A stretch of 64,000 nucleotides of DNA, taken from positions 237,973 to 301,972 of the forward strand of contig JAYRRP010000003.1 in NCBI GenBank assembly GCA_041910055.1, written 5' to 3'. A program made the translations under genes and the position numbers. Below the pieces are notes generated by a model. It ran no database searches, was not told the origin of the DNA, and saw only the letters and a program-made list of their open reading frames with translations. Below are positions 1 to 64,000 of the stretch, piece by piece; positions within the stretch are counted from its first letter, which is position 1, and each line of letters opens with the position of its first letter. Source of the stretch: Candidatus Saccharimonadales bacterium. GTDB lineage: Bacteria; Patescibacteriota; Saccharimonadia; Saccharimonadales; JAYRRP01.

Positions 1-1
1 C

Positions 2-148
2 CCTGAGGAAATTCTGTTCGTTGATGATAGCCGCGCCAATCTTATTCCTGCCCAGAAGCGCGGTTGGCATGTCATGTGGTTTAACGATTACGATTCAATC
101 GAGTCAACCGAACGGGTTCGGTCTTCACTCGAGCCAGCCGAAGACTAA
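2..148 (+). CDS. HAD-superfamily hydrolase, C-terminal fragment (5' end outside window)
   Basis: Open frame from the window edge translating PEEILFVDDSRANLIPAQKRGWHVMWF...; the FVDDS acidic motif resembles the last HAD motif. TAA at 146-148; 3' end overlaps the valS stop convergently. Confidence 0.45.
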   Translation, partial: PEEILFVDDSRANLIPAQKRGWHVMWFNDYDSIESTERVRSSLEPAED

Positions 149-2703
149 CTTTCGCGAATTCTAGCTAATTCGTTATCAATCTGGGTGTGGGCCGACTTCG
201 CTGCTGCTAGCTGGTCTTTAGTTTCTTGAACTAGAGCGGCAGGTGCGTTTTGTAAATACCGTTTGTTCGCTAAGCGTGCCTCAAGCTGGCCAATAAGTTT
301 GGCCTGCCCTTCCCTGTCTTTTTGTAGTTTCTGGATGTACGCATGAACAGTTTTATTGTCAACGTCGAGCCAGCTTTGAAAGCCGGTGGTAGGCAATTGG
401 AGTCCCCTACCCTCGCTGGTTTTGCGCACTTCTCCAAGCTTCGCGAGGCGCTTCACTATTTCGTGGTGGGTATCCAGAAGTGGAGAATTGTGCAATAAGA
501 CAGGTTGTGTAAGTCCCATCGCTTTTATGGTGCGCCGGCATTCTTTCACGAGATTTTGAACCACTTCAAATTCATGCGCCAAACGATGATTACCAGAGAT
601 GGGACGGGGCCAAGCAGAAATAATAAGTGGTTGGTCGCTCCAGCTAAGGAGTTGCCAGATAGTTTCGGTAACAAAGGGCGCAAATGGATGCAAGAGTGTA
701 AGAGTTGCTTCAAGCACATAGCGTAGCACTGATAAGTTGGCTTCTGATTTCGAAACCTCGATATACCAGTCCGCCAAGTCATCCCATACAAAGTGATAGA
801 GTTTTTCGTAGGCTTCGCTGAAGCGGAATTTATCCAAATCAGCAGTAACTACCCCTGTTATATGTTGTAACTTAGACAATATCCAGTGATCCGCTATCGT
901 TAATGGTTCGGGTTTGTCTGGAGGTACGGCGCCGCTAGACTTTGACTCGATAAAACGGGCAATATTCCATAATTTGTTGCAGAAGTTACGCGCATCCTGG
1001 ACTTTTCGAGGGTCGTACCCCCTATTTACACCGGCGGCTCTGCCGGCAACAACCCCCATCCGCAGCGCGTCGGAACCGTATTGATCAATGACCTCCATGG
1101 GGTCAATTACGTTACCTAAGGACTTGCTCATTTTGCTGCCGTCTTCGGCCATGACGTAGCCATGGATATACACAGCCTGGAACGGTACCTTGCCGGTTAC
1201 GTACAACCCCATCATTATCATGCGTGAGACCCATGGATATAAGATCTCCCCACCTGTTTCCATTAAGCTTAAGGGGTAAAACTGCTTGTAGTCCTTCCCT
1301 TCTGGGTAATCCAAGGTTGCGTAGGGCCATGAACTGCTGCTGAACCACGTATCAAAAACATCTGGGTCACGACGATAGGTATGGCCATTTACCTCTACCT
1401 CTTCTTTATTGACACGATCGTCAAATATCCAGTCGTCAGGATTATCTACGTTTTGGAAAGCCGGAATGGGAATACCCCACGCAATCTGGCGGCTGATATT
1501 CCAGTCTTTTAGCCCCTCAAGGTAGCGGATTAATTGGTCTTTTTTAGAATCAGGATAAAAGGTTATCTTCTCTGCCTTTAATTCTTTGATTGCGGCTTGG
1601 GCCAGCGGTTTCATGTCAACAAACCACTGTTCTTTGAGCAATGGTTCAATAACAGTTCCACATTTATAACAGTGGCCAACACTATGCCTATGTTGTTCTG
1701 ACTTGGCGAGGAACTTTCCTTTGGTAAGATCTTTTATAACACGCTGTCGGGCTTGTGATACCGTAAAGCCGCGATAGGTTTCTCCAGCGTGATTTGTCAT
1801 CTTACCTTCGTGGTCAATTACATTGATAAGTGGCAGGTCATGGCGCTGGGCTACTTCGTAGTCGTTTGGATCGTGTGCAGGTGTAATCTTTACGGCGCCA
1901 GTGCCAAAGGAAGTATCAACCATGTTATCAGCAATCACCGGGATTTCCCTGTTGGTTAGAGGCAAATGCACAGTTTTGCCAATGAATTGTTTGTACCGTT
2001 TGTCACGCGGGTTTACTGCCACTGCTACGTCACCCAGCATAGTTTCCGGGCGTGTAGTTGCAACTGTAACTTCCCCGTCGCCTTCGGTGAGTGGATAACG
2101 TATGTACCAGAGGTTGCCATCAATCTCTTTATACTCCACTTCAATATCAGCAAAGCCGGTACCATGAAACGTACAAAAATTAACAAGCCGCTCCCCTCTG
2201 TAGATCAACCCTTGATCCCACATTTTCTTGAAGGTGGCATAGGCACGCTTTACGATTTTTTCATCAAGGGTGAAGGTGTAACGATCCCAGTCAACACTTC
2301 CCCCTAAACGACGGAATTGGGTTTCGAAATTTGTGCGGTTTTGGGCAACAAAATCCCATATTTGTCGGTAAAGCTCTTCGCGGCTGAAGTCGAAGCGGCT
2401 CTTCCCTGCCTTAGCGAGATGTTTTTCGTATACCACTTGTGTTTCAAAGCCCGCATGATCGGCCCCTGGTACGAACAGGGTAGCCTTTCCAAGTAAGCGG
2501 TTATATCGGATAGCAATATCTTCCAGTGCCATGACCAGACCAAAACCAATATGGAGGTTTGCGTTGGCGTTCGGTGGAGGCACAACTATGCTGAAATACT
2601 CATTATTACCCCTGTGAACTGGGGCAAATGCCTGGCGTTCTTCCCAGAGCTGGTAAATCGTACTCTCGTGTTTCGCCGGTTCGTATGCTTTTGGCAATCT
2701 CAT
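145..2703 (-). CDS. valS: valyl-tRNA synthetase
   Basis: 852-aa ORF with class-I aaRS signatures (PPNANANLHIGF HIGH-type, GSKMSKSLGN KMSKS), an editing-domain-like middle and a C-terminal coiled coil typical of ValRS. Confidence 0.95.
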   Translation of the reverse strand: MRLPKAYEPAKHESTIYQLWEERQAFAPVHRGNNEYFSIVVPPPNANANLHIGFGLVMALEDIAIRYNRLLGKATLFVPGADHAGFETQVVYEKHLAKAGKSRFDFSREELYRQIWDFVAQNRTNFETQFRRLGGSVDWDRYTFTLDEKIVKRAYATFKKMWDQGLIYRGERLVNFCTFHGTGFADIEVEYKEIDGNLWYIRYPLTEGDGEVTVATTRPETMLGDVAVAVNPRDKRYKQFIGKTVHLPLTNREIPVIADNMVDTSFGTGAVKITPAHDPNDYEVAQRHDLPLINVIDHEGKMTNHAGETYRGFTVSQARQRVIKDLTKGKFLAKSEQHRHSVGHCYKCGTVIEPLLKEQWFVDMKPLAQAAIKELKAEKITFYPDSKKDQLIRYLEGLKDWNISRQIAWGIPIPAFQNVDNPDDWIFDDRVNKEEVEVNGHTYRRDPDVFDTWFSSSSWPYATLDYPEGKDYKQFYPLSLMETGGEILYPWVSRMIMMGLYVTGKVPFQAVYIHGYVMAEDGSKMSKSLGNVIDPMEVIDQYGSDALRMGVVAGRAAGVNRGYDPRKVQDARNFCNKLWNIARFIESKSSGAVPPDKPEPLTIADHWILSKLQHITGVVTADLDKFRFSEAYEKLYHFVWDDLADWYIEVSKSEANLSVLRYVLEATLTLLHPFAPFVTETIWQLLSWSDQPLIISAWPRPISGNHRLAHEFEVVQNLVKECRRTIKAMGLTQPVLLHNSPLLDTHHEIVKRLAKLGEVRKTSEGRGLQLPTTGFQSWLDVDNKTVHAYIQKLQKDREGQAKLIGQLEARLANKRYLQNAPAALVQETKDQLAAAKSAHTQIDNELARIRES

Positions 2704-2741
2704 AGTTTAAACGCTGTTCTTTACACCTATCAGATTTAGTC

Positions 2742-2750
2742 ATCATACCA
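2742..2750 (-). promoter_or_regulatory. extended -10 element (TGgTATGAT) upstream of valS
   Basis: Minus strand reads TGGTATGAT about 38 nt upstream of the valS ATG, directly downstream of a minus-strand terminator. Confidence 0.45.
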
Positions 2751-2760
2751 CCCTACCACT

Positions 2761-2790
2761 GAAAAATAAAAAAACTGCCTCTGGCAGTTT
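2761..2790 (-). terminator. intrinsic terminator (minus strand)
   Basis: Minus strand reads AAACTGCC-AGA-GGCAGTTT followed by TTTTTATTTTT: an 8-bp stem, 3-nt loop and U-tract. Confidence 0.6.
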
Positions 2791-2899
2791 CATGTGAAAA
2801 GTACAAACAATAACAAGGGTTTGTTTTTTCAGAAACCCTCAAAACATTGCCCACCGTTTCTACTTTTGGTCGCCTGCACCAAGCTAATTAAATAACTTA

Positions 2900-2941
2900 G
2901 TGCTCTCCCGCCCGAAAGCGGGAGGGCACGGTTTTTGTTTT
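2900..2941 (+). terminator. strong intrinsic terminator hairpin (plus-strand T-tract; A-tract on the other side)
   Basis: GTGCTCTCCCGC-CCGAAA-GCGGGAGGGCAC forms a 12-bp stem with one mismatch, followed by GGTTTTTGTTTT. Confidence 0.7.
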
Positions 2942-3018
2942 CAAGGCTAAGCATAACCCCAAAAATACGAACGCGCAATATTGACAATGGTAATCATAAG
3001 TGTTATCGTAGCCGCTTG

Positions 3019-3381
3019 ATGAATCATAATATTTTTCCTTCCATCTCTTCAGCTCCAGAGGTCATTCAAACATTACCTGAAAATAATTATGAGCAAGTGG
3101 TTCACAAGGTAGTCGGCGAATTTACCTGGCAAGAGCTAGACGCTGGCAGCGGAATTTTCCAAGATAATGGAGGCGAACTGTCGAATTTGCAGGCCATAGA
3201 GCTAATCAATAATGCACATGGTGCCCAAGGGGTGTTCCTTTCTGCGAATGGTTATTTGAGTCCAGAAGGGCACCAATACAATAGAGAGGTGACCCGTGAA
3301 ATTGAATTTGCTCGTAGGCCACGCGACCCATCTCTCTACAAAGTCGCAGTTGTGGCGAGATACCCTGGCAACCTGTCTTAA
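3019..3381 (+). CDS. hypothetical protein (120 aa)
   Basis: Balanced amino-acid composition (MNHNIFPSISSAPEVIQ...). TTGACA(2981-2986)-17 nt-TATCGT(3004-3009) lies 9 nt before ATG 3019. The upstream part of the tracked ORF (TTG 2935) overlaps the terminator and is unlikely to be coding. Confidence 0.4.
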   Translation: MNHNIFPSISSAPEVIQTLPENNYEQVVHKVVGEFTWQELDAGSGIFQDNGGELSNLQAIELINNAHGAQGVFLSANGYLSPEGHQYNREVTREIEFARRPRDPSLYKVAVVARYPGNLS

Positions 3382-3393
3382 AAACAACCTAAA

Positions 3394-4482
3394 CTACATA
3401 GAGAGGTTAGGGGAGACATTTAAGCTATAAGGGTCGGCGAGTGGTTGTCGACATTGAGCCATAAAGCCGCCTAAGGCGGCGATCATCGCTCCGTTATCGG
3501 TACATAATTTTGGATCAGTGAAATGGGCAGGCAATGGCAGACGTGCTTTCAACTGGTGGCGCAACTCCTGGTTAGCAGCCACTCCGCCAGCAATTACAAC
3601 GCTGGCTGGTTTAAACTCTTCATAAGCCTGGAGGGTTTTATCTATAACTGTTTCGACGGCGGTATACTGGAAGCTCGCCGCAAAATCCGCTTTCTGTGCA
3701 GCATCCAGGAGCTCTGAGAGCTTGAATGAGGGAAATTCGTAACTTTTATCGCACTCAGCTTGCACGCGTCTAAGAACGGCTGTTTTAAGCCCAGAAAAAC
3801 TGAAATCATATTTATCTTTGGTTTTGGCTTTCGGTAAGCTATAGACATTAGGATTACCGGCTTGAGCTGCCTGGCTAATACTGGGTCCACCAGGGTAGGG
3901 AAGGCCAAGGATTTTTGCAACTTTATCAAAGGCTTCGCCAATGGCATCATCATGTGTTTGGCCTAGCAGCGTGTAATTAAAATAGTCCTTAAACAGGGCT
4001 AGTTGCGTGTGGCCACCGCTGACAATTAAGGCCAGCATAGGGAAACGGGGCGGCTGAGAGGGAAGTCGGTAACCTTTTAGAGGGGTGTCGGTAATAAAAT
4101 TGGCGTAAACATGTCCCATCACATGATTACAGGCATAGAGGGCTTTTTGGTGCACAATGGCGAGAGTGCGGGCAGCCATTACCCCAACCAATAAGCTGCC
4201 TCCTAATCCTGCTCCATAGGTAACCGCGATAGCGTCGATATTTTGCCAATGTTTTTGTAGAGAACCTTCAGGAAGGTCAGGGAAGGCTTCCTTGAGCGCT
4301 TGGTTAATGACAGGGTTGATAGATTCGATGTGGCTGCGGGCGGCAATTTCCGGCACAACACCGCCATATTGGGCATGCAAATCTAAAGAAGTGGCGACAA
4401 CATTACTTAAAAGTCGCTGGCCGTTTTCGACGACAGCTGCACTTGTTTCATCGCAACTAGTCTCAATCCCTAATATTTTCAT
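3394..4482 (-). CDS. tsaD: tRNA N6-adenosine threonylcarbamoyltransferase
   Basis: N-terminus MKILGIETSCDETSAAVV and HxxGH-type metal site (NHVMGHVYA) typical of the Kae1/TsaD family; 362 aa. Confidence 0.93.
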   Translation of the reverse strand: MKILGIETSCDETSAAVVENGQRLLSNVVATSLDLHAQYGGVVPEIAARSHIESINPVINQALKEAFPDLPEGSLQKHWQNIDAIAVTYGAGLGGSLLVGVMAARTLAIVHQKALYACNHVMGHVYANFITDTPLKGYRLPSQPPRFPMLALIVSGGHTQLALFKDYFNYTLLGQTHDDAIGEAFDKVAKILGLPYPGGPSISQAAQAGNPNVYSLPKAKTKDKYDFSFSGLKTAVLRRVQAECDKSYEFPSFKLSELLDAAQKADFAASFQYTAVETVIDKTLQAYEEFKPASVVIAGGVAANQELRHQLKARLPLPAHFTDPKLCTDNGAMIAALGGFMAQCRQPLADPYSLNVSPNLSM

Positions 4483-4491
4483 TAGATGCTT

Positions 4492-4499
4492 AGTATACT
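4492..4499. promoter_or_regulatory. palindromic AGTATACT forming face-to-face -10 boxes for tsaD and the murE-like gene
   Basis: TATACT on plus (4494-4499) lies 9 nt before ATG 4509. TATACT on minus (4492-4497) lies 9 nt before ATG 4482. The whole intergenic gap is only 26 bp. Confidence 0.55.
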
Positions 4500-4508
4500 T
4501 GAATTACG

Positions 4509-5804
4509 ATGGCACTGCGTCGAATTGCAAAAAAGCTAATTCCTAAGAAGGTATTTCCGAAGGTTGAACAGCAAGGACACCTAGCGGAAGCTGTATTTCT
4601 TAATACAGTAAACCAATTTCCGGCTCGTGACTTGAAGGTTATAGGGGTGACAGGCACCAATGGTAAAACGACCACCTGCTTTTTGATTCATAAAATGTTA
4701 GAGAAAGCTGGTTATAAAGTAGGGCTGATGACCACTGTAGCTTATGGCAGTGGACAGAACATTCGGCCGCAAATTGAGCACATGACTAACGTGCCCGTGC
4801 CGCAACTGATGCGACGTATTAAAGAGCTAAAAGCAGAAGGAATAGAGTGGCTGGTGCTCGAAACTACCAGTCATGCGCTCGCCCAAAACAGGGTGTGGGG
4901 TATTCCGTATTCCATTGCGGTGATGACCAATATTACACACGAGCATTTGGACTATCACGGTACGTTTGAAAATTACCGGGACGCAAAGAAAAAATTATTT
5001 ACATTATGTAACCGCAATCAGAAGGGTTTGCAGGCGGGCATTATTAATGCTGAAGATCCAAGTGCTGAGCTCTTTGCCGGTGCGATTAAGCATCCAGTAA
5101 TGTACGGAGTTGATAAGGGTGATATCCGGGCAAATGACTTAGAGCTCAGTCCTTTAGGCAGTTCATTTTCAGTGGTGGCCGGTGACGAACACTATAAAAT
5201 TACTTGTCACTTACCCGGGAACTTCAATGTCTATAACTCACTGGCGGCAGTAGCCGTAGGACGAGCGGTAGGGCTTACCAAAACACAAATAGAACAGGGA
5301 ATTGCCGCGCTGGAGGGGGTGGAAGGCAGGATGACGCGGATTAATGAAGGTCAGGATTTTGCGGTTATCGTGGATTTTGCTCACACGCCAGATAGTTTTG
5401 AGAAATTATTCAAGGACTTACGCCCGGTGGCGAAGGGGAAGCTTATTGCTATGTTTGGTTCGGCAGGCCGGCGTGATGAAACTAAACGGACAATCCAGGG
5501 TGAGTTGGCGGGCAGATATTGCGATGAGGTGATAGTAACAGAAGAAGATGATCGGGATGTGGATGGCATCGAAATTATGAACCAGATTGCTAAAGGTGCT
5601 GAGAAAGTGGGTAAAGTAAGAGAGAGAGATTTATTCCTGGTTCACGACCGCACTGAGGCGATCAGTTTTTCTATTAATCGTGCCAAAAAGGGCGATACAG
5701 TGTTGTTATTAGGTAAGGGTCACGAGAAAACCATTGAACGTGCCGATGGTGAACACCCTTGGGATGAGATATCAACTGCTCATCAAGCGTTAAAGAGAAT
5801 GTAA
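4509..5804 (+). CDS. murE: Mur ligase family protein (UDP-MurNAc-tripeptide synthetase, MurE-like, short N-terminus)
   Basis: P-loop GVTGTNGKTTT, ETTSHAL, NITHEHLDYHG and C-terminal GKGHE motifs typical of Mur ligases. Confidence 0.8.
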   Translation: MALRRIAKKLIPKKVFPKVEQQGHLAEAVFLNTVNQFPARDLKVIGVTGTNGKTTTCFLIHKMLEKAGYKVGLMTTVAYGSGQNIRPQIEHMTNVPVPQLMRRIKELKAEGIEWLVLETTSHALAQNRVWGIPYSIAVMTNITHEHLDYHGTFENYRDAKKKLFTLCNRNQKGLQAGIINAEDPSAELFAGAIKHPVMYGVDKGDIRANDLELSPLGSSFSVVAGDEHYKITCHLPGNFNVYNSLAAVAVGRAVGLTKTQIEQGIAALEGVEGRMTRINEGQDFAVIVDFAHTPDSFEKLFKDLRPVAKGKLIAMFGSAGRRDETKRTIQGELAGRYCDEVIVTEEDDRDVDGIEIMNQIAKGAEKVGKVRERDLFLVHDRTEAISFSINRAKKGDTVLLLGKGHEKTIERADGEHPWDEISTAHQALKRM

Positions 5805-5807
5805 CCT

Positions 5808-6605
5808 TTAAGAGCGTAGTTCCAGGGTAAGGCATTTGACGCCGCCCCCAGATTTTTGGAATTCACCGATAGGAGTAGGGAAGACCTGCATACCTTTTTG
5901 CTTGTAGGTGTCAATTAAGCCGGTGGCACGGTCGCTGAGCACGATATTATGTCCGTCACTCATAGCGTTTAAGCCATAGGCATAGGCATCTTCGTGGCTA
6001 GATTCAATGACATTTGGAACCACTGCGTGAATATCTCTCAGGCTCTCTGCGCTGAAAAGAGAAGGGTAAAGGGCGACAGTTTCTTTATCGACAATCGTAA
6101 GAGCAGTATCGAGATGGTAAAAACTGGCATTCGTGAGCTGCAAACTGATGACTTTGTATCCGAAAAACTCGGCAATTTCACGATGGGCAGCTTTATCGCT
6201 ACGCCATGGATAACCAGCAAAAATTATATCGTTCCAAACTAGAGCATCACCTTCGCCTTCGAAATCTGCTTTTGGTTTGAAAATATCGCTATAGCCAGCG
6301 GACTTGAACCATTTGTCATCATATTCGGTTTCTGGTTGACGTTCAGGAGAGCGAAATTGACTGAGGGCTACCTTACTACCGATAACTAGGCCAGCATTTG
6401 CGGTAAAAACCATATCCGGCAGATGCTCAATAGGGGGCTGCAACTTAACATTCCAGCCGAGCTTATCTTTGTAGATTGATGATAGCTGCTGCCACTGCAA
6501 GCGGGCCACATTACTATTTATCTGGTTGTTGGTGTGCATCCAAGGGTTGATTTCGTACTCAATATCAAAAAAATCGGGCGCACACATAAGCACAGATAAA
6601 GGCAT
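5808..6605 (-). CDS. amidinotransferase/DDAH-type (pentein superfamily) enzyme
   Basis: C-terminal GGGVKCLT catalytic-Cys motif and pentein-like layout. Start moved to ATG 6605 (MPLSV...), which lies 7 nt after a minus-strand TATACT (6613-6618). Confidence 0.7.
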   Translation of the reverse strand: MPLSVLMCAPDFFDIEYEINPWMHTNNQINSNVARLQWQQLSSIYKDKLGWNVKLQPPIEHLPDMVFTANAGLVIGSKVALSQFRSPERQPETEYDDKWFKSAGYSDIFKPKADFEGEGDALVWNDIIFAGYPWRSDKAAHREIAEFFGYKVISLQLTNASFYHLDTALTIVDKETVALYPSLFSAESLRDIHAVVPNVIESSHEDAYAYGLNAMSDGHNIVLSDRATGLIDTYKQKGMQVFPTPIGEFQKSGGGVKCLTLELRS

Positions 6606-6666
6606 AACCATAAGTATATAACACTGTGAAACCGTAGCGGATGTGAGAGTATATCAGCATCATCGC

Positions 6667-6696
6667 TTGACAGGACTTTTGGCAATCGGCTAGTAT
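6667..6696 (+). promoter_or_regulatory. groESL promoter (TTGACA-18 nt-TAGTAT)
   Basis: TTGACA at 6667-6672 and TAGTAT at 6691-6696, immediately upstream of the CIRCE element. Confidence 0.6.
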
Positions 6697-6735
6697 GAGT
6701 GCTGAAAGTTAGCACTCGTTATCATAAAGTGCTAA
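6697..6735 (+). promoter_or_regulatory. CIRCE (HrcA operator) with an extra upstream half-site
   Basis: TTAGCACTC-N9-AAGTGCTAA at 6709-6735 matches the CIRCE consensus TTAGCACTC-N9-GAGTGCTAA at 17 of 18 positions. An additional GAGTGCTGA sits at 6697-6705. Confidence 0.8.
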
Positions 6736-6771
6736 CGACCTCAATAAAGGTATAGTAATGAAGGAGGAGTT

Positions 6772-7038
6772 ATGAGCGCAAAAATCAGTCCCTTAGCGGA
6801 TTATGTGGTGGCTCAATCTGAAGAGCCAGAAACTAAAACCGCCAGCGGACTTTACTTGCCAGGCAATGCACAGGAAAAGCCGAAAGTTGCCAAGGTGCTG
6901 TCGGTGGGTAAAGATGTAAAACAAGTAAAAACCGGTGATCGGATTATTTATAAAAGTTACAGTACTACCGATGTAAAAGTTGGCAGTGACGAGTACATCT
7001 TGGTTAAAGAAGAAGATATTTTGGCAACAGTAAAGTAG
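6772..7038 (+). CDS. groES: co-chaperonin GroES
   Basis: 88 aa with SD AAGGAGG. Sequence PLADYVV...KTASGLYLP...GKV..VG is typical Cpn10. Confidence 0.95.
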   Translation: MSAKISPLADYVVAQSEEPETKTASGLYLPGNAQEKPKVAKVLSVGKDVKQVKTGDRIIYKSYSTTDVKVGSDEYILVKEEDILATVK

Positions 7039-7048
7039 GAGGAATTAG

Positions 7049-8719
7049 ATGGCAAAGAAAGTATTTTATGACGAGGATGCCCGCCGACGCGTACTTGGCG
7101 GCGCCCAAGCACTCTATGACGCAGTCAAAACAACTATGGGTCCGAAAGGCCGCAATGTAGTTATTAGTAAAAGCTATGGCAATCCAACTGTAACGCACGA
7201 TGGGGTGACGGTTGCCAAAGGTGTTGAACTTGAAGACGTTGATGACGAAACATTGGGCTATAAGGTTGGCGCCGAACTTATTAAACAAGCAGCAAGCAAA
7301 ATGAACGATATGGCTGGCGACGGAACTACCACCGTAACTGTCCTTACATACCACTTACTAAATGAAGCAAATAAGCTCATTGCAGCTGGCCACAACCCTA
7401 TGCAACTCAGAAAAGGTCTGGAAGCTGCTGCACACACCGTGCTTACGAAGTTGGACAGTTTGTCAGAAGACATTAAGGACAAGAAATCCCGTGTGGCTGA
7501 GGTAGCAACAATTAGTGCTGGTGATGCTGAGATTGGCTCTTTGATAGCTGATGTGATTGAGAAAGTCGGCAAGGAAGGGGTTGTGACAGTTGAAGAAGGT
7601 CAGGGTCTCAATCTAGAGAGTGAAGTAGTCGAGGGCTTTACGATGGATCGTGGCTTCGTGAGTCCATACATGGTAAGCGATACTGCCCGTATGGAAGCAG
7701 CTGTTGATAAGCCAGCTATTGTGATAACCGACAAAAAGATCAGCTCTATACAAGAGTTTTTACCCTTACTTGAAAAACTAGCCCAAGCTGGCAAGAAGGA
7801 TCTGGTGCTTATTGCCGAAGATGTAGAGGGTGAGGCTCTCGCGACGTTGGTACTCAATAAACTCAAAGGTGTCTTTAACACCGTAGCAGTCAAAGCACCA
7901 GCATATGGCGATCGACGAAAGGATGTCTTGCAAGATATCGCGGTACTAACTGGTGCGACTGTTATTACAGAGGATCGTGGTTATACTTTTGAAAATGCCG
8001 AGTTAGATATGGTTGGTAGTGCCCGAAAAATAATTGTCACTAAAGATGACACGACAATTATTGAAGGAGGCGGGAATACCACTGAGGTGAGTGCTCGTAT
8101 TGACCAAATTGCTCACCAAGTTGCTGTAGCGACAAGTGAGTATGACAAAGAAAACCTTGAGAAGCGTCGTGCTGCGTTAAGTGGCAAGGTAGCGGTGATT
8201 AAGGTAGGTGGAGCTACTGAGACAGAAATTGAGGAAAAGAAGTTTCGGGTTGATGATGCGGTAGCGGCAGTGAAAGCTGCCCTTGATGAGGGCGTGGTGC
8301 CAGGTGGGGGCGTAACGCTTGTTAACTTAGCTGACGCTGTCGGCCAAGTCCAAAAAGCTGCTGCGCGTGCTGAGGATGATGCGCTTAGTAATGGTAAGTC
8401 TCTTTTGAAGCGGGCTTTGGAGCAACCATTCCGTATTCTGCTGACAAATTCAGGATTAAATGCTGACGAATGGCTGCCAGCAGTACGGTCAGCCAAAGTA
8501 GGACAGGGTATTGACGTGAATAATTCTGGTAAACTAGTGGATCTGAAGTCCAAAGGTATTGTTGATCCGACTAGAGTTACCAAAGAAGCAATCCAAAACG
8601 CTGTTTCTATCGCCGGTACGGCTATGACAATGGGCGCGTTGGTAGTAGACATTCCAGAAAAAGAACCAGCTGTACCTGCCGGTGGTGGTATGCCAGGCGG
8701 TGGCATGGGAATGATGTAA
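7049..8719 (+). CDS. groEL: chaperonin GroEL
   Basis: 556 aa, AKKVFYDEDAR..., GDGTTT motif, C-terminal GGMPGGGMGMM tail, SD AGGAGG. Confidence 0.97.
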   Translation: MAKKVFYDEDARRRVLGGAQALYDAVKTTMGPKGRNVVISKSYGNPTVTHDGVTVAKGVELEDVDDETLGYKVGAELIKQAASKMNDMAGDGTTTVTVLTYHLLNEANKLIAAGHNPMQLRKGLEAAAHTVLTKLDSLSEDIKDKKSRVAEVATISAGDAEIGSLIADVIEKVGKEGVVTVEEGQGLNLESEVVEGFTMDRGFVSPYMVSDTARMEAAVDKPAIVITDKKISSIQEFLPLLEKLAQAGKKDLVLIAEDVEGEALATLVLNKLKGVFNTVAVKAPAYGDRRKDVLQDIAVLTGATVITEDRGYTFENAELDMVGSARKIIVTKDDTTIIEGGGNTTEVSARIDQIAHQVAVATSEYDKENLEKRRAALSGKVAVIKVGGATETEIEEKKFRVDDAVAAVKAALDEGVVPGGGVTLVNLADAVGQVQKAAARAEDDALSNGKSLLKRALEQPFRILLTNSGLNADEWLPAVRSAKVGQGIDVNNSGKLVDLKSKGIVDPTRVTKEAIQNAVSIAGTAMTMGALVVDIPEKEPAVPAGGGMPGGGMGMM

Positions 8720-8872
8720 CAAAAAAGAGACACCTAGCTAGTTTGCATCAGTAATCATAGCTATTGATTGTGTGAACGTGGTGGCGGAGACGTGACCAGT
8801 TATGCTTACTACATTATGTTGCAAGGAAAGCTATTTTGTCCTATTATTTGGTTACTAAGTTGGGAGTAACAC

Positions 8873-9304
8873 ATGGTGTGGAATCCTTTTCGTCGCTACC
8901 GAAATGACATGGACACTGGTACGGTGCCTTCAGGCGTACAGGAATATTACCAATCAGAGAGAGGCGAACGAATGGGAGTTGCCTGGCTAATCGCTTTTGT
9001 TTCTTTAATCGTTACTATTCTCGTTGTTTTACTACTCTTCTTCGGTGGGCGTTGGATATATCGAAAAATTACCAATCATAATAAATCTACTACGGCTCCT
9101 ACCTCACAAACTAGTAATTCTAATGTGGGTAATAATAGCGGTAATACTTCAACAGGGAACAACAATACGCCCGGTGGGAGTGGCCAACCTGCCCAGAATC
9201 CTAGCCAGAACAATACTACCTCGCCGACTACTGGTCCTTCTACTACGCCTGCAACGGGAGATACTACTGAAATACCTCGGACAGGTCCCGAAACTGACGA
9301 ATAA
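8873..9304 (+). CDS. membrane-anchored low-complexity protein
   Basis: SD GGGAG, one N-terminal TM (VAWLIAFVSLIVTILVVLLLFFG), then an Asn/Thr/Ser/Pro-rich tail. Confidence 0.45.
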   Translation: MVWNPFRRYRNDMDTGTVPSGVQEYYQSERGERMGVAWLIAFVSLIVTILVVLLLFFGGRWIYRKITNHNKSTTAPTSQTSNSNVGNNSGNTSTGNNNTPGGSGQPAQNPSQNNTTSPTTGPSTTPATGDTTEIPRTGPETDE

Positions 9305-9500
9305 CCCTCTTTAGCGCCAAAAAGCTAAATATCTTACAGCACACCCTAGTACTCTGGGTTGTAATAATAGGCAGACATTCCAGTGATGTTATGGCTGGGG
9401 TAAGGAGAGGAGAATAGAGAAGGGAGGTCATCCAAGTAAAAGAGGCCATTTAACTGCGAAAAACAAATAAAAGAGATTAAGGTGAATATGGGAGGGGAAG

Positions 9501-9716
9501 ATGCAAGTTTCATTAACGCGCCAGGATTTACAAGGGGCTTTGGATTATGCCAAAAACCGTCTGGTTGAGCGATTGGTGACGAAACAGGAATTGCAGGCAG
9601 CAGTAGGTTCAGTAAAAAGCTATCTGTCTACCACTGTAGCTGAGGTACACCAACGCGAGACTCAATGGTCTAAGCAGGCACTCTTGCAATCAGGGCAGGC
9701 ATTGCGGCAGCTCTAA
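9501..9716 (+). CDS. hypothetical coiled-coil protein (possibly the 5' part of a frameshifted gene)
   Basis: SD GGGAGGGG; 71 aa. Heptad-like sequence continues in the +1 frame to 9822. Confidence 0.35.
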   Translation: MQVSLTRQDLQGALDYAKNRLVERLVTKQELQAAVGSVKSYLSTTVAEVHQRETQWSKQALLQSGQALRQL

Positions 9717-9850
9717 TAGTATTGAGGCACGTTTGGCTCTACTTGAAACACAGTTAAGGCTGTTAACTAGCTCAATAAGCCGCCTTGAAGTCTTTAACGT
9801 TGAGCAGCCGTCGCAAACCTAGTGAGAGACCAAAAGTTATCAGTTAACCT

Positions 9851-10483
9851 CTAGTCTTTGGTAGTTTCCTTTGTTTGGCCGGCAAAGTAGTTGATTTCAT
9901 TTACCACATCAAGGAGTGCTTGAGCACGTGCCTTATCATCCTTGATTTGCTTGGCTGTTTCGTATGCTGTAGGGATAAGACTTTGGTTGTCGGCAGCCTG
10001 AATCATCATCATAGTGGTTCGGAATTTTTCTTCTGGCGCCTGGTCAAGCTGACCTAACAGAGGTGAAATTTCTTGCAGGGCTTGTTGTTTGATAGAAGCA
10101 AGGTCTGTTGTACCACTGACTTCACTTGCGACTGAAGAGGTATCTTCAGAAGTCGATTCGATCACTTCGGGAGTTGAAGAAATAGCCTGTTCGCTGCTGG
10201 AAGAGCCCGAAGGGATACTTGAATCGGTGCTAGAAATCGCTGTATCGGTTCCATTTGAAGGGCTACTCGCAGCGATTGTGTCTATAACGGTAGGATCAAA
10301 TGGGCTAGCTGAGCTGCTGGTACTATCGGTGCTCGTGGAGGTAGGAGTAGAAGTAGATTCTTGGGGAGTACTAGGCTCAAAGGTGGCAGGGGTGCCGCTT
10401 GCATCGTTATGAGTGGAAAGAGTGCCGTCTGCAGAAGTAGTGCTATCACTTGGCGTTGTTAAGTTTTGGTTATCGTCGAACAT
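9851..10483 (-). CDS. Ser/Thr-rich acidic protein with a conserved-looking helical C-terminus
   Basis: Tracked ORF starts at GTG 10489. ATG 10483 is preceded by GGGGGTGG. About 140 aa of S/T/D/E low complexity, then a helical domain. Confidence 0.45.
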   Translation of the reverse strand: MFDDNQNLTTPSDSTTSADGTLSTHNDASGTPATFEPSTPQESTSTPTSTSTDSTSSSASPFDPTVIDTIAASSPSNGTDTAISSTDSSIPSGSSSSEQAISSTPEVIESTSEDTSSVASEVSGTTDLASIKQQALQEISPLLGQLDQAPEEKFRTTMMMIQAADNQSLIPTAYETAKQIKDDKARAQALLDVVNEINYFAGQTKETTKD

Positions 10484-10631
10484 ATCCACCCCCGGATTTA
10501 TATGTATAAATGATATTCATTAGCACTATACCATAATCACGATGAGTGGTGTACTGCCGAAGATTTTTACATTCAAAGCCACTTGGTATACTTAACGTGG
10601 AGTAAGGCATAAGTTAAATTGACCAATAGTT

Positions 10632-11669
10632 ATGCTAGACGATCTGAAATATATTCACCAAAAAGATGCTCAAGACGCGCTCGGTATTGCCCAGCGACAA
10701 AACGAGCAGTTGCGACAGGATTTAGAGCTTAAGCAATGGAAGCCCCTGGCAAGCAAACCACAGAACGTGGTTTTTGCCGGTATGGGCGGATCAGCTCTGG
10801 CTGGTCTTGTAGGTAGTGTTTGGCCTGGCTTTGGGATTCCATTTGAGCTATGCCGGGATTATTTAATACCACGTTATGTCTCTAACCAGACCTTATTTAT
10901 TGCCGCTAGTTACTCTGGGAATACGGAGGAGACGTTGGCGGCGGTGACTGAAGCTGAAGCTCGGGGTGCAGTAATAGCTGTGATGGCTGACGGTGGGAAA
11001 CTTCAGGAAATGGCAGAGCAAAAGAACTGGCCTTTTATAATTATTCCCAAGGCTCAGCAGCCTCGTTTTGCGGTATTATCTGCCCTGAAAGCACTCGTGC
11101 AATTAATGCAGAGTGCTTCATTGGCACCCTCAGCGGTTATAGATGAGCTGACAAGTGTAGCAGATTTTTTGCAACAAATGACTCAGAATTGGGCCAGTGT
11201 GATACCGACCTCAAAAAATCCTGCCAAGCAATTAGCGCAGGAATTAATGGGCAAGTCAGTGGTCATTTACTCTGGTCCTAAGCTTATACCAGCAGCCTAT
11301 AAATGGAAGATAAGTTTTAACGAAAACGCCAAGAATATCGCGTGGCAGGGTACATTACCAGAGTTTAACCACAATGAATTTATTGGTTGGAGTGGCCAAC
11401 CTTCACAAAAGCCATATGCGATTGTAGACTTGCGCTCTAACTTGGAGCATCAACGTACCCAGAAACGTTTTTTGGTGAGTGAAACTTTGTTATCGGGTTT
11501 ACGACCAGCTCCCCAAGTAGTAGAGGCGCAAGGCGGTACTCTGCTTCAACAATTACTGTGGACCATCGCTTATGGAGATTTTGTGAGTATCTATCTGGCA
11601 CTCCTAAACGGAGTAAATCCGACTCCCGTTGACTTGGTAGAAAAGTTTAAAGTTGCACTTAATTCTTAA
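10632..11669 (+). CDS. bifunctional phosphoglucose/phosphomannose isomerase-type SIS protein
   Basis: 345 aa; GMGGSALAG and SYSGNTEET SIS motifs; size and layout of the PGI/PMI family. Confidence 0.75.
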   Translation: MLDDLKYIHQKDAQDALGIAQRQNEQLRQDLELKQWKPLASKPQNVVFAGMGGSALAGLVGSVWPGFGIPFELCRDYLIPRYVSNQTLFIAASYSGNTEETLAAVTEAEARGAVIAVMADGGKLQEMAEQKNWPFIIIPKAQQPRFAVLSALKALVQLMQSASLAPSAVIDELTSVADFLQQMTQNWASVIPTSKNPAKQLAQELMGKSVVIYSGPKLIPAAYKWKISFNENAKNIAWQGTLPEFNHNEFIGWSGQPSQKPYAIVDLRSNLEHQRTQKRFLVSETLLSGLRPAPQVVEAQGGTLLQQLLWTIAYGDFVSIYLALLNGVNPTPVDLVEKFKVALNS

Positions 11670-11724
11670 ACTACTCTTTTCGTAATGCTTGTATAAGGGA
11701 GTATTATGGAACTGGGAGGGGAGT

Positions 11725-12300
11725 ATGGAGTACCAGGACATCTTTGCCAAGGCATTGCAGCAGGCAACATCTATAATTCGCCTTGTATCTACCGATCAGT
11801 TAACTAACTCTACTCCCTGCCAGGAATGGGACTTACGGACCCTAATAAACCACATGGTATATGAACTTCTGTGGGCCCCAGAAATTATTAAGAGTAAAGA
11901 TCTTAAAGAAGTAGGGAATCGGTTCGACGGTGATCTTTTAGGGAGTGATCCACAATTTTCCTGGAAACATGCAGCTGATGCGGCCCTGGTGGCAGTGCAT
12001 TCAAGTAATCCCAAAGCGAAAGTACAGCTTTCGTATGGAAGAGTAGCTTTACCGCGCTATATTACTGAACTTGCGGCAGATCTGCTTATCCATGGGTGGG
12101 ACGTGGGGAAATCTATTGGTTGTACGGTTTTGTTTAACTCAGACCTCACTCAAGCTGTCTATAAATTCTCGAGGGCACATGCGAGAGAAATGGCATCAAG
12201 CCAGCTCTTTGGTAAGCCACTAACAGTAGCGCCTACTGAAGGGTTGCAGACAAAACTGCTTGGTTTATATGGCCGCCGGGCTGCCTGGGTAACTGCATGA
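11725..12300 (+). CDS. DinB/MDMPI-N-like metal-binding protein (TIGR03086-like)
   Basis: Start at ATG 11725 after GGGAGGGG. The ...PCQEWDLRTLINHMV... pattern is typical of the actinobacterial DinB-like family. Confidence 0.65.
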   Translation: MEYQDIFAKALQQATSIIRLVSTDQLTNSTPCQEWDLRTLINHMVYELLWAPEIIKSKDLKEVGNRFDGDLLGSDPQFSWKHAADAALVAVHSSNPKAKVQLSYGRVALPRYITELAADLLIHGWDVGKSIGCTVLFNSDLTQAVYKFSRAHAREMASSQLFGKPLTVAPTEGLQTKLLGLYGRRAAWVTA

Positions 12301-13031
12301 GACAAATTACCTCGCCGCGTGATGTACTGCGGCTGGGGACAATTCTTTCGGTGTGGGCTCATCCGGATGATGAAACATTTTTGGCAGCAGGTATCATGGC
12401 TACGGCCGCTAGAAATGGTCAAAAAGTAGTTTGCGTAACTGCCACAAAAGGTGAAGCTGGTTCGCAAAACCTTAAGAAATGGCCGCTGAAAACGTTAGCT
12501 CAAACCAGAGCTAGTGAGCTAAACAAGGCTCTTCAGATACTGGGTGTAAAAGCACACTATTGGCTAGGTTATTATGACGGTGAGTGTGAAAAAGCGGACA
12601 AGGCTAAAGCAGTTGGGAAACTTACGGACCTAATTATTAAACATCAACCAGATTCCATTTTGACTTTTGGGCCTGAGGGCATGACAGGTCATCCAGATCA
12701 CCAGGCAGTGTCGAGATGGTGTACCTCTGCGGCTCATCACACTAAAGCACCCATCACTTGTTTTCACGCAGTGCATACTACCAGCCAATATGATCGCTAC
12801 CTAAAAGATGCTGATGCGAAGCTCAATATATTCTTTAACATTGATCAGCCACCTTTGAAGGACGCCATCGATTGTGAAATTTGTTACGCACTACCGACTG
12901 ATATCCGTCGTCTCAAGCGTGATGCCCTGGCTGCTATGCCTTCCCAAACTGAAGTGTTATTAAAGTTATTTGATAAGGACTTCCTGGATGGGGCTTTTGC
13001 AAATGAATATTTTGTAGTTGCCTCCGCTTAG
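12297..13031 (+). CDS. PIG-L/LmbE family N-acetylglucosaminyl deacetylase
   Basis: VWAHPDDETF (AHPDDE) and HPDH zinc-site motifs. The ATGA overlap with the upstream gene indicates translational coupling. Confidence 0.8.
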   Translation: MRQITSPRDVLRLGTILSVWAHPDDETFLAAGIMATAARNGQKVVCVTATKGEAGSQNLKKWPLKTLAQTRASELNKALQILGVKAHYWLGYYDGECEKADKAKAVGKLTDLIIKHQPDSILTFGPEGMTGHPDHQAVSRWCTSAAHHTKAPITCFHAVHTTSQYDRYLKDADAKLNIFFNIDQPPLKDAIDCEICYALPTDIRRLKRDALAAMPSQTEVLLKLFDKDFLDGAFANEYFVVASA

Positions 13032-13582
13032 ATTGGCTTGTCTTTGAGATGTAATCGCCAACCGATATAACTGGCGATCAGGTGCAAACCAAACCAAACA
13101 CCTATAGTTAGCAGGTAGTCTTTAAAAGCCAGACGTACAATTACTGTGCTGAATAAGAGTCCTCCTGCAATATAATCCAGCTGGTCAAAAGGGAACCAAC
13201 TATCACCAGGCTTCACGCCGGATTGTCGCTTTAATAAACTTTCGACTGCATCACCAAAGAGCGCGCCGGCGGCGAGAAAGCCTCCCAACAGAACGGGGTT
13301 AATTGCGGAATAATCCACGGCTGATGAAAATGAACGGATAGTCTCGTGTTGAAGAAACATAATTTTTTGCAGAGCACAGACCAGGATACCGACAATAACC
13401 CCAAAACAAAGACCTCGCCATGTTTTGTTAGGTCCTAGTAAGCGTTTTCTATTCCATTCCATGTTCAGGTCAAGCGGTGTATGCCAACGGTTGAGATAAG
13501 GAATTTTATTCGCAAATACCGGTGCGGCGTTTGCGAGTCCAGCGGGCAGGAAGAACCAGAGACTAAACAATATATCTTTCAA
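13028..13582 (-). CDS. CarS-like (DUF46, CDP-archaeol synthase family) integral membrane cytidylyltransferase
   Basis: 184 aa, multi-TM. Has LPAGLANAAPV...PLD...LGPNKTWRG...FGD..ES..KR pattern of the CarS family. Confidence 0.65.
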   Translation of the reverse strand: MKDILFSLWFFLPAGLANAAPVFANKIPYLNRWHTPLDLNMEWNRKRLLGPNKTWRGLCFGVIVGILVCALQKIMFLQHETIRSFSSAVDYSAINPVLLGGFLAAGALFGDAVESLLKRQSGVKPGDSWFPFDQLDYIAGGLLFSTVIVRLAFKDYLLTIGVWFGLHLIASYIGWRLHLKDKPI

Positions 13583-14232
13583 TGTGACTGGCCTATGCGT
13601 TTACGTAAGCGGTTGATTTTCGGGTAAAGGAGTGATCGCAAAGGAGGATGGGTGGTAACATAGTGAGCTTTTGCAAGAGAGTTCACTAGAGTGAGACGAT
13701 GAGGTCTGTCCTCCAGGACTGTGTAAGTAGTACCAACACCTTTCTTGCCATGGGCATCGCTACTGGCGGCCATTACTTTGTGATGGAGTCGTGCCCATGT
13801 AGTTGCTTGGGGGCCACGGTTTTGAAAAAAAGCCCGCCCATTGTGGATCTCTACGATGTCAATTTTATCGGCAAGCGTATCCAATACCGCGCGGGACAAG
13901 CCCTTTCTCACGGATTCAAAAGGGTGGGGGACGTAAACAAGTCCACCTTGGTCTTTGATCATTAGGATCGTATCGAGCAATCCACGTCCGGCTGGAATCT
14001 CAGATGAGAGGAAAAGACCAATTATTTCACCTTGCTGTGTCATGATTTCTTCACCAACAATAATATGGTCACCGAGCGACTCATGCATCTTAAGGGCTGC
14101 CTTAATGGTGTTATGGTCGGTGATCGCTATGAAGTCGAGAGTGTTGTCCTCTATTAATTTTGTGTAGTCGGCATATGTCAGGCCTCCATCGGGGGAAGCC
14201 CAGGAATGCGTATGGAAATCTACCTTATACAT
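13579..14232 (-). CDS. PHP-domain metal-dependent phosphoesterase
   Basis: N-terminal DFHTHSWASPDG, ITDHN and SDAH motifs characteristic of the PHP domain. Confidence 0.8.
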   Translation of the reverse strand: MYKVDFHTHSWASPDGGLTYADYTKLIEDNTLDFIAITDHNTIKAALKMHESLGDHIIVGEEIMTQQGEIIGLFLSSEIPAGRGLLDTILMIKDQGGLVYVPHPFESVRKGLSRAVLDTLADKIDIVEIHNGRAFFQNRGPQATTWARLHHKVMAASSDAHGKKGVGTTYTVLEDRPHRLTLVNSLAKAHYVTTHPPLRSLLYPKINRLRKRIGQSH

Positions 14233-14245
14233 GTATTGAGGTGGC

Positions 14246-14872
14246 TTAAAGCTTCCTTCTAATTAAGATGAGCCGCTGAAAGGCGGTCCACCAGCTAAGT
14301 GTTGCAATTAAGACTACCGCTATATCCAGTCGCTGCAAAACTAAACAAACTATTAATATAAACATACGTACCTCATACCGCATCAGTCCGTCCTGAAAGA
14401 CACGATTAATTTCGTTTGCAGTCAGGTGCTTACCTGTCAGGGCAGTTTCTCCCTTGGCTTTGACATAACTTACTAGCAACGATCCGCCGCAGGCAGCAAC
14501 TGCCCAGACCGCCCAATAAGGTTGTACTATCCCTACGAATGCGTAAGCTATGCCACAAAATAGCAGTATTTCCTTCATGCGGTCAGTACTGGCATCGAGT
14601 AGCATACCGCCACTGCTGTCTCTTTTTTGTAAGCGGGCCAGTTCGCCGTCGAGGGCATCAAATAAGCCAAAGACTACAAGTAAGACTGCCGCAATGAAAT
14701 AAAACCTTGCTCCAATGAGCAACGCAATAGGAAGATGAGCAACCAACGCCGTAATAGTTATCATATCGGGTGAAATGCGGCCATGGCTCAGCCGATCTAA
14801 AAAGACAGCTACATGGTGCAACATTCTTTTGACAGCTTTTCTTACAGAATCTAATGATGAGGGCTTTGCCAC
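14246..14872 (-). CDS. CDP-alcohol phosphatidyltransferase
   Basis: Complete DxxDGxxAR-x8-GxxxDxxxD motif (DALDGELARLQKRDSSGGMLLDASTD); multi-TM; GTG start. Confidence 0.85.
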   Translation of the reverse strand: MAKPSSLDSVRKAVKRMLHHVAVFLDRLSHGRISPDMITITALVAHLPIALLIGARFYFIAAVLLVVFGLFDALDGELARLQKRDSSGGMLLDASTDRMKEILLFCGIAYAFVGIVQPYWAVWAVAACGGSLLVSYVKAKGETALTGKHLTANEINRVFQDGLMRYEVRMFILIVCLVLQRLDIAVVLIATLSWWTAFQRLILIRRKL

Positions 14873-14944
14873 AATACCTCTATTATAGCTTAGGCTAACC
14901 TACCGAATATGTTCACTGGCATCGGTAGCTGTATACTAAATAGT

Positions 14945-15622
14945 ATGAAATACTCGGCACCCTCGAGGGATATTGGGTTTGCGGTTGGCAGCACAGTGGC
15001 AACGAGCATAGGTTTATTTATTATGCGCGCACTTCGTTACCAGAGCATGGACTATTGGTTTTTGAACTGGAACCTCCTTTTGGCAGTCATGCCTGTCGTT
15101 TTTGCTGTGTGGTTATCGCGATACCTTCAGAAGGGCCGTTGGGTCAGCTGGCAAGGGATAGTTTTGACCGTTCTGTGGCTTAGCTTTCTACCTAACAGCT
15201 TTTATCTGGCGAGTGATCTTATCCATGTACAGAATAGCTTTGATGTGACGCTATTGTTCGACGTAGTAATGCTCCTTTCTTTTACGTTTAGCGGGTTTGT
15301 TTTGGGATACCTAAGTCTCTACCTTGTGCATCAACAGCTACTAAAACGTCTTAAGCGTGACACTGCACATTTACTCGTAGCGGCTGTGTTGCTGCTCTGT
15401 GGCTTGGCTATTTATTTGGGAAGGTATCTGCGTTGGAGCACGTGGGATGTCATCATAAATCCTACCGGATTACTCTTTGATGTATCGGATCGATTTCTTA
15501 ACCCTGCTGCCCACGAAATCACGTTCCGTACCACAGCCACGTTCTTCTGGTTATTAGTAAGTCTTTATATTACTATTTGGTATTTTATTAGGGCTTTACG
15601 TCGCCCAGATAAACACAGCTAA
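14945..15622 (+). CDS. DUF1361-like polytopic membrane protein
   Basis: Six predicted TMs. ATG 14945 lies exactly 7 nt after TATACT (14932-14937). Confidence 0.5.
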   Translation: MKYSAPSRDIGFAVGSTVATSIGLFIMRALRYQSMDYWFLNWNLLLAVMPVVFAVWLSRYLQKGRWVSWQGIVLTVLWLSFLPNSFYLASDLIHVQNSFDVTLLFDVVMLLSFTFSGFVLGYLSLYLVHQQLLKRLKRDTAHLLVAAVLLLCGLAIYLGRYLRWSTWDVIINPTGLLFDVSDRFLNPAAHEITFRTTATFFWLLVSLYITIWYFIRALRRPDKHS

Positions 15623-15640
15623 TCTGTTATACTGCAACCA

Positions 15641-17296
15641 ATGGATGAGTTGCGTCAGCAGATCAGTAGGGTGTGCGCCGCTTTGTACGGAGTGAAACAC
15701 GAGGCGGAGCTTTACCGCCCTGCGGAGAATTTCGGTGATTTTGCCACAAATATTGCCCTGAAAATTGCGCAAAAAAACGGCCAATCTGCACGGGATATCG
15801 CCTTGAAAATTATCGAGAATCTACAACAAGACCAACCAACAGCAGTCCAGGAAATCACAGTAGCTGGCCCAGGTTTTATTAACTTTAGCCTGACTGATAA
15901 AGCGCTGGAAGCCTTGAGCCAGACAGCCAAGATCACTTCTTTTGTTGGCCAAAAAGTTGTGATTGAAACTAATAACCCCAATCCTTTTAAAGATATTCAC
16001 ATTGGGCACGCTTTCAACGCGGTGGTGGCGGATACAATTGCGAATTTGCTCGAGCGGGGCGGGGCTGAAGTCCATCGGGTGAGCTATCACGGTGATGTAG
16101 GCTTGCATGTAGGCATGAGCCTGTGGGCAATATTCCACCACTATGGAGACAAGGCGCTTGAAGAACTATCACGTATTTCACCACAAGAGGCACCCGAAAA
16201 GTTGCGTGACTGGTATGCGTTTGGGGCTGGCATGTACCAAGAAGAGCCAGCCTGCCGCGAAGACATTGGAGAACTCGCCAAACAGAGCTTTTCCCCAAAT
16301 GGGGTGACAGGGCAAATCTATCAGGTGTGTAAAGAGTGGAGCTTTACCTATTTTGACGAAGTATTCAAGCGATTAAATAACCGGTCTGTGGAACGACGCT
16401 ACTTAGAGAGCCAAGCTGACCAAAGCGGTCGACAGGTGGTAGAAGAAAACATTCCCAAAGTTTTTGAGGAAAGTGGGGGAGCGATTATCTTTCGTGGCGA
16501 AAAATATGGTCTACACACCAGAGTGTTCATCAGTAAGCGCGATACTACTCTGTATGAAGCTCGTGACCTAGGGCTTATGAGGTTAAAAGCCAAGGACTAC
16601 GCTCCAGATAAAAGCTATATCATTACTGCTACTGAGCAGAAAGAATACTTTAATGTAGTGCTTAAGGCAGCCGAACTTGCGATGCCTGATCTTCGTACAG
16701 TCACAGTGAATATTCCAACCGGTACCGTAAAGTTGAGTACCGGCAAGATGAGTTCACGAACTGGTGAAGTGGTTACAATTGAATGGTTATTTGACCAAAT
16801 CAGGACAAGAGTGACTGCACTATCGAATGACCCGACAATTATTGACCAAACAGAAGTAGGGGCTACTCGTTACGCTTTATTAAAGACCCGGTTAGATAGC
16901 GACGTGATCTTTGATCTTAACCAGTCTGTGTCATTAGAGGGGAATACTGGCCCTTATTTACAATATGCGCATGCCCGAGCCTGTTCTATCTTAAAAAAAG
17001 CAGAGAATTCTTCTTCCACTTTGCTTAATGTGCCGTTAGAGCCAGCTGAACGATCACTGCTACGGAAATTTAGTGAATATACCGATGCATTGCAGAAAGC
17101 ATGCCAGGAATTGATGCCTCATTATATCTGTACATATCTCTATGAACTTGCCCATGGCTTTAACCGATTTTATGAACAGAACAGAGTACTGGATGATCCA
17201 CGGCAGGAAGTACGGTTGGCGTTAGTAGTACGCTACCAGGCAATCCTTAAAGACGGCCTGTCATTGTTAGGTATTCCAACGCCGGAACAAATGTAA
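15641..17296 (+). CDS. argS: arginyl-tRNA synthetase
   Basis: 551 aa; NPNPFKDIHIGH (HIGH) and C-terminal anticodon-binding (DALR-type) region. Extended -10 TGtTATACT ends 7 nt before the ATG. Confidence 0.95.
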   Translation: MDELRQQISRVCAALYGVKHEAELYRPAENFGDFATNIALKIAQKNGQSARDIALKIIENLQQDQPTAVQEITVAGPGFINFSLTDKALEALSQTAKITSFVGQKVVIETNNPNPFKDIHIGHAFNAVVADTIANLLERGGAEVHRVSYHGDVGLHVGMSLWAIFHHYGDKALEELSRISPQEAPEKLRDWYAFGAGMYQEEPACREDIGELAKQSFSPNGVTGQIYQVCKEWSFTYFDEVFKRLNNRSVERRYLESQADQSGRQVVEENIPKVFEESGGAIIFRGEKYGLHTRVFISKRDTTLYEARDLGLMRLKAKDYAPDKSYIITATEQKEYFNVVLKAAELAMPDLRTVTVNIPTGTVKLSTGKMSSRTGEVVTIEWLFDQIRTRVTALSNDPTIIDQTEVGATRYALLKTRLDSDVIFDLNQSVSLEGNTGPYLQYAHARACSILKKAENSSSTLLNVPLEPAERSLLRKFSEYTDALQKACQELMPHYICTYLYELAHGFNRFYEQNRVLDDPRQEVRLALVVRYQAILKDGLSLLGIPTPEQM

Positions 17297-18498
17297 TGCT
17301 GGATACGGCCCAAAAGTTGATACAAAGGGTTAGTCAGCAAATGGGCCTGAGCAAAAAGGAGATAGAGTATTTACTTGCCTACCATGCAGAACACACTTTT
17401 GATATCAAATTGCAGTCTGGGCAGGTGTACCAAGCCTATCGTGTACAGCACAATAACACTTTGGGTCCCCATAAGGGTGGAATTCGTTTCCATCATAAGG
17501 TAACCCTCGATGAAGTGAGGGCTCTTGCGTTGTTGATGTCACTAAAAACGGCCGCTGTAGGTCTGCCGCTTGGAGGTGGCAAAGGAGGAGTAGCCGTTAA
17601 CCCCAAGCTTTTGACTCCTAGTGAGTTAGAAGAATTATCACGGGCTTACGCGGCAAATTTAGCTGACCAGATTGGCCCCGATAAGGATGTCCCGGCACCC
17701 GACGTGAACACAAATCCACAAATAATAGACTGGATGTTGGATGAGTATCAACGACACACAGGAAATACTTCGGCTGCTGCGTTTACAGGTAAATCACTTG
17801 AAAATGGCGGTAGCCAGGGTCGAGATGAAGCAACAGGACGAGGGGGTGTAATTGTACTCGGTGAACTATTGAAACTCCAGAAAATCCATCGACCGATTAC
17901 TTTCGTGGTGCAAGGATTTGGAAATGTGGGAGCGTATTTCAGCACTATTGCCACAAAAGAGCAAGGATGGAGACTCGTCGCGGCAACCGACTCAAGGGGT
18001 GGCATTGCTAATAGGGAAGGCCTTAAGTCTGAGGAGCTTATTGAGCATAAACAATCTAGACAATCACTTAACACCTATAAGAAGGGCGATAGGATAACGA
18101 ATCAAGACCTTATTGGCTATGACGCTGATGTACTGGTACTAGCGGCATTAGGTAATGCTGTCACTCCTAAAAATATGCACCAGGTACGGGCAAAAGTGGT
18201 GCTTGAATTAGCGAATGCCCCAGTTAGTGATGCAGCCCATGAATACCTCACTCAACTGGGGGTGCACGTGGTCCCAGACATACTAGCCAACGCCGGAGGT
18301 GTGGTGGTGAGCTATCTCGAGTGGCTGCAGAATCGTCGGGGTGAGCAGTGGCCACTCGCAAAGGTCCAAAGTGAGCTTGAAACCTACTTAGTACCAGCTA
18401 CGCATGCAATATATAGATACTCACTAGAGCATAAGGTTTCCTTAAAAGATGCGGCAGTTGCAGTTGCGATTACTCGATTGCTTGCTGCGAAAGCGTAA
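17296..18498 (+). CDS. gdh: Glu/Leu/Phe/Val dehydrogenase family (probable glutamate dehydrogenase)
   Basis: KGGIRFH and GGGKGG motifs plus a Rossmann GFGNVG. The TAATG overlap couples it to argS. Confidence 0.85.
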   Translation: MLDTAQKLIQRVSQQMGLSKKEIEYLLAYHAEHTFDIKLQSGQVYQAYRVQHNNTLGPHKGGIRFHHKVTLDEVRALALLMSLKTAAVGLPLGGGKGGVAVNPKLLTPSELEELSRAYAANLADQIGPDKDVPAPDVNTNPQIIDWMLDEYQRHTGNTSAAAFTGKSLENGGSQGRDEATGRGGVIVLGELLKLQKIHRPITFVVQGFGNVGAYFSTIATKEQGWRLVAATDSRGGIANREGLKSEELIEHKQSRQSLNTYKKGDRITNQDLIGYDADVLVLAALGNAVTPKNMHQVRAKVVLELANAPVSDAAHEYLTQLGVHVVPDILANAGGVVVSYLEWLQNRRGEQWPLAKVQSELETYLVPATHAIYRYSLEHKVSLKDAAVAVAITRLLAAKA

Positions 18499-18576
18499 AG
18501 CCCGCGTATAATATTAAAGATAAGCACTTTCTAAACCTTTATATTGTTGTATACTAATGCTTCGAACAGGAGCTCT

Positions 18577-18996
18577 ATGGCAGATGATCAAGAAGTAACT
18601 TCCCAAAAATCAAAGATTATTTCTCGTAAAGAGGTAAAACTTAATGTGCCAGTACTTCGGGTACCCGCCCCTTTTCAGGGTTTTGTTGATTTTGTCCGCC
18701 AACAGGGGGTGATTGGACTTGCAGTTGGGTTAGTACTTGGTTCAGCAGCCAAAACTGTAGTGGATTCATTGGTAGCAAATGTATTTAACCCAATTATAGG
18801 TCTGCTTACTGGTGGTATTGACTTGAGTCAAAAATATATTTGCCTACAGCATGACAGTGTGGGTGTATGCACTGCGAAGTTAGGGTATGGACGTCTTATT
18901 AGTGACATCATTGCCTTTTTAACGGTTGCATTCGTAATGTTCTTAGTTGTCCACATGCTGAAACTTGACCGTTTAGATAAGAAAAAAGCGGCATAA
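18577..18996 (+). CDS. mscL: large-conductance mechanosensitive channel
   Basis: FVDFVRQQGVIGLAVGLVLG...NPIIGLL is typical MscL. ATG 18577 is preceded by AGGAG. Confidence 0.85.
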   Translation: MADDQEVTSQKSKIISRKEVKLNVPVLRVPAPFQGFVDFVRQQGVIGLAVGLVLGSAAKTVVDSLVANVFNPIIGLLTGGIDLSQKYICLQHDSVGVCTAKLGYGRLISDIIAFLTVAFVMFLVVHMLKLDRLDKKKAA

Positions 18997-19025
18997 ATAT
19001 TACTCTTCTACTTCAGAAGCACAAG

Positions 19026-19034
19026 TGCTATACT
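19026..19034 (+). promoter_or_regulatory. extended -10 (TGcTATACT) of a short leader transcript upstream of pyrB
   Basis: TGCTATACT at 19026-19034, about 8 nt before the AGGAG of the leader ORF. Confidence 0.45.
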
Positions 19035-19054
19035 CACCAGCCAGGAGCGAAAGC

Positions 19055-19159
19055 ATGAGCACGCACAACAATTTTGTAAAGCAAACGTGGAGCGACGGGA
19101 AACCGTCGCTTTTTTTATGGGGAGGACATGATGGAAGCAATGCCGCCAGAACCAATTAA
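19055..19159 (+). CDS. candidate 34-aa leader peptide running through the pyrB attenuator
   Basis: AGGAG (19043-19047) lies 7 nt before ATG 19055. The ORF MSTHNNFVKQTWSDGKPSLFLWGGHDGSNAARTN crosses the terminator stem and T-tract and ends inside pyrB in another frame. Confidence 0.3.
   Translation: MSTHNNFVKQTWSDGKPSLFLWGGHDGSNAARTN
19091..19117 (+). terminator. intrinsic terminator/attenuator 10 nt upstream of the pyrB start
   Basis: AGCGACGG-GAAA-CCGTCGCT forms an 8-bp stem with a GNRA-type loop, followed by TTTTTTA. Confidence 0.75.
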
Positions 19160-20189
19160 TGGCGATTTTACTGGCAAGGATATCATATCTATTAGTCAGT
19201 TTGATCGACCAGATGTGCAGCGGCTATTCCATGAAGCTGAGGCAATGGGTCGCTTGGATGATACACAGGCAGAAAACTTTGAACAGGTGCCAGACGGCAG
19301 TGATTTGCTGCGAGGAAAACGGCTGGCTAACTTGTTTTATGAGCCCTCTACTCGTACTTCATCTTCCTTTGCTGCTGCAGCGCAAGCCCTAGGCGGTTCT
19401 GTGATTTCCATTAATGAAGTGAACTATTCTTCTGTTGCCAAAGGTGAGGACCTAGAAGACACTGTGCGTACTCTTGAACAATATGCTCACATGGTTGTTC
19501 TTCGCCACAAAGAAGTCGGTTCGGCGACGCTCGCGGCGGCGGCGATTGAAAAACCGCTTATCAATGCCGGTGATGGAGTAGGTGAACACCCAACCCAAGC
19601 TCTACTGGATCTCTACACAATTCATGAGGAACGAGGACACATCGATGAGTTAAATGTTACCTTAATGGGTGACCTTAAACATGGCCGAACGGTACATTCG
19701 CTAGCCCGTCTCCTCTCAAAATATGACGCAACCCTTAACTACGTCTCACCTGAATCTCTAGCGATGCCATCACATATAGTAAAAGAACTGGAAGCGGAAG
19801 GGATTGTCCAAAACCAAACTTCAAACCTAAATGAAGTGCTACCTGATACTGACGCATTGTATATGACAAGAGTGCAGAAGGAACGTTTTGAGGATCAAAA
19901 TGAGTACTAAGCGGTACAAGGTTCATATGTTATCGACTCTCCTACGATGATGCGTGCACCAGCTAACATGGTACTCATGCATCCTTTACCGCGTGTAGGC
20001 GAGATTGATAAACAAGTAGATAATGATCCTAGAGCGGCTTATTTTCGACAAATGAAATACGGTTTGCATATTCGCATGGGTTTGCTTGCGCTTGTAAATG
20101 GAAAAACTCTATTACAACGGGAGAGGCCTACGCCGAATCAACTATCACTTGAAGGGATGACTCCATGGGAGATGGCAATTGGCGCGTAA
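19128..20189 (+). pseudogene. pyrB: aspartate carbamoyltransferase catalytic chain interrupted by one in-frame TAA (19908-19910)
   Basis: ORFs 19128-19910 and 19947-20189 are in the same frame. STRTS, HPTQ, GDLKHGRTVHS and ...[10 protein letters not shown]... motifs are all present. Through-translation reads ..[32 protein letters not shown]. Confidence 0.85.
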
Positions 20190-20553
20190 GTTAACACCCG
20201 AACAATACCGGGTCTTACGTCAAAAGGGTACCGAGGCGCCGTTTACAGGTAAGTTTCTTCATCATAAAGCCGAGGGTACCTATGTATGTGCAGGCTGCGG
20301 AGCAGTCTTATTCTCAAGTCAGCAAAAATTTGATTCCGGTAGCGGCTGGCCCAGTTTTTATGATGTGGCCAAAAGTGGCAATGTTGAACTCAAAACAGAT
20401 AAATCGCACGGAATGAGCAGAGTAGAAGTGCTATGCCATCAATGTGGTGGTCATTTAGGACACGTGTTTGATGATGCGCCACAACAGCCTACAGGTAAGA
20501 GGTATTGCATTAATTCGTGCGCACTTGATTTTAAGCCAGATAAGACAAACTAA
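20179..20553 (+). CDS. msrB: peptide-methionine (R)-S-oxide reductase
   Basis: [18 protein letters not shown], CxxC...CxxC zinc site and GHLGHVFDD are typical MsrB. TTG start after GGGAG. Confidence 0.9.
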
Positions 20554-20597
20554 TCCTCTGACCGAGAAAGCGACGCCTTTAAGGTACAATCATATAT

Positions 20598-21821
20598 GTG
20601 AACCGGGTGTATCGGTATGGTGGAAAGTCCAGTAAACATTCTTTGATTTTCTATGTGGTGATTTTGATGAGTCTTCTGCTGATAGGGTTGATTGGCTGGC
20701 GGATCGTCAATCGTGCGCCTCCTAACCACCAAACTGCACGTCCGTCTTCTGCTGTGTCTAATCCTGAATCGGCTACTACCTGGACTATTCAGGGTCGTTA
20801 TTTACTCAATGGGACGATAGTATGGGCCAGGGGCATAGAAAAATGGTCGCAACGGCCGAATGGGAGCTATGATTACGCGCATCCTTTCAGCGGGCTGCCT
20901 ACTTTTAATCGAGGTCAGTATGATGCATGGGTAGCAGATTTAGAATGTCCTATTACTGACAAGACTATCCCATTCCAAACCCAGGTTGATGACCTGATGT
21001 TTAATTGCCGTCCGGAGTACTTAAATGAAGCAGCCAAATATTTTAATTTATTTGATCTGGCTAATAACCATACTGACAATATGCAGCACGAGGGATTACT
21101 TTCAACCCGTAAATATCTTGATGATGCAAAAGTACAATATTTTGGTAATTATGACCCGGGTGTACCTGAAGATACCTGTGAAGTTATAAGTTTGCCGGTA
21201 AAAGCAGTACAAAAAGACAAACCGCCCAAAGGAGGTGCTTTACCAGTCGCCTTTTGCGCTTGGCACTACTTTTATCGCACACCAAAAGAAGGCGAAATCG
21301 AACGCATGCGTGAGTATGCTAAAGTGATGCCCGTATTTGCCTTTGTCCATGCTGGTGTAGAGTACCGAGAAAGTGCAGATGACAACCAAGTAAGTACGGC
21401 GCACAAGGTTATTGACCAAAATGCCGAATTTGTAATTGTAAACAATCCTCACTGGGTTCAGAACAGCGAAGTATACAAGGGTAAACTTATTGTCTACTCG
21501 ACAGGTAATTTTATTTTTGACCAACTTGATAGCGAGGGTATGAGGAGTGCAAGTATTGATGTGACTATGACTATGCCTTATGACCAAACCACCGAAAAAT
21601 GGTTAGAGCTGGGCTCGACATGCAGTAAGTGGCATGATGACTGCTTAAAATATGTAAAAGAGAAAGGATTATCAAAACCTAAATTAAGCCTCACATATCA
21701 AGTAGTGGCTGGCGATAATAGTAATCACCTCACTAAACGCGGCAGCCTCACCTTACAACAAGCAGTTGAGAATCGCTTGGGGTGGCAGCGAACAATCAAG
21801 GAGTTAGGACAGAAACAATAA
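20598..21821 (+). CDS. CapA/PgsA-like membrane-anchored metallophosphoesterase family protein
   Basis: N-terminal TM; ADLECPIT, LANNHTDN and NPHW...STGNFIFDQ motifs resemble the CapA family. GTG start 7 nt after TACAAT. Confidence 0.6.
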   Translation: MNRVYRYGGKSSKHSLIFYVVILMSLLLIGLIGWRIVNRAPPNHQTARPSSAVSNPESATTWTIQGRYLLNGTIVWARGIEKWSQRPNGSYDYAHPFSGLPTFNRGQYDAWVADLECPITDKTIPFQTQVDDLMFNCRPEYLNEAAKYFNLFDLANNHTDNMQHEGLLSTRKYLDDAKVQYFGNYDPGVPEDTCEVISLPVKAVQKDKPPKGGALPVAFCAWHYFYRTPKEGEIERMREYAKVMPVFAFVHAGVEYRESADDNQVSTAHKVIDQNAEFVIVNNPHWVQNSEVYKGKLIVYSTGNFIFDQLDSEGMRSASIDVTMTMPYDQTTEKWLELGSTCSKWHDDCLKYVKEKGLSKPKLSLTYQVVAGDNSNHLTKRGSLTLQQAVENRLGWQRTIKELGQKQ

Positions 21822-21846
21822 TCGACAAGGTATAATAAAAACCAAC

Positions 21847-22395
21847 GTGACAAAAGAAGACTTTCCGACAAAGCTATTTTGGGTAGACCTGGAAATGACA
21901 GGACTCGACCCGCAGAAGGATCTTATCCTTGAAGTTGCGGCCGAGATAACAGATTTTAACTTTAAGACACTGGCCAGTTATGAGGCTTGCGTTAAACAGT
22001 CCCGTGATACAGTGGCGAGCAGAATGCAGTCTAATCTCTGGTGGCGGGATTTTCCAGATAATCGTGATGAATTTTTGCACAAACTTGACCAAGGAAAACC
22101 TATGCGCCAAGTCGAGCAAGAGCTAGTGGCAATACTGGGAGAACAATTTGGTGATGAGCAGGCGGTGCTGGCTGGAAACTCCATTCACAATGACCGTAAT
22201 TTTATTCGTCACTGGTGGCCCGCTCTCGATCTTAAGCTTCACTACCGTATGTTAGACGTGAGTAGTTTTAAAGTGTTGATGCAGGGTAAATATGGTGAAA
22301 AGTTTGAAAAGAAGGAAGTCCATCGGGCGTTTGATGACATTCAAGCGTCAATTGCCGAGCTGCAGCATTATCTCGATGTCTTACAACGACCGTAA
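21847..22395 (+). CDS. orn: oligoribonuclease
   Basis: LFWVDLEMTGLDP...ILEVA DEDDh exonuclease motifs, 182 aa, GTG start. Confidence 0.9.
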   Translation: MTKEDFPTKLFWVDLEMTGLDPQKDLILEVAAEITDFNFKTLASYEACVKQSRDTVASRMQSNLWWRDFPDNRDEFLHKLDQGKPMRQVEQELVAILGEQFGDEQAVLAGNSIHNDRNFIRHWWPALDLKLHYRMLDVSSFKVLMQGKYGEKFEKKEVHRAFDDIQASIAELQHYLDVLQRP

Positions 22396-22415
22396 AAGTT
22401 GATACAATCACATTT

Positions 22416-22748
22416 ATGACACATAAAAGGGTTGAGGATTACTTATTAGGATTGCCAGACGCAGTTCTGGATTATCCGTTTGGCGAACAAGTTGCGGTTT
22501 ACAAGATTAACGGTAAAATGTTTGCCCTGGTGGCTGAAAAATCCTCACCAGTACGTATCAGTTTGAAGTGTGACCCACAACTTTCAGAATTACTTCGTCA
22601 AAAGTATGAGAGCGTTATGCCGGGTTACCATTTAAATAAGAAACACTGGATAACCGTGGTGATGAGCGGACAACTTAGCTGGCAAGAAATAAAAGACCTC
22701 ATTAACCTTAGTTATAATCAGGTAAAGGGTTTACCTACCACAAAGTGA
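22416..22748 (+). CDS. MmcQ/YjbR family protein
   Basis: 110 aa; YPFGEQVAVYKINGKMFALV pattern of the YjbR family. Extended -10 TGaTACAAT ends 7 nt before the ATG. Confidence 0.7.
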   Translation: MTHKRVEDYLLGLPDAVLDYPFGEQVAVYKINGKMFALVAEKSSPVRISLKCDPQLSELLRQKYESVMPGYHLNKKHWITVVMSGQLSWQEIKDLINLSYNQVKGLPTTK

Positions 22749-23411
22749 TTAGTTTTGACTGGAGGATGAGGTATTATCTGTCGTATCAAGGCCCAGAAGT
22801 ATACTGACGTCTTTGAAGTTTTTGGCTAATACCTCTTTTTCAGTCTTATTGGTACTCCCTTTATACGTTTCCTGTAAACGCTGGCGGTAAGCTAGTAGCT
22901 GGGCGCGAACTGTTTCCGAAAATGTGTCGTCGAAGCGGTTGGTAAGGAAGGCTTCATTGAGCAATTGATCAGTTTTCGCATTCTTCTTTTTGCTTAACAA
23001 TTGTATATTAAGCTTATGGCCTCGTTTTTTAAGAAGTGCCAAAATTTCTTTTTGAGAGGTATCAATACTGAGTCTTACATTCACGGCAAAATCTTTCGCT
23101 GCTGAAGTGCGTGCCTTAGAGGTCCCAATGTCAGCTATTCGCATGAGTTCTTGTTGTTCTTGAGCGATACTTACCATTCGGGCAGTTGTTTGCTTACTAG
23201 CCCGCGTCAGGAAGTAAGAAGCAATCATACTTAGTAGAATAAATCCCACAATACCGATAATGACTACCATAATTCGGGACTTCTTTGAGCTGCCAGCACC
23301 AAATGGATTGCCTGATTTTTTGGGCGTATTTGGTTTCATTATGAAGTCATAAGAACTATTTCCGCTAGGGGATGAAGCGGTGGCAGCTGCAGAATAAATC
23401 ATGGGTACCAT
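22749..23411 (-). CDS. single-pass membrane protein, hypothetical
   Basis: Disordered N-terminus, one TM (IMVVIIGIVGFILLSMIASYFL), then a helical extracytoplasmic domain. Confidence 0.5.
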   Translation of the reverse strand: MVPMIYSAAATASSPSGNSSYDFIMKPNTPKKSGNPFGAGSSKKSRIMVVIIGIVGFILLSMIASYFLTRASKQTTARMVSIAQEQQELMRIADIGTSKARTSAAKDFAVNVRLSIDTSQKEILALLKKRGHKLNIQLLSKKKNAKTDQLLNEAFLTNRFDDTFSETVRAQLLAYRQRLQETYKGSTNKTEKEVLAKNFKDVSILLGLDTTDNTSSSSQN

Positions 23412-23457
23412 TTAATCATAAGTAGGTTCATGTTCCCAGAAGGGAGTAGCGTACAAT

Positions 23458-25239
23458 ATGCCTATGGACGCCGTGGAGGACATAAAATCCCGTTTGAGTA
23501 TAGAGGATGTTATTGGTCGTTATGTGGAGTTAAAACGGGCGGGACGAAACTTCAAGGGCTTAAGTCCCTTTACGAATGAGAAGACCCCAAGCCTTATGGT
23601 TAGTCCCGAAAAGCAAATCTGGCACGATTTTAGCTCTGGCAAAGGGGGAAATATATTCAGCTTCGTCATGGAAATGGAAGGGGTTGATTTTAAAGGAGCT
23701 TTAGAACAGTTAGCGCGCCAAGCAGGGGTAGATCTAAGTCTATATCGTAGTAATGCCCAGGCTGGGCGAAGTCGACAAAAAGAACGGCTGCAGGAAGCAT
23801 TAGAGCTGGCAACGAGGTACTACCAGGTCCAATTAACCAAAAATACTGATGCTCTCACCTATGTTCGGCGACAAAGACGGTTTAAGAAAGAGACGATGTT
23901 GGAGTTTCGCCTTGGTTATGCGCCAGATGATGGAACAGCATTAACGCGTGTGCTAACCCGCAAAGGTTTTCAGCCACAAGAACTGAAGGCTGCTGGTCTT
24001 ACAACTCTACGCTATCAACGTCCAACTGATATGTTCCGGGGGAGGCTAATGATCCCGTTAATGGATCCTTTTGGCAAGGTAGTAGGCTTTACTGCTCGCT
24101 TACTTATTGATAATCCGAATGCACCTAAATATATTAATACCTCCCAAACGGTGTTGTACGACAAGAGCCGGCATATCTTTGGATTACATCTAGCGAAACA
24201 GGCAATTCGCCAATCTAAATTTGCGGTCTTGGTCGAGGGTAACCTAGACGTAATAGCTAGCCACCAAGCGGGAATACATCAAACGGTGGCTACGGCTGGG
24301 ACTGCCGTTACTGAACCACACCTCAAGGCATTGGGCCGCTTGACGCATGATGTTCGCTTAGCCTTTGACCAAGATGAAGCAGGTTTACGAGCAACTGAAC
24401 GGGCGATTCCTCTGGCAAACAAAAGTGGTTTGAGCCTAAGTATTATTACAATTTCGGGTGGTAAGGATCCAGATGAGGTTATTCGAAAAGATCCGCACCT
24501 TTGGGCGCGGACAGTTCAGGACTCGCAATATGCAATTGATTGGCTGATTAGCCACTACCAGAAACAAACCGATATTGGTACTGCGGAAGGGAAGCGAAAG
24601 TTTAGTGATAATATTTTACCCATCATAAGAGGCTTAACAGACACTGTTGAACAGGATCATTACCTCCGTCAACTGGCTGATTTATTAGGTGTCAGTCAAG
24701 AGTCATTAAAAGCCAAATTTCTACGCCATGGTAAACAGACTCCTCTGATACGCCGTAAGACAGTACCACCGCAGGCATTGGATCCGGTACAAATTGATAG
24801 CGTGAAGGCTCAGAATCAGCTTCTGGCGCTTGCCTGGGCTTTACCAAGTATCCGGCCTTTCTTAAAAACTCTCTTACCAGAGATGTTACCAGACAAACCG
24901 GCTCGCCAAATACTACAGTTTCTACACAATAATCCGGACTACAATAACCCCGAAGATGACCACCCCTTGTTGAAAGAAGTTAACGATTATGTTAGAATCT
25001 TAAAATTATTATATGAAGAGTTCTACCAGGGCCTCGAGGTTATGGAGCTTCGCTACGAAGCCGCTCGATTGCAGGTACGCTTGGTAGAAAGGTATGTAAA
25101 ATCGCAAAAAGCAGAGCTGGCCTTACAAATGAGGACAGCCAATGAAACACAAACAAAAGCTCTTTTAAATAGAGCGAAAGAATTAGACAAATTACTACAA
25201 TCTATGGAGGAGGTAGAAAAAGCCTATGGTACAGGATAA
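23458..25239 (+). CDS. dnaG: DNA primase
   Basis: CHC2 zinc-finger region (...[15 protein letters not shown]...[11 protein letters not shown]), TOPRIM ([10 protein letters not shown]...DQDEAG). Confidence 0.93.
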
Positions 25240-26353
25240 TTTACCATCAGAAGACCCTACAAGGTCCAGTCAAGAAGAAAAACAGCGAGAACTTGTTGAA
25301 AAAGCCAAAAAACAAGGTAATATTGACCAACGTGAAATTAATGACACTTTTCCAGATACGCCAGATAATGTAGATATTTTGGACCGCTTATATACTGCTC
25401 TGGCCGATGCAGGCATTAAGATAACTACTGCCAACGGTGCGGGCAATGGTGATTTTAATGATGAATGGTCATCGGAAGAGGAAGAAGAGCCTGCTATTAC
25501 TGAGCAGGTTTACTTGGACGATATTGCCGACGACTCAGTCCGGCTATACTTAAGAGAAATTGGCAAGATTCCCTTACTTAATGCTGAGCAAGAACTGGAG
25601 CTAGCGCAGCGGGTGGTGGCTGGCGACAAGGATGCTAAGGACAAGATGGCTGAAGCGAATATGCGGCTCGTGGTTAGCATCGCGAAGCGTTATGTAGGCC
25701 GGGGACTTGATCTCCTTGATCTTATCCAAGAGGGAAATACTGGCTTACTACGTGCTGTTGAAAAATTTGATCCAGACAAAGGATTTAAGTTCAGTACCTA
25801 TGCTACGTGGTGGATTCGGCAGGCAATTACTCGCGCCATTGCTGACCAGGCCCGTACTATCCGGATTCCGGTACATATGGTCGAGACTATTAACAAACTT
25901 CTTCGGACTCAACGTCGCCTTACTCAGGAATTAAACCGTGAACCCACCAACGAAGAAATCGCCGCTGCTATGGAAATAGACGTGGATAAAGTTGAACATA
26001 TTATGAAGATTAAGCAGGACATTTCCAGCCTTGATGCCAGCGTGCGGGACGATGAAGAAGATTCGGTTTTAGGTGACTTTATTGAGGATGAGGATACCAT
26101 CAGTCCAGAAGAGTCAGCCACAAACCAGTTACTCAAGGAACATGTCAAAGATATGTTGGGTGCACTTACTGAGCGGGAACAGAAAATATTAAAACTGCGT
26201 TTTGGCTTAGAAGATGGCAAGAGTCACACACTTGAAGAAGTGGGACAGGAGTTTAATGTGACGCGTGAGCGTATACGGCAAATAGAAGCAAAGGCGCTCG
26301 CAAAACTTCGTAAACACAAGGATGCGCGCAAGCTCCACGATTACATTAAGTAG
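25226..26353 (+). CDS. rpoD: primary RNA polymerase sigma factor
   Basis: Regions 1.2-4.2 are present ([52 protein letters not shown]). Overlaps the dnaG 3' end. Confidence 0.93.
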
Positions 26354-26360
26354 CTCCTAA

Positions 26361-27164
26361 ATGATAAACCTTCATAATTACCACCGGGTGGTGGAATCGG
26401 TAGCCGCCGAAGCATATGCTTGCACTCCTGAAATGAGCCATAATGCTCATATCGACGAAAGCTGGCGACGGCGTCTAGGTTTTCGCGCGCTTGTGGGGGC
26501 TGCCAGAACATTTCCAGAAGTGTGGGACAAATTTTATGAGACAACTATGCTCGAAAGAGGCTATAAATATGTTGCTACCGGCAATGAACAATTGGTTGTG
26601 GCTCAGGAGGACACTGCTTTAAAAATAGACCGTGCTTCACTGGATATGGAATCAGACTCACGGCAAAGCCATGCGTACAAGAGGCAAGAGCTTTACGAAA
26701 TTGCAAGTCTGTATTTTGGTCAATATATTTTGCCGCAGACTGTTCAGGTGGAGACGGCGCCTCTTAAATATGCGGCTGAGGCAGTTGTCACTCGTCAGCC
26801 TTTCGTGGACATTGCAGTAGATGATTTACATCAAGCTCCTGAAAAGCTTTCTGAGCTTATAGATCGCCAGAGATTAAATGGTAGTTATATCGCTGAACAG
26901 ATTAATGTGTTCAGCAAAACTGCCAAAAATGTTCGTTGGTCAGAAGGCTTTGCACCGGATATTGGTGGCAGGGGTAACTTGGTTGTCGATGCCGATAGTA
27001 ATCTTGTTCTCCTTGATTCATATTTAACTACTCCAGAATTTCGTTCTCGCCCTTCAATCAAGCCTGGCTTTGAAACAATCGAACAAGAACACACAGCACT
27101 GACCGATAAGCTCTGGATGACGGCAAAAATGCTCGCTGAGTTATCGGGAGTACCTATATACTAA
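26361..27164 (+). CDS. hypothetical protein, possibly protein-kinase-like fold
   Basis: 267 aa. The order of ALKI, E-rich helix, VVTRQPFVD and DIGGRGNLVVDADSNLVLLDS is reminiscent of the VAIK / helix C / hinge / catalytic loop / DFG layout (weak). Confidence 0.5.
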   Translation: MINLHNYHRVVESVAAEAYACTPEMSHNAHIDESWRRRLGFRALVGAARTFPEVWDKFYETTMLERGYKYVATGNEQLVVAQEDTALKIDRASLDMESDSRQSHAYKRQELYEIASLYFGQYILPQTVQVETAPLKYAAEAVVTRQPFVDIAVDDLHQAPEKLSELIDRQRLNGSYIAEQINVFSKTAKNVRWSEGFAPDIGGRGNLVVDADSNLVLLDSYLTTPEFRSRPSIKPGFETIEQEHTALTDKLWMTAKMLAELSGVPIY

Positions 27165-27754
27165 TGTCTATGATAAAACTCATTGGACTTGCTGGCACCA
27201 ATGGCAGCGGTAAGGATACCGTAGGGCAAATGCTTGCCGAGCGTCACCATTTTTTGTTCGTTTCTGTGACTGACTTACTGCGGCAAGAAGCCAGAACAAA
27301 AAATTTACCTGTGGAGCGCGAAGTGCTACGTACCATAAGCTCACAATGGCGTAATGAAGGCGGCCAAGGGGTCCTGGTAGATAAAGCTTATTCTATGTAT
27401 GAATCTGCTGGCCAAAGTTCAGCTGGATTAGTAGTTGCCAGTTTACGGCACCCGGCAGAAGCAGATCGTGTGCATGAACTTGGTGGAATAGTAGTTTGGG
27501 TGGATGCTGATCCTAGAGTGCGTTACCAACGTGTTCAAGCTAATATGACTAGCCGTGGACGAGCTCAAGAAGACAGAAAAACTTTCCAGCAATTTTTGGC
27601 AGAAGAACAGGCCGAGATGACTGCAACAGCAAATGACGCAAATCTAGACATGTCTGGGGTTAAACAACGAGCGGACATTACACTGGATAATAGTAGTGAA
27701 GACATAGAAGTGTTCAAAGAACAGGCCGAGGAAGCCTTGTCACAAAACTTATAA
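27164..27754 (+). CDS. P-loop nucleotide (NMP/dNMP or dephospho-CoA-like) kinase family protein
   Basis: Walker A IGLAGTNGSGKDT at the extreme N-terminus, 196 aa. TAATG overlap with the upstream gene. Confidence 0.6.
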   Translation: MSMIKLIGLAGTNGSGKDTVGQMLAERHHFLFVSVTDLLRQEARTKNLPVEREVLRTISSQWRNEGGQGVLVDKAYSMYESAGQSSAGLVVASLRHPAEADRVHELGGIVVWVDADPRVRYQRVQANMTSRGRAQEDRKTFQQFLAEEQAEMTATANDANLDMSGVKQRADITLDNSSEDIEVFKEQAEEALSQNL

Positions 27755-27846
27755 TAGAATCTTATTGACTAATAAACATAAGCATGTTATCTTATATTTA
27801 TTCTAATTTAATATAACTAGCTTAATAAAAACAAAAAAGAAAAAAA

Positions 27847-29031
27847 ATGATCGAACACATTACAGAAGGACAGCCTGTTGGTCAGTCGGTTCCTGAACAC
27901 GATCAACATAAAGTTGCGAGGGCAGCTGTCGCAGGTGTTGTAGCTCTTGGCTCCCTTGTGGGGGTGGGTCAAAACGCAGAGATAGAACATGCAACAGAAG
28001 TTTCTCCTCCGGTCGTGCATGAGACAGTGCAAAATACAACTGTAACGATTCAAGAACAGCTAGATAGTGATGTATTAAATGACTGGGCGCGGACTTTTGA
28101 GACAAGTCCCGAAGACAGTACAGAGTCTTTTGAACAAGTAGACAGATTTATCGAGGATCACTTAGATGTATTTTTGCATCCTGAAAAAATTACCTCAGTA
28201 AAAGTAACTGGCTTGGCATCGGCAGAAGGCGACACGCAAGGTGCGGATCTGGCAGAAGCTAATCCGAAAAATGAGCAGCTAGCTGCTCAACGGGCAGAGC
28301 TTGCCAGGGGGGCACTTATAGAAAGAGTAAAACAACGCTTTGGTTATGATTTAAATGAAAAAACTACGGTAAGTGCGATTGAAGACTCACTTACTCCGGC
28401 AGAAATAACACAAATCGATGAACTTGCCAGCAAATATAAATTTGAAAGTCACACTGAGATGATCAAGTTATATAATCGTGGGAAATTGACTAAAAATTCT
28501 GAGATTATTGAAATACTCGATACTTTGCTGAAAAAAGAGCGTGGAGCACTGATAGAAATAGAAGCTGATGAGGTGCAGGACGTAACTGTGCCTGGCTGGT
28601 ACGTTGAATCTGGACAAAGCGACCCTACTCCTAAAGAAAAGGAAATGACTTCGCGATACGAAGAAAAGGGCTATATTCCCGAGGAATCACAATTACAAGA
28701 AGAAAGCGACACTCCAGAACCAGAAGACTCCTATGATACTCACGAGCCTCAACTTATCAAAAAGAGTAATCGTGTAAAATCTGTAATTACGAAACGTGCA
28801 GAAGTTAATCCTCCAGAAGAGATTCACACAGATATAGGTCATGTAACGAAAGATTCTAAATATACACAGAAAATTACCGATCCTAGCCAGGTACACAAAC
28901 AAACCGCTGCTTATAATCATAAACAACCTTTGCCGCATAATTATTTTTCGGCAACTTCACGCCCAGCCCGTCGTACTGAAAGGAGTGGGCATAAATCAGT
29001 TAGCCGTAACAGGCAGGGTCGCCGGGGCTAA
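27847..29031 (+). CDS. membrane-anchored acidic protein with a possible OmpA-like motif
   Basis: N-terminal hydrophobic segment. VTGLASAEGD...N..LAAQRAELARGAL resembles the OmpA-C core (weak). Basic C-terminal tail. AT-rich upstream region with TTGACT-17-TATCTT. Confidence 0.5.
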   Translation: MIEHITEGQPVGQSVPEHDQHKVARAAVAGVVALGSLVGVGQNAEIEHATEVSPPVVHETVQNTTVTIQEQLDSDVLNDWARTFETSPEDSTESFEQVDRFIEDHLDVFLHPEKITSVKVTGLASAEGDTQGADLAEANPKNEQLAAQRAELARGALIERVKQRFGYDLNEKTTVSAIEDSLTPAEITQIDELASKYKFESHTEMIKLYNRGKLTKNSEIIEILDTLLKKERGALIEIEADEVQDVTVPGWYVESGQSDPTPKEKEMTSRYEEKGYIPEESQLQEESDTPEPEDSYDTHEPQLIKKSNRVKSVITKRAEVNPPEEIHTDIGHVTKDSKYTQKITDPSQVHKQTAAYNHKQPLPHNYFSATSRPARRTERSGHKSVSRNRQGRRG

Positions 29032-29045
29032 GTAGCTTGACAGTA

Positions 29046-31853
29046 CTACAGTTGGGCCTTTAAAAAAACCGATTTAGCCCGTGGGCGGTGAGGATTTTGG
29101 CTTATGATACGTTGTACTTCACGAACAGATAGGAAAATTGCAGCTGCACCGATTGCATATAGCCAATCGATAACTGATAACGGCCCAGCATTGAAATAAG
29201 GTGCTACCCAAGGTACATAAATAATGCCAAGTACACAAACTAATGATAGGGCTAAGGCTAACCAGAGTTCTTTATTATGCAGTTGGTAGCGTGTGAATAA
29301 GCCATCTTGACTGCGCCGCTGCAGAATATTACCAAGTTGGCACAAAACAATCGTTACATACGTTACTGCCGTCGCTTTCATGTGCCATGGGCTGCCGTGC
29401 ATTAAACCACTTGGGTTTACGTGGTTTCGGTTGAAAAACAGCATATAGTTTGCGAAAGCGAGCCCGCCAATAAGTAGTCCGCACCACAGCAAGTCAGTAA
29501 TACTCCCATGGTTAAGGATATGGTGTTTAGGGTTACGTGGCGGTTCGTCCATGAGTTCGCGATCGGCTTGATCCCAACCAAGTGCGGCGATGGGGAATAA
29601 CTCAGCAACAAGGTCGATAGCCAAAATTTCCATAACACTGAGGGCGAGAGGTACATGGAATAAGCTGGCGGCTGCTAAACTGGACAAGTTCACAACTAGT
29701 TCAGCTGCATTGGAAGTAAAGCAGCTGAGTGTTCCTTTCTTGATATTTTGAAAAACAATCCTTCCTTGTTGAATGGCACCTACTAGCGTGTGGAAACTGT
29801 CATCTAATAAAACTATTTCAGCAGACTGTTTTGACACGTCTGTTCCGGTTCGTCCCATAGCTACTCCAATATCTGCTCGCTTTAGGGCAGGTGCATCATT
29901 AATACCGTCACCAGTCACTGCCACAATATGTCCACTGTCCTTCACGAGCCCTACAATACGTAGTTTATCTTCGGGACTAACACGGGAAAATATCACACTC
30001 CCATTCACCACCATATCAATGATTTGGGTATCACTTAAGTTACGGATTTCTTCGCCGGTAACCAAAGTGATATCTCCCTCCTTCGTCGCTAAGCCTGCCT
30101 TTGCTGCAATCGCCTTGGCGGTAACAGAGTGATCTCCAGTGATAATAGAGACCTTAATATGGGCCTTATGCGAATCAGCCATGGCCACGGGTACCTCATC
30201 ACGGAGGGGGTCAATCATTGAAACCATCCCAAGGTAAGTTAAGCCTGACTCGGCTTGTTCCATGGTGATTGAATCTGGCTTAGTGTTGGCAGGCAAAACT
30301 TTATAGGCGAAAGCTAAATTTCGCATTGCTTTCTGAGCAAGCTGTATATTTTCATTGAGTATCCAATTTCGGGTCTTTTGGCCAAGAGGTCGCGTATGGT
30401 CATGGTCCCAAATGTCGTCACATTTTTCGATGATACTTTCGGGTGCGCCTTTGGCGAATACATAAAGTTGCTTGCCATCACCCCACACCCGTATAGAGCT
30501 CATACGTTTGCGGGCAGAGTCGAAGGTAAACTCCTTTAGTTCTGGAAATTGCTTGTCTAGCTTTTCGGGGTCCAGTCCCGCCTTTTTTGCGAGAGTGATA
30601 AGGGCTCCTTCGGTTGGGTCTCCCACTGTGTACCAAACTGGATGTTCTTGATCTGGTGGGTGAACGTGGGCATTACTGGCGAAAACGCCGGTGACAAAAA
30701 ACAAGTTGAAATTCTGGATTTGTCGCGCATTCAGTGGCTGTTTATTTTCGTTCAGAATGTGGCCATTGGCTTCATAACCGGTGCCGGCAACCGGGTAGGG
30801 AGTGTCACCTATTAATATACTTTCTACAGTCATTTGATTTTGGGTAAGGGTGCCGGTTTTATCAGTACAAATGATACTAGTCGCACCTAAAGTTTCAACG
30901 GCTGATAATTTTTTGACAAGAGCCCGGGCTCTGGCAAGTTTGTTGGCTGCCTGGGCAAGCGTTGTATTAATTTCGGCGGGCAAGCCTTGGGGAATAATTG
31001 AGCTGGCAATGCCAATAGCGAATAGAAATGCTTCTTTGTAACCTAGTCCAGCTTTTACGGCAATGGGAAGTAAAACTGCACACAGAATAACAGTACCCTG
31101 GGTAACACGGGTGGCAATATTGTTCATTTCTTTCTGCAAAGGACTAATATCAGCTGGTGCATCTTGGCTCAGGTTGGCGATTCTTCCTAATTCCGTACCC
31201 ATTCCGGTAGCAATGACTACCCCGTGACCGTGGCCGGTTGCTACCGTTGTCCCCATGAACACTAAATTGTGCCGATCAGCCAATGGTACCTCACTGCTGA
31301 TAGCGTGGATGAATTTGCGGCTAGGGTTAGATTCGCCGGTAAGGGCAAAGTCATTAGTGGCAAGTTCAGACTCATCCAGCAATCGCAAATCACTTGGTAC
31401 AGAATCTCCCTCCTCAATAAATACAACGTCTCCTGGTACTAAATCAGTTGAGGCCATTGATTGTAGGGTGCCATCACGCAAAACCTTGGCTTCTGGCACC
31501 ACCAGCCGGTCTAAACTCTCCATGATACGCTCGGCTTTAAACTCCTGGATAAAGCCGATTCCAGTATTAAAGAGGACAAGTGCAAGGAGTACATAACTGG
31601 TACGATGATCTCCTAGGTAAAACGAGATAATGCTGCTGACGAGCAACAACACAATCATGAGGTCTTTATAAAGTCGCAAGTATCGTCGTAACCACGAAAC
31701 CTTATGCACTTGCTTGAGCTGGTTCGGTCCATATTCAGTCAGACGGGATTGTGCCTGGCTTGAGGTTAATCCTTCAGTCTGGCTATTCCATTGTGTGAGT
31801 GTTTCTTCGGGTGTGCACAGATAGGAAGGCTTATTTGTATTTGTGTTTGGCAT
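29046..31853 (-). CDS. cation-transporting P-type ATPase (P2-like, Ca2+/Mg2+-type)
   Basis: DKTGTLT, TGES, TGD and GDGINDAPALKRADIGVAMG motifs with 10 TMs. Start set to ATG 31853 (MPNTNTN...), 9 nt after a minus-strand TATACT with TTGCGC at -35. Confidence 0.9.
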   Translation of the reverse strand: MPNTNTNKPSYLCTPEETLTQWNSQTEGLTSSQAQSRLTEYGPNQLKQVHKVSWLRRYLRLYKDLMIVLLLVSSIISFYLGDHRTSYVLLALVLFNTGIGFIQEFKAERIMESLDRLVVPEAKVLRDGTLQSMASTDLVPGDVVFIEEGDSVPSDLRLLDESELATNDFALTGESNPSRKFIHAISSEVPLADRHNLVFMGTTVATGHGHGVVIATGMGTELGRIANLSQDAPADISPLQKEMNNIATRVTQGTVILCAVLLPIAVKAGLGYKEAFLFAIGIASSIIPQGLPAEINTTLAQAANKLARARALVKKLSAVETLGATSIICTDKTGTLTQNQMTVESILIGDTPYPVAGTGYEANGHILNENKQPLNARQIQNFNLFFVTGVFASNAHVHPPDQEHPVWYTVGDPTEGALITLAKKAGLDPEKLDKQFPELKEFTFDSARKRMSSIRVWGDGKQLYVFAKGAPESIIEKCDDIWDHDHTRPLGQKTRNWILNENIQLAQKAMRNLAFAYKVLPANTKPDSITMEQAESGLTYLGMVSMIDPLRDEVPVAMADSHKAHIKVSIITGDHSVTAKAIAAKAGLATKEGDITLVTGEEIRNLSDTQIIDMVVNGSVIFSRVSPEDKLRIVGLVKDSGHIVAVTGDGINDAPALKRADIGVAMGRTGTDVSKQSAEIVLLDDSFHTLVGAIQQGRIVFQNIKKGTLSCFTSNAAELVVNLSSLAAASLFHVPLALSVMEILAIDLVAELFPIAALGWDQADRELMDEPPRNPKHHILNHGSITDLLWCGLLIGGLAFANYMLFFNRNHVNPSGLMHGSPWHMKATAVTYVTIVLCQLGNILQRRSQDGLFTRYQLHNKELWLALALSLVCVLGIIYVPWVAPYFNAGPLSVIDWLYAIGAAAIFLSVREVQRIISQNPHRPRAKSVFLKAQL

Positions 31854-31977
31854 GCCACTAGCAGTATACGCTTTTACTCTGTTTGCGCGCAAAACTGACA
31901 ATAGTTGCAAGAGAAGAGAAAAAACAGGTATAATTTATAGTAGTGTAAGCTGCAAATTTATTTCTTAGGTTTTACAA

Positions 31978-33282
31978 ATGGTATTTGAGCAAGCGAGAGA
32001 TGAAATATACGAGAATCGTCCACTGACAGATGAACAGTCAGTGCTTCAACTTGTACCGAAAATTGGCGAAATGGTTCTCTGCAATGAGGTGCAAGAGGCA
32101 TGGGCTACCGATGAACGATCAGAAGAACTACTTGCTTTATACGCCAAACCGCCTGGTTTTGAGCTACCTGAAGACATTGGGCAATTACCTATTTACGAGA
32201 GGCAAGAGAAGAAGCGACATAATGGGAAAGACAAAGCTGAGTCAGGTGTAGTCACCAGTGCACTCAGGCAGTACGAGATAGAGATTGGCAAATACTCTCT
32301 GCTGGAAAGGGCCGATGAAGTAAGGCTGGCAAAATATATTGAGGTCGGCAAAACTGCCTCCACTTATCTTGAAACGCATAGTGAGGAACTGACAGAACCG
32401 CAACGGAATTACTTGCGCGAGACTATTCAACAAGGTTGGCTGGCAAAAGAAGATTTTGCACGGGCAAACCTACGGTTAGTAGCCAAGATTGCCTACAAGT
32501 ATAGGCCGGCAGCTGATGACCAGATGAAACTGGATACAATCCAAGAGGGCAACATTGGCTTACAAACAGCCGTTGAAAAGTTTGAATGGCGAAGAGGTTT
32601 CAAGTTTTCCACCTATGCCTCCTGGTGGATTAAACAATCAATTACAAAGGGTGACAATCAAAACGAAGGGGCGATACGGGTTCCAGTGAACGTGAAAAGT
32701 ATGATTAGAAGGCTCGATAATATAGAGCAAGAATTCGTGATTACGCACGGCGAAATGCCTGATTCAGAGGTTGTTGCAGATGAATTAAATGTTAAGCCAG
32801 AGGTTATTGATGAACTGCGACGAACTCGTAATAACATGAAAACCATGAGTCTCGATGCTCCTATGACCGGGGGTGATATGAGTGACCTCGACTTCGATAG
32901 TACTTCCTGGGCATTTGATTTAGCGAATGAGTCTCGTAGTCTGGATCCCGCATATCATGCAATTGAGAAAGACAGTTCGAGAATTACGGAAGAGGTGTTG
33001 GCCACAGAACTGGATGAGGATGAACAGAGGGTGATATGTTTGAAACTGGGTATCGGGCAAGAAGCCCAAAAACAAATCAGGATCATTACTCAAAAGACAA
33101 AAGAAGAGAACAGAGATGGGCTAACGGATGGAGAGATAGCCAAAGAGATGGGTAAAAAGAGTGACGAAATAAAGTGGATATACTACCGAGCTCTTGAAAG
33201 ATTAAAGGATAATAGTGCTGCCATCCTTCGTTTAAACCGCTTGAGAGATAATGAGTCTCTGAACGAAGCTGAGTATCAATAA
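31978..33282 (+). CDS. second sigma-70 family factor (group 1/2-like, divergent)
   Basis: NLRLVAKIAYKY and [35 protein letters not shown] (region 2), region 3, and region 4 with an inserted Lys/Glu-rich segment. Confidence 0.85.
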   Translation: MVFEQARDEIYENRPLTDEQSVLQLVPKIGEMVLCNEVQEAWATDERSEELLALYAKPPGFELPEDIGQLPIYERQEKKRHNGKDKAESGVVTSALRQYEIEIGKYSLLERADEVRLAKYIEVGKTASTYLETHSEELTEPQRNYLRETIQQGWLAKEDFARANLRLVAKIAYKYRPAADDQMKLDTIQEGNIGLQTAVEKFEWRRGFKFSTYASWWIKQSITKGDNQNEGAIRVPVNVKSMIRRLDNIEQEFVITHGEMPDSEVVADELNVKPEVIDELRRTRNNMKTMSLDAPMTGGDMSDLDFDSTSWAFDLANESRSLDPAYHAIEKDSSRITEEVLATELDEDEQRVICLKLGIGQEAQKQIRIITQKTKEENRDGLTDGEIAKEMGKKSDEIKWIYYRALERLKDNSAAILRLNRLRDNESLNEAEYQ

Positions 33283-33338
33283 GCCATAGTTTATTGAATA
33301 GCTGTATGGTAGTTACACCTTAGGCTATACTGATTGAT

Positions 33339-35966
33339 ATGGCGAGGAAGAAGTTGGCTATCATAGATGGCAAGAGTGTATTTTATCGTGGCTACTATGC
33401 TATGCCTAACCTGAGCACTAAAGATGGTACGCCAACCGGCGGAGTATATGGTTTCGCGGTGATGGCTCTTGAACTTATCAAAAAGCTTCAGCCTGATTAT
33501 GTGTGTGTTGCCTGGGATAAACCAAAAACAAACATTCGCAAACGTCTGGAGATGTATCCAGCCTACAAAGCAGGTAGAAAGCCAGCTCCCCCGGATTTTT
33601 ATGACCAAATTCCGCTTTTGCATGAACTTCTGGAGGCATTTGGTTGGCCACTGTATGAGCTTGATGATTATGAGGCTGACGATATTATGGGAACTTTAGC
33701 CGTCAAGGCTAAAGAAAAAGATATTGAAACAATGCTCATTACGAGTGACCTCGATGCCCTGCAACTCATCAATGCGCATGTCAAGGTATATGCTCTTAAG
33801 AAGGGATTTAGCAATATTGATTTATTTCACCCTGAGAGTTTTACCGCCAAGTACGGATTACACCCCGACCAGTTCTTGGACCTCAAAGCTCTTAAAGGTG
33901 ACGCATCGGATAATATCCCGGGCGTACCTGGTATCGGTGAAAAGGGTGCAATAGGGCTCCTGCAACAGTTTGGATCACTAGAAGAGATCTATCAGAACTT
34001 GGATTTAGTCAAGGACAGTATCCGCAAGAAACTAGAAGCTGGTAAAGAATCAGCTGACTTGAGTAAAAAACTTGCAGCCATCTGGACCGATGCACCTGTT
34101 CAGCTGCACCTGACTGCCATGGATGGCAGTAAGTGTAACCCGACTAGAATACAAGAGATTCTGCAGAAACTGGAATTTAGGACGTTGGCGAGGCAGTTAC
34201 CCCAGTATATGCATGTCCCCGAACAGGAACTTGCTGCGTCAAAAGCGGACTTATTGATACCCCGTGAGATATTAGTGTCGCGCAACGAAGATTTAAAAAA
34301 TTTATCGTGGCCGAAGAGCAAAGAAGTCGTTATTTATGCTATGAGTAGCCAGCCGCACGGCCAAACTCCCGAAACTCTTGTTATATCTCCAGGCAAAGAC
34401 ACGGTAGTAACGTTTAACCTGGCAAAACTTGATCAGAAAAAGGTAAAGACTTACTTGCAGAAATACTTAGAGTCACAAGTACTGGTCGGTTACAACCTAA
34501 AGGCAAGCTTGCAAGTACTTAGAAGCCTAGGCATTAATGCGCGAAATACTGGGCATGATGTGCTGGTTGGTGCTTTTTTGCTTAATCCATTAAGACGAGA
34601 GCAGGGTCTGGATGAGTTGGCGGCGGTCGAATTGGGTGTTCATCTTCCTACAATTGAAGAAAACGGTGGTAAATCGGTCTGGCCAACAACAGTTGCAGTG
34701 ATCCGTACTCTTACGGAACTGCAACGAATTGAACTCGATAAAATCCCAAAGCTGGCTGTACTGAATCACGATATTGAGCTACCGGTTATTCCAGTATTAT
34801 CTGACATGGAATACGTAGGTATCAGATTGGATACTGGCTATCTTAAAGTTATCTCAGCACAGATAGACGATATGGTGAGTGACCTTGAACAACAAATTTA
34901 TGGACATGCCGATTATGAGTTCAATATCAGCTCGCCAGGCCAGTTAGCTGAAGTGTTGTTCGATAAATTGCAGCTACCAACAGATTCAATTAAGAGGGGC
35001 AAAACAGGGTTTTCGACCGCGGCAAGTGAGCTGGAAAAGCTGAAGCCGATCCATCCGATTATTAGTCTGATCCTAAGCTATCGAGAAGTAACTAAACTCA
35101 AGAATACTTATGTTGATACGTTGCCAAAAATGGTAGATAAAGACTCCCGGTTGCATACAACTTATAACCTTACAATTGCCCAAACAGGGCGGTTAAGTTC
35201 TACTGACCCGAATCTCCAGAACATCCCGGTCAGGACAGAACTTGGCAAACAGATACGCGGGGCGTTTGTTGCAGGAGAAGGCAATGCATTAGTCAGTGCT
35301 GATTATTCACAGTTCGAACTGAGATTGGCTGCCGTGCTGGCTGACGACAAAGAATTAATACATATGTTTAACCAGGGGGCAGATATTCACACCATGACCG
35401 CTGCCCAAGTTTACAACCGTGATCCGGAAGATATCAGCAAACAAATGCGACGTGATGCGAAAGTGATTAATTTTGGCGTGTTGTATGGAATGAGTCCTCA
35501 TGGCTTAAGCGTGGCTACAGGAATGAGTCGTGAGCAGGCCAAGACTTACATTGAGAAATATTTTGAATTACGTAAGCCGCTGCTTGATTACTTAAATGAA
35601 CTGAAGGAAAAAGCTCGAAAAGATGGCTATGTGGAGACGCTATTTGGGAGACGGCGTCCTATGCCCGATATTAAATCTAGTAACTTCATGGTTCGTGCGG
35701 CTGCCGAAAGAGCAGCCATTAATATGCCAATCCAGGGCACAGAAGCAGATCTAATGAAAATGGCCATGATCCAGGTAAGCCACAAGTTAGCAGATAGTTC
35801 GTGCAAACTGTTGCTACAAGTTCATGATTCAATACTTGTAGAATGTCCTTCTAATGAAGCGCAGGCAACAGCGGACCTACTCAAAAATACTATGGAGTCA
35901 GTTTATAAATTACCAGTGAACTTAGATGTCGATACCGCAATCGGGCAGAACTGGGGAGAACTTTGA
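33339..35966 (+). CDS. polA: DNA polymerase I
   Basis: 875 aa; 5'-nuclease N-terminus (LAIIDG...YKAGR), Pol A motifs (DYSQFELR, RRDAKVINFGVLYG, QVHDSILVE). Confidence 0.95.
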   Translation: MARKKLAIIDGKSVFYRGYYAMPNLSTKDGTPTGGVYGFAVMALELIKKLQPDYVCVAWDKPKTNIRKRLEMYPAYKAGRKPAPPDFYDQIPLLHELLEAFGWPLYELDDYEADDIMGTLAVKAKEKDIETMLITSDLDALQLINAHVKVYALKKGFSNIDLFHPESFTAKYGLHPDQFLDLKALKGDASDNIPGVPGIGEKGAIGLLQQFGSLEEIYQNLDLVKDSIRKKLEAGKESADLSKKLAAIWTDAPVQLHLTAMDGSKCNPTRIQEILQKLEFRTLARQLPQYMHVPEQELAASKADLLIPREILVSRNEDLKNLSWPKSKEVVIYAMSSQPHGQTPETLVISPGKDTVVTFNLAKLDQKKVKTYLQKYLESQVLVGYNLKASLQVLRSLGINARNTGHDVLVGAFLLNPLRREQGLDELAAVELGVHLPTIEENGGKSVWPTTVAVIRTLTELQRIELDKIPKLAVLNHDIELPVIPVLSDMEYVGIRLDTGYLKVISAQIDDMVSDLEQQIYGHADYEFNISSPGQLAEVLFDKLQLPTDSIKRGKTGFSTAASELEKLKPIHPIISLILSYREVTKLKNTYVDTLPKMVDKDSRLHTTYNLTIAQTGRLSSTDPNLQNIPVRTELGKQIRGAFVAGEGNALVSADYSQFELRLAAVLADDKELIHMFNQGADIHTMTAAQVYNRDPEDISKQMRRDAKVINFGVLYGMSPHGLSVATGMSREQAKTYIEKYFELRKPLLDYLNELKEKARKDGYVETLFGRRRPMPDIKSSNFMVRAAAERAAINMPIQGTEADLMKMAMIQVSHKLADSSCKLLLQVHDSILVECPSNEAQATADLLKNTMESVYKLPVNLDVDTAIGQNWGEL

Positions 35967-36065
35967 TGCCAACGTATGTCTATTGAGAGTTTAGGACAAT
36001 GTCGGGGCACTAGATAAGCAGAAAAATAACCACTACATAAGGTTGAAAAATCACAAACAAAGTTG

Positions 36066-36082
36066 TATGATATATTATCATA
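36066..36082. promoter_or_regulatory. perfect 7-3-7 palindrome TATGATA-TAT-TATCATA overlapping a -10 box
   Basis: TTGAAA-17 nt-TATGAT promoter upstream of the 36107 gene. The palindrome starts at the -10 box. Confidence 0.35.
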
Positions 36083-36106
36083 TAACCTAATGGGTTTTGG
36101 TGATAA

Positions 36107-36685
36107 ATGCGTTACTATACTCGCTACATTATTATCGGCATTCTTCTTTTGGTGGTTTTCTTCTTCGGCTTTCGATTTGCGTGGAGATTGGTTTTTCGTC
36201 GTACTGGCACACCTGCACAGCCAAAAGTTGTACTGACCAACTATATTACGCCTGATTCTTATGTGCGCCTCACTATGCGGGGTATTGTCAACAGTGAAGA
36301 ACATCATCGCAATATACGAATTACTGTTAGCCAGAGCCAACGCTCAATTGATATATTGCAGGGCTACCAGAACCACTTATTAAAATCTGAGACCCTGGAT
36401 AACAACGCTTCAGCTTATGATGTGTTTATGCACGCCTTGCAGCGACAGAATTTTACTGGGATACGATATGATCGTTCGGCAGACTCCACGGGAGCTTGTT
36501 CCCTAGGAAATGTCTTTACCTATGAACTAGTGAATGGGAGCCAGCAAGTATTACAAAGCTGGTCAGCAACTTGTTCAGCCTTAGGTACCTATACTGGCAA
36601 CACACCTAATACTCTCACGCTTTTTCAGCGTCAAATACCTGATTATGGCAAATTCATTCAGGGCGTGAGCCTCAGCACACCGTAG
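36107..36685 (+). CDS. N-terminally anchored hypothetical protein
   Basis: TM IIIGILLLVVFFFGF followed by a 150-aa globular region. Confidence 0.5.
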   Translation: MRYYTRYIIIGILLLVVFFFGFRFAWRLVFRRTGTPAQPKVVLTNYITPDSYVRLTMRGIVNSEEHHRNIRITVSQSQRSIDILQGYQNHLLKSETLDNNASAYDVFMHALQRQNFTGIRYDRSADSTGACSLGNVFTYELVNGSQQVLQSWSATCSALGTYTGNTPNTLTLFQRQIPDYGKFIQGVSLSTP

Positions 36686-36773
36686 AAAAGCATAAACACT
36701 TGACAAAGGTGTTTATTGACAGTATATTTAACTTTAGTTAGTTCGATCATGAAAATATAAAAAGGATAGATTC

Positions 36774-36971
36774 ATGGCAGAAACCGGACATGTCTACGTG
36801 GTTGGTAAAGCAGACCAAGTCGGGGAAGATAACCCGTTTGTGATTGCTGGCAGCGTCTTTCCTGAGGCATACGAACTGGATGCCACTGAATCATTGTTTG
36901 ATGAGTTTACCGAGCAATTAGTCGGTGCAACCGCTTTAAGTTCTTACCTAGAAACCCACTCGGATAATTAA
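36774..36971 (+). CDS. small acidic hypothetical protein (65 aa)
   Basis: TTGACA-17-TATATT promoter at about 36699-36728 and an AAGGA SD-like element. Confidence 0.4.
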   Translation: MAETGHVYVVGKADQVGEDNPFVIAGSVFPEAYELDATESLFDEFTEQLVGATALSSYLETHSDN

Positions 36972-37199
36972 ATTTTTTTTGGTATTTACTGCTTGGCGTA
37001 AGGCGTCTATTTCTAGCCTTAAAGTGGCAGCGAGGGCACTGTTGGGGGCGTGAATGACTATAGATTTACCCATAGTGGCAATATGAACTTTTGCACCGTA
37101 TTTTTTGAATATATAGTTTTGGAGGGCAGTAAACTCGGCAGGTTCCTGGTATTTATCTCTAACTATATCACCGATTTCCATACCTATCATTCTACACAC
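36948..37199 (-). CDS. DUF721/DciA-like small protein (start uncertain: GTG 37199 or ATG 37190/37181)
   Basis: The ...VHIATMGKSIVIHAPNSALAATLRLEIDALRQAVN pattern resembles DUF721. Confidence 0.45.
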   Translation of the reverse strand: MCRMIGMEIGDIVRDKYQEPAEFTALQNYIFKKYGAKVHIATMGKSIVIHAPNSALAATLRLEIDALRQAVNTKKNLIIRVGF

Positions 37200-37285
37200 A
37201 ACGGGAAGTTCGGGAGAAGCTTATTGACAAGATTAAAGTTTGATAGTACAGTAATGTCGATTTTAAATGAGTGAACGGAGTAAGA

Positions 37286-37984
37286 ATGAGCAGAATGGAA
37301 CGTCAATCTAACCCTAACCGAGTACGCCGTGCTATGGTAGCAGCCGGAGCTGCTCTTGCTATTATAGGAGCTACAAATGCTTGCAATGATAACGAAAAGG
37401 CCGCACCAACAAGTCAGAATGATACTGAAGCAACTTCACCATCATTAGCTCCAACAACTACACTTGAACAAGGGCCCCATAACGAAAGAGTGCGTACTCA
37501 GGTACTCGAGCCATTGCTGGTCACCGCCCGTTCCTTTTATGAAACAAATAAGGCAGCAGCTACTGTCCAACACTCGGCGGATGATAGAACATATGTAAAT
37601 TTTGTGAGACAAACCAAAGATGGGCTGTCCGTAGAAGTACATATTGATTCCGAGCCGGGAGTAGGAAATCCTCTTTATGCCAATTCCGACCAGATATCTA
37701 GGTTGGAAATGACTGCTGTTAAAAGGGGGCAAGGGGAAGTTACTTCAGATAATCCTCGAGGGGATCTAGTCCTACAAGAAATCCGAGTTTTTACTGCGCC
37801 TATGGGTAAGGTTGAACGGTTAGATGTCACTGGTAGCCAGTACGAATCTGACTCAGGCGAGGTAATTTTCGGCAGCCAAGGTGATATTTCAGGTATCAAA
37901 AATGAGAACTGGATAATTAGCCAACCTGATGAAGCAATAAGTATTGCTGCTCAGGTTGCACAGCAGATGCCGCCTTCACTCTAA
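37286..37984 (+). CDS. putative lipoprotein
   Basis: Lipobox-like IIGATNAC after a basic n-region. GGAG SD before ATG 37286. TTGACA-17-TACAGT promoter upstream. Confidence 0.55.
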   Translation: MSRMERQSNPNRVRRAMVAAGAALAIIGATNACNDNEKAAPTSQNDTEATSPSLAPTTTLEQGPHNERVRTQVLEPLLVTARSFYETNKAAATVQHSADDRTYVNFVRQTKDGLSVEVHIDSEPGVGNPLYANSDQISRLEMTAVKRGQGEVTSDNPRGDLVLQEIRVFTAPMGKVERLDVTGSQYESDSGEVIFGSQGDISGIKNENWIISQPDEAISIAAQVAQQMPPSL

Positions 37985-38025
37985 ACCGTTGAAGTTTTGT
38001 GATTGCCAGCTACTTAATTCAAAGA

Positions 38026-39057
38026 CTAGTACTTCTTAATTAAGTTTCGCCGGTTAAGCCAAGCCAGCTCATGTTTTTCGCCGAGCCAAAAAGCGAATAA
38101 TATTATTGCTACCACCGCATAGATTTGCCAGATAAGATAGAGCGGGGATCGTCCTGAAGGAAACTTTGGCCGAGTTGGCGAGGCGCCCCCAGCCAATCCG
38201 GATTTGTCATAGACAATGGCCATAACTTGCAAAAAGGTCTCGTGGCTATCTTTATCGGTTGCCTTTAATTCAACTGTAAAAGTCCCGGCTTGCTGATACG
38301 CATGCTGGAGCGTAATTTTTCCACTTGATGAGATACTTTTTAGATCTTGCTGACCATCCCCCCACTTTATAAGTAAGGCGTAGGGAGGGCTGCCATTAAT
38401 AAGTTCGAATTCCCACTCAAGGTTATCAGTTAATCTCACCCCCTTTACTCCAGTACTAGTGGTCATAATAAATTGCATAGTAGCCAATTGCTGTTGCGCG
38501 TCCCTTGAGGTTGGGCGAGAGCCGATCTGAGAGTTACTGTACCCGCCATTTCCGGTATTCTTTTGGTATATGACGGTCACATCTGAAGAATCAGGACCTG
38601 GTTGATCAGCAAAATCGTAATTACGGGCACGTAAGATGTTTTGTCCTTCCAGCAGACTCACCAGAAGCTGGAAACTGCCAGAATTGTTACAGATTGTACT
38701 GCCGGCGAACACATCATTTCGCCAAATTTTCACTACTAGATTTGGACCACATGTACCGCTAATAGCAATGGGAGTATCATGGACTACCTGGCCATTGGTG
38801 GGGCTCGTTATGGTAGCTGGAGTAGTTGGTGGCGGTCCGGCTACTACTCCTGATATATCCATTGAGCCGTTATAAGTAAGCGTAAGTGCTTGACTAATAA
38901 TGGGGGTGACACAAGCGAAGATTACCCCGCTAATAAACATAATAAGAGCGAGAGTCCAATACGAAGTATGGAAATGTGGCAATAACTTTCCGCTATGTTT
39001 GTGAGGACTGAAGCGTCTTGTGCGATTTTTATTTTTCGTGGCAGAGCGCCGGGACAT
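38026..39057 (-). CDS. two-TM surface protein with Ig-like and PKD-like domains and a His-rich N-terminal motif
   Basis: HKHSGKLLPHFHTSY precedes TM1. Ig-like PTNGQVV..TPIAISGTC...; PKD-like WGDGQ...HAYQQAGTFTVELKATD; C-terminal TM. Confidence 0.6.
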   Translation of the reverse strand: MSRRSATKNKNRTRRFSPHKHSGKLLPHFHTSYWTLALIMFISGVIFACVTPIISQALTLTYNGSMDISGVVAGPPPTTPATITSPTNGQVVHDTPIAISGTCGPNLVVKIWRNDVFAGSTICNNSGSFQLLVSLLEGQNILRARNYDFADQPGPDSSDVTVIYQKNTGNGGYSNSQIGSRPTSRDAQQQLATMQFIMTTSTGVKGVRLTDNLEWEFELINGSPPYALLIKWGDGQQDLKSISSSGKITLQHAYQQAGTFTVELKATDKDSHETFLQVMAIVYDKSGLAGGASPTRPKFPSGRSPLYLIWQIYAVVAIILFAFWLGEKHELAWLNRRNLIKKY

Positions 39058-39088
39058 GTGTCAATTATATCATTGCGTGCGTCGGCGT

Positions 39089-40084
39089 TTACTTGTTTCT
39101 TGATTTTCGGATTATATAGCGGTTATATCGTTTTAAGGTGAAACCAAACAGCAGGATTACTGTTATTACGAGTGCCAGGATGGCGAACAGTAGTTTCCAA
39201 GGGATAATCCAAAAGGTAATTTCGCGGGCAAGATTCTGTCCGGAATTGCCGTATGTTAGTTGTAGCTTTGCTTTGAAGCGGCCAATGAGCCAAGGCTTGT
39301 TCCATGTTTGCTCAAAGCGTCTGATACTTTTGGGTAACACATTTTTTGGCGGATCGTTGACGGGGAGGGAAGCAACCGTTTTACCAAATAAATTTTTTAC
39401 TTCAACAGTTCCTTTTGTTTTGACATGAATATTACCTGTATTTTGGATCCTCTCTACAAAGGTGAGGGGGCCTCGTTCAAAAAAGCTGCGTTGATACTCA
39501 TTCTGGCTGGCGTAAAAACTGGCGATTTGAGCTGATTCTTTCACGTTACCTGAGACTCGTATCAGTACCAGTGTACCAATACTGGCAGATAGGGCGACTG
39601 CGCTATCATCGTTTTCAAGTTCTGGCGGGACGCCGCTAAATCGCACTACTCCGTAATGACCGCCCGGCTCGGCATCACCTGGAACATTGATGGTTACAGG
39701 TATTACTTTGCTTTCTTGTGTCTTGAAAAGATTATTGGGTATAGACGCAACCCAGTGCCGCATCGAGAAGGTTTGATTCTCTGGTGAGTCTTGTAGGAAT
39801 ATTTCCGGGTCACCAGACTCATTTTTGGCACCAAAATCATTTACTTGGGCTTTCGCCAAAAGTGACCCTGAAGTCGTATTTTTTAACTTGAGATTAATCG
39901 TATAACTTTTCCCGGGATCAGCATTAAGTTCAAGCAGTACAGGGGATATCTGAAAGCCTTGACCATTTGACGAAGGAGTGGACTGCGCCCATGCCCATGA
40001 AGCTATATTGAATACGGTTGAGCCTATAATAAGAAGACTTGCAGTAAATCCAAAAACCAAGCGGGCAAAGCGGCGTTGTCTCAT
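39089..40084 (-). CDS. CscA-like cell-surface protein (DUF916 + DUF3324-like architecture)
   Basis: Signal peptide, GFQISPV..., AEPGGHYGVVRF, IQNTGN..., LPKSIRRFE, C-terminal TM plus a basic tail. Paralog of 41762-42676. Confidence 0.6.
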   Translation of the reverse strand: MRQRRFARLVFGFTASLLIIGSTVFNIASWAWAQSTPSSNGQGFQISPVLLELNADPGKSYTINLKLKNTTSGSLLAKAQVNDFGAKNESGDPEIFLQDSPENQTFSMRHWVASIPNNLFKTQESKVIPVTINVPGDAEPGGHYGVVRFSGVPPELENDDSAVALSASIGTLVLIRVSGNVKESAQIASFYASQNEYQRSFFERGPLTFVERIQNTGNIHVKTKGTVEVKNLFGKTVASLPVNDPPKNVLPKSIRRFEQTWNKPWLIGRFKAKLQLTYGNSGQNLAREITFWIIPWKLLFAILALVITVILLFGFTLKRYNRYIIRKSRNK

Positions 40085-40105
40085 TCTATGGTTATTATAA
40101 CAGGG

Positions 40106-41164
40106 CTAGAAGGTGGCAGTGCAGATGTAGGTGTAGGTGCCAGTATAGGTGCCCGGTTCTGTGGTGCCAGCAATATTGGCGATGTATGAGACGGTAAATT
40201 TAGTAGCATTGGAGGCAGCACTTTTGCTTACGACAGTGTTGCCAGTAACAAATTTAAAACTGTCTATTGTGCCATAACCAGTTCCATAGGTAAGGTTTGT
40301 GGTGTCAGTTGGATCAGTTCCCACATTTGGGGTGGCGTTGTCCCGCACGTTAATTCCGAATTGTTCGCTGCCCTGGGATGACGCTGAGCCGGATCCAGAA
40401 GTGATGGCGTCTATGGTATTTCCGCCTGACGTGAGTGTGGCGCCGTTGATGGTAATTGCGTAGCCGCTGCTGCCGTTAGTGGAAGCTGCCATTACTGATG
40501 TACCGTTACCAGTTGAGGTAGTAGTGAGATTACCGAGCGAAACTGATGTACCAGAAATTGTTCCACAATCTGTGCCTGTTATAGAGGTACCGGCACAAAA
40601 GGTCAATGTTTCATCAACTGAAGCAGAGACAGTGATCTGGCTGGCAGTGCTTGTCGCTACCGTGCCGGAGTCTACGGCCGTCGTCCAGGCGTCGTCCGAA
40701 TAGGTAGTGATACGAGCAAAAAAGCTAGTATTGTTTGCTGTTGGATTGGTAACATTCCCAAAAGTAATGGTAGTAGTACCGGAGGGCGCAGCCGAGTTGC
40801 CGGTCTTTTTAAGACGAAGTTTGCCAGCAGTCGAAGTGTTCACTGTCCACCCGGAGGCATCACCAAGATTCGTTGGTTGCGAGGGGAGGGTAGTGCTTGA
40901 GTTTGAGAAGCCAGAGGGAGTGCTGCAGCTGCCGCTGGCAGTGGTGCAAATAACTGCTTCAGCCGATTGCAGGGTAGTACCCGAAGGAAGCGTCATAGTA
41001 AAGGTGTAGGTGACCCCGGTGGCAGCGCCTGCAGAATCAGATAAGGTGAGCTTGCGACCAGTAATCTGTGCGGCAGAAACAGTAAGAGGAAGCAGTGCGT
41101 AAGCAACAAGTGCAAGGGATAAGGCAAGTGCCAGCGGTCGGGTAATTAAGGTGTTTTTTACCAT
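40106..41164 (-). CDS. secreted Thr/Ser/Gly-rich beta protein, WxL-like
   Basis: Signal peptide ...LTVSA/AQ; SSGYAITINGATLTSGGNTI; C-terminal EPGTYTGTYTYICTATF resembles the WxL C-terminal G.Y..T(L/V)TW motif. Confidence 0.5.
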   Translation of the reverse strand: MVKNTLITRPLALALSLALVAYALLPLTVSAAQITGRKLTLSDSAGAATGVTYTFTMTLPSGTTLQSAEAVICTTASGSCSTPSGFSNSSTTLPSQPTNLGDASGWTVNTSTAGKLRLKKTGNSAAPSGTTTITFGNVTNPTANNTSFFARITTYSDDAWTTAVDSGTVATSTASQITVSASVDETLTFCAGTSITGTDCGTISGTSVSLGNLTTTSTGNGTSVMAASTNGSSGYAITINGATLTSGGNTIDAITSGSGSASSQGSEQFGINVRDNATPNVGTDPTDTTNLTYGTGYGTIDSFKFVTGNTVVSKSAASNATKFTVSYIANIAGTTEPGTYTGTYTYICTATF

Positions 41165-41205
41165 TTTTACTGTAAGCAGTTTAATTGGTAGTATAGTAAC
41201 AGGCT

Positions 41206-41775
41206 ATGCATCAAAAAACAAATCAGGTCAAGAGAAAATTACGCAGGTATATAAACGTGCTTGTCATCGGGGTATTTGTGGCTTTCTTAGGTAAGGTGGC
41301 GGCACAGCCATACGGCCAAGGGAAGTATAACGAAAACGTACCCTATGGTTCACAAACCTCCTTAACTATCTCTAACAACGGGAATGTATCTATTCCCATT
41401 ACACCTGCCGATACAGCGATTCTAGGGACTGGCTCGAGTGTAGTCACAGTGACGAGTACGGATGTGGTTGGGTATAAGCTCTATATTCGGGCGAATCAAG
41501 CGACCACGAATTTGGTAAATGGGCCAGATACTATCCCGGCAAGTGCTAACGGTACACCTGCGGCGTTGGCGGTTAATACCTGGGGCTATAACACGGACGC
41601 TTCAAGTAACTTTACTGGTATTATTCTAAGTGACGCATTAATCAAGACTGCCAATGGCCCTTTTCCGTCTGGTGATAATACGACAGTTACCTATGGGATA
41701 AAAATAGATAATTCTAAACCAGCCGGCGTATACTCAGCCACTGTAATGTACACCGCCGCGCCTATGACTGATTGA
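41206..41775 (+). CDS. small secreted WxL-like beta protein
   Basis: Signal peptide; VVGYKLYIRAN...; C-terminal PAGVYSATVMYTAAPMTD. Opposite strand to its neighbours; 3' end overlaps the 41762 gene by 14 nt. Confidence 0.5.
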   Translation: MHQKTNQVKRKLRRYINVLVIGVFVAFLGKVAAQPYGQGKYNENVPYGSQTSLTISNNGNVSIPITPADTAILGTGSSVVTVTSTDVVGYKLYIRANQATTNLVNGPDTIPASANGTPAALAVNTWGYNTDASSNFTGIILSDALIKTANGPFPSGDNTTVTYGIKIDNSKPAGVYSATVMYTAAPMTD

Positions 41776-42676
41776 TGTGTTTCTTTTGTTTATACCGATG
41801 GGAACGCCTATCGGTCAAGTATTTTCGCACAAGCCAAATGACAGCAATGAACAAAAGGATAGAGAAACAAATAAGCCAAAAGATAGGGAATACCACTACC
41901 CAAGTTGACTTAACAGACTTTGTTTGGTCTGCAAATCTCATGTCAGCCTGTAGCTTATAAATACCGGGTAAGCGGGGGGATTTTAGGGTTGTTTTAAACG
42001 AGCGGATAGTACCAGGCAGGAGTAAGCCATGTACACGTACTTGCGATAATTCAGAGTTCCAGATTGTCTTAAGACGTACCCACCCATCAATACTATAGTG
42101 CGTATTACCAGTATCTTCGATCCTAAGCGTGGCCGGTATAGCACCCCTCTTTTGCCAGAAGGGTGTGCGAAAGTCTGTAAAACGTGCAGATTTTACAAGC
42201 TGTCCGGCTACCTCAAAATAGAAGAGAGAAGCAACCCGTTTAATTTGGACGATGTCTTTGTTGGTATCACTGGATGGCTCAATCTGAGCAAAAATAGCTA
42301 CATAATGTCCGCCGGGTTCGGCTAATGGTGGCGTTTTAATTTGGTAATTTATAAGTTGAGAAGAATTTGCCGGCATGTGAATTTTGGTTTGATCAAAACG
42401 AAACCAGTTACTAGCTGATAATGGATTATTCGGTTGATCAAATTCTTGATCGTAGGCTTCATTTTTTACCGTAAAGTTTGCAGCATAAACGTCGACGTTG
42501 AAATCTACGTCGCCACTGTTTTTTAACTTTATAGAACCCATCGACGTCTGGCCAGGGACAAGTTTGATGTCTTGTCTGAGAGGGCTAATTGTCAAGCTTT
42601 CGCGGCTAGCTAAAGCACTGGTTGGTATACCCAAAAATAAGATAAATAAAAAGCTAAAAATTAATCGTTTCGACAT
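41762..42676 (-). CDS. CscA-like cell-surface protein (DUF916 + DUF3324-like), paralog 2
   Basis: ATG 42676 (MSKRLIFSFLFILFLG signal). LTISPL..., AEPGGHYVAIF, IEDTGN, LPGTIRSFK, C-terminal TM plus a basic tail. Confidence 0.6.
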   Translation of the reverse strand: MSKRLIFSFLFILFLGIPTSALASRESLTISPLRQDIKLVPGQTSMGSIKLKNSGDVDFNVDVYAANFTVKNEAYDQEFDQPNNPLSASNWFRFDQTKIHMPANSSQLINYQIKTPPLAEPGGHYVAIFAQIEPSSDTNKDIVQIKRVASLFYFEVAGQLVKSARFTDFRTPFWQKRGAIPATLRIEDTGNTHYSIDGWVRLKTIWNSELSQVRVHGLLLPGTIRSFKTTLKSPRLPGIYKLQADMRFADQTKSVKSTWVVVFPIFWLICFSILLFIAVIWLVRKYLTDRRSHRYKQKKHINQS

Positions 42677-42687
42677 TGGATGATGCG

Positions 42688-43836
42688 TCAAAAATCCGTT
42701 CCCATCAGCGGGGCGTTGTGGAGCTGACTATGAATAATCAACCTCGGACCAACAGCAGTCGAAGTTACAGCTGCACTGGCTCGCAGCTGCGGATTGTAAT
42801 TAGTGGCATTAGCCAAAGTGACTGCCGAAGTGGAACGAACCCGTGTTTTGGTCGTCGAGGTCGTACTTATAGTTACTAGATCAGTACTGCCATCATTGAG
42901 ATCAAGGTAAGCCGTGTTAGCACCACTGATAAGCATGGTAGCCTCAAAGTAGACAGTATTGGTAGCCACAAACCATTCGCTGGTATTCCAAGTAATCAAT
43001 CCATCAAGACTTGTATCTGTCGTTGCCGAAGCGGTCAATTGGGCTGTACGCAGCGGGTAATGTGTTTCTGTTTTCGTAAAGCCTGTTTGTTGAATAATAA
43101 TTTTACAACTGCCGATTTGAGCATTAAATAAGGCGTTGGCCGATCTAATCCTTGCAATGTAGGTTGTACCATCGGTCAATGTTATTGCTCCAGATCGCGT
43201 ACGAGCACCGGTAGTGCCTGTAACCGAGACTGAAGTTATTTGATTTGAACTAGTATCATAAAGATACGCTGTAGCTGCTATGCCTGCACCAGTCGAGCGG
43301 CAACCGGCTTCGAAATAAATACTAACAGTTCCATCGTACTTACTAGCATCATAGAAGAAACGATATGTAAAGGTGTGATCAACAATAGCCGTACTGGTTG
43401 TGGCCTGTAATTGACCACACAGCGGTATTTGAGTCTCGGTTTTAGTAATGCCGCCAGTTTGAATTACTATTAAACGAGCTGTGTAGAGCGTCGTCGTGAC
43501 TCCGGAAGCTGATCTGATACCTACTATGTAGTTGGTATTGTCTGATAGATTAGCACTAATATCACCAGAGCGGACGACTTGAGTAGTAGTGCTAGTAGTA
43601 GTTACTTCACTGCTGGTGACAAGCGTGCCCGATGTATTAGTTAATCGCGCGTAAGCATTACTTCCGTTACTACTTTTTAAAACCGCTTCAAAATAAACTG
43701 CCACCGTACCATCATAGGCATCGACATCCCAATAGTGCCCTGAAGCATCATTGGTACTTGCTGTCACCGCAGTGGTACTAGTAGTGGTGGCACTTGTTTC
43801 AGAAAACAGGTTGATAACCTTAACTATTTTGGCCAT
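42688..43836 (-). CDS. hypothetical protein made of three tandem ~120-aa repeats, no signal peptide
   Basis: ATG 43836 after an AGGGA SD. Each repeat carries YDGTV.(V/I)YFEA, RSG.I, Y...IRSA and (R/K)(L/I)I(V/I)(I/Q)QTG.TKTET. Confidence 0.6.
   Translation of the reverse strand: MAKIVKVINLFSETSATTTSTTAVTASTNDASGHYWDVDAYDGTVAVYFEAVLKSSNGSNAYARLTNTSGTLVTSSEVTTTSTTTQVVRSGDISANLSDNTNYIVGIRSASGVTTTLYTARLIVIQTGGITKTETQIPLCGQLQATTSTAIVDHTFTYRFFYDASKYDGTVSIYFEAGCRSTGAGIAATAYLYDTSSNQITSVSVTGTTGARTRSGAITLTDGTTYIARIRSANALFNAQIGSCKIIIQQTGFTKTETHYPLRTAQLTASATTDTSLDGLITWNTSEWFVATNTVYFEATMLISGANTAYLDLNDGSTDLVTISTTSTTKTRVRSTSAVTLANATNYNPQLRASAAVTSTAVGPRLIIHSQLHNAPLMGTDF
42721..43797 (-). repeat. three tandem coding repeats (about 43420-43797, 43054-43419, 42721-43053)
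   Basis: Protein-level periodicity: YFEA at residues 49, 175 and 297; RSG/RST at 90, 215 and 335; IRSA/LRASA at 108, 231 and 352. Confidence 0.6.
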
Positions 43837-43854
43837 CAATCATCCCTATTAACG

Positions 43855-45024
43855 TTAGCTAAAATTAAGGTTAGCTGCAGCATAATAATTAGTTCCATCA
43901 TAATAAAAAGTCACTATATCTATTGCACTAACGGCAGTCGACAGAGTCGGAGCCGTTCCACCGGGCCACTTAAAATTAGTCGGCCAGGTACCAATTGTTT
44001 TACTACCTCCCGACCCTTGAATCAAACGCAGCAGAAAATTCCCCGGACCGGGCGGGGCTGTCCAGTTGGTATTAAGATTAACATTAGTGTTATCAATCGT
44101 CATTGATTGTTTTTGGCCGTTATTCCAGTTAATTGTCGGTGCAGTTCCGGAATTGCCATTGCTATACTCTGAGAAATAGACATCCTTGCCAGACATGTTG
44201 ACGTGGCTCTGGGGGGCTATTTTGCCCGTGCCCTTACCGGCAAGTTTAATGTCAATGTTTGTATCATTACCAGTCGCCGAAAGCTGTGGGGAGGTTGTAG
44301 TAGCCGCATTCGTAATAGTCAGCTCATTTACAGCCGAGGCAGTTTGTGAAAACTTGATATATTCATTGCTGTTACCATCAATGATGGAGCCGGTATCCGC
44401 GATCTTTGGAGTTGTCAGGGTTTTATTACTCAATGTCTCGGTGCCCGCAAGCGTTGCTAGGGTAGCGTCATAATCCGGCACGGATAAAGTTCGAGTAGTA
44501 CTGGTAGAAATCGCGCTAACTTCGAAGGCTAGTTTCTTGGTGTTATCACCGTTATCTTTAATGCGAAAAACATTATCGACATACTCATTGCCTCCACTAG
44601 GAGCTGCCCAGCTAGGGAGACCGCTTGCTACAGTGAGCACATCATTGGTCGATCCAATCGCTAAGCGGACAATATTACCACCTGAATCCCGGTAAAAGAC
44701 GTCACCGGTGGCAGCTGAGCCTGCATCATAGTACATTACTCTCCGTCGGTTGCTAGAACCAGAAGTCTGGGTGTAATAAAGTAGTCCGGAAGAATCAACT
44801 TCTAGTGAACCAGCCACTGGCGTAGTTAGAAGCGCAGCGCTAGTCGTGGTGAATGTTAGGGGTGCTAGTGACGAAGTGCCCGCACGAACGGTGATGCCTT
44901 GATGCATACCATTGCTGGCGTTGTCAGATCCAGTGTTGTAATGTTCTTTTCCGAGGAACTGATTAAGAATGGTGCCCCATTGCCCATCATCACCTCCTAC
45001 TGTCGGTAGTCTTTGCTCAGCCAT
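43855..45024 (-). CDS. phage tail-fibre / receptor-binding-protein-like protein, no signal peptide
   Basis: N-terminus LPTVGGDDGQWGTILNQFL and FRIKDNGDNTKKLAFEVSAISTSTTRTLSVPD...TLSNKTLTTP resemble motifs I recall from tail-fibre proteins. C-terminus ..WPGGTAPTLS..IDIVTFYYDGTNYY. Confidence 0.5.
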   Translation of the reverse strand: MAEQRLPTVGGDDGQWGTILNQFLGKEHYNTGSDNASNGMHQGITVRAGTSSLAPLTFTTTSAALLTTPVAGSLEVDSSGLLYYTQTSGSSNRRRVMYYDAGSAATGDVFYRDSGGNIVRLAIGSTNDVLTVASGLPSWAAPSGGNEYVDNVFRIKDNGDNTKKLAFEVSAISTSTTRTLSVPDYDATLATLAGTETLSNKTLTTPKIADTGSIIDGNSNEYIKFSQTASAVNELTITNAATTTSPQLSATGNDTNIDIKLAGKGTGKIAPQSHVNMSGKDVYFSEYSNGNSGTAPTINWNNGQKQSMTIDNTNVNLNTNWTAPPGPGNFLLRLIQGSGGSKTIGTWPTNFKWPGGTAPTLSTAVSAIDIVTFYYDGTNYYAAANLNFS

Positions 45025-45095
45025 ACTTTCTATGTGCTCACTTGCTTTTGATCACGAAAACAGCTTAAAACAGATTGTGCCAGCTGTCAGTGTTA

Positions 45096-45124
45096 ATTAT
45101 AAGGCAAGCATAAGGAGCAGACAA
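45096..45124 (-). promoter_or_regulatory. near-consensus promoter TTGTCT-17 nt-TATAAT for the 45024-41762 operon
   Basis: Minus-strand TTGTCT at 45119-45124, TATAAT at 45096-45101, about 65-nt leader. Confidence 0.55.
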
Positions 45125-45142
45125 AATCAAAGAAACCCCTAT

Positions 45143-45382
45143 TTAGGCTTGGGGTGGTGATTTCCGTGGACTAATAAGCACGTTGAGGTCATCTGCATCG
45201 GCAACAGTATTGGCGCGAGCTACTTGAGCGGCCGTATCGCTTCGCGCGGCAATAATGACTTCACGCACATAATTTTTGAGCAGGCTTTCGCAATCCTTGA
45301 ACCCTACGCTCTTTGCCACTGATAAAAGTTCAACATAAAGAGCAGCAGGAAGTGTTAGGCGAATTTCTTTTTGGTCTCTCAT
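45143..45382 (-). CDS. ribbon-helix-helix (CopG/Arc-like) DNA-binding protein
   Basis: KEIRLTLPAALYVELLSVAK (beta strand plus helix A) and ESLLKNYVREVIIAA (helix B); 79 aa. Confidence 0.5.
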   Translation of the reverse strand: MRDQKEIRLTLPAALYVELLSVAKSVGFKDCESLLKNYVREVIIAARSDTAAQVARANTVADADDLNVLISPRKSPPQA

Positions 45383-45390
45383 CGTCTCTT

Positions 45391-45419
45391 ATGATACGGC
45401 GGAGAGGAGTGAAGCGCAA
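45391..45419 (-). promoter_or_regulatory. promoter TTGCGC-17 nt-TATCAT, 8 nt before the RHH gene ATG (leaderless)
   Basis: Minus-strand hexamers at 45414-45419 and 45391-45396; ATG at 45382. Confidence 0.5.
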
Positions 45420-45431
45420 ACGGTAGTTTAT

Positions 45432-45644
45432 TTAAATTCCGTATTTGCCGTTTCCAAATTTACTTTTGCTCTGTGGTGACGATGGAGTAGAAGGTCTGTG
45501 TAGCTGCTGATTAGTGCGTAATAATGAAGAAATCACTGCGTTTATCCCAATTAAACCGAGCAGAGCCAAACCGATTTCTTTTAAGAAATCCTTGCGGCTC
45601 ATCGGCCGATCCATGATTTTCTGTACGATATCTTTTCTTTTCAT
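45432..45644 (-). CDS. 70-aa protein consisting essentially of a Tat-type signal peptide plus a short tail
   Basis: MSRKDFLKEIGLALLGLIGINAVISS matches S-R-(R/K)-x-F-L-K plus an h-region. Tail ...SKSKFGNGKYGI. Lies 55 nt downstream of tatC. Confidence 0.5.
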   Translation of the reverse strand: MKRKDIVQKIMDRPMSRKDFLKEIGLALLGLIGINAVISSLLRTNQQLHRPSTPSSPQSKSKFGNGKYGI

Positions 45645-45699
45645 GACCCTATTCCGTTATAGCATGAAACCATAAGTATTCAACCAAGAAAGTCTTATA

Positions 45700-46653
45700 T
45701 CAAATGGTAACACTCTGGACAGGGTGGGATGTGGCAAGTTTCGGCCGATAAGGAGGCTTAAACACGTCCATGGCAACTCTCCGATGAGAGGTGGAACGAA
45801 GGGAGGAGAGCGCAGGAGTTGGTTTTACATAAGGCTGAGCCTGCTGAGTAATAGGTTGTGGTTTTAGCGGAAAAACTTTAGGCAGCAGATTTGGTTGAGG
45901 AGCGGGAACAGTGAATGTTTGTTGTGGAGCAGTTACTAGCTTGGGCTGGCGCCGCGTACGTGCATTAATGATCCAAACCCCCAACGCGCCTGTTTCAAAC
46001 AATACTAGCATAGGTGCGGCCATTAGTATTTGATTTACCGGATCAATCGTAGGGGTGAGTACAGCGGATAATACTGCAATACCTACAATAACCGGCCGTT
46101 GTGACTTTCGTATACCACCCGGGGGAAACATGCGGATTTTGTTCATAAAAAACATTAACAAAGGGAATTGGAACGCTAGCACGCAGCCAATAAAATAGGC
46201 GAATATAAAGTGTAGGTACTCGTTCGCACCTATGAGTGGTTTTATATGAGGGCCACTAAATTCTACAAGAAAGCGTAGCGTATTGGGGAGGCTGACATAG
46301 TAAGCATACGCGAGGCCTAAGGCCGCGAGCCCCACTGAACTACAGACTAACAATACTACTATTCTGCTACGTATTGGCTTAAAGGCCGGTCGTATAAACT
46401 GGGCGATATGAAAAAGCATGATCGGAATACTTAGGAGAAGACCGGTCAAGAAGCTAACCTGTACTACAAAACTAAGACCTCCGGCGGGACTAGTAAAGTA
46501 AAGGCTCTGGTCTAGTGGTTTACGCAGAATCTCTTCTATATGGTGATAGGCCAGAAATCCTATGCAGGCACCCATAATGAAAACAGCGAGTACATAAAAA
46601 AACCGCTTTTTTAACTCAGATAGATGCTCGCCGAATGTTTTTTGTGTTTCCAT
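45700..46653 (-). CDS. tatC: twin-arginine translocase subunit TatC (with a Pro/Gln-rich C-terminal extension)
   Basis: FGEHLSELKKRFFYVLAVFI..., six TMs, typical TatC layout; about 70 extra C-terminal residues. Confidence 0.9.
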   Translation of the reverse strand: METQKTFGEHLSELKKRFFYVLAVFIMGACIGFLAYHHIEEILRKPLDQSLYFTSPAGGLSFVVQVSFLTGLLLSIPIMLFHIAQFIRPAFKPIRSRIVVLLVCSSVGLAALGLAYAYYVSLPNTLRFLVEFSGPHIKPLIGANEYLHFIFAYFIGCVLAFQFPLLMFFMNKIRMFPPGGIRKSQRPVIVGIAVLSAVLTPTIDPVNQILMAAPMLVLFETGALGVWIINARTRRQPKLVTAPQQTFTVPAPQPNLLPKVFPLKPQPITQQAQPYVKPTPALSSLRSTSHRRVAMDVFKPPYRPKLATSHPVQSVTI

Positions 46654-46701
46654 TTTAATTTTCGCTTTTGATTTTTGATTTGAGGGGCTAGTTTTTTGGG
46701 T

Positions 46702-46881
46702 TTAACCTTTCTTCTTCGTTTTATCCTTTGAATTGTCGTCTTCGTTCAGTCCCTTTTTTACTTCACGCCCGAAAGAGCCGATACTGCGTCCAAGTTCTGG
46801 CAATTTCTTGGCACCAAAGAGCAACAGTATGATCAATACAATTATGATAAGCTCAGGTAAACCGATTCCAAGAAATTCCAT
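46702..46881 (-). CDS. tatA: twin-arginine translocase subunit TatA (59 aa; below the ORF-track cutoff)
   Basis: My own translation is MEFLGIGLPELIIIVLIILLLFGAKKLPELGRSIGSFGREVKKGLNEDDNSKDKTKKKG, the canonical TatA/E TM plus amphipathic helix (FG.KKLPELGR). Confidence 0.85.
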   Translation of the reverse strand: MEFLGIGLPELIIIVLIILLLFGAKKLPELGRSIGSFGREVKKGLNEDDNSKDKTKKKG

Positions 46882-47011
46882 GATTAACTTAAATCTTTCT
46901 TTACTTATCTTTTCGGTTGCATTTTAGCACAGAAAGTAAAGCATAGACAATTACCAGAAAAGTGTGCATGAATAGCTGCGAGGGACATATCACTGGTACA
47001 ATTAGATAACA

Positions 47012-47905
47012 ATGCCGGAGTTACCAGAGGTAGAGGCTATTCGTATAGGTTTGGCTGAATTATTGCCTGGCTTGAGCGTGCGCGGAGTCAACATATTAAG
47101 TGAGAAAAATTTCCAGGTTGCTCCTGGGGATGTGCAATCTTTTGTAGCGGGCGCAAAGATAAAAAAAGTCCGGCGCCGTGCGAAGGTATTAATTATTGAC
47201 CTCAGTACCGATTATTCTTTGATGGTACATCTTAAGATGACTGGACAACTGGTATTTTGTGCGACTGACGGACGTCGATTTGGTGCAGGACATCCAACTG
47301 ACAGTTTAGTAGGTACGCTACCTGACCTTTCTACGAGAGTAGAGTTTAAGCTCGATGGCGCCAGTCTTTACTTTAATGACCAACGGAAATTTGGTTGGAT
47401 ACGTTTGGTGCCCACCTCTCAAATACCAGAAGTAGATTTCATAAAAAAACTTGGCCCCGAGCCACTTGCAACTGATTTTTTGGCCACTGACTTTATCGTT
47501 CGTTTGTCAAAGCGGCCAGGTACTTCTATCAAAGCTGCTCTACTCGACCAAACAGTTATCGCTGGGGTGGGGAACATATATGCTGACGAAAGCTTATGGG
47601 GTGCTCGGCTGCATCCAGCGACTCTTGTACGTGATCTCACCGAGCGGCAAATGGAACTACTGCTCAATGAACTAAAAAAGGTGTTAGAGCTAAGCATCAG
47701 AAGTGGTGGCTCTACTGACCGTAACTACGTTGACGCAAATGGGAAAAAAGGGAGTTACTTGAATTTTGCTCGCGTATTTCGACGTGAGGGCCTTCGCTGC
47801 CCTCGTTGCGACACTATTATCCTCAAAACAAAAGTGGCTGGCCGGGGCACCCATTATTGTCCACGCTGTCAGCGTGATCCCAGATCAAAGGATGCCGCCA
47901 CATGA
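47012..47905 (+). CDS. mutM: formamidopyrimidine-DNA glycosylase
   Basis: N-terminal MPELPEVE, H2TH region, C-terminal zinc finger CPRC...CPRC. Confidence 0.92.
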   Translation: MPELPEVEAIRIGLAELLPGLSVRGVNILSEKNFQVAPGDVQSFVAGAKIKKVRRRAKVLIIDLSTDYSLMVHLKMTGQLVFCATDGRRFGAGHPTDSLVGTLPDLSTRVEFKLDGASLYFNDQRKFGWIRLVPTSQIPEVDFIKKLGPEPLATDFLATDFIVRLSKRPGTSIKAALLDQTVIAGVGNIYADESLWGARLHPATLVRDLTERQMELLLNELKKVLELSIRSGGSTDRNYVDANGKKGSYLNFARVFRREGLRCPRCDTIILKTKVAGRGTHYCPRCQRDPRSKDAAT

Positions 47906-48714
47906 GTCGTCGCTACGTAAAAACAGTCGCTGTCACTATTAAAAGGATACTGGTGCTGGTGATCAGTGCAGTAATAATTTTGAATATCTATCTTATTTTG
48001 CTACCGAACGTATGGTATCGAGATCATCTATTAATAAGTTTGATTATATTATGGCTATTAAGCGCATATATTGTCTTACCGAGGCTACACCGACTGCTGT
48101 CTAAACTATACGTTCCGCAATATTTTATTGGTCGGACCCGTACTGCCGATGGGTTACTCGGTGACCCGGTTAACTTAGCAGTAATTGGTAAACAGCGAGA
48201 TCTGACGAAAGCCTTAAAGAAGGCTGGTTGGCAACCAGCAGACCCCAAAACGCTAAAAACCGGTTTGAAAATTGTGTGGTGCGGCCTGCGCCGCCGCCCC
48301 TATCCCAGTGCTCCAGTGAGCGACTTATTTATCTTTGGGCGTAAACAGGATTTGGCTTATCAAATGGAAGTAGGGGGTAATCCTCGGCAACGTCATCACG
48401 TGCGTTTCTGGAAAACACCCACTGGCTGGTATTTGCCCGGCGGGCATAAAGCCGATTGGCTCGGGGCAGCTACGTATGATAAGGCGGTTGGATTATCTTG
48501 GTTTACGGGGCAAATCACACACACTATAGACATAAATATTGATAAAGAACGTGATTTTCTGCTAGAGAGTTTAAGACAGGCGGAAACAGTCAATTCATAT
48601 GATGAGATTAAGCACTTCTTTCCCGCTTACCGATCTATTAATGGTGGCGGTAACCGAGTAATGACGGATGGGTCATTAGCATTTGTACACTTGCTTGAGA
48701 GGCACTCTAAATGA
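47902..48714 (+). CDS. LssY-C-terminal-domain-like membrane protein
   Basis: Two N-terminal TMs; DPVNLAVIG...HHVRFW... pattern. ATGA overlap with mutM. Confidence 0.5.
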   Translation: MSRRYVKTVAVTIKRILVLVISAVIILNIYLILLPNVWYRDHLLISLIILWLLSAYIVLPRLHRLLSKLYVPQYFIGRTRTADGLLGDPVNLAVIGKQRDLTKALKKAGWQPADPKTLKTGLKIVWCGLRRRPYPSAPVSDLFIFGRKQDLAYQMEVGGNPRQRHHVRFWKTPTGWYLPGGHKADWLGAATYDKAVGLSWFTGQITHTIDINIDKERDFLLESLRQAETVNSYDEIKHFFPAYRSINGGGNRVMTDGSLAFVHLLERHSK

Positions 48715-49637
48715 CGGCTATAACTCTCACAGGTGACAATAGCTACCTAATATTTACGGAGTTGCGTCGTCTGGAAGAGAACTTTCGTAATGAAAATGAT
48801 GCTATTGGGATTGAACGTATTGACGCAGGGGAGATGGAAGCAGCCGATTTCTTACACCATTTACAATCCGTTCCATTGCTATCTAGTAAGCGTTTTCTAG
48901 CGGTACGTGGCTTCTCTCGCAATAAATATCTGAGTGAAAAAGTTGAACAAATTATTAGTTCGCTGGACGAGGGTACTGATTTAGTTATTCTTGAGCCGAA
49001 CCCTGATAAACGAACCCGGTCGTACAAAGCATTACATCAACTCACTGATTGGCATGAGTATACAGTTCTAGATGAACGCAAACTTGTAGGTTGGATAGTT
49101 GAGTACGTTGAGGCGGACGGAGGCAGGATTAACCGTACTGACGCTGCCTATATAGTTACTAGACTCACCGCTGACCAACAACTTTTGAAAAACGAATTAG
49201 ATAAATTACTAAACTACCAAGCTGAAATTACTCGGCAAACAATCGATTTATTAACTGAACCGTCACCACAGAGTAATGTATTTGACCTGCTTGACGCTGC
49301 CTTTTCATCTTCCGCTAGACGAACAATATTACTCTATCGTGAATTGCGTCAGCAGAACGTTGAACCCTTAAGTATTTTAGCGATGATTGGTTGGCAGTTG
49401 TGCGTATTGGCTCTTGTAAGCGCTGCTGGCACACGTGACGCTGGAAGCATTAGCCGAGAGGCTGGTCTGAATCCTTTTGTGATCCGTAAAAGCCAGCGAG
49501 TGCTTCAAGCATTAAGCAGGGAGAGGGTAGAGAGACTCTTACGGCAGACCATGAAGACAGAATATGAACTTAAAACCCAATCAATAGATGCCGATGAGGC
49601 AATTATCCAGCTTCTGATAGAGATTGCGCTTACTTAA
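48711..49637 (+). CDS. holA: DNA polymerase III delta subunit
   Basis: 308 aa. Size, layout and position fit HolA (N-terminal ...LTGDNSYLI..., C-terminal helical domain). ATGA overlap upstream. Confidence 0.7.
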   Translation: MTAITLTGDNSYLIFTELRRLEENFRNENDAIGIERIDAGEMEAADFLHHLQSVPLLSSKRFLAVRGFSRNKYLSEKVEQIISSLDEGTDLVILEPNPDKRTRSYKALHQLTDWHEYTVLDERKLVGWIVEYVEADGGRINRTDAAYIVTRLTADQQLLKNELDKLLNYQAEITRQTIDLLTEPSPQSNVFDLLDAAFSSSARRTILLYRELRQQNVEPLSILAMIGWQLCVLALVSAAGTRDAGSISREAGLNPFVIRKSQRVLQALSRERVERLLRQTMKTEYELKTQSIDADEAIIQLLIEIALT

Positions 49638-49638
49638 C

Positions 49639-50022
49639 TTATTTTTTTGATTTCGCTGTAGGAGTAGACTTTTTGGCTGCTGTTTTCTTAGTTGCTGGTT
49701 TTTTTGTGGTTGTCGGCTTTTTGACAGAAGACTTTTTCGCGGCTGGCTTGGCAGCTTGGTGGGCATGGGCTTTGCTCATCGCTTTGGCAAGTTGTCGTTT
49801 CTTGCGGGCGGCTTTGTTTTTGTGCATCACCCCTTTCTTTACCGCTTTATCAAGAGAGCTTTGGCTTTTATTGGCAGCTGCTTCGGCTTGTTTCTTGTTG
49901 CCACTGAGGCTTGTCTGGAAAGATTTAAGTGCAATTCTTAGTGATCGCTTAGTTCTACGATTACGGATAGTGGCTTTCTTAGCAACGCGAACGCGTTTTT
50001 TGGCCGATTTAATGATAGGCAT
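49639..50022 (-). CDS. rpsT: 30S ribosomal protein S20 with a Lys/Ala/Thr-rich C-terminal extension
   Basis: MPIIKSAKKRVRVAKKATIRNRRTKS is canonical S20. At 127 aa it is longer than the typical S20 (roughly 85-90 aa from memory). Confidence 0.9.
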   Translation of the reverse strand: MPIIKSAKKRVRVAKKATIRNRRTKRSLRIALKSFQTSLSGNKKQAEAAANKSQSSLDKAVKKGVMHKNKAARKKRQLAKAMSKAHAHQAAKPAAKKSSVKKPTTTKKPATKKTAAKKSTPTAKSKK

Positions 50023-50187
50023 GTAATATTCTTTAACCTTGGTTATTTACAAATCGAAGGTAACTATACAAGAAGAGACCCTATTTTGTAAAGTAATTAC
50101 CAGTAAAATATAGACAAGATATTTACGTTTATGGTAATCTTGTCACTAAAGAGTTATAAAAATAAAAACTATCTATAAAAAAGTCCC

Positions 50188-52011
50188 ATGAACCCGCAAC
50201 AGCATCAACCACCCCCTGGCCAACCGCCAATTGTACCTCCAGGCCAACCTCCTTACAACCTGCCGCCTTCTATGGGGCCAGCTACTCCACCTCCGTCATA
50301 TAGTCCCCCCTCTACGCCAAATCCTTACAACCTGCCGCCTTCAATTGGACCTGCCCAGCCTTCGCTTGGGGCAACGCCTCCCTCTATGCAACCGTTGCAA
50401 CCTCTTGTGCCTTTGTCGCCAAATGCACCACCACCGGATAACAATAATAATTCAGCAGGTGCTGCGCGTTCACAAGTGGCCGATAGCATTAAAAATGCGG
50501 TCAATGTATTAGTAACAGTTAGCAATAACCCTTCAGTTGACCAATTGGCAGCAGCGATAGGGCTGACACTTGTGTTAAACAAACTCAACAAGCACGGTAC
50601 CGCGGTTTTTAGTGGAGAAGTTCCTTCTACAATAGAATTTCTGCAACCTGAACAGACTCTAGAGAAAAATACAGATTCTTTGCGTGATTTCATCATTGCT
50701 CTTGATAAAGCGAAAGCAGACAAATTGCGCTACAAGCTCGAAGACAAGTTTGTAAAAATTTTTATTACGCCTTATCACACGAGTTTAAGTGAAGATGACC
50801 TGGAGTTTAGCCAGGGTGATTTTAACGTAGATGTGGTGGTTGCGCTTGGTGTTAAGCAAAAAGATGAGCTTGACCAGGCCATTACTGCTCATGGCCGGAT
50901 CCTGCATGATGCCAGTGTAGTGAGCATTAATGATACGCCAGGCGGAGAACTTGGCACGATAAATATGACTGATACGAAGGCCAGCTCATTGAGTGAGATT
51001 GTAGTGGGATTACTAGATGAGATAAATGGTGCGAGTAAAGCATTTGACGGACAGATTGCTACTGCCTTTCTCACGGGTATTGTCGCCGAAACTGAACGTT
51101 TCAGTAATGATAAGACTACTTCGTTGACAATGAACACTGCTGCCAAACTTATGAGTGCAGGTGCCAATCAGCAGCTTATTGCAACTAAACTAGAGGAGCC
51201 TAAGCCAATTCCGCAAGATGATGGCCAAGCAGTCGCGCCTGCTACACCTAGTGACACTACAGCAGGACCACCTAAACCGATACAGAGTAAAGACGGTTCA
51301 TTGCAGATTGAACACGATGAAGAAGATGATGAAAATACAAAAACACTTGCTGACATTGAAGAAGAAGTGGCCGGTGAAGATGGTGAGAATGCAGTGGATA
51401 AGATACACATTGATGAGGAGGGAACCTTGCACCGCGCGGCGGATCCAGATCAGGAAATGCTTCCAGAGCCTCCAAAACTCCCAACTCCTTCTCGTATCGT
51501 GACCCAGCCGCCAGTTTTGGGTGGTGCATTGTCAGCCAACACTAAAAGGGAATCGGTTGATCCTTCTGTTGACCCATTGACCCCCCAGGTTGCACCGCTG
51601 CCGACACCAGCGCTTGAACACTCTAAAGCGCAAGCGGTTGATCCTAATCATAAGTTTGACGATGAAACTCTGTCAGAGATTGAACAAGACGTGGCGAGTC
51701 CACATGCTCAGCAGAATGCTGCTCCGTTTCCTTCACCTCTCTCTCCCCTCGTACCACCAGCCACAGAGGCACCATTACAACCAATTGCAGCCCTGAATGC
51801 CCAGCCAGTAGACCTTGAACTTGGTCACAATGACCAGAAGCTACCTACTCCTGATAATGCGCCTCAATATCCTTCACAATTAGTGCCACCTGTCAACCAA
51901 CTGCCGCCAGATAGTACAGCCGGCAGTCCAACGCCCTCAGCTCCTCCCCCGGTACCGCCACCATTTATGCCCCCTACTGATAACCAATTGCCACCACCCG
52001 CTCCCCAATAG
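50188..52011 (+). CDS. Pro-rich protein with a central degenerate DHH/DHHA1-like domain
   Basis: The N- and C-terminal ~100 aa are P/Q/S-rich. The centre resembles NrnA-type layout (..DQLAAAIGL..LNKHG..; VSINDTPG in place of DHH; LTGIVAETERFSN..T..AAKLMSAGA). Confidence 0.5.
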   Translation: MNPQQHQPPPGQPPIVPPGQPPYNLPPSMGPATPPPSYSPPSTPNPYNLPPSIGPAQPSLGATPPSMQPLQPLVPLSPNAPPPDNNNNSAGAARSQVADSIKNAVNVLVTVSNNPSVDQLAAAIGLTLVLNKLNKHGTAVFSGEVPSTIEFLQPEQTLEKNTDSLRDFIIALDKAKADKLRYKLEDKFVKIFITPYHTSLSEDDLEFSQGDFNVDVVVALGVKQKDELDQAITAHGRILHDASVVSINDTPGGELGTINMTDTKASSLSEIVVGLLDEINGASKAFDGQIATAFLTGIVAETERFSNDKTTSLTMNTAAKLMSAGANQQLIATKLEEPKPIPQDDGQAVAPATPSDTTAGPPKPIQSKDGSLQIEHDEEDDENTKTLADIEEEVAGEDGENAVDKIHIDEEGTLHRAADPDQEMLPEPPKLPTPSRIVTQPPVLGGALSANTKRESVDPSVDPLTPQVAPLPTPALEHSKAQAVDPNHKFDDETLSEIEQDVASPHAQQNAAPFPSPLSPLVPPATEAPLQPIAALNAQPVDLELGHNDQKLPTPDNAPQYPSQLVPPVNQLPPDSTAGSPTPSAPPPVPPPFMPPTDNQLPPPAPQ

Positions 52012-52056
52012 ATACACTCTCTGCTCTCTATTACACATAGCGTATAATCACCGATA

Positions 52057-52749
52057 ATGACTGATGTTTTTGGAGGAGTTCTACTTATTGATAAGCCAAA
52101 ACACTGGACTTCTTTTGACGTGGTTGCCAAAGTAAGAGGTATCCTCACGCGCAGTGGCCTAACAAAACCAAAAGTGGGGCACACCGGCACCCTTGATCCC
52201 TTAGCTACAGGTTTGCTAGTTCTACTGATAGGTGGCTATACAAAACAAGCCGGTGCGTTTACGAAGCTGGATAAAACTTATGAGGTTGAAATGATTTTGG
52301 GTCAGACTAGTAGTACGGGCGATGAAGAAGGGGAAAAGACGAAGTATAATGACTCGATTCCAACCCTGGAAGAAGTTCAAGCTGCTTTTAGTCAATTTAC
52401 TGGGAAGATATCACAAGTACCTCCTTCTTACTCAGCACGGAAGATAAATGGGACACGAGCTTACAAATTAGCGAGAGAAGGCAAAATAGTTACCTTAAAA
52501 CCCAGTACAGTAACGGTCTATTCAATAGAATTAAAGGAATACGAATACCCTATAGTGCGTTTTGTATCTAAGGTCTCAAGCGGTACCTATATACGGAGTC
52601 TTGTAGAAGACATAGGAAAGGTACTTGGAAGTGGTGCTTACACTAAGGAGTTGCATCGAACCTCTGTCGGGCTTTTTCACCTTAAGAACGCGCTGGCTGT
52701 AGATGACCTTAAGGCTGAACAGATGTATGACTCATTACTAAAGGCTTGA
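52057..52749 (+). CDS. truB: tRNA pseudouridine-55 synthase
   Basis: GVLLIDKP...TSFDVV...VGHTGTLDPLATGLL catalytic motif. TATAAT ends 8 nt before the ATG. Confidence 0.92.
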   Translation: MTDVFGGVLLIDKPKHWTSFDVVAKVRGILTRSGLTKPKVGHTGTLDPLATGLLVLLIGGYTKQAGAFTKLDKTYEVEMILGQTSSTGDEEGEKTKYNDSIPTLEEVQAAFSQFTGKISQVPPSYSARKINGTRAYKLAREGKIVTLKPSTVTVYSIELKEYEYPIVRFVSKVSSGTYIRSLVEDIGKVLGSGAYTKELHRTSVGLFHLKNALAVDDLKAEQMYDSLLKA

Positions 52750-52785
52750 TTAAATTGCCGCTATCTGTTAAGATGAAGGCGACGT

Positions 52786-53052
52786 ATGATCAGTGGTGAG
52801 AATAAACAGGCAGTAATTGCCAAGTTGCAGTCCAAAAAAACCGATACGGGCTCCAGTGCCGTTCAGGTCGGTATCCTTACTGCACGGATTGCTGAATTAA
52901 CAGACCATTTGAAAGTTCATAAGAAAGATTACGCTTCCCGCCGTGGATTACTGCAGATGGTAGGTGAACGGCGACGGTTGCTACGCTTTATCGCCTCCAA
53001 AGATAGTGAAGAATATCTGAAGCTCATTGAAAAATTAGGCATACGCCGGTAG
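52786..53052 (+). CDS. rpsO: 30S ribosomal protein S15
   Basis: 88 aa; DTGSSAVQVGILTARIAELTDHLKVHKKDYASRRGLL is canonical S15. Confidence 0.95.
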   Translation: MISGENKQAVIAKLQSKKTDTGSSAVQVGILTARIAELTDHLKVHKKDYASRRGLLQMVGERRRLLRFIASKDSEEYLKLIEKLGIRR

Positions 53053-53192
53053 TCTGCTGCAGGCAGACAACTTTCGACTTTTGCTTGAATTCCCGGCAGG
53101 TGACCAAAAGGCACGTATATCACCCCTCCCAATCGATATACATGCAAATGGTTGACCTGCCTCGAACTCAGGCGGGAGCAGACAGTTGTCTG
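53052..53192 (+). promoter_or_regulatory. long nested stem-loop in the rpsO-pnp spacer (candidate pnp leader / RNase III-type processing element)
   Basis: Nested pairings 53064-53072/53184-53192, 53095-53105/53150-53161 and 53111-53121/53135-53145; apical loop ACCCCTCCCAATC. Confidence 0.4.
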
Positions 53193-53316
53193 AATCAATA
53201 AATTAAAGGATTTGGAATCGCACACGTAAGTCTAAGTGACAGAGTACAGGTGTCCTTCGCGGCAAGGATAACTGACCCCTGTTACTTAACGGTTCCGGTA
53301 GAGAGGTAAAAACTAT

Positions 53317-55449
53317 ATGTCACAAACCATTAATCCCTTTGGTAAGAAAATTATCAAAGTAGAGACTGAATTCTGTGGACGCACCCTCAGCTTGGAAGTT
53401 GGCCGGGTTGGTTTTCGCACTACAAGCTCAGTTATTGCTCGCTATGGCGATACGGTTGTACTTGGCACCGCCATGGTAGGCAATGAGCCAATCAGCGGCT
53501 TTGATTACTTTCCACTCAGTATTGATTATGAAGAAAGAATGTATGCTGCCGGAAAAATCAGTGGTAGCCGGTTTATCAAGCGTGAAGGCCGCCCCAGCGA
53601 AGATGCGATTTTAATCGGCCGGCTTATTGACCGTCCAATTCGCCCGCTTTGGCCTAAGGGTTATCGGCATGAGGTTCAAGGGGTGGCTACTGTACTCAGC
53701 ATGGATCCTGAGTTTCGACCGGATATGGTTGCGATGCTGGCAATGAGTGCGGCTTTTATGCTGACAGGTGCACCTTTTGAAGGTCCGGTAGCCGGGGTAC
53801 GGATCGGTTGGGTAGAGAACAAACCAGTAGCATTTGTCTCGCCAGAAACTCTCCAGACTGGACCGTTAGATTTAGTGGTGGCTGGTACCAAAGACGCCAT
53901 TATGATGGTGGAGGCTGGTGCCCAAGAAGTGAGCGAAGAGGATGTTGTCACTGCGCTGGAATATGGCCACAAGGCAATCCAGCCTGCTCTACGTCTCCAA
54001 GAGGAACTAGTGAAAAAAATTGGGGTGAAGAAACAGAAATATACACTTTCACTGCCCGATGAGGATATTCAAAACCGCGTAGGAACTTGGCTGGAGGGTA
54101 AATTAGGCGTGGGCTTGCGTTTACCATACCCAGAACGGAATGATTTAGTGAGAAACCTTCGTGACCAAATGCTCGCGCACTTTGCTGATGAACTAGGTGA
54201 GGCGTATGATGAGAAAACCCAAGAATATGAAGATGCCTTCACGATGGCACTGCATAAAGATGTCAGAAAAGGCATTATAAGTGATGGCGTTCGTCCTGAT
54301 GGACGTAAGCTGGAAGAGATACGCCCACTATCGAGTGAAGTGAGTATCTTACCGCGCGTGCATGGCTCGAGCTTATTTAGCCGTGGTCTAACCCAAGCAA
54401 TGAATATTGTCACCCTGGCTCCCCTGAGCTATTCCCAATTGATTGATACCATGGAAAAAGAAGGCGGAAAGCGTTACATGCACCATTACAATGCTCCCGG
54501 CTATACAGTAGGTGAGATTCGTCGCTTAGGTGGTCCTGGACGCCGTGAAATTGGCCACAGTGCGTTGGCGGAAAGAGCTCTTACTCCCGTTTTACCAGGT
54601 GAGGATGAATTTCCTTACAGCATCCGTTCAGTTACCGAGATTATGAGCCAGAACGGAAGCACCAGTATGGCGGCGACCTGTTCAAGCTGCTTGGCCTTGA
54701 TGGATGCAGGTGTATCGCTAAAACGGCCGGTAAGTGGCATTGCAATGGGACTGATGATAGATGGCAAGAAGCCTTATATTCTCAGTGATATTGCTGACGC
54801 TGAAGATTTTGCAGGGGATATGGACTTTAAGGTGGCTGGTACAGAAAAAGGGATTACTGCACTGCAAATGGATATGAAAGTACATGGTTTACCGGTATCG
54901 GTTCTAAAGCAAGCGCTGCTGCAGGGGAAGGAAGGAAGAGCTGAGATTCTTCGCCACATGCTATCAGTGTTGCCGCAGCCGCGCCAGACTCTCAGTCCAC
55001 ACGCACCTCGAGTGGAATCTATTAAGATCAACCCTGAAAAAATTCGGGAAGTTATTGGCAAGGGCGGTGAGACAATTAACAAAATAATTGCTGAGACAGG
55101 TGCCACTATTGATATTAAAGATGACGGTACGGTTATGATAGCCAGCCCAAACTCGGCCAGCATCGAAGCCGCTATCGCGTGGATACAAACACTTACTGCC
55201 GAACCGGAAGTAGGCAAAATCTATCAGAATGCCCGGGTGGTAAGCGTACTTGATTTTGGGGCATTCGTAGAGATTCTTCCTGGCCGTGAAGGACTAGTCC
55301 ATGTCAGTGAAATGGCAGAGGAGCGTGTCAATAAACCGAGCGATATTGTCAAAGAAGGTGATCATGTTACCGTTAAATTAGTAGCTATAGATGATCGTGG
55401 GCGTTTACAGTTGAGCATTAAAGCTGCCAAGAGGGAACAGAAAAAATGA
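53317..55449 (+). CDS. pnp: polyribonucleotide nucleotidyltransferase (PNPase)
   Basis: 710 aa; two RNase PH-like domains, KH ([10 protein letters not shown]) and S1 ([18 protein letters not shown]). Confidence 0.96.
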
Positions 55450-55643
55450 ATCACGCTTTGCATAAGAGTGCTCTTTTGCATACGCGCCGCGCGAAGTTCT
55501 CAGTTTCACTTTTAGCGCTATTGGCGGCCTATGTGATGGGATCGAGAGCCCTTGATACTGGTAGTCTAGGGCAATATGGCTTGACACTGGCCTTATTATT
55601 TTTTGCCATCAAGTATTTTTATCGATCTGTTCGTTCCGCTTAA
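55446..55643 (+). CDS. small two-TM membrane protein (65 aa)
   Basis: ATGA overlap with the pnp stop; two hydrophobic segments. Confidence 0.4.
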   Translation: MNHALHKSALLHTRRAKFSVSLLALLAAYVMGSRALDTGSLGQYGLTLALLFFAIKYFYRSVRSA

Positions 55644-55652
55644 GTATTGATT

Positions 55653-56318
55653 ATGAAAACAACAAATTCTCAGCATCAGCTTGATCGTATCAAAGATGAT
55701 ATTGCAGCAGCTGATGTATGCCCAGAACTGGCAAAACAGGCTACACAGTTAGTTTTTGGAGATGGCCTGCCTGAGGCACGAATAGTATTCATTGGAGAAG
55801 CGCCAGGTAAAAATGAAGATCTACAGGGCAAACCATTTGTAGGGGCCGCCGGGAAATTTCTGGATGAAATGCTGACCATGAATGGGTTAAAGAGAGAAGA
55901 AGTTTATATCACCAATATCGTTAAGTATCGGCCACCACAAAATCGCGATCCACTACCTGAAGAAAAAAAAGCTTTTATGCCATATCTATTGCGTCAGATA
56001 CAGGCTATCAAGCCAGCACTAGTGGTGACACTTGGCCGTCACAGCATGGAAGCATTCTTGCCGGGCCTGAAAATTTCAACTGTTCATGGCCAACCAAAAC
56101 GGATAAAGATTCAGCAGAAGGGAGAGGGTGAAGAGGTGAAAACGAAAGGAAAAACACTCTCTAGTGATGAAGCAAGCGCAATGTCACTGGTCATCTTGCC
56201 CTTGTTCCATCCAGCAGCAGCCCTCTATAACGGCGATATGCGTCAGACACTTATAGATGACTTCGCCAGGATCCCTTCGATTGTGAAGCAATTATCAACA
56301 AGCAACCAATTAACCTAA
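55653..56318 (+). CDS. udg: uracil-DNA glycosylase, family 4 type
   Basis: [24 protein letters not shown] and HPAA motifs. Contains a Lys/Glu-rich insertion. The tracked ORF starts at TTG 55647. Confidence 0.85.
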
Positions 56319-56351
56319 ATGAAAGAAAGGAAATTACTAAATACTTAAGTT

Positions 56352-58382
56352 ATGAAAAATCCTAAACCAAAAAACCCTAGACCTAATAAACCCGGACTTC
56401 GAGCGCAACCTGTATCAGTGGGGCGAAATGTCTCACGTGGAGCGGCCATCCGGGCTCAGAAGCGCAGCCAAGAGGACGCGCACCGCATTGCCAGCCAATA
56501 TTTGGATGCCAGTGCAAAACAAGCGAAACCAATCAGAAAGGCGAATGTAATTGATGATAGTCCGCGGTTGAACATTATTGCCCTTGGCGGTATGGACGGC
56601 GGCGGTTCGAAAAACATGCTGATAGTCGAATACCAAAATGACGCTATCGTAATGGACTGCGGCAATGATCTCAGTGTTGATTTACCCGGTATTAATTATG
56701 GTATCGCCGATACGGCCTATCTTGAGAGCATACGCCATAAATTACGTGCTTATATTATTACTCACGGTCACCTCGACCACATAGGTGGCCTGCCTCATAT
56801 TGTGCCCAAGCTGCCCGCACCTATTTACGGTAGCCGGTTTACTATCGGCATGGTGGAGAAGGTGTTCGAAAACTTTGGCGTACCGTTGCCGGAAGGTTTT
56901 GAACTTCGCACCACTATTATGAATGAAAATACACATGAACGTCTGAAGATTGGACCGTTCATGGTAGAGCTGGTGCGCATTACCCATTCAATTCCCGGCA
57001 GCACCTGTATTATTCTCGATACACCGGTAGGGCGGATTATTAACACGGGTGACTTTCGTCTGGACCCTAATCCATTAGATCATGAAAGGACAGATACTGA
57101 TCGCTTGAAACAATTGGGCGACGAAGGGGTGCTGGTACTGATGAGTGACAGCACTACGTCGGAACGTCCCGGTCGTACCCCAAGTGAAAGCACCATTGAA
57201 CCAACCTTTATAGACCTATTTGACCGTGCCCCCGGACGCGTATTTGTGGCTATATTTTCTTCAAATATGAATCGCATCCAAATGGTGGTAAATGCGGCGG
57301 TTCATCACGGACGCAAAGTTGCCTTTGACGGTCGGAGTATGATGACGACATTAGAGCTCGCAGTGCGTCTGGGTATGATGAAGATACCAAAAGGCCAGGT
57401 AGTACCGATGGCGAGCGTGGGTAATCTCAAAGATGAAGAGACAGTCATTATTTGTACTGGTTCACAGGGTGAGCCAAACTCTGCGCTGCAGCGTATGGCC
57501 AGTGGAGACCACAAGCATATCAAGCTCAAAGAACAGGATACTGTTGTTTTGAGTTCCACTCCGATTCCCGAGAGCGGTAATGATGCACTCATTGGTGATA
57601 TGGTAGACAACCTTATGCGTAATGGCGTACACGTGTTCAGGCATGTGACCCATGATGTCGATGGCATTGGTCCATTGCATGTATCAGGACATGCCAGTCT
57701 GGAAGAATATGGCGAAATGATTGCCATGACCAAACCCAAGTTCTTCATACCGATTTATGGTGCCTACCGTTCCAAGCAATACCATATAGAAGAAGCGATT
57801 CAACAAGGTGTGCCACGGAAGAATACCGTCAACGCGGAAAATGGCCAGATTATCTCTCTCACTCCTGACAATATCGAGATTACTGGTGAAGTGCCACACG
57901 GCACTGTGCTGGTAGACCAAACTGGTGCGGTTGTCAGCAATGTGGTGGTGAAGGACCGCTTAATGTTGGCTGAAGAAGGACTAGTGGTGGTAATTCTCAC
58001 CGTTGATAAAAAAGCAGGCACTCTTCTAACCAGCCCTGATATTATTAGCCGAGGCTTTATTTATATCCGGGATAATGAAGAATTAATGAATGAGTTCCGT
58101 ACCGAGCTGCGACGAGCGGTCGCCCAACGCTTTAAACGGATCGATCTGGATCGCTTCAAGCAGGAACTAAAAGAGCATGTTACACACTTCTTGTTCGAAC
58201 GAACTCAGCGAAGCCCAATTATCATTCCTGTCGTCAATGTGATAGGTGGAAAAAATAATGATAAGCCCACAGGGAATGACCAAACCGTGAAGAAGAGCGG
58301 TGATGAGCAGGCCGAAGAACTGCAAAAACGTTTCGCAATGATGCGTCAGCGGTTGCTGAACCAAGATGCCCGGACTGATTAG
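56352..58382 (+). CDS. rnj: ribonuclease J (with a basic N-terminal extension)
   Basis: Metallo-beta-lactamase HGHLDH, beta-CASP and C-terminal domain; 676 aa. Confidence 0.92.
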   Translation: MKNPKPKNPRPNKPGLRAQPVSVGRNVSRGAAIRAQKRSQEDAHRIASQYLDASAKQAKPIRKANVIDDSPRLNIIALGGMDGGGSKNMLIVEYQNDAIVMDCGNDLSVDLPGINYGIADTAYLESIRHKLRAYIITHGHLDHIGGLPHIVPKLPAPIYGSRFTIGMVEKVFENFGVPLPEGFELRTTIMNENTHERLKIGPFMVELVRITHSIPGSTCIILDTPVGRIINTGDFRLDPNPLDHERTDTDRLKQLGDEGVLVLMSDSTTSERPGRTPSESTIEPTFIDLFDRAPGRVFVAIFSSNMNRIQMVVNAAVHHGRKVAFDGRSMMTTLELAVRLGMMKIPKGQVVPMASVGNLKDEETVIICTGSQGEPNSALQRMASGDHKHIKLKEQDTVVLSSTPIPESGNDALIGDMVDNLMRNGVHVFRHVTHDVDGIGPLHVSGHASLEEYGEMIAMTKPKFFIPIYGAYRSKQYHIEEAIQQGVPRKNTVNAENGQIISLTPDNIEITGEVPHGTVLVDQTGAVVSNVVVKDRLMLAEEGLVVVILTVDKKAGTLLTSPDIISRGFIYIRDNEELMNEFRTELRRAVAQRFKRIDLDRFKQELKEHVTHFLFERTQRSPIIIPVVNVIGGKNNDKPTGNDQTVKKSGDEQAEELQKRFAMMRQRLLNQDARTD

Positions 58383-58409
58383 ACCTAGCCCTGAGCAAGC
58401 AATAGTCAA

Positions 58410-58438
58410 TTGACAAATGATGTAATTTTTGCTATAAT
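58410..58438 (+). promoter_or_regulatory. perfect consensus promoter TTGACA-17 nt-TATAAT, 7 nt before ATG 58446 (leaderless)
   Basis: TTGACA at 58410-58415, TATAAT at 58433-58438, ATG at 58446. Confidence 0.75.
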
Positions 58439-58445
58439 ACAGTTT

Positions 58446-58781
58446 ATGGAATTTTATAATGATAGTGCAGCTGAAGGGGCTTTCAAGGAGCGTTTAGAGT
58501 CCTCTTCTGAGCATATTGAGCGTTTCGACAATCCCGAATGGCTCATTGCAGAAGCGCGAGTTCCTGGTGCTCCTGAGGATGCAAATATCGATAAGGTTTT
58601 ATTTGGTCTTATTTTGGACAGGGAAGTTCTGTGGGAAAAGGCCTCTGCTCCAGGCAACGATATCGATGATGAAAAGGTTAGGGATGTTGCCAGGGCAATT
58701 ACTCAACGTAAAAAAGAACTCGGCATAGATTCGCCATCATTTTTACATCCCGGGGAGTATACAGATACAGAAGACAACTAG
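58446..58781 (+). CDS. acidic hypothetical protein (111 aa)
   Basis: Start re-assigned from TTG 58410, which is the -35 box, to ATG 58446. Confidence 0.55.
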   Translation: MEFYNDSAAEGAFKERLESSSEHIERFDNPEWLIAEARVPGAPEDANIDKVLFGLILDREVLWEKASAPGNDIDDEKVRDVARAITQRKKELGIDSPSFLHPGEYTDTEDN

Positions 58782-58808
58782 AGAAGACTTGCTATAATAA
58801 AAACACTT

Positions 58809-61001
58809 ATGCCCAAAAAGAAAAAGACAGCCCGAAAAAAAGTAGAACCAGTTGATAACCAAGCTGGTTTTTGGCCGTTAGCTGGTGCAATTCTACTCAT
58901 GCTACTTGCAGTGTTTTTGCTATTGGGTGGCTTTGGTACGGGTGGTCCGCTGCCAACCACCTTGTTTAGAGGAGCTTTTTGGGCACTTGGTTGGGCAGCC
59001 TACTTCACCCCTGTAGCCTGCGCGTACATCGGGATTATGAAGTTTAGGAGCGAGGACAGACGAATCCCGTTAGCCAAACTTATGAGTATGCTGTGTGCGC
59101 TAGTTTTTACTGCCAGTTGGTTCCAGGTTATGTTTTCACAGCCCCAGCCTGACGGAACATACGCCGGTGGACATGGCGGACAAATCGGGCAATTCGTTGG
59201 CAATGCGGCGCTCAACCTTATTGACAAGTGGCCAGCTACCTTATTGTTCTTAGTGTTTGCAGTACTGTCATTTTTCTTTGCGTTCGGTATTTCGCCCAAA
59301 GAAATCTTAAAACTTGGACAGTTGTTTAAGAAGCCGCAAGAAGAAGGGGAGTTAGCCGGATTGAAACAGGCTGGCTCAAACTTTACTCTGAATGAAGGGG
59401 TACCGGTAGAGCACCACTCTGGCGCTTCGCGGCATTCCAGCTTCAAGAATGCGGCTGCCCATATGGCACCAAATGAACAACACGAAGCTCTGACTACCAC
59501 TAGTGACCCTGACTGGCAATTTCCCTCAGTTAGTTTACTGAACCAAAAGCAAGACAAGGCAGATGCGGGGGATATCGAAGCAAATGCTGGTGCCATTAAA
59601 GATACCTTTGAGAACTTCAGTATCAATGTAGATATGCAGGGCGCGAACATTGGCCCAAGGGTTACCCAGTATACGCTGCGGCCGCCTACGGGAGTAAAGT
59701 TAACCAAAATCACGGCGCTTGAGAACAACCTTGCGCTTGACCTGGCGGCCCATTCTATACGCATTGAAGCGCCGATTCCAGGCAAAAAGTTGGTGGGCAT
59801 CGAAGTGCCAAATGTGAAACCGGCGATTGTACGTATCAGTAGCTTGCTTCAGTCTGATGACTGGCAGAGATTAAAGGGGCCGCTTGGGTTCGTAATTGGC
59901 AAAGACATTGCCGGCAATCCAATCGTGGGCGAGCTCGATAAAATGCCTCACCTGTTAGTGGCTGGCCAAACTGGTTCTGGAAAATCGGTGATGATAAATA
60001 CCGTTCTCACTAGTTTGCTATATCGAAGCAGCCCAAGTGACCTGAAACTCATTTTGGTTGACCCTAAACAAGTTGAATTGACACCATACAATGACATTCC
60101 TCACCTTCTTGCCCCTGTCATTCATGATCCCGAGAAGTGTATTTCTGCACTCAAATGGGCAGTCGCTGAGATGGATCGACGTCTTCGAGCTATGGCAGAA
60201 GTAAACCGGCGTAATATTGCTGAATACAACGCACTCAAAAAAGAAGAGGGTATGCCCTATATCGTAATTGTTATTGACGAGCTCGCCGATCTTATGATGA
60301 TGGCAGCCCGTGACGTGGAAGCTCTGGTAGTCCGTTTAGCCCAAAAAGCCCGTGCGGCTGGTATACACCTAGTGTTCGCTACCCAGAGGCCAAGCGTGGA
60401 CGTCATAACAGGTTTAATTAAGGCGAATGTGCCTGGCCGTATTGCGTTTACTACTCAAAGCCAGGTAGACAGCCGTACGATTATTGACCAAGCTGGTGCC
60501 GAAAAACTGCTCGGCCAAGGTGATATGCTCTTGCTCACCTCTGATATGCCGAAACCAAAACGCGTCCAGGGCGCTTTTATATCCGACGCTGAAACGTTGA
60601 AGGTAACTGATTTCTTGCGTTCACAACGAGCACCGACTTATGATGATGAAGTAGTCAGCCAACCTGTCCAATTAACTGGACGGGGAGGTAGCTTGTCGGC
60701 AGTCGGTGAGGTAAGCTCATCAGATGAGCCAATTTTTCGAGAAGCCCTGCAAGTTGTTATTGAAGCCCGCAAGGCCAGTACAAGTCTGTTGCAGCGGCGC
60801 CTCAGAATTGGTTATGGCAAGGCAGCCAGGATAATTGAGACCATGGAAGAGCAGGGTATCGTGGGGCCACAGGACGGTTCCCGGCCACGGGAAGTGCTTG
60901 TACATAGTGTTGAAGAAGTTTTTCAAACACACCAAACACACGACTATGACAACAAACCGTCTGAACCTGAAGAAGAATCTCACGAAACAGACGAAGAGTA
61001 G
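58809..61001 (+). CDS. ftsK: DNA translocase FtsK
   Basis: N-terminal TMs, Walker A GQTGSGKS, Walker B VIVIDELADL, C-terminal winged-helix gamma domain. Confidence 0.93.
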   Translation: MPKKKKTARKKVEPVDNQAGFWPLAGAILLMLLAVFLLLGGFGTGGPLPTTLFRGAFWALGWAAYFTPVACAYIGIMKFRSEDRRIPLAKLMSMLCALVFTASWFQVMFSQPQPDGTYAGGHGGQIGQFVGNAALNLIDKWPATLLFLVFAVLSFFFAFGISPKEILKLGQLFKKPQEEGELAGLKQAGSNFTLNEGVPVEHHSGASRHSSFKNAAAHMAPNEQHEALTTTSDPDWQFPSVSLLNQKQDKADAGDIEANAGAIKDTFENFSINVDMQGANIGPRVTQYTLRPPTGVKLTKITALENNLALDLAAHSIRIEAPIPGKKLVGIEVPNVKPAIVRISSLLQSDDWQRLKGPLGFVIGKDIAGNPIVGELDKMPHLLVAGQTGSGKSVMINTVLTSLLYRSSPSDLKLILVDPKQVELTPYNDIPHLLAPVIHDPEKCISALKWAVAEMDRRLRAMAEVNRRNIAEYNALKKEEGMPYIVIVIDELADLMMMAARDVEALVVRLAQKARAAGIHLVFATQRPSVDVITGLIKANVPGRIAFTTQSQVDSRTIIDQAGAEKLLGQGDMLLLTSDMPKPKRVQGAFISDAETLKVTDFLRSQRAPTYDDEVVSQPVQLTGRGGSLSAVGEVSSSDEPIFREALQVVIEARKASTSLLQRRLRIGYGKAARIIETMEEQGIVGPQDGSRPREVLVHSVEEVFQTHQTHDYDNKPSEPEEESHETDEE

Positions 61002-61078
61002 ACTTTTGCCCATACAATTGCAGATTAGCGGTGGAAGTGTATTATTAAAGCAAAGCATAAGCAAAATAAAGGATATAA

Positions 61079-62158
61079 ATGCCTCCCCAAGATCCGCAAA
61101 ACCCGGCGCTTCCGCCCCAGCAGCCTAGTCAACCATTACCAACTACTCCTCCCCAACCATCTCCAGTAGTATCACCGGCACCAGAACCGCAGACTGTATC
61201 ACCTGTGCCTCCTGTAGGCCAGCCGGCTCCTCAGGTGAGTGCAGTTCCTCCAGTCAGCGGCAATACTTCAACTGATCCCACGCCAGTATCGACACCTGGA
61301 CCTTTGCCACCCCCAACGCCTATCTCTTCTCCGCAAGCTATGCCGCAAAACCCGGCGGTAGTTCCGTCTGTAACACCAGTTCCACCAGTGGCACCCATTT
61401 CGCCCGTGCCTCCGCCACCTCCTCCAGCTCCAGCTGCTCCTGTCTCTCTACCTCCTTCACCAGGACCAGTGGTGGGAGGGCAAGTGGCTGCATCTCCTCA
61501 AGCTGTGCCCCAACCTATTATTACCGCCAGTTCATATAACGAGGGAAGAAAAGCTTCAAAGCTACTCCTGTTCATTGGTATTGGAGTGGCAGCCCTGATT
61601 TTATTAACTGGAGCTTTCTTCGCAGTTACCAAACTGACGGGTGGCATAAAGCTTACGACTTACGCAGATAACAACGTTGAAATTCTTTACCCGAAAGATT
61701 ATGAGAAGAAGGACCACAATACCGAAGAGTTCAAGAATGAGGACACCGGCGGTGCAGGGAGTAATGTTACCGGCGTGAGCATGAGTGAAAGAGGTGGTGA
61801 GGATATTCATCGTTCCAACCTCGGATTGCTGGTGAGTCCAGCCTCTGGTGAACTAAAATCACAAGTTGATGATATTGAGAAAAACCCTTCGACAGTAGAG
61901 ACTTTCGTCGAAGACTCGGATGTGAAGCTTAGCAATTCAAAGGCTACAAGATTCAAGCTTAACGGTAATGATGCGGTGAAAGTTACTTCAGATTACACTA
62001 AGAGTGCGGATGGAAAAAAGAGCGATGGGAAGATGCATTGGTTAGTAACGTATAATTCTAGTAATAAGTTTGCCATTGTTATGGTACAGGCCGACCAGTC
62101 AGACAAAGGGCTTGAGAAATCAGTTGATAAGATTTTCAACTCAGTCAAAATTAAATAA
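61079..62158 (+). CDS. Pro-rich single-pass membrane protein
   Basis: About 150-aa P/Q/V/S-rich N-terminus, TM LLLFIGIGVAALILLTGAFFAV, 170-aa extracytoplasmic domain. Confidence 0.55.
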   Translation: MPPQDPQNPALPPQQPSQPLPTTPPQPSPVVSPAPEPQTVSPVPPVGQPAPQVSAVPPVSGNTSTDPTPVSTPGPLPPPTPISSPQAMPQNPAVVPSVTPVPPVAPISPVPPPPPPAPAAPVSLPPSPGPVVGGQVAASPQAVPQPIITASSYNEGRKASKLLLFIGIGVAALILLTGAFFAVTKLTGGIKLTTYADNNVEILYPKDYEKKDHNTEEFKNEDTGGAGSNVTGVSMSERGGEDIHRSNLGLLVSPASGELKSQVDDIEKNPSTVETFVEDSDVKLSNSKATRFKLNGNDAVKVTSDYTKSADGKKSDGKMHWLVTYNSSNKFAIVMVQADQSDKGLEKSVDKIFNSVKIK

Positions 62159-62175
62159 AGAGTCTTCTCGATGGG

Positions 62176-62204
62176 TTGAAAAAGACCTTATTCTAAGGTA
62201 TAAT
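62176..62204 (+). promoter_or_regulatory. promoter TTGAAA-17 nt-TATAAT of the rpsF-ssb-rpsR operon
   Basis: Hexamers at 62176-62181 and 62199-62204, followed by a ~67-nt leader with a hairpin at 62225-62250. Confidence 0.65.
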
Positions 62205-62277
62205 TAACCTGTAACATAATTCTTCTGGTTGGCGCCGCTTGTGCAGCCAGCCCTAAGGCCAAAGGAAGGAGTGAGAT

Positions 62278-62700
62278 TTGGGAAACTTATACGAGATTGC
62301 TGTGATTCTGCACGCAGATTTAGAGATCGACCCTGCAAAAGGCATGGCAAAGATCGAAAAGATCTTCAAAGATAATGGTGGCAAGATCAAAAATACTGAT
62401 AATTGGGGTAAACGCAAACTGGCTTATCCTATCCGTAAGCAAGAGCATGGGCTTTATGTGTTCTACCAAGTTGACTTGCCAGCTGAAAACGTAAAGAAGG
62501 TAGAATCAACCTTAAATATTACTGATGAAGCAATCCGCTTTTTAATTACTCGGCCAGACTTTAAGGCGATCCAAAAAGCTGAAGCCGACAAAGCCGAAAA
62601 GCAAAAGAAGGCCAAAGCTCGTCAAGAAGCAGCGGAGTCTGAAGGTAAATCAGACGAAAAAGAAGAGAAGCAAGAAGTAACCAAAGAAGAAGGAGCCTAA
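62278..62700 (+). CDS. rpsF: 30S ribosomal protein S6 (with a charged C-terminal tail)
   Basis: TTG start after GGAAGGAG. YEIAVILHADLE...WGKRKLAYPI is canonical S6. Confidence 0.93.
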   Translation: MGNLYEIAVILHADLEIDPAKGMAKIEKIFKDNGGKIKNTDNWGKRKLAYPIRKQEHGLYVFYQVDLPAENVKKVESTLNITDEAIRFLITRPDFKAIQKAEADKAEKQKKAKARQEAAESEGKSDEKEEKQEVTKEEGA

Positions 62701-62701
62701 A

Positions 62702-63169
62702 ATGGCACGATCACTGAACCAAGTTTTTTTGATGGGAAATCTTACCCGTGATCCTGAATTGCGTCAAATCCCAAGCGGACAAAGTGTCTGCAGTTTTAGT
62801 CTGGCATTGAACCGAGCTTATAAAGACCAAAGCGGAGAATGGCAAGAGGCAACTGATTATATAGATGTGGTGGCTTGGGCAGCTTTAGGTGAACGAGTAG
62901 CCCAGTATCTTACAAAAGGCCGGCGTTGTTTGGTGCAGGGTCGCTTGCAGAGCCGTAGTTGGGAACAAGACGGCCAGAAGCGCAGCAAAGTAGAGGTGCT
63001 CGCGACTGATGTGACGTTCTTGGATAGCCGCGGTGCGGGCGAAAATAACGAAGCCCCAACGCCTACACCTACCAGTAAGCCAAGTGGATCGAAGAAAACG
63101 AAGGGTGAAGAGGTGGCAATCGAAGACCTCAGCGACGACCCGATTAATCTAGACGACATTCCGTTTTAA
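62702..63169 (+). CDS. ssb: single-stranded DNA-binding protein
   Basis: OB fold (LNQVFLMGNLTRDPELR) and acidic tip ...LDDIPF. Confidence 0.93.
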   Translation: MARSLNQVFLMGNLTRDPELRQIPSGQSVCSFSLALNRAYKDQSGEWQEATDYIDVVAWAALGERVAQYLTKGRRCLVQGRLQSRSWEQDGQKRSKVEVLATDVTFLDSRGAGENNEAPTPTPTSKPSGSKKTKGEEVAIEDLSDDPINLDDIPF

Positions 63170-63202
63170 TAAAATTGATAAATTTTTGGAGAAGAACAGC
63201 AC

Positions 63203-63406
63203 ATGGCAAAAATTTTTAAGCACTATACTGACGTTGCTTACTTTGATTACAAAGATTTCAAGACTCTGCAGCGTTATATTAATGTCTATGGCCAGATTGA
63301 AACTCGCAAAAAGACTGGTCTTACTGAAAGCCAACAGCGGCGTTTAGCGAAAGCTATCAAACGGGCTCGCCATTTGGCGTTACTACCATTTGTAACGAAT
63401 GGTTAA
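63203..63406 (+). CDS. rpsR: 30S ribosomal protein S18
   Basis: [27 protein letters not shown]...[12 protein letters not shown] is canonical S18. Confidence 0.93.
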
Positions 63407-63424
63407 CACCAGGAGAGATTTAGG

Positions 63425-63610
63425 ATGTGTGAATCACATAATATTTTAGTGGGTGGACGCGAAGTAGAATTTAATCATTTTGGTGAAGTTTCTCTTTTGG
63501 GACAAGTAGCACTGAGGTCAATGAGTGAAAATAAAGAGCAGGCTTTACAGTATTCTGCAGAGCAGGAGCTGGATGGTCCTTCAAATGTAAGCTACGCCGA
63601 GGAACAATAA
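63425..63610 (+). CDS. small acidic hypothetical protein (61 aa)
   Basis: AGGAG SD before the ATG. Its stop overlaps the efp ATG (TAATG). Confidence 0.4.
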   Translation: MCESHNILVGGREVEFNHFGEVSLLGQVALRSMSENKEQALQYSAEQELDGPSNVSYAEEQ

Positions 63611-64000
63611 TGGCTTTATCGATTACTGACTTGAAGAAAGGGACTATTTTTCAGCTGGATGGCACTCCTTATCGGGTGTTAGATTATGCCCAGAAAGTTA
63701 TGGGTCGTGGCGGGTCTATAGTGAATGTGAAAATAAAAAGTTTGCTCGACGGCAAAGTATTGGATAAAACCTTCAAAGGCAATGAACAAATTGAAGGTGC
63801 GGATGTTCTAAACCGTTCTTTGCAATACCTTTACCAACAGGGTGAAACTTTTTATTTTATGGATCAAGATAACTACGACCAGCATGAACTGGCAGGGGAT
63901 ATAGTAGGCGACCAGGTTAAGTTTTTGAAAGAAGGCGACCAGGTTCAGGCCCAGTTATTTAATGGGCGAATCATCAATGTGGAGTTACCTAAGAATGTCG
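63610..64000 (+). CDS. efp: elongation factor P (3' end outside window)
   Basis: MALSITDLKKGTIFQLDGTPYRVLDYAQKVMGRGGSIVNVKIK is the canonical EF-P N-terminus. Confidence 0.9.
   Translation, partial: MALSITDLKKGTIFQLDGTPYRVLDYAQKVMGRGGSIVNVKIKSLLDGKVLDKTFKGNEQIEGADVLNRSLQYLYQQGETFYFMDQDNYDQHELAGDIVGDQVKFLKEGDQVQAQLFNGRIINVELPKNV

Follow-up and report, generated by a model that had tools for sequence, protein, structure and literature searches.

The stretch of DNA analysed here (64 kb from a Candidatus Saccharimonadales bacterium; the window, hereafter) carries a pyrB gene interrupted by an in-frame stop codon. The leader elements, pyrB and msrB are on the forward (+) strand. The segments 19128-19910 (260 codons plus TAA) and 19911-20189 lie in the same frame, and the TAA at 19908-19910 is the sole break in it. 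The 353-residue conceptual translation across the TAA matches TIGR00670, the NCBIfam equivalog model of aspartate carbamoyltransferase (ATCase), with 335 bits (cutoff 236.95), covers positions 1-302 of the 304 in this profile, and contains both the OTCace_N and the OTCace domains of Pfam. Scores against models of ornithine carbamoyltransferase (OTCase) fall far under the respective cutoffs. The motifs STRTS, HPTQ, GDLKHGRTVHS, TRVQKER and HPLPRV were all found in the product; TRVQKER provides the equivalents of Arg229 and Gln231, and the motif set is of the ATCase type, not of the OTCase type. An earlier sequence-only reading had joined two ORFs of one frame into a full-length ATCase, with this TAA as the only lesion and with mscL and msrB as flanking genes. 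The unbroken remainder of the frame and the TIGR00670 and Pfam matches bear this out, and the two neighbours are found at 18544-18996 (mscL, upstream) and 20179-20553 (msrB). The gene nonetheless lacks the single uninterrupted frame expected of an ATCase gene, which the allele P0121 and the four orthologues described below do have.

The N-terminal part of pyrB (260 codons, 19128..19907) takes in the carbamoyl-phosphate domain and extends 87 residues into the aspartate domain. Translation probably begins at the second ATG (19131), which is located 5 nt past the Shine-Dalgarno sequence GGGGAGG (19119..19125; anti-SD duplex of -7.4 kcal/mol) and is used by public gene callers. Exact look-up of the 260-aa product, taken from the first ATG, gave no match in public protein collections, because in the public gene calls the later ATG is taken as the start; the truncated product was recovered as P0002 (259 aa) when homologues were searched. 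The premature TAA (19908..19910) occupies the position of E. coli Ala241, and comparison of sequences shows GAA (Glu) in its place in a conspecific allele. The C-terminal part (92 codons plus the terminal TAA, 19911..20189) is in frame and conserved in the alignment with relatives, and contains HPLPRV, the C-terminal helix and a lineage-specific extension. A mechanical ORF of 80 aa (19947..20189), which begins at a conserved internal Met and has no Shine-Dalgarno sequence, is the candidate second fragment. The downstream msrB gene (20179..20553; TIGR00357, 173 bits) overlaps the end of pyrB by 11 nt, and has a Shine-Dalgarno sequence of its own (duplex of -7.3 kcal/mol), which sits within the 3' extension of pyrB.

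The leader region

The gap between mscL and pyrB measures 134-141 nt, and contains, in this order, TGCTATACT, CCAGGAG, a short ATG ORF, and a hairpin followed by a run of T residues. The TGCTATACT motif (19026..19034), which resembles an extended -10 element, is invariant in 5/5 aligned Saccharimonadales loci, while the intergenic DNA around it diverges among the same loci; this pattern suggests that it acts as a promoter. The Shine-Dalgarno-like CCAGGAG (19041..19047) is located 7 nt 5' of the leader ATG. The motif is conserved in four of the five loci, as CCAGGAG or TCAGGAG, and is replaced by CCAAGGG in the locus L002. The putative leader ORF (19055..19159; 34 codons, MSTHNNFVKQTWSDGKPSLFLWGGHDGSNAARTN) runs through the hairpin into pyrB. 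A short ATG ORF, ending within or past the hairpin, was found in every orthologous leader examined. In L002 it encodes 26 aa and traverses the hairpin; in L011, L014 and L015 it encodes 13 aa, MLIK[VI]S[CY][YH]IN[KEG]TA, and stops in the 5' arm of the stem.

The hairpin (19089..19116) has the features of an intrinsic terminator, as GGAGCGACGG and CCGTCGCTTT are separated by a GAAA loop and form 10 pairs, 6 of them G-C (-16.6 kcal/mol), followed by T7. The T-run finishes 14 nt before the pyrB ATG at 19131. Equivalent hairpins (-13 to -17 kcal/mol, T6-7) are found 13-27 nt before pyrB in six lineages, and are built on three different stem sequences. As the space separating the T-run from pyrB is too small for a promoter, transcripts of the gene must traverse the terminator. 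The layout is that of an attenuator, with a terminator in or abutting a leader ORF, and placed between pyrB and a promoter that is deduced from TGCTATACT. By analogy, leader ORF and terminator resemble a pyrBI-type attenuator. Searches of the leader with Rfam models revealed no family (best E = 0.3) and no PyrR site, nor did the whole 64 kb window give a match to any Rfam family.

Genomic context

The ORFs of the 64 kb window, several of which have no Pfam match, yielded no member of the pyrimidine-pathway or carbamoyl-phosphate synthase families. The description of pyrB as an orphan, with no pyrI, pyrC or carAB gene adjacent, holds on the scale of the 64 kb window. The window is closely packed with housekeeping genes, including valS, tsaD, a murC-like gene, groES/EL, pgi, argS, gdh, dnaG, sigA, polA, tatC, fpg, holA, rpsT, truB, pnp, the RNase J gene, ftsK, rpsF and ssb. 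The order argS-gdh-mscL-pyrB is kept in at least five Saccharimonadales lineages, and the synteny of the orthologues extends further, as argS-gdh-mscL-pyrB-[msrB]-PGA_cap-orn. The closest homologues outside the Saccharimonadales are annotated as Anaerolineales or Chloroflexota, and show 61-66% identity. One of those sampled, P0009, is located in a pyrC-pyrB-pyrF/E-pyrD cluster.

An intact allele in the same species

An intact pyrB allele is encoded by P0121 (352 aa), the second member of the 90%-identity cluster to which the truncated product belongs. P0121 is encoded on 14 contigs, and six loci were fetched, five from sequencing runs (SRR20074303, SRR17659519, SRR17659520, SRR20608312, SRR20608313) and one from the MAG GCA_041906525.1. 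The DNA around P0121 matches the window at 98.1-99.0% identity in stretches of up to 21 kb, and these loci therefore belong to the same species. The pyrB sequence is identical in all six, and GAA is found at the site of the TAA in 6/6. The best full-length hit of the homologue search showed 76% identity, and a close intact allele had accordingly seemed to be absent; this view was overturned when P0121 was found among the cluster members. The allele had been missed because clustering at 90% identity placed it behind a truncated representative.

The nearest full-length orthologue outside the species is P0001 (76% identity; GCA_041906765.1, isolate SZ_szas25bin.56). Sense codons for Glu or Asp are found at the stop site throughout: four Saccharimonadales orthologues (73-76% amino acid identity) have GAG, GAC, GAA and GAT, respectively, and are free of lesions, so that the multiple independent lesions which would have denoted plain decay are encountered in none of the four. 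The sense codon of the relatives is one substitution away from the stop (GAA to TAA). Given GAA in the conspecific allele and GAG, GAC, GAA or GAT in the orthologues, the lesion traces to one G>T transversion that took place on this strain's branch. Besides this MAG, only the independent Logan assembly of SRR26835473 showed the TAA allele. A scan of GTDB genomes returned a single member of the clade, and the relatives found in a scan of JGI metagenomes reached no more than 65% identity. The data establish the lesion and its ancestral state, that it is confined to one strain, and that no other decay has occurred.

The Logan assembly of SRR26835473 is 100% identical to positions 9131-29910 of the window (20,780 nt), the TAA included. 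The window extends past the 56 kb Logan contig, and the product is encoded also on the 370,840-bp NCBI contig; two assemblies thus agree.

Constraint on the remainder of the gene

In an alignment of 27 homologues, the window pyrB keeps 102/102 invariant columns and 46/49 near-invariant ones, and the three departures (I>V, V>A, V>M) are all conservative. The catalytic motifs, claimed to be intact from the sequence, are indeed all present. Relative to the intact conspecific allele, 16 of 1059 positions differ, corresponding to 11 synonymous changes, 4 non-synonymous changes and the nonsense mutation. Omega (dN/dS) measured against the intact strain is 0.11, compared with 0.16 for 18 neighbouring genes pooled (Fisher p = 0.59), and gives no sign of relaxed constraint. 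With three outgroups, 8 lineage-specific replacements were assigned to the window pyrB and 19 to the intact sister lineage. The dN/dS ratio was taken from the conspecific pair; between species, pN is 0.05-0.28 and pS 0.64-0.93, and most of these pairs are unusable for the ratio as synonymous sites are saturated. Between the leader and that of the intact conspecific there are 2 differences in 134 positions, and the Shine-Dalgarno sequence is preserved.

Apart from the stop, nothing in pyrB has decayed. It follows that the mutation is much younger than the ~1.5-2% divergence of the two strains. The proposal of a very recent pseudogenisation, one of three readings put forward from the sequence, fits the conspecific GAA, the lesion-free orthologues and the unrelaxed constraint.

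Effect of the stop codon

On the best explanation, a single G>T transversion in one strain turned the GAA (Glu) at pyrB codon 261 into TAA. The stop aligns to E. coli Ala241, directly past Glu239-Tyr240, in an alignment to an E. coli PyrB sequence whose length fits 310-residue chains and which reproduces the Ser52-Thr55 numbering. The 240s loop of ATCase comprises residues 229-247 (PMC13168310), and translation should stop past Tyr260, the counterpart of E. coli Tyr240, halfway along this aspartate-binding loop. The 260-residue product has neither the second half of the 240s loop, nor the HPLPR motif, nor the C-terminal helix. The H, P, P and R residues of HPLPR are invariant in the 27 homologues, and all reside in the lost part. 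The product is predicted to be inactive, because the invariant motif and the C-terminal helix are gone. The strain would then live on salvaged pyrimidines, as is thought to be the case for epibiotic Saccharibacteria.

Origin of the interrupted gene

The interrupted gene is very probably a young, strain-specific loss-of-function allele, that is a nascent pseudogene, of a pyrB kept in the species and in the clade. The best reading of the data favours such a null allele, and a consensus error is less likely. According to the latter explanation the TAA would be an artefact of sequencing, consensus or assembly, or a minority variant fixed in the assembly, and the real gene would read GAA. A single sample has yielded the TAA allele, the reads of one run may underlie both the NCBI MAG and the Logan contig, and pyrB is flawless apart from the TAA, all of which would suit an error. 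Against it, the same base was obtained by two different assemblers, and the surrounding 20.8 kb are identical; moreover, the strains differ at ~1.5-2% of positions, and one nonsense mutation among 16 pyrB substitutions is unremarkable. Short-read consensus sequences rarely retain substitution errors, and an isolated G>T change in non-repetitive sequence is atypical of assembly errors. A sequencing error is an unlikely source of the TAA, and the wider set of artefacts is on the whole improbable. Far less credit still can be given to the idea that a relic orphan gene has long been decaying; the sequence-only reading had spoken of a relic pyrimidine gene. Pyr and car genes are otherwise absent from the 64 kb, and Saccharibacteria are usually described as incapable of de novo nucleotide synthesis (PMC7786006), as a relic would have it. 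Yet a wastewater genus of Saccharimonadia is reported to have near-complete de novo purine and pyrimidine pathways (bioRxiv 10.64898/2026.09.16.751625), five other lineages keep an intact gene in conserved synteny and behind a conserved leader, and a single lesion, an omega of 0.11 and the excess of pS over pN between species all point the other way. Judged from synteny in at least five lineages, purifying selection and a conserved leader of its own, pyrB of this clade is no relic.

There is only a slim chance that active enzyme persists in the strain, either because translation re-initiates at the ATG at 19947 and yields fragments that assemble, or because the TAA is read through at a low level. 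The ATG is in frame, 36 nt past the stop, and no damage is seen in the C-terminal part; this pattern looks like that of a split gene, and is equally expected of a mutation too young to have been followed by a further substitution. The break falls in the 240s loop, and the 12 residues that would be missing correspond to the end of a short surface helix and a loop, with no core strand, in an AlphaFold2 model of the orthologue P0003 (mean pLDDT 79, above 90 in this domain and ~90 at the missing residues). The modelled structure, taken alone, does not forbid fragment complementation. The catalytic chains of E. coli ATCase tolerate both fragment complementation and chymotryptic nicking near Tyr240. 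Random circular permutation has also been applied to them (Graf and Schachman 1996, cited in PMC3196576). On the other hand, the ATG at 19947 has no Shine-Dalgarno sequence, its duplex (+0.4 kcal/mol, vs -7.4 for pyrB) is weaker than at 77% of ORF starts and at 85% of the internal in-frame ATGs, and half of the aspartate-binding loop would be absent. Residues 261-272 would be missing from the pair of fragments. Both the conspecific strain and all orthologues have a single chain, and the gene is split in no relative. Three clustered replacements specific to the window (TPE>DSP), in the stretch from the stop to the following ATG, were considered as a sign of an unconstrained gap, in favour of a split gene. 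This was rejected: the intact conspecific allele also has DSP, and the cluster therefore predates the stop. That the fragments 1-260 and 273-353 form an active ATCase via re-initiation at this ATG is scarcely credible. Read-through is opposed by the stop usage of the window, where TAA is the commonest terminator (33 of 60 long ORFs, compared with 16 for TAG and 11 for TGA). The groEL gene (7049-8719) terminates with TAA, and TAAG, the context of the internal stop, terminates six other genes of the window. Both release factors recognise UAA, and it leaks less than the other stops. No tRNA gene, and hence no suppressor tRNA, was found within the 64 kb window. No relative has a stop conserved at the site, as read-through or reassignment would predict, and TAA is not depleted as a terminator in the window; the early remark that TAA is an ordinary stop here and that code reassignment is unlikely was well founded. 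The companion suggestion, of read-through or of two interacting fragments, finds itself opposed by the missing Shine-Dalgarno sequence, the absence of a split in any relative and the frequency of TAA as a stop. The pyrB gene is the only case in the window of two ORFs matching halves of one family and parted by a single stop.

Significance

The young null allele favoured here is one more loss-of-function allele in a host-dependent bacterium, and, being of an ordinary kind, is in itself a finding of little weight. For annotation, pyrB in this assembly should be flagged as disrupted or as a pseudogene. The locus offers a datable snapshot of a clade-conserved, regulated biosynthetic gene knocked out in one strain of an epibiotic species within the Candidate Phyla Radiation (CPR), as reductive evolution would predict. 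A more useful lead is the conservation, in a Saccharimonadales clade, of a stand-alone pyrB behind an apparent leader-peptide attenuator. If confirmed, the attenuator would represent a rare case of classical attenuation in the CPR, and a handle on nucleotide metabolism there. Were the two fragments to form an enzyme after all, the gene would encode an ATCase naturally split in the 240s loop, a counterpart to the E. coli enzyme as engineered in experiments on fragment complementation and circular permutation.

Comparison with known systems

The locus shares with E. coli pyrBI the enzyme family (E = 2.9e-69 to PDB 1q95_A) and the presence, upstream of pyrB, of a terminator inside a short leader ORF. 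The E. coli operon combines an ATCase catalytic chain with a leader-peptide attenuator that is sensitive to UTP. In pyrBI, the attenuator terminator is located in a 135-bp leader peptide gene (PMC4824070). The window differs in having no pyrI regulatory chain beside pyrB, the leader sequences are unrelated, and in three lineages the leader ORF measures just 13 codons and stops within the stem. The closest solved structures are those of the ATCase domain of human CAD (5g1n, E = 8.7e-95) and of Pyrococcus abyssi ATCase (1ml4, E = 1.2e-89). Both alignments cover the full length and pass through the stop site, at which Glu is found in CAD and Leu in P. abyssi. In contrast to the window product, both are uninterrupted chains, that of CAD being a domain of a multi-enzyme protein.

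The circular permutants and fragments of E. coli ATCase made in the Schachman laboratory are similar in that the chain is broken and its parts could assemble. The engineered fragments each had expression signals, whereas the second piece in the window has no ribosome-binding site and is short of 12 residues. With young nonsense pseudogenes the window pyrB shares a single premature stop, an intact conspecific allele and the lack of further decay. Such alleles segregate within bacterial species and are common in host-dependent lineages whose genomes are being reduced; a further shared trait is a biosynthetic gene which is dispensable when the product is scavenged. The window case does not differ from these in kind, and is known from metagenome assemblies alone. 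Within the Saccharimonadia, a parallel is provided by Ca. Lutisaccharimonas (family UBA4665), which has pyrimidine biosynthesis genes and comes from activated sludge (bioRxiv 10.64898/2026.09.16.751625). The isolate name of the nearest relative outside the species, SZ_szas25bin.56, hints at a similar source.

Alleles and relatives of PyrB

The intact pyrB allele of the conspecific strain (352 aa) was absent from the results of the homologue search, because the 259-aa product truncated at the TAA, as called in public collections from the pyrB of the window, represented its 90%-identity cluster; only listing the members of this cluster revealed it. This masking of an intact allele by a truncated representative is relevant to any pseudogene check made with this protein database.

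In the homologue list, the Saccharimonadales PyrB is 61–66% identical to proteins annotated as Anaerolineales or Chloroflexota, and 59% identical to sequences from Woesebacteria and Levybacteria, the two further CPR members listed. Outside its own clade it is closer to the former than to these two CPR sequences. The gene of one sampled homologue of the former type (P0009) resides in a pyrC-pyrB-pyrF/E-pyrD cluster (locus L033, 3782–9499). Possibly, pyrB alone was acquired horizontally.

PyrB of the window, of the orthologous locus L002 and of the conspecific strain have in common a C-terminal extension, about 25 residues long (within window 20100–20189). Lineages featuring the extension are those also carrying msrB immediately downstream (window 20179–20553). 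The Shine-Dalgarno sequence of msrB lies within the region encoding the extension, and this region also overlaps the start of msrB. At the orthologous loci L011, L014 and L015 msrB is missing at this place, and PyrB tails are shorter and unrelated.

Other regions of the window

A gene on the minus strand (5808–6611), adjoining groES/EL, encodes a member of the amidinotransferase superfamily (267 aa; Pfam matches DDAH_eukar, 2e-14, and ADI, 1e-10), which is a guanidino-group-modifying enzyme. It could be relevant to the metabolism of arginine, citrulline and carbamoyl groups in an organism that retains an aspartate carbamoyltransferase.

Secreted or surface proteins are probably encoded by the cluster at 38026–45024, made by six consecutive minus-strand ORFs (309–389 aa) and a plus-strand ORF of 189 aa lying between them (41206–41775), none of which matched Pfam. 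ORFs 39089–40084 and 41762–42691 are paralogues (26% identity, E = 2e-24), and a single TAG separates the former from ORF 40106–41164, in the same frame. Several ORFs of the cluster begin with signal-peptide-like hydrophobic segments. The longest two stretches lacking ORFs of at least 80 aa, 45025–45699 (675 nt) and 9305–9850 (546 nt), contain no Rfam match and no tRNA; public gene calls place a 71-aa ORF in the latter.

The pyrB leader

A conserved leader precedes pyrB in the window (19026–19125) and at L002 (9867–10000), L011 (5861–6000), L014 (5005–5145), L015 (5860–6000) and a further locus, L032 (1–105). It features an invariant TGCTATACT, a Shine-Dalgarno-like CCAGGAG and a short leader ORF. 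It also contains a terminator, composed of a strong hairpin and T6-7, which ends 13–27 nt before pyrB. The terminator stem has three different sequences among six lineages. The leader matches no Rfam family; its layout resembles that of the leader-peptide attenuator of E. coli pyrBI.
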